Source: a virus
Lineage: Duplodnaviria > Heunggongvirae > Uroviricota > Caudoviricetes
Strand: one strand, 5' to 3'
Length of the DNA: 13,495 nucleotides
IMG/VR virus record: IMGVR_UViG_3300002835_000064
Each line of letters begins with the position of its first letter. Positions within the stretch are counted from its first letter, which is position 1. Shown in pieces: positions 1 to 13,495 of the stretch. The notes under the pieces are model-generated. The model worked only from the letters and a program-made list of their open reading frames with translations. It did not search any database and was not told the DNA's origin. The position numbers and the translations under genes were made by a program.

Positions 1-1574
1 GCAACTAAAGTTCCAATACCGCCATTAATTTCAGCTAATGATCCAGCAACTGTATTACCGGTTGCATTATCGCCAGCTATAGATAAAGTTGAACCACCAG
101 CTCCACCACCACCGGCAGCAACAACTAAAACTTCATTTCCATTAGCTCTTACTATAGCTGATGATCCGCCACCAAAACCAGAAGCACCAGAATCAACTTG
201 TTTCATACCAGGCAATCCGGCAGATCCACCATGATTAAAACCACTACCTGATTCTCTAAATTCTAACGCAATACCGGCTTCACCACCATTACCATTAGAT
301 CCAACTAATCTAATATCGTGATATCCAGCAGTTAATTTAATATATTTGGCATAAGTATAACTCCAAACACCAATATTATTACCACTATCAAATCCGGGCA
401 TATCTAGCACTTGAACATTATCAACGTAAATAGTATATGAATAATTTCCACATGCATAAATTATATAATCTGATGTTCGTGGAAAATAAACACTATATGT
501 TTTATCTGTTGTTGTTGCGCCGCCCGTAGCGACAGACCAAACCGCATTTGAGAATAAAAATGCATCTGAATCGCTTTCGATATTAGCTGGAACTAAACCA
601 CCATTATTAGATTTATCAGGACCTAACCATGTATTTTTATTAGCTATACACGGTAATAATGATGATAATGGGGTTGAATCGATCATTTTATCGTTTCTAA
701 CACTAGGTAAATATCTAGCTCCGCCCGAACCACCACAGCCGACGTAAATATATAAAACTTCACCAGGAACGACGGCTAATGAAGTTAAATCAATTTTATC
801 ACCGGATTGACCAACACCGCCAACTTCATTTGCTGCTTTACCGACGGCATTATTACCACCTTGCCAGCCACCGCCACCGCCACCACCACCAATAACAGTT
901 ACATCTATTTGACTAACTCCATTTGGAACTACGTATTTGTGATAATCGCCCGATATAGGAGGTGTATAATAAGTTATTTCTCTTGGGCTGCCTATATAAA
1001 CTGTAGAAACAGCAGAAACAGTTTCATTATTACCTAAACTATCTTCATATGTTGCTATTACTTTATAAGAACCTTCAGCTTCTGGCATAATAGACGCTGG
1101 GTTACTACCAGGTGCTTGATTTATTAAAACGTCATTTAAATACCATTTATAATTCGGCGCTGAAATATAAGGAATATTTAAATCGGCGATAACAGCAGTT
1201 AAAGCTACATTCGGTGAAAATGATCCATTAGCTGAATTAATAGTAACAGTACCCGGATCATTTGATGTTCCGATTGGGGTCCCCCCACCACCTGAGATAG
1301 CGCCCGTATTAATTAATAACCATTTATCATCATCAGTAAATATTTTTAATTGTTTTTCAGCATCATCAAACCAAATCATACCAGGGACTGGATTTGCAAT
1401 AGAAGTTACACTACTGAAATTTTCTAATATGGAATATAAATTTGTTTGTATTCCGGCTCCGTAATCAACTGAATCACTTTTACCGTATAATAGTATTGGT
1501 AAATCGGAGGTTGAAACTGCATTCTGATTTACTGTAATAGTATTTGTTTTATCTTTTTTGAATGTATAAGCCAT
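1..1574 (-). CDS. Gly-rich tail fibre/adhesin-like virion protein, paralog of 1734..3566; partial (3' end beyond left edge), ~524 codons visible
   Basis: Manual translation from ATG at 1574-1572 is open to position 1: MAYTFKKDKTNTITVNQNAVSTSDLPILLYGKSDSVDYGAGIQTNLYSILENFSS..PVPGMIWFD..YVVPNGVSQIDVTVIGGGGGGGG..LYIYVGCGGSGG..EVLVVAAGGGG. The motif order is the same as in the 610-aa plus-strand protein. It is absent from the ORF track, presumably because no stop lies inside the window. Confidence 0.88.
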   Translation of the reverse strand, partial: MAYTFKKDKTNTITVNQNAVSTSDLPILLYGKSDSVDYGAGIQTNLYSILENFSSVTSIANPVPGMIWFDDAEKQLKIFTDDDKWLLINTGAISGGGGTPIGTSNDPGTVTINSANGSFSPNVALTAVIADLNIPYISAPNYKWYLNDVLINQAPGSNPASIMPEAEGSYKVIATYEDSLGNNETVSAVSTVYIGSPREITYYTPPISGDYHKYVVPNGVSQIDVTVIGGGGGGGGWQGGNNAVGKAANEVGGVGQSGDKIDLTSLAVVPGEVLYIYVGCGGSGGARYLPSVRNDKMIDSTPLSSLLPCIANKNTWLGPDKSNNGGLVPANIESDSDAFLFSNAVWSVATGGATTTDKTYSVYFPRTSDYIIYACGNYSYTIYVDNVQVLDMPGFDSGNNIGVWSYTYAKYIKLTAGYHDIRLVGSNGNGGEAGIALEFRESGSGFNHGGSAGLPGMKQVDSGASGFGGGSSAIVRANGNEVLVVAAGGGGAGGSTLSIAGDNATGNTVAGSLAEINGGIGTLV

Positions 1575-1642
1575 TATTTGCTATCCACAGTTTGAATTTT
1601 CCAATTAAACCGGGATTCTAATACCGGTTAGTTCACTTGATA

Positions 1643-1653
1643 TATTTATCGTC
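1643..1653 (-). promoter_or_regulatory. Putative T4-like late promoter (GATAAATA) for the leftward fibre gene
   Basis: Minus strand reads GATAAATA at 1650-1643, about 70 nt upstream of ATG 1574. The 11-mer ACGATAAATAT (1652-1642) recurs exactly at 11025-11015 upstream of another minus-strand gene. It resembles the T4 gp55 late promoter TATAAATA. Confidence 0.6.
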
Positions 1654-1662
1654 AAAATAACG

Positions 1663-1670
1663 AATAAATA
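1663..1670 (+). promoter_or_regulatory. Putative T4-like late promoter (AATAAATA) for the 1734..5992 operon
   Basis: AATAAATA at 1663-1670, in the context ACGAATAAATA, lies back-to-back with the minus-strand element and ~64 nt upstream of ATG 1734. The motif is AT-rich, so a chance match is possible. Confidence 0.5.
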
Positions 1671-1733
1671 AACGATATTCGAATCTTTATTCATAATAGC
1701 TCATTTTTTAAAATACCCGAAGGTAACCCATAT

Positions 1734-3566
1734 ATGGCTTCTAATACATACACAATACAAAACACTAAGCAAGATGTTGCTTATAATGTACCCGAAAATA
1801 AAACTAATACGGAAACTGATTTAACATTTATTGGTTATGGTTATACGAATTATGGTCAGCCATTACAACAAAATTTAATTGATTTATTAACTAATTTTTA
1901 TACCCAAACCGATCCTAAAACGAAAGCGGTTCCTGGTCAATTAATATATGAAGGTGGTAGTACATTAACATTATGTACAAAAAGAAATGGGCTAGGTGTT
2001 TTAGAATTTAAAGAAATTCCATTAGTTGCTGCAAATAGACCGGCAACTGGATCACCAATTATTCAAGGAACTCCGAAAATTGGTTTAACGGTAACTGTAG
2101 ATACAACTCCTATCCAAGATCAAGACGGATTAGGAACATTTTCATATCAATGGTATTCTGGTGGTGCAATTATAAATGGAGAAACATCGAATTCATTAAT
2201 TTTAAATCCGGTTACTTTTAGTGCTGGTGATATGATTAGTGTCCAAGTTAGTTTTTATGATGGCGGGAATACCTACGAACATATTTTAAGTAATTCAGTA
2301 GCGGTAATAGCTGCAGATCCAGTAGTTGCTGGAGTTCCGGTTACTCCACTTCCAGTTAAGTATTCTGCACCGCCGACAACAGATGTAGATTATTATGAAT
2401 ATACTGTTCCTGCCGGTATATCGAAAATAAATGTTGAAATTATTGGTGGTGGTGGCGGTGGTGGTGGAGCCGATCGTAAAATTGGTGGTAACGGCGGAGA
2501 TGGTGCTAAAATCAATACGACCTTATTAGTCGGTAATGGTGATATTAATTCGGGTGATGTATTACGTATTTACGTTGGTTGTGGTGGAGCTGGTGGTGAG
2601 ACCGGTATAACTAATAAATACGGACGGGATAGATTACCATTATATGGTGCCGCCGGTAAATTACCATCATTAGTCAATTTAACGACGTTATTGGCGGCTA
2701 CTTTAGTTTCGGGCCCACCTATGGTAAAATATACGTATATGACAAAGCGCGGATTATTTTTACAAAATTATAGTTTTTGGGATGTAAATAAATCAGCTCC
2801 GCCGAATGGAACGACTAGAACTTGGGAATGGGATTTTACGGCCCCCCGACTTGGTAATTATGTAGCAACACTTGCCGGTGATGATTATTGTTATCTATAC
2901 ATAGATGGACTTTTACTTATCGCTAATGAAGCAGCTTTAAATGTATCAGCCCAAGTTAATTTAACGAAAGGAACTCATAGATTAAAAGTAGTCGGTAAAA
3001 ATGTTGGTGGTGGTGCAGCCTGCGTCGCGGTTGATATTAGTGAATTCAGTACTGGTTTTGCGTATGGTGGGACTGGCGGTCAAAGTGCCGCATCTGGCGT
3101 TGGTAATGCCGGAGCTGGGGGTGGCGCTTCTGCTATAGTAAAAACAACGGGAGCTGAAGTTTTAGTTGTTGCTGCTGGTGGTGGCGGTGGCGGCGGTGGT
3201 GATTATAATGGAGTTGGCGGTAATGCAACTAATTTAACGACAGCTGGAAGTTATGCGATCGACCCATCGGGTATTGTTAATATTAATCGTGCCGGCGGTG
3301 GGGGCGGTGGCGGTGGTTATGATTTAGTTTCCGGTACTAATTCAGGAAATGGTAAAGGTGGTGCCGCTAGTGGTCGTAATGTTGCTGGTCGTGGCGATAT
3401 GCCTGGCGGAATCGGGGGTAATTCAGGTAAATCATTTGTTAAATTATCTGCGGTTGAAGGTGGATCATTTACTAATATATTAGCTAGTAATAAAGGTTTA
3501 GCATCAACTGATTTAGTTCCTGGTGATGGTGGTTGTGGTTCAGTTCTTCTTACTCCGGTGGTCTAA
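1734..3566 (+). CDS. Gly-rich tail fibre/adhesin-like virion protein (N-terminal phage fibre domain, Ig-like domain, Gly-rich domain with PA14-like insert), 610 aa
   Basis: N-terminal LTFIGYGYTNYGQPLQQNLIDLLTNF..PGQL motif is typical of large-phage structural proteins. GTPKIGLTVTVDT..QDQDGLGTFSYQW is an Ig-like repeat. YTVPAGISKINVEIIGGGGGGGG opens the Gly-rich domain. APRLGNYVATLAGDDYCYLYIDG..LTKGTHRLKV is PA14-like. AAGGT SD-like sequence lies upstream. Confidence 0.85.
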   Translation: MASNTYTIQNTKQDVAYNVPENKTNTETDLTFIGYGYTNYGQPLQQNLIDLLTNFYTQTDPKTKAVPGQLIYEGGSTLTLCTKRNGLGVLEFKEIPLVAANRPATGSPIIQGTPKIGLTVTVDTTPIQDQDGLGTFSYQWYSGGAIINGETSNSLILNPVTFSAGDMISVQVSFYDGGNTYEHILSNSVAVIAADPVVAGVPVTPLPVKYSAPPTTDVDYYEYTVPAGISKINVEIIGGGGGGGGADRKIGGNGGDGAKINTTLLVGNGDINSGDVLRIYVGCGGAGGETGITNKYGRDRLPLYGAAGKLPSLVNLTTLLAATLVSGPPMVKYTYMTKRGLFLQNYSFWDVNKSAPPNGTTRTWEWDFTAPRLGNYVATLAGDDYCYLYIDGLLLIANEAALNVSAQVNLTKGTHRLKVVGKNVGGGAACVAVDISEFSTGFAYGGTGGQSAASGVGNAGAGGGASAIVKTTGAEVLVVAAGGGGGGGGDYNGVGGNATNLTTAGSYAIDPSGIVNINRAGGGGGGGGYDLVSGTNSGNGKGGAASGRNVAGRGDMPGGIGGNSGKSFVKLSAVEGGSFTNILASNKGLASTDLVPGDGGCGSVLLTPVV

Positions 3567-4135
3567 TGAAATTACTCGAAATAGTAGGTCCGAATATTGA
3601 TATACCTAAAATTAAACAACTTTGTGCTCCTTATATCGAAGTTTTAAAACAAATAGATGGTGTCCCGCTATTTCGAGGTTATAATAAATCATTTAAACAA
3701 ATACAAGGTTTTAACGTTGTCGTTCCTAGACCAAATAGAACACCAACTGATACTCCTTTATTTTTACATAATGCATTAAATCAACAGTTTATTAAACACT
3801 TTAACTATCCATTCCGCAATGGTGTTTTTGCTTGCGGTAGTTACGACGATGCTCATTATTACGGAACCGTTTACGCTGTATTTCCAGTTGGAAAATTAAA
3901 TTATGTCTGGAGCCCGGAAATCATTGATTTATTTAAATATTTAGATCGATCTTATCATTTTGATACGATTGAAAATGATCAAGTTGCTATTGAACAAGCA
4001 GCAGAAGAAGTTATCGGTAAGTATATTGATAATGACTTAGATAAAGCAATTCGAATGGGCCATGAAGTAATGTTAGCTAATAAATGTATTATGATTAAAG
4101 ATTATGGGTTATATAAGGATGATATTTTATCATGA
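3566..4135 (+). CDS. Hypothetical protein, putative ADP-ribosyltransferase-like fold, paralog 1 of 3 (189 aa)
   Basis: Start reassigned from 3533 to ATG 3566, which overlaps the upstream TAA (TAATG) and gives MKLLEI, matching the paralogs' N-termini. Motifs: PLFRG, PFRNGVFACG, AHYYG, VFPVGKLNYVWS, HEVMLAN. CDS is secure; the ART call is inference. Confidence 0.75.
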   Translation: MKLLEIVGPNIDIPKIKQLCAPYIEVLKQIDGVPLFRGYNKSFKQIQGFNVVVPRPNRTPTDTPLFLHNALNQQFIKHFNYPFRNGVFACGSYDDAHYYGTVYAVFPVGKLNYVWSPEIIDLFKYLDRSYHFDTIENDQVAIEQAAEEVIGKYIDNDLDKAIRMGHEVMLANKCIMIKDYGLYKDDILS

Positions 4136-4731
4136 GATTATATGAAATATTAAATAGTGATGATTATTCGCATATTAGATCAATCCTTAAACAAGATTGT
4201 GCTCCTTATATTGAAGTTTTAAAACAAACTCGAGGTCATCCGTTATTTAGAGGTAGTGATAGTGGTAGACCACCTAAAGGCGAATTAACGAAAATTAGTC
4301 CTAAATTAGAACGGAAACCTAAAGATACGCCGATAGATATTCATAACTTTATGAATAAACGATTCATTACGAAATTTGGATATCCGTTCCGCAATGGTAT
4401 ATTCGCATCGGGTGAACAACGAACCGCCGCTCATTACGGTTTGGTTAATATTTTATTTCCTATTGGTAAATTAAATTACATCTGGAGTGGTCAAGTTGAT
4501 GATTTAGTTTATGTAATCGATCGAATTTATACTAAAGATGAGTTTGATGACGAGGATACAGTAAATCAAAATCCACAATTAGCTCAAGAATTTGAGAATT
4601 TAATCGATACTTATAAATCAGTTGATTTAGATCGATGTATTCTATCGAATCATGAAGTTATATTTGCAAATGATTGTTATCTGGTTTCATTATCTGATTA
4701 TGAATATATTATAAAAGGATTGTTAACATGA
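4132..4731 (+). CDS. Hypothetical protein, putative ADP-ribosyltransferase-like fold, paralog 2 of 3 (199 aa)
   Basis: ATGA overlap with the previous gene. Motifs: MRLYEIL, PLFRG, RKPKDTP, PFRNGIFASG, AAHYG, LFPIGKLNYIWS, HEVIFANDCYL. Confidence 0.78.
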   Translation: MRLYEILNSDDYSHIRSILKQDCAPYIEVLKQTRGHPLFRGSDSGRPPKGELTKISPKLERKPKDTPIDIHNFMNKRFITKFGYPFRNGIFASGEQRTAAHYGLVNILFPIGKLNYIWSGQVDDLVYVIDRIYTKDEFDDEDTVNQNPQLAQEFENLIDTYKSVDLDRCILSNHEVIFANDCYLVSLSDYEYIIKGLLT

Positions 4732-5288
4732 GATTAGTCGAATTATTAACCGATGATTCAAACCCAGCATCGTTAATTAAACGAGATTGTGGGCCATTTC
4801 TTAAAGCGTTTATAAATCTTAATGGAACTCCGATTTATAGAGGCGTTAACCAAGAGTTAACTAAAGAAATCGTTAAAATATCACCAAGAACTAATAATAG
4901 ACGACCATCAGATACGATTATACAAATTCATCAATATTTAAATGATAAATTTATGGAGAAATTTGGATTTCCGTTTCGTAATGGTATTTTTGTCTGTGGT
5001 AATAAACTCGCAACTGAAGTTTATGGTACTCCGGTTGTTGTTTTTCCTATCGGAGATTTAAAATTTGCTTGGTCGAAAGAATGGTTTGATTTATTTGAAT
5101 TATTAGTTGATCATCATGATATGAATAATGCTGATACTAAGCGTATAATAGATGATGCGTTTGATACATATAGAACTGATAAAATACAAATTGCTATACG
5201 TTCCGGCCATGAAATAATGTTCGCAAATGATTGTTACTTAATTAGCGAAAAAACTTATAATCGAATTAAAACCGAGCTGCAATCATGA
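4728..5288 (+). CDS. Hypothetical protein, putative ADP-ribosyltransferase-like fold, paralog 3 of 3 (186 aa)
   Basis: ATGA overlap. Motifs: MRLVELL, PIYRG, RRPSDT, PFRNGIFVCG, EVYG, VFPIGDLKFAWS, HEIMFANDCYL. Confidence 0.78.
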   Translation: MRLVELLTDDSNPASLIKRDCGPFLKAFINLNGTPIYRGVNQELTKEIVKISPRTNNRRPSDTIIQIHQYLNDKFMEKFGFPFRNGIFVCGNKLATEVYGTPVVVFPIGDLKFAWSKEWFDLFELLVDHHDMNNADTKRIIDDAFDTYRTDKIQIAIRSGHEIMFANDCYLISEKTYNRIKTELQS

Positions 5289-5992
5289 GATTAGTTGAAT
5301 TATTAAATGAAGGTATTAATGATAAAGGTATTTTTAAAGCTTTATTTCTAGGTGGGATTCCAGCTAGCGGTAAAAGTACGATCGTTAATCAAATTAGACG
5401 AGTTACCGGCGTAATGCCTAAAGTTCTTAACTACGATCAATTTTATGAATATCTTAGTAAAAAACATGATATACCAATATCAACTAAAGAACAAATAGAT
5501 CAACCGGAAGCTAAAGGTATTAGAAGAAGAGCAAAGCATTTAACCACCGCTCAATTAAAATTATATTTAGCTGGTATGTTACCAATTATCGTAGATACTA
5601 CAGCATCAGATGTCGCTCAATTAGTCGAACGCATGTCAGTAATGAGAGAACACGGTTATGACTTAATGATGATCTATAAAAAAATAGATTTAGAACAATC
5701 ATTAGAAAGAGCTAAAACCCGAGATCGATATGTAAGTGATGACCATATCCGCAAAATGCATCATCATGAGGATTACCGCCTTTATGAAATTGGTAAGTAT
5801 ATGAGAATTAAAAAACATCAATTTATTTTATTAAAATCAGATAGTGCACTGGACGATCATTTATCTAGAATTGATAATTTTTTTAATAGTCCGGTGCAGA
5901 ATCCAATCGGTAAACAATTGATGAATGATTTATTAGATAGTGGCGAAAAAACAATTCAACCATTACCTAATAAAGTTGATAAATGGTATTAA
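5285..5992 (+). CDS. P-loop kinase (zeta-toxin-like / AAA_33 nucleotide-kinase group), 235 aa
   Basis: Walker A GGIPASGKST, then VLNYD, IIVDTT and a lid-like LERAKTRDR. ATGA overlap with the previous gene. N-terminus MRLVELLNE. Confidence 0.82.
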   Translation: MRLVELLNEGINDKGIFKALFLGGIPASGKSTIVNQIRRVTGVMPKVLNYDQFYEYLSKKHDIPISTKEQIDQPEAKGIRRRAKHLTTAQLKLYLAGMLPIIVDTTASDVAQLVERMSVMREHGYDLMMIYKKIDLEQSLERAKTRDRYVSDDHIRKMHHHEDYRLYEIGKYMRIKKHQFILLKSDSALDDHLSRIDNFFNSPVQNPIGKQLMNDLLDSGEKTIQPLPNKVDKWY

Positions 5993-6246
5993 TGTAATTT
6001 ACCAAATTGGTATTCAAATGATTGTTCACCATATACTACTATTTGCGTTACTTCTTTAGTTGTCGGCCATACTGCAACGTATGCTCCATGCTCAGCATGA
6101 TCTCCATCCACAATCAACAATGCATTATCAGCATCATATTCTAAAAAATTTTGTAATTTATAATTTGATGCTAATTTATGTATTTCTATAAAATTGGATC
6201 CGTCCCATTTAACTGCATCCACTGAATGTCTAAACGAATATCGCAT
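5989..6246 (-). CDS. Small phage hypothetical protein (~85 aa)
   Basis: GGAG SD at 6258-6255 sits 8 nt from ATG 6246, better than the track's TTG at 6252. It has its own promoter. AVKWDGSN..EI resembles the widespread phage 'EAVQWTGDN' family (weak). Its stop overlaps the kinase stop in a shared TTAA. Confidence 0.7.
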   Translation of the reverse strand: MRYSFRHSVDAVKWDGSNFIEIHKLASNYKLQNFLEYDADNALLIVDGDHAEHGAYVAVWPTTKEVTQIVVYGEQSFEYQFGKLH

Positions 6247-6280
6247 ATACAAAACTCCATTTTAAAAAAGTATATTATAT

Positions 6281-6309
6281 AGTATAATATATTTAACGCA
6301 TCAGATCAA
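6281..6309 (-). promoter_or_regulatory. Sigma70-type promoter TTGATC-17-TATACT for the 85-aa gene
   Basis: -35 at 6309-6304, -10 at 6286-6281, 17-nt spacer counted. Confidence 0.6.
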
Positions 6310-6332
6310 TTGCGGACATTTTTAATTATATG

Positions 6333-6361
6333 TTGATTTATATCTATTAAAGTATTATAAT
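6333..6361 (+). promoter_or_regulatory. Sigma70-type (early) promoter TTGATT-17-TATAAT for HD-Pnk
   Basis: -35 at 6333-6338, -10 at 6356-6361, 17-nt spacer. GAGGAG SD at 6374-6379 downstream. Confidence 0.78.
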
Positions 6362-6386
6362 ATGACTTTATTTGAGGAGTCGTATA

Positions 6387-7514
6387 ATGAATATGCACGA
6401 AAAAGTTTTATGGTTACAAACTGAATTTCCTGAACTATGGCAAGCAATGGATGACGCTAATCATAACTTTAGTATCCATGACCTGAACCCATATCATTTA
6501 GAAGGTAGAGTTAGTACGCATACATTAATGGTTGCGAAAATAGCTGAAATTTACAATGAAAATGAAATTATTCAATGGGCTGCATTATTACACGACTTAG
6601 GTAAACCATTAGCTAGAATAGAAATTCCTGAAAAACGTAGAGCTCGATTCGTTAATCATGAAGGTATCAGTATGTTCTTAGCTATTGATATCTTAAATAA
6701 AACTGATCTATCAACTGATGATAAAATTCAAGTCTTAAAAGTAATTGCTGGTCATAGTTTATTATTTGACTTATTAATTATTAAAGATGAAAATACGATA
6801 GATATTAATGATGATGTTTATAAATTATTTAAAGGTCAGAAAACATTTTTAGATTTAGTTAGTAGAATTACTCGATGTGATACATTAGGTCGCTTTGCTA
6901 AAGGAGCTGATGCTCGAACTCATTTAGGTGATTCTATTGTTCCAGCTATTCAAAATATTTTACCTAAATTTATTGATCAAGATAGTTTAGATTATAACGA
7001 AAAAGATAAAGCTTTAATTTTATTATGTGGATTACCTGGTAGTGGTAAATCATCATACGTTAATTTATTAAACGATGATTACTTTATTATTTCTCGCGAT
7101 TCGATTTTAGAAGCAATGGCAACTAAAATGGGTATTACCTATAATGATGTATTTGCGTTACATTTAGTTGATCATAAAATTAAAGAAGAAATTGACATCA
7201 ATCTAAATATGATGATAAATGATTCTAAAAAAAGTGGTAAACATATTGTTATTGATATGACTAACTTAAGTAAAAAAGCAAGACGTCGATGGACTAATCG
7301 ATATGATAAAAGTTATAAAAAAGAATGTATTGTTTTTTTAACTGGTCAAGCAGATTTGATTGATCGGGATAATAATAGAAGTAAAACCGGAAAAACTATT
7401 GGAGCCGATGTTTACTTAAGCATGATGAAATCATTTTCATTACCGATGTTTAGTGATGGATTTGATAACATCGATTATATTTTACATGAAGGAACTTATA
7501 ATAAAAATGGATAA
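6387..7514 (+). CDS. HD-Pnk: N-terminal HD phosphoesterase fused to a C-terminal 5'-OH polynucleotide kinase (375 aa)
   Basis: Start ATG 6387, 7 nt after GAGGAG. HD domain motifs: NPYHLEGRVSTHTLMV, AALLHDLGKP, FVNHE, CDTLGR. Kinase motifs: GLPGSGKSS, ISRD, VIDMTN, RDNNR. The architecture matches characterised bacterial HD-Pnk end-healing enzymes. Confidence 0.87.
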   Translation: MNMHEKVLWLQTEFPELWQAMDDANHNFSIHDLNPYHLEGRVSTHTLMVAKIAEIYNENEIIQWAALLHDLGKPLARIEIPEKRRARFVNHEGISMFLAIDILNKTDLSTDDKIQVLKVIAGHSLLFDLLIIKDENTIDINDDVYKLFKGQKTFLDLVSRITRCDTLGRFAKGADARTHLGDSIVPAIQNILPKFIDQDSLDYNEKDKALILLCGLPGSGKSSYVNLLNDDYFIISRDSILEAMATKMGITYNDVFALHLVDHKIKEEIDINLNMMINDSKKSGKHIVIDMTNLSKKARRRWTNRYDKSYKKECIVFLTGQADLIDRDNNRSKTGKTIGADVYLSMMKSFSLPMFSDGFDNIDYILHEGTYNKNG

Positions 7515-7791
7515 AATTCAATTACCTCGAGATGAACTCATTAGTTTTATTGATAATTTAACTGATTTATATAGCGATGAATTAAAAGGTAGGGCTAAGC
7601 AATGGGTTGATCGATACCCGGATGCTATAGTTCATGAAGTTAACAAGACTGGTGACGGCTGTATTTGTATCGAGTATAAATTAGATGGATTAGATAATCA
7701 ATTTGTTGTTTTTGAAACAAAACGAATTATTTTATGGAATTTAGTCGATAATGTTCGTAAAAATTATCGCCGCGTTAAATATCTAACTTAA
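7507..7791 (+). CDS. Hypothetical protein (~94 aa)
   Basis: Open frame. ATG 7507 gives only an 8-nt overlap with HD-Pnk and has AAGGA upstream, so it is preferred over 7453. No recognisable motif. Confidence 0.68.
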   Translation: MDKIQLPRDELISFIDNLTDLYSDELKGRAKQWVDRYPDAIVHEVNKTGDGCICIEYKLDGLDNQFVVFETKRIILWNLVDNVRKNYRRVKYLT

Positions 7792-7794
7792 TAG

Positions 7795-7823
7795 TAGACA
7801 TCACCACCCCATTGTAGTATAAT
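7795..7823 (+). promoter_or_regulatory. Sigma70-type promoter TAGACA-17-TATAAT for the RNA ligase
   Basis: -35 at 7795-7800, -10 at 7818-7823. It shares TAG-TATAAT-ATTATTTTT with the promoters at 11711 and 12696. Confidence 0.75.
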
Positions 7824-7861
7824 ATTATTTTTTAGCAATCAATTACATTAAAAGGTGCATT

Positions 7862-8986
7862 ATGAGTATTTTTAAAACTATTAATCATATAGATGATCTA
7901 TTACCATACATTAAAGATAAACCAGAAATTAATGTTGTAACTCATGCCAATGGCTGTAAAGTTATTAGTTATATGTTTCAAGATAGTAAAACATTCGCTG
8001 GTGATTATGAAATGTGGTTACGCGAATGTCGAGGTATTACTTTCTTGCCTGATGGTTCGGTTGGTGCTAGACCATTTCATAAGTTTTTTAATGTAAATGA
8101 AAAAGTTAATACAAAAGAAGAAAATATCGACTGGAGTTCTATCATTAATATCGCAGATAAACGTGATGGGTCTATGATTACTCCAGTTTGGTTTCCTGAG
8201 ACTAATACTTTAGTTTATAAAACTAAAAAATCATTTGATAATGATATTAGCCAAACGGTTAATGCATTATTTGGTGAAAATACGGTTGAATACGAGTTAT
8301 GTATTTTTTTAACATCATTAAATTGCACTCCTATATTTGAATATACCGCTCCATCAAATCGTATCGTTTTAAAATATAATCAACCTAGTTTGACGTTATT
8401 AGCTATTCGACATAATAATTCCGGTGTTTATTGGACTTATGAAACAATGCAGGCTTTATTATCGACTCAATATCCAGAAGCTAAATTAGTTGATTCCTTC
8501 GCAACTGAGTTATCTAATAATGATTGGTTATCTAAATTAAAAGAAAAGTTAACGGTTGATCAGTTATTTGAAGGCTATGTATTTGAATCAATTAATGGCG
8601 AACGATATAAATGGAAATCAGTTTGGTATGAATTATTGCATCGCAATGTAACATTTCCGACATATCAAAGTATTGCGGAAATGGTTATCGATGAAAAAGT
8701 TGATGACTTTAAAGCGTATTGTGTTAGTATCGAAGATAATGAGTTATACGATAAAATCGAAGTTATCGAAAGTCAAGTATTTGAAATATTAAAACGAATT
8801 TCTCAAACGGTTGAGTTAAATGTAAGCGAAAATAAAGAATTAGAAGTTAAAGATTTTTGTTTAAAATTTAAAGATGATCCGTTATTTCATTTAATGATTG
8901 CGTTTTATAAAAATAAAGAAGTTAATTATATCGATTATTTTAGAAAATATGTATTAGAAGAACAATTTTCCCGCGATTCAGTTTAA
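7862..8986 (+). CDS. rnlA: ATP-dependent RNA ligase, T4 Rnl1 family (374 aa)
   Basis: Rnl1-family motifs: RECRGITF, RPFHKFFNVNE, motif I DKRDGSMI, TPIFEYTAPSNRIVLKY, LLAIRHNNSG, motif IV EGYV, motif V KWKSVWY..LH. Confidence 0.92.
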   Translation: MSIFKTINHIDDLLPYIKDKPEINVVTHANGCKVISYMFQDSKTFAGDYEMWLRECRGITFLPDGSVGARPFHKFFNVNEKVNTKEENIDWSSIINIADKRDGSMITPVWFPETNTLVYKTKKSFDNDISQTVNALFGENTVEYELCIFLTSLNCTPIFEYTAPSNRIVLKYNQPSLTLLAIRHNNSGVYWTYETMQALLSTQYPEAKLVDSFATELSNNDWLSKLKEKLTVDQLFEGYVFESINGERYKWKSVWYELLHRNVTFPTYQSIAEMVIDEKVDDFKAYCVSIEDNELYDKIEVIESQVFEILKRISQTVELNVSENKELEVKDFCLKFKDDPLFHLMIAFYKNKEVNYIDYFRKYVLEEQFSRDSV

Positions 8987-9000
8987 TAACGAGATTTAAT

Positions 9001-9930
9001 ATGAATATTGTAGTTGAAACTTTATTTGGTAGCCATTTATACGGGCTAGATACGCCTAATTCCGATAAAGATTATAAAGGTATAGTATTACCAACCTCTA
9101 CCCAAATTCTCTTAGGAAAGTCGAATTTTCACGTCGATAAGAGTACCAGTACTGGTCATGGTAAAAATACAAAAGATGATATTGATAGGACTTTTTATTC
9201 GTTAAGTTATTTTATCGATCTGGCTAGTAAAGGTGAAACTGTCGCATTAGATATGTTGCATGGTAGTCCAGATAAACTAATTCAATCTAGTCCGATTTGG
9301 GACTTTTTAGTTGCTAATCGTCATAAATTTTATACTAAATCGATGAAGTCTTATATTGGCTATGTTCGCAAACAAGCAGCCAAGTATGGAATTAAAGGTA
9401 CTCGTATTAGCGAACTCGAAAAGGTTATTGCATTTTTAGAGACATTTCCAAGTGATGTTCCAATTGGTACATTAAACTTTCCGGATAATGAATTTGGCAA
9501 ATGGGTCGAATATAAAAGCAATAACTATTATGAATTCGCTGGGAGTAAATTTCAAGATAATTTAAAGATTCATTATATGTTAGATACTCTTAAAAAAATC
9601 TATGCTAATTATGGCGAACGATCTAAATTAGCAAAAGAAAACTTAGGAGTTGATTGGAAAGCTGTTTCTCATTGTTTACGAGCCGGTTATCAAGCAAGAG
9701 ATATTTTTACCAAAGGTTATTTTGAATATCCATTAGATGAAACTAAATTTTTAATGGATGTTAAATCGGGTAAATTAGATTTCGTATCTGAAGTTGAACC
9801 AGAAATCGATAAAATTACAAAAGAAGCATTAGCATTATCTGATGCCTCGACATTACCGGATGAAGTTGATAGAGAGTTTTGGAATAATTATATCGAATCG
9901 ATTCATAAAGATATCGTAATAAACGAATAA
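9001..9930 (+). CDS. nrdC.11: Pol-beta superfamily nucleotidyltransferase, T4 NrdC.11 / RlaP (PF10127-like) family (309 aa)
   Basis: FGSHLYGLDTPNSDKDYKGI carries the GS..D-x-D active site. KNTKDDID, GETVALDMLH, MKSYIGYVRKQAAKYG and DWKAVSH closely follow T4 NrdC.11 as I recall it. Confidence 0.88.
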   Translation: MNIVVETLFGSHLYGLDTPNSDKDYKGIVLPTSTQILLGKSNFHVDKSTSTGHGKNTKDDIDRTFYSLSYFIDLASKGETVALDMLHGSPDKLIQSSPIWDFLVANRHKFYTKSMKSYIGYVRKQAAKYGIKGTRISELEKVIAFLETFPSDVPIGTLNFPDNEFGKWVEYKSNNYYEFAGSKFQDNLKIHYMLDTLKKIYANYGERSKLAKENLGVDWKAVSHCLRAGYQARDIFTKGYFEYPLDETKFLMDVKSGKLDFVSEVEPEIDKITKEALALSDASTLPDEVDREFWNNYIESIHKDIVINE

Positions 9931-9948
9931 TTAATTTTATATTAGAAG

Positions 9949-9975
9949 AAAGGGCGTTTAAAACGCCCTTTTTAT
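9949..9975. terminator. Probable bidirectional intrinsic terminator between convergent genes
   Basis: AAAGGGCGTTTAAAACGCCCTTTTT: perfect GGGCGTT/AACGCCC stem with a T-run on the plus strand and a purine-rich A side giving U-rich RNA on the minus strand. It lies between stops at 9930 (+) and 9975 (-). Confidence 0.85.
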
Positions 9976-10988
9976 TATTTTGATTTAAATAGTTCTATAT
10001 TATGTTTTAATACGTCATCATTCCATTTAAATTTAATCATATGTTTTCCATAATCAACTAATGCTTCTGATGTTCCAGTTAAAATAGTATTTTTATAATC
10101 TAATAATTGAGTATTTAATTTTCTAAAATCGACAACTCCATTTAACCATATTAATAATAATAATTTAATATCTGATTCGCTTCTTCCATCTAAATAATTA
10201 AATAATTTATTTTGATCAGCTTTTGTTTCTAAATGTTGTTGAATTTGTTCGTGCATATCGCCATCTGAGGCTAATAAAACGCTACGAACTTTAGTTGATT
10301 TATTATCTAATTCTCTAATTACATCACCAATAGAATTAATATCTGCAGTTTTAGTTTTTAATTTTTTATAATCTTTATTCTTAATCGTATCTAATAATAA
10401 AATACTTTCTGGCTTTAATAAAAATACTTGAGCCGCATCACCTTTATGAGCAGTTCCAGTTTTATCTTTAAACCCATTCATGTTTAAGGCTCTTAATATT
10501 TTAGTCCAATGTGGTTTATAATTATTTGGGCTTAATTCATTTGCTATATGTTTTGTTAATCGCCATAATTGTTCAAATGGTTTTTTATAACTTAAACGTT
10601 CTAATTCTTGATCTAAATTAACTAAATGAGAATATCTACTTTTTAATACGTGAGCATCACGGTCAATATTTTTATAAGAATCAATTATTGTAATTGGAAA
10701 TGAATATTTAAATACGTGAATATAAGGTCTTTTATTTGCGTAAGGATAATTATCAAAATTTTTAGTTTTTTCTACGTTAAAATCTGCCCATGTTTGTTTT
10801 AATGGATATGCATATAAACCTACCGGTACATCATCATTCGATTTCTGCACTTTACCAAATCTAGATGATTTAGAAAATTTAATGTAAACATCTGGGTCAT
10901 TTTTATAAGGTAATAACTGGTCATATGCCGATGCATTCTGATCCAATTCCGGGTTTTGTACTTCATCGAGTAATTGTTGTAATCTCAT
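9975..10988 (-). CDS. Hypothetical, probably virion-associated protein (337 aa); possible divergent ART-like N-terminal half
   Basis: MRLQQLLDE leader and a late-type element upstream. PVGLYAYPL and NGFKD..G..H.GDAAQVF segments recall a large-phage family. No clear SD. Function uncertain. Confidence 0.72.
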   Translation of the reverse strand: MRLQQLLDEVQNPELDQNASAYDQLLPYKNDPDVYIKFSKSSRFGKVQKSNDDVPVGLYAYPLKQTWADFNVEKTKNFDNYPYANKRPYIHVFKYSFPITIIDSYKNIDRDAHVLKSRYSHLVNLDQELERLSYKKPFEQLWRLTKHIANELSPNNYKPHWTKILRALNMNGFKDKTGTAHKGDAAQVFLLKPESILLLDTIKNKDYKKLKTKTADINSIGDVIRELDNKSTKVRSVLLASDGDMHEQIQQHLETKADQNKLFNYLDGRSESDIKLLLLIWLNGVVDFRKLNTQLLDYKNTILTGTSEALVDYGKHMIKFKWNDDVLKHNIELFKSK

Positions 10989-11014
10989 CGTAGTTATATG
11001 GTCAGGTAAATTGA

Positions 11015-11025
11015 ATATTTATCGT
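11015..11025 (-). promoter_or_regulatory. Putative T4-like late promoter (ACGATAAATAT) for the 337-aa gene
   Basis: Identical 11-mer to 1652-1642 (minus). The GATAAATA core ends 28 nt upstream of ATG 10988. Confidence 0.6.
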
Positions 11026-11053
11026 TGATTAGGCCACTATAATATAGTATAAT
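11025..11053 (+). promoter_or_regulatory. Sigma70-type promoter TTGATT-17-TATAAT
   Basis: -35 at 11025-11030, -10 at 11048-11053, preceded by TAG as in the other early promoters. Confidence 0.75.
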
Positions 11054-11083
11054 CATAATTTTAACCGCACATAATGGAGGACT

Positions 11084-11209
11084 ATGACTTATTTAGTTTT
11101 AAATGAAAACGGATATCGCGAAACCATCACTACAAACGTAGAAGATTTAGAGCAGTATATTGCAAATGATAATTATGAAATTATTGAAATGGGAAGTTTA
11201 GATGAGTAA
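11084..11209 (+). CDS. Small, highly acidic hypothetical protein (41 aa), not in the ORF track
   Basis: GGAGG SD at 11076-11080, ATG 11084, TAA 11207-11209, overlapping the next start at 11202. Sequence: MTYLVLNENGYRETITTNVEDLEQYIANDNYEIIEMGSLDE. Confidence 0.8.
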   Translation: MTYLVLNENGYRETITTNVEDLEQYIANDNYEIIEMGSLDE

Positions 11210-11714
11210 TGAAGAAGAAACAGCATTTAGATCACAAATTAGAAACGAAGTTAAAAATATTTTAAATATTGGATCTTCTCAATATAAACGGATTGATAGT
11301 TATAAGCAAGGTGATGGTTGGATAATTACTTATTATGATTACGCTCCCATTAATATAAACTTATTAAAAAATGATTTATTAAATAGTCATTTAGCCGAAT
11401 TTTGGGATTTTGATGTTCGATTTGTTTTATCTGGTTCTAAAACTATAATTAAACTAATACCTCATCAATTTAATAGATTAATCGATCATCATATATTTAC
11501 TGGTCAAGAAAATTTTAAAATATCAATAATCGAACAATTTTTCGCATATAAATTAAAGCATAATGTTGATACTGACTTTATATGCGAAAAATTAAATTTA
11601 TCTAAACAAGATTTTATTCAATTATTAGATTTAACCGATACTAATATTACGGTCGATCTATTAGCAAAACTCGCCGATTTAAATCATAAAAAATTAATTA
11701 TACAATTTGCTTGA
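11202..11714 (+). CDS. Hypothetical protein: one copy of a repeated ~80-aa domain plus a C-terminal XRE-HTH-like region (170 aa)
   Basis: Shares R..V.NIL.I....Y...D.Y.....WII.YY with the two downstream genes. The C-terminus ICEKLNLSKQDFIQLL..ITVDLLAKLADLNHKKLIIQF has HTH-like spacing (inference). Confidence 0.75.
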   Translation: MSNEEETAFRSQIRNEVKNILNIGSSQYKRIDSYKQGDGWIITYYDYAPININLLKNDLLNSHLAEFWDFDVRFVLSGSKTIIKLIPHQFNRLIDHHIFTGQENFKISIIEQFFAYKLKHNVDTDFICEKLNLSKQDFIQLLDLTDTNITVDLLAKLADLNHKKLIIQFA

Positions 11715-11748
11715 CTTTAAAGTATTATAGTAGTATAATATTATTTTT
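11711..11748 (+). promoter_or_regulatory. Sigma70-type promoter TTGACT-17-TATAAT (copy 1 of a 38-nt cassette)
   Basis: -35 at 11711-11716 contains the upstream TGA stop; -10 at 11734-11739. 36 of 38 nt are identical to 12696-12733. Confidence 0.85.
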
Positions 11749-11771
11749 TTAACAATTACGAGGAAAGTAAA

Positions 11772-12644
11772 ATGAATCAAAGAACGAGTGAAACACGAGT
11801 TGAAATGTACAAACGTTTTAAACATGCAATCGATATTCCGTCTAGTCGTTATAGTAGATTAGCTGTAAATCTGGTTGATTACGGATTTGGTTGTTCGGTA
11901 AAGTTACATGAATCTAAAGATGCTCAACTAGTTTCTAAAAATATTGAAAAATCACAATTGATTAAAGAATTCAATATCGTTACTAAAATGAATCCGGATA
12001 ATAGTTTATTATTTCAATTGCATCGTAAGCCAGTCGTTATGTTAAATCCAGTCGAAAATAAAACTATTGAAAAATATGATCCCGAGGCTAAAAAACGAGA
12101 ACGCAATGAGTCGCGTAGATATTTTAGAAGTTTAGTTAATAATATCTTACAGCTTAATACTAGCGAATATTCAATTTGTGATGTTTATCCGAGTTATGAT
12201 AATTGGATTGTCGTTTATTATCGTTATACATCAAATAATTTTGATCAGATTCATAATAAAATTAATAATAGTGTTTTATCCGGGTCCGTTACTGTTACTA
12301 CAGTTGATGATAAATTACAGTTAAGCATTCCTAATAGTTTCTATCAGCAATTACAAAAACAACCGAACTTTACTAAAACTGAAGTTAAAACTATAGTTAA
12401 ACCAACGATCCAACATGCACTTAAATCGACTGGTGTTCCTAAAGTAAAAGAATCTATTCAGATTGATACTTCTAATTTTATCGAGTTATTAACTAAATCG
12501 ATGGCATCGGGTCAAATCGATTCTAATAAATTTATGGCATCGTCGACTGAAATCTTTAACGTTTTAAATAATTGCGCATCAATCGATGATACTATTAAAT
12601 TAGCGCAATTAATGGGTAAAAAAGTTCAAATTGAATTAGTTTAA
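11772..12644 (+). CDS. Hypothetical protein with two copies of the repeated domain and a degenerate HTH-like tail (290 aa)
   Basis: GAGGA SD upstream. The second repeat is RSLVNNILQLNTSEYSICDVYPSYDNWIVVYY. The C-terminus SIDDTIKLAQLMGKKVQIELV parallels the upstream gene's end. Confidence 0.78.
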   Translation: MNQRTSETRVEMYKRFKHAIDIPSSRYSRLAVNLVDYGFGCSVKLHESKDAQLVSKNIEKSQLIKEFNIVTKMNPDNSLLFQLHRKPVVMLNPVENKTIEKYDPEAKKRERNESRRYFRSLVNNILQLNTSEYSICDVYPSYDNWIVVYYRYTSNNFDQIHNKINNSVLSGSVTVTTVDDKLQLSIPNSFYQQLQKQPNFTKTEVKTIVKPTIQHALKSTGVPKVKESIQIDTSNFIELLTKSMASGQIDSNKFMASSTEIFNVLNNCASIDDTIKLAQLMGKKVQIELV

Positions 12645-12652
12645 ATTATTTA

Positions 12653-12687
12653 AAACTAGATCGGCCAATTAAGTCCGATCTAGTTTC
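12653..12687 (+). terminator. Probable intrinsic terminator
   Basis: 12-bp perfect stem AAACTAGATCGG (12653-12664) / CCGATCTAGTTT (12675-12686) with a 10-nt loop, directly after the stop at 12644. The U-tail is short. Confidence 0.7.
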
Positions 12688-12695
12688 TCTAAGTG

Positions 12696-12733
12696 TTGAC
12701 TTTTAAGTATTAAAGTAGTATAATATTATTTTT
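12696..12733 (+). promoter_or_regulatory. Sigma70-type promoter TTGACT-17-TATAAT (copy 2 of the cassette)
   Basis: -35 at 12696-12701, -10 at 12719-12724. AAGGA SD downstream, before ATG 12758. Confidence 0.85.
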
Positions 12734-12757
12734 AATTTAACAAAAAGGAATAACTTC

Positions 12758-13495
12758 ATGGCCAATATTAATAAACAAGATTTAAATAAATTATTAACCA
12801 TTATCTCAGGTGTTCATCCAAGTTCGTATCAACAGTTATATACAAATGAAACGTCATTCGGATTTAGTAGTACATTTAATAAAGTTCGCGGTTCTGTTTC
12901 AGCTGATGAAATAGTTAAATCAATTTCTCGTAATCATCGATTATCTGATTTCGAAATCGAAGGATATCAACGAGATAATAATATTATTCTCCGATTTTAT
13001 AAATCAGAAGAGGATAAAAATAATGCAAAAGGTATCCCTCAAGTTCCATTATCAAATTTAAGAACTTATTATCGTAAAAAAATAACTAATATTGTTCAAA
13101 TACCTAGATATGATTATACAACTAGTGATGCGTATCCTTCTAAAAATGATTGGGTTATTGTTTTTTATGGGGCGGAAAAATGGTTACCGATAGTTAAACA
13201 AAATATTTCAAATAGTGAATATAATACGACCTCCGAAGTTTATACTAATAATGGTAATGTTTATGTTAAAATATTAAATGTTGGAATTAACCCAGATAAG
13301 ATTAATGTATCTAGTCGTTATTCGGATGGAATTAAATCAGATAAAGTCGAACCAATTAATCAAACTTTTGATTCAGTTAAATTCGTAAATGATGTTCTAC
13401 TGGAAGTTGCTAATAAATCTTTAAGTATTGATGATCTATCTAATTGTTTAACTTGGTGTGCAGAGTTAACTAAAAAAGAAACTATTGATATCGAA
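12758..13495 (+). CDS. Hypothetical protein, third paralog of the repeated-domain family; partial (open to the right edge, 246 codons)
   Basis: Manual translation: MANINKQDLNKLLTIISGVHPSSYQQL...RKKITNIVQIPRYDYTTSDAYPSKNDWVIVFY...LSIDDLSNCLTWCAELTKKETIDIE, with no stop. Not in the ORF track. Confidence 0.85.
   Translation, partial: MANINKQDLNKLLTIISGVHPSSYQQLYTNETSFGFSSTFNKVRGSVSADEIVKSISRNHRLSDFEIEGYQRDNNIILRFYKSEEDKNNAKGIPQVPLSNLRTYYRKKITNIVQIPRYDYTTSDAYPSKNDWVIVFYGAEKWLPIVKQNISNSEYNTTSEVYTNNGNVYVKILNVGINPDKINVSSRYSDGIKSDKVEPINQTFDSVKFVNDVLLEVANKSLSIDDLSNCLTWCAELTKKETIDIE

Follow-up and report, generated by a model that had tools for sequence, protein, structure and literature searches.

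A short N-terminal leader shared by unrelated proteins in an uncultured jumbo phage related to T4, a probable capsid-targeting propeptide

Introduction

The window considered here is a stretch of 13,495 nt (IMG/VR record IMGVR_UViG_3300002835_000064) from an uncultured T4-related jumbo phage. Five of its proteins, belonging to three types unrelated by BLAST, begin with the same kind of short peptide, as the first-pass annotation had pointed out from the sequence alone, and this raises the question of what such a leader does on otherwise unlike proteins. One well-known precedent is the capsid-targeting sequence (CTS) of T4, carried by the internal proteins IPI, IPII and IPIII and by Alt (Mullaney and Black, 1996; reviewed in PMC3012670 and PMC5694885). 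The T4 prohead protease gp21 strips CTS propeptides of 10-20 residues and cuts Alt at ITE-6 and LTE-619 (PMC5694885).

A common leader at five gene starts

The leaders read MKLLEIV, MRLYEIL, MRLVELLTDD and MRLVELLNEG on the plus strand and MRLQQLLDEV on the minus strand, as originally listed (Table 1). They are amphipathic, acidic peptides of 5-9 residues with the form M-[KR]-L-x-[EQ]-[IL]-L-x-E, and every one contains [LI]xE (LLE-5, LYE-5, LVE-5, LVE-5 plus LNE-9 in the kinase, and LDE-9). When the regular expression put forward in the annotation, M[KR]L.[EQ][IL], was scanned over the six-frame translation of the window it occurred five times, in each case at the initiation codon of a long ORF; composition-preserving shuffles gave a mean of 0.11 occurrences and a maximum of two. 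The leader is absent from the other genes of the window (the fibres, HD-Pnk, Rnl1, RlaP and the 41-, 170-, 290- and 264-aa genes). The three proteins of about 190 aa are paralogues (BLASTP E 1e-36 to 2e-47), and BLASTP showed no resemblance of the kinase or the 337-aa protein to this triplet, or to each other, beyond the first 8-13 residues. In an AF2 model of paralogue 3 (pLDDT 88.3) residues 1-9 score below 50, with a predicted short helix at residues 4-7 detached from the fold, and structural relatives of the modelled paralogue align from residue 9. The concentration of all occurrences at gene starts against the shuffle expectation, together with the low pLDDT of residues 1-9 and the point from which relatives align, shows that the shared leader is non-random and lies outside the protein fold.

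Table 1. Tagged genes and neighbouring elements of the window. Each gene opens with ATG at its 5′ coordinate.
Feature	Coordinates	Strand	Remarks
ATAAATA late-promoter-like element	1664..1670	+	upstream of fibre gene 1734-3566
Putative ART-fold paralogue 1, 189 aa	3566..4135	+	leader MKLLE at 3566-3580, LLE ends at residue 5
Putative ART-fold paralogue 2, 199 aa	4132..4731	+	leader MRLYE
Putative ART-fold paralogue 3, 186 aa	4728..5288	+	leader MRLVELL; the modelled paralogue
Predicted P-loop kinase (AAA_33 / Zeta_toxin-like), 235 aa	5285..5992	+	Pfam match
Terminator-like hairpin, 12-bp stem	9947..9973		between convergent RlaP gene and 337-aa gene
337-aa protein	9975..10988	-	leader MRLQQLLDE (10962-10988), LDE ends at residue 9
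ATAAATA late-promoter-like element	11016..11022	-	context ACGATAAATA; 28-34 nt upstream of 337-aa gene ATG

The four plus-strand genes form a translationally coupled unit headed by the fibre gene (1734 -> 3566 -> 4132 -> 4728 -> 5285), in which the ATG of paralogue 1 overlaps the fibre-gene stop (TAATG) and paralogue 2 overlaps the preceding gene by ATGA. Both leader-bearing units are preceded by ATAAATA elements. This heptamer occurs four times in the window against 19 expected, and three of the four copies are intergenic, lying upstream of fibre genes and the 337-aa gene. No copy of the canonical T4 late promoter TATAAATA was found in the window, where 6.6 would be expected. Judged from these positions, ATAAATA may be a late promoter. 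The annotation had also stated that genes driven by sigma70 lack the leader. This agrees with the finding that the best sigma-70-like matches (7795-7823, before Rnl1; 11711-11739; 12696-12724; 6333-6361; 11025-11053) precede leaderless genes, in a scan whose matches overall show no enrichment relative to shuffles.

The tagged proteins

The triplet family is large, its profile matching 6,562 clusters. Most of the top-ranking VIA-align matches to modelled paralogue 3 are ARTs, every Z being below 6; these include Arr (Z 5.1) and diphtheria toxin, PARPs, DarT, exotoxin A and OspC3 (Z 3-3.7). Foldseek gave no match for the same model at E <= 0.001. The family has an invariant R38 (YRG, strand 37-40), a C/S/T within IF[AV][CST]G on strand 87-90 and an invariant E162 (HEIM, strand 163-165), and its residue pattern lacks ExE/QxE. 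This pattern, compared without structure-based superposition, is compatible with the R-S-E triad of ARTs. The ART label is drawn from weak fold matches (Z 3-5.7), and ART activity is presumed.

The product of the gene at 5285 is, by its sequence, a P-loop kinase of the AAA_33 / Zeta_toxin / CPT group with predicted activity. It matches PF13671 (E 1.3e-10, 42.2 bits, cut-off 27) and PF06414 (E 4e-6, 26.8 bits, cut-off 22.3) and has the Walker A motif GIPASGKST; a weak match to a PHROG polynucleotide kinase (E 1.3e-7) serves only as a lead to its substrate class. Its leader spans nine residues (MRLVELLNE, 5285-5311), after which the mature protein would begin with the conserved GINDKGIFK. The 337-aa protein has no Pfam or PHROG match and its structure model is poor.

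Conservation of the leader

The leader is kept on orthologues at 35-75% identity and on relatives numbering in the thousands. On IMG/VR contigs with orthologues at about 35% identity the same genes are tagged (MKLYEIA, MRLHEVI, MKLNEIL, MKLHDILSE on the kinase and MKLYELFE on a 338-aa protein). In relative G001 the orthologue of paralogue 1 starts MKLYEIA and that of paralogue 2 starts, from a GTG codon, MRLHEVI. The 337-aa protein has homologues at 39-49% identity that begin with MKL[YLH]E[LI], and LxE at residues 7-9 is kept in 13 of 14 kinase homologues. The codons vary across relatives (AGA/CGT/CGC, AAA/AAG, TTA/CTT/CTA/TTG/CTG) while the amino acids are retained. Because the tag persists on orthologues and homologues while Arg, Lys and Leu codons vary freely, the leader is judged to be conserved at the level of the peptide.

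These data bear on the suggestion that the similarity is a feature of the nucleic acid, with no role for the peptide: either a signal by which late genes are translationally initiated or coupled, or the footprint of recombination between neighbouring gene starts. The genes at 4728 and 5285 do match at 21 of their first 23 nt, as had been reported, and the four plus-strand genes are coupled by ATGA/TAATG overlaps with no evident Shine-Dalgarno sequence, both of which would suit such a feature. The identity ends at nt 23 and there is none upstream of the starts. The change of codons under constant amino acids speaks against a nucleic-acid feature, as do the retention of the motif in phages of very different G+C content, its presence at domain junctions within ORFs, where translation does not initiate (see below), and the fact that the minus-strand 337-aa gene is uncoupled yet bears the leader. 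Such a feature is regarded as scarcely probable at all.

Among 131 triplet-family representatives under 50% mutual identity, 117 have [LI]xE within residues 1-12, and its Glu falls at position 5 in 38 proteins, at position 8 in 13 and at position 9 in 53, whereas control windows elsewhere in the same proteins contain it in 3-25 of 131. Nineteen representatives read EF[ILVM]xE, like the MKTYQEFIAE of T4 IPII/IPIII, the T4 leader being read here from NC_000866. The same pair, an ART-like gene followed by a kinase gene, occurs in Ralstonia phage RsoM2USA, where the leaders are MNQTFKQFLTE and MTTFKEYLLE.

A protease that might act on such sites is encoded in the lineage. A Peptidase_S77 of the gp21 family (L044:11169-11813, E 6e-28), traced through a chain of exact-protein matches, is located about 22 kb away from the end of the window, and in G001 a Peptidase_S77 (E 2.3e-24) lies 12 kb from the syntenic cluster. 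Additional tagged genes were found around the protease (MKLNELLFE, MLLSEVV, MIFSEFLRE). The homologue in Agrobacterium phage Atu_ph07 is gp204.

Virion association in Agrobacterium phage Atu_ph07

A virion proteome of Atu_ph07, a cultured relative, was obtained by ESI-MS/MS (PMC6102473, Table S5). Each of its 140 entries was matched to an ORF on the basis of molecular weight, with the order kept monotonic. The homologues of the triplet (gp54, 57, 60-63 and 408) are all in this table, and the kinase homologue is found at about residues 250-451 of virion protein gp53 (31 peptides). By contrast, the table lists no homologue of HD-Pnk, Rnl1 or RlaP, which lack the leader.

The annotation's own regular expression, unmodified, selects three virion and no non-virion proteins of Atu_ph07 (p 0.005). 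With a broader form, M[KR][LWY]x[EQD][LI], in which W at position 3 was admitted after the gp54-63 array had been seen, 22 of 23 matching ORFs are virion proteins, compared with 118 of the 800 remaining ORFs (Fisher p 5e-17). The tag could have been equally common on non-virion proteins; instead it is borne by one of 683 of these and by 22 of 140 virion ORFs. Ten of 11 BLAST-unrelated tagged families are virion proteins (binomial p 2e-7), and the independent support is limited to the ten families outside the gp54-63 cluster, nine of which are virion proteins.

Copies of the leader motif also occur internally, at domain junctions of gp53 and gp483 (NLTELFDT, NLNELFDT). The gp53 kinase junction ...VTE|GVNDKHIFK aligns with ...LNE|GINDKGIFK of the window kinase. 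As far as coarse gel bands allow, gp53 (87 kDa predicted) was found in a band of ~20 kDa and gp483 (33.7 kDa) in one of ~14 kDa, and gp63 (41 kDa, with a junction at ITE-119) runs with its paralogues of 29-31 kDa. These bands, below the predicted masses, are an indirect hint of processing.

A role for the N-terminus in the host cell after synthesis or delivery, for example as a short helix for localisation, for oligomerisation or for binding a common host target, would make the virion link incidental. It would fit the short detached helix predicted for the leader and the fact that all the cargo proteins lack a known function. Such a role leaves unexplained the presence in virions of so many unrelated tagged families, the fixed positions of [LI]xE in the leader and the recurrence of the motif between domains in proteins that migrate as fragments, and it is considered very improbable.

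Presence in the virion table does not equate with a place inside the head, since the virions were purified by PEG only and non-structural proteins are listed (RecA-like, SSB and RNR, with 1-3 peptides; PMC6102473). The leader might thus mark virion proteins with no targeting to the head core, acting only as a protease-recognition propeptide on proteins that enter the particle by another route, or as an assembly tag for the hairs, whiskers or tail of such decorated jumbo phages. The authors of the proteome saw in the CDS 31-76 cluster possible genes for novel structural (hair/whisker) proteins of the hairy virion (PMC6102473), and in the window a fibre gene precedes the tagged genes of one unit. 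However, the cargo is enzyme-like (ART fold, P-loop kinase and, in gp63, a GNAT fusion) and not fibre-like, the leader is close to the CTS of T4 internal proteins, including the EFIxE variants, and tagged genes also adjoin portal (Atu_ph07 gp199) and protease genes. In addition, gp21-type proteases act within proheads (PMC5694885). A tag of this sort that does not lead to the head is considered unlikely. For the tagged proteins of the window, presence in the head would be judged by proxy from Atu_ph07 virions, heads and tails together.

A model for loading of the head

It is considered likely that the leader is a capsid-targeting propeptide of the kind known from T4, with cleavage at LxE, and that it brings the ART-fold proteins, the P-loop kinase and the 337-aa protein into the head. 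This reading draws on the presence of the tag on unrelated proteins, its conservation as a peptide, LxE at fixed positions, the protease of the lineage and the occurrence of Atu_ph07 homologues and tag-bearers in virions. The portable N-terminal tag of T4 type envisaged in the first-pass annotation is supported by the same observations. The course of events that we infer is as follows. The tagged genes would be transcribed late, together with structural genes, and the 5-9-residue N-terminal peptide would dock each protein to the scaffolding core while the prohead is being assembled. The gp21-family protease would cut after the Glu of [LI]-x-E, at residue 5 and/or 9, and the mature proteins would remain in the DNA-filled head and exit with the DNA at infection, their enzyme activities being exerted in the host. 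In the window this cargo would comprise the three paralogous ART-fold proteins, the P-loop kinase and the 337-aa protein.

Relation to known systems

As in T4, otherwise unrelated proteins have in common a short N-terminal peptide whose second residue is basic, whose pattern is acidic/hydrophobic and which ends in [IL]xE; a gp21-family protease is encoded and the cargo genes are polymorphic and multiplied; as with Alt, the window cargo includes a predicted ART-type enzyme. Unlike T4, the carrier is an uncultured jumbo phage, the consensus is M[KR]LxE[IL]L / M[KR]WxQLxE, the cut is likely to fall often as early as residue 5, and the cargo is not homologous to the internal proteins (hhalign against IPIII: probability 0.2%). 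In place of the about six cargo proteins of T4, the cargo of Atu_ph07 would number at least 23 proteins in 11 families. Kinases, GNAT fusions and multi-domain polyproteins in which the motif recurs internally are among the cargo.

Propeptides of ejection and inner-body proteins have been described in the giant phages phiKZ and SPN3US (Thomas and Black, 2013; PMC5694885), where many head-internal proteins, among them paralogues with identical N-termini, are cut by a gp21-related protease after the Glu of a three-residue motif. Those propeptides are mostly over 100 residues, with S/A/G-x-E sites and an S80 protease, whereas the present tag has 5-9 residues, [LI]-x-E and an S77 protease as in T4. 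The same idea underlies the polyvalent proteins, which carry ART-PolyVal and GNAT domains and are injected along with phage or plasmid DNA (Iyer et al., cited in PMC7824862): enzymatic domains, ART and GNAT among them, travel with the DNA and so pre-empt the defences of the host. Each of those is one giant multidomain protein, with neither a CTS nor prohead-protease logic. In the present case most of the cargo consists of small, separate proteins with one tag each, and the modelled paralogue matches ART-PolyVal clusters at a TM of only about 0.4.

The closest case is the gp53-gp63 array of Atu_ph07, which holds direct homologues of the triplet and the kinase with the same kind of leader, all detected in virions by ESI-MS/MS (PMC6102473). 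They are annotated as hypothetical proteins only, and the kinase there is one domain of a 778-aa polyprotein. The words 'internal', 'paralog' and 'prohead protease' were not found in the text of that paper, which notes neither the leader, nor the LxE sites, nor their link to the virion.

The annotation had ranked this as the strongest candidate for an undescribed system, a claim that goes too far, as the system is not new in kind. The principle is already known from the T4 CTS, and what would be new is a different consensus and a much larger set of cargo proteins.

The shared leader

The first-pass annotation had reported a common N-terminal leader on five window proteins of unrelated types, and this was borne out, the five N-termini being as described (see table) and the likeness being confined to the leader. 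The three ART-like proteins of the triplet (3566, 4132 and 4728) are mutual paralogues (E 1e-36 to 2e-47), and beyond the leader the kinase (5285) and the 337-aa protein (10988) resemble neither the triplet nor each other. Six-frame translation of the window gave five matches to M[KR]L.[EQ][IL], each the start of a long ORF, against a mean of 0.11 in shuffled sequence. The 4728 and 5285 genes do agree at 21 of the first 23 nucleotides, as had been claimed; the identity stops there and is not continued upstream. Megablast of window positions 3500-11100 against cultured phages gave no match.

Features discussed in the text, with coordinates
Feature	Location	Strand	Basis
Leader MKLLEIV, ART-like protein	window, ORF start 3566	+	translated N-terminus
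Leader MRLYEIL, ART-like protein	window, ORF start 4132	+	translated N-terminus
Leader MRLVELLTDD, ART-like protein	window, ORF start 4728	+	translated N-terminus
Leader MRLVELLNEG, kinase	window, ORF start 5285	+	translated N-terminus
Leader MRLQQLLDEV, 337-aa protein	window, ORF start 10988	-	translated N-terminus
ATAAATA pair, back to back, between divergent fibre genes	window 1643-1670		motif search
ATAAATA, 28-34 nt upstream of 337-aa gene	window 11016-11022		motif search
ART-like/kinase pair	window 4728-5992		gene order
ART-like/kinase pair, RsoM2USA	L047 3986-5451		gene order
ART-like/kinase pair, Atu_ph07	gp54/gp53		gene order
gp53, Atu_ph07	39484-41820
gp483, Atu_ph07	350504-351388
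RNA-repair cluster HD-Pnk, Rnl1, RlaP	window 6387-9930
Small ORF, MRYSFRHSV...	window 5989-6252	-
Protein beside prohead protease, window lineage	L044:11911-13155
Protein beside prohead protease, relative	G001 22247-23422
351-aa protein of a relative	L007:2786-3841	-

Likeness of this kind might reflect a nucleic-acid signal rather than a peptide, a reading that is disfavoured because the Arg, Lys and Leu codons of the leader vary freely across relatives. The peptide itself recurs. In syntenic relatives the triplet orthologues start MKLYEIA, MRLHEVI (from GTG) and MKLNEIL, the kinase MKLHDILSE and the 338-aa protein MKLYELFE. Homologues of the 337-aa protein (39-49% identity) all begin MKL[YLH]E[LI], and of 14 kinase homologues 13 carry [LI]-x-E at residues 7-9, with a conserved GINDKGIFK immediately after. 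In a set of 131 triplet-family representatives no longer than 260 aa, K or R occupies position 2 in 86% and [LI]xE falls within the first 12 residues in 117, with its Glu at residue 5, 8 or 9; more C-terminal windows of these proteins, taken as controls, contain [LI]xE in 3-25 of the 131. Nineteen of these representatives resemble MKSKEFITE, close to the MKTYQEFIAE of T4 IPII/IPIII (read from NC_000866).

The leader and the virion proteome of Atu_ph07

Among cultured phages the triplet matched only the Agrobacterium phage Atu_ph07 (490 kb), which has a homologue (gp204) of the T4 prohead protease gp21 and a published virion proteome (PMC6102473). Its tandem array gp54-gp63 comprises two different families, all starting M[RK]WxQLxE. 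All 140 proteome entries were assigned to ORFs of the whole genome by matching molecular weights, with the genome position required to rise strictly from one entry to the next. ORFs starting M[KR][LWY]x[EQD][LI], a broadened pattern devised in part after the gp54-63 array had been seen, encode virion proteins in 22 cases out of 23, against 118 of the remaining 800 (Fisher exact p = 5e-17), the particles having been purified by PEG only and head and tail being together in one proteome. When tagged families unrelated by BLAST are counted, 10 of 11 are virion families (binomial p = 2e-7), and nine of the ten outside that cluster, which serve as the independent check, are likewise in the virion. 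The pattern of the first-pass annotation, left unmodified, matched three virion proteins and no non-virion protein (p = 0.005).

The triplet homologues gp54, 57, 60-63 and 408 are all virion proteins, as is gp53 (31 peptides), one domain of which is the kinase homologue. Homologues of the window's leaderless HD-Pnk, Rnl1 and RlaP are absent from the virion proteome. Since tagged homologues are thus in the Atu_ph07 virion and leaderless ones out of it, the motif is not equally common on non-virion proteins; equal frequency was what the annotation had itself named as counting against its proposal.

Possible cleavage and the prohead protease

It has been documented that T4 gp21 cuts Alt at ITE-6 and LTE-619 and strips capsid targeting sequence (CTS) peptides of 10-20 residues (PMC5694885), and the internal proteins of T-even phages are described as diverse, with the CTS as their sole common feature (PMC3012670). 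Several Atu_ph07 proteins hint at similar processing. The virion polyproteins gp53 (87 kDa) and gp483 (33.7 kDa) carry internal copies of the leader motif at domain junctions (NLTELFDT, NLNELFDT); on the published gel gp53 peaks in a band otherwise of ~20 kDa proteins and gp483 in a band of ~14 kDa, apparently as small fragments. The junction of the gp53 kinase domain (...VTE/GVNDKHIFK) aligns with the leader of the window kinase (...LNE/GINDKGIFK). The GNAT fusion gp63, with an ITE site just ahead of its ART-like domain, co-migrates with paralogues of 29-31 kDa. The gp53 polyprotein also unites a second leader-bearing family with the kinase and two further domains.

The lineage of the window phage was followed by exact-protein matches to an 84-kb ENA contig and then to further contigs, which carry baseplate genes, PhoH and topoisomerase II subunits. 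A protein of 214 aa at L044:11169-11813, encoded ~22 kb past the window end, belongs to Peptidase_S77, the family of T4 gp21 (E 6e-28), and near its gene lie that of a 621-aa protein starting MLLSEVV and further tagged genes. IMG/VR relatives, syntenic with the window at ~35% protein identity, have the same protease (E 2.3e-24) 12 kb from the syntenic cluster. CheckV scored a 65-kb contig as 20% complete, which points to a genome of jumbo size.

Beside the prohead protease a 414/391-aa protein starts MELDRILQLAGLLSE / MELNRMLQLAGLVSE. The N-termini of the Atu_ph07 virion proteins gp111 and gp257 also have this LAGL-type motif, which may represent a second class of head-core tag. The 351-aa protein of a relative has the leader MRLTDYLNE, a long middle part that is charged and coiled-coil-like, and a tail rich in Gln and Pro; it looks, from its composition, like a scaffold or internal-body protein, and nothing corresponding to it was seen in the window.

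Taken together, the evidence on the leader, of which the virion data come from Atu_ph07, makes it probable that the leader is a T4-type capsid-targeting propeptide, which would direct the three ART-fold proteins, the kinase and the 337-aa protein into the head and would be cut off by a gp21-family protease. We infer that the tagged proteins are cleaved and ejected.

Expression of the tagged genes

Loading into the prohead needs late expression. With four copies where 19 are expected, ATAAATA is much underrepresented in the window; three of these copies are intergenic, all in the context ACGA(A)TAAATA, and it is likely, from this distribution, that the motif is the late-promoter core of the window phage. 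The canonical T4 late promoter TATAAATA was found 0 times in the window against 6.6 expected. Overlapping stop and start codons link the four tagged plus-strand genes to the fibre gene at 1734, and the best sigma-70-like sites sit ahead of leaderless genes. The placement of ATAAATA, the coupling to the fibre gene and these sigma-70-like sites would fit late expression of the tagged genes.

The ART-like proteins, the kinase and their neighbours

The triplet has no Pfam family and matches PHROGs lacking assigned function. An AlphaFold model built with ten homologues reached pLDDT 88.3, with residues 1-9 below 50. Foldseek gave no match to this model in the PDB at E <= 0.001, and an exhaustive VIA-align search returned mostly ART-superfamily structures at low Z (3 to 5.7), including Arr, diphtheria toxin, PARPs, DarT, exotoxin A, cholix, OspC3 and Tpt1. 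R38 and E162 are invariant and the second strand carries Cys, Ser or Thr, a pattern compatible with an R-S-E-like site. On these low-Z matches and conserved residues, with nothing significant by Foldseek, the label 'ART-like' is plausible but not proven. T4 IPIII, of similar length (193 aa), was rejected as a homologue (hhalign probability 0.2%).

A profile search with the triplet gave 6,562 clusters (50% identity), of which 1,259 reached E <= 1e-30, and Atlas structure clusters with the fold are 96-100% viral, the alignment beginning at residue 9. Giant metagenomic members contain two to five copies of the domain (P0014, 2645 aa; P0118, 1086 aa; P0036, 1546 aa; P0053, 581 aa); nothing informative was found by regex at the domain junctions of these four.

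The protein encoded at 5285 belongs to the AAA_33 / Zeta_toxin group of P-loop kinases. In three jumbo phages that are distant from one another the gene for such a kinase comes directly after an ART-like gene, and a fourth has the pair side by side or fused. The Ralstonia jumbo phage RsoM2USA encodes an ART-like ORF255 (MNQTFKQFLTE) and then a kinase ORF254 (MTTFKEYLLE/GIEDRGIFK) within a run of similarly tagged ORFs; the neighbouring ORF257 is one of ten abundant virion bands, which make up the whole of that gel-based proteome, so that ORF254/255 are neither included nor excluded. Six copies of the triplet family occur in Salicola phage SCTP-2. The paper on Sinorhizobium phage AP-J-162 contains no virion proteome. 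Adjacency or fusion across such distant phages suggests that the ART-like protein and the kinase may act together.

The 337-aa protein had no Pfam or PHROG match and its AF2 model was poor (pLDDT 62.5); for residues 217-337 VIA-align and Atlas gave generic helical-repeat rows only. A language-model lead to ART-PolyVal / AcrIF11 (score 0.89) was not confirmed. Between the tagged genes lie those for HD-Pnk, Rnl1 and a RlaP nucleotidyltransferase, an RNA-repair cluster with its own predicted sigma-70-like promoters, the homologues of which are dispersed in Atu_ph07. A small ORF (85-88 aa), whose product has no family match, occupies the same site between the kinase and HD-Pnk in all relatives.

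Implications for jumbo phages

Capsid-carried proteins act ahead of any phage gene transcription, and those of T4 include IPI*, which counters restriction, and the ART enzyme Alt. Beyond T-even phages, to our knowledge, such cargo is usually found by proteomics only. The first-pass annotation had suggested a candidate for an undescribed system. The proposed mechanism is the same in kind as the T4 CTS; what is new is the consensus, how large the cargo set is and which proteins it contains, the occurrence of cargo as polyproteins and the ability of the tag to predict membership of a virion proteome. Full-text literature searches on capsid targeting in jumbo phages turned up no account of such a tag in this phage group, and the Atu_ph07 paper (PMC6102473) makes no mention of the leader.

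The chances seem to us evenly balanced for a wider proposal on T4-related jumbo phages, both those of the Atu_ph07 / SCTP-2 / RsoM2USA group and many that are uncultured. In these an N-terminal 'address label', M[KR][LW]x[EQD][LI]..E, would mark dozens of enzymes in each genome for loading into the head, some of them made as polyproteins that are cut where the label recurs internally. Among the cargo would be the ART-fold family, with its more than 6,500 sequence clusters and its habitual P-loop kinase partner. If this is so, the sequence of any such phage or metagenomic contig would suffice to list its injected arsenal, and injected effectors could be catalogued across jumbo phage genomes and metagenomes by a tag already checked against one published virion proteome. 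The tag would also offer a ready means of loading foreign proteins into large capsids. It singles out an ART-fold family that is very large and unannotated, together with its kinase, as candidates for pre-transcriptional host manipulation, and the pair would be a widespread, uncharacterised module for host takeover or anti-defence in the first minute of infection.
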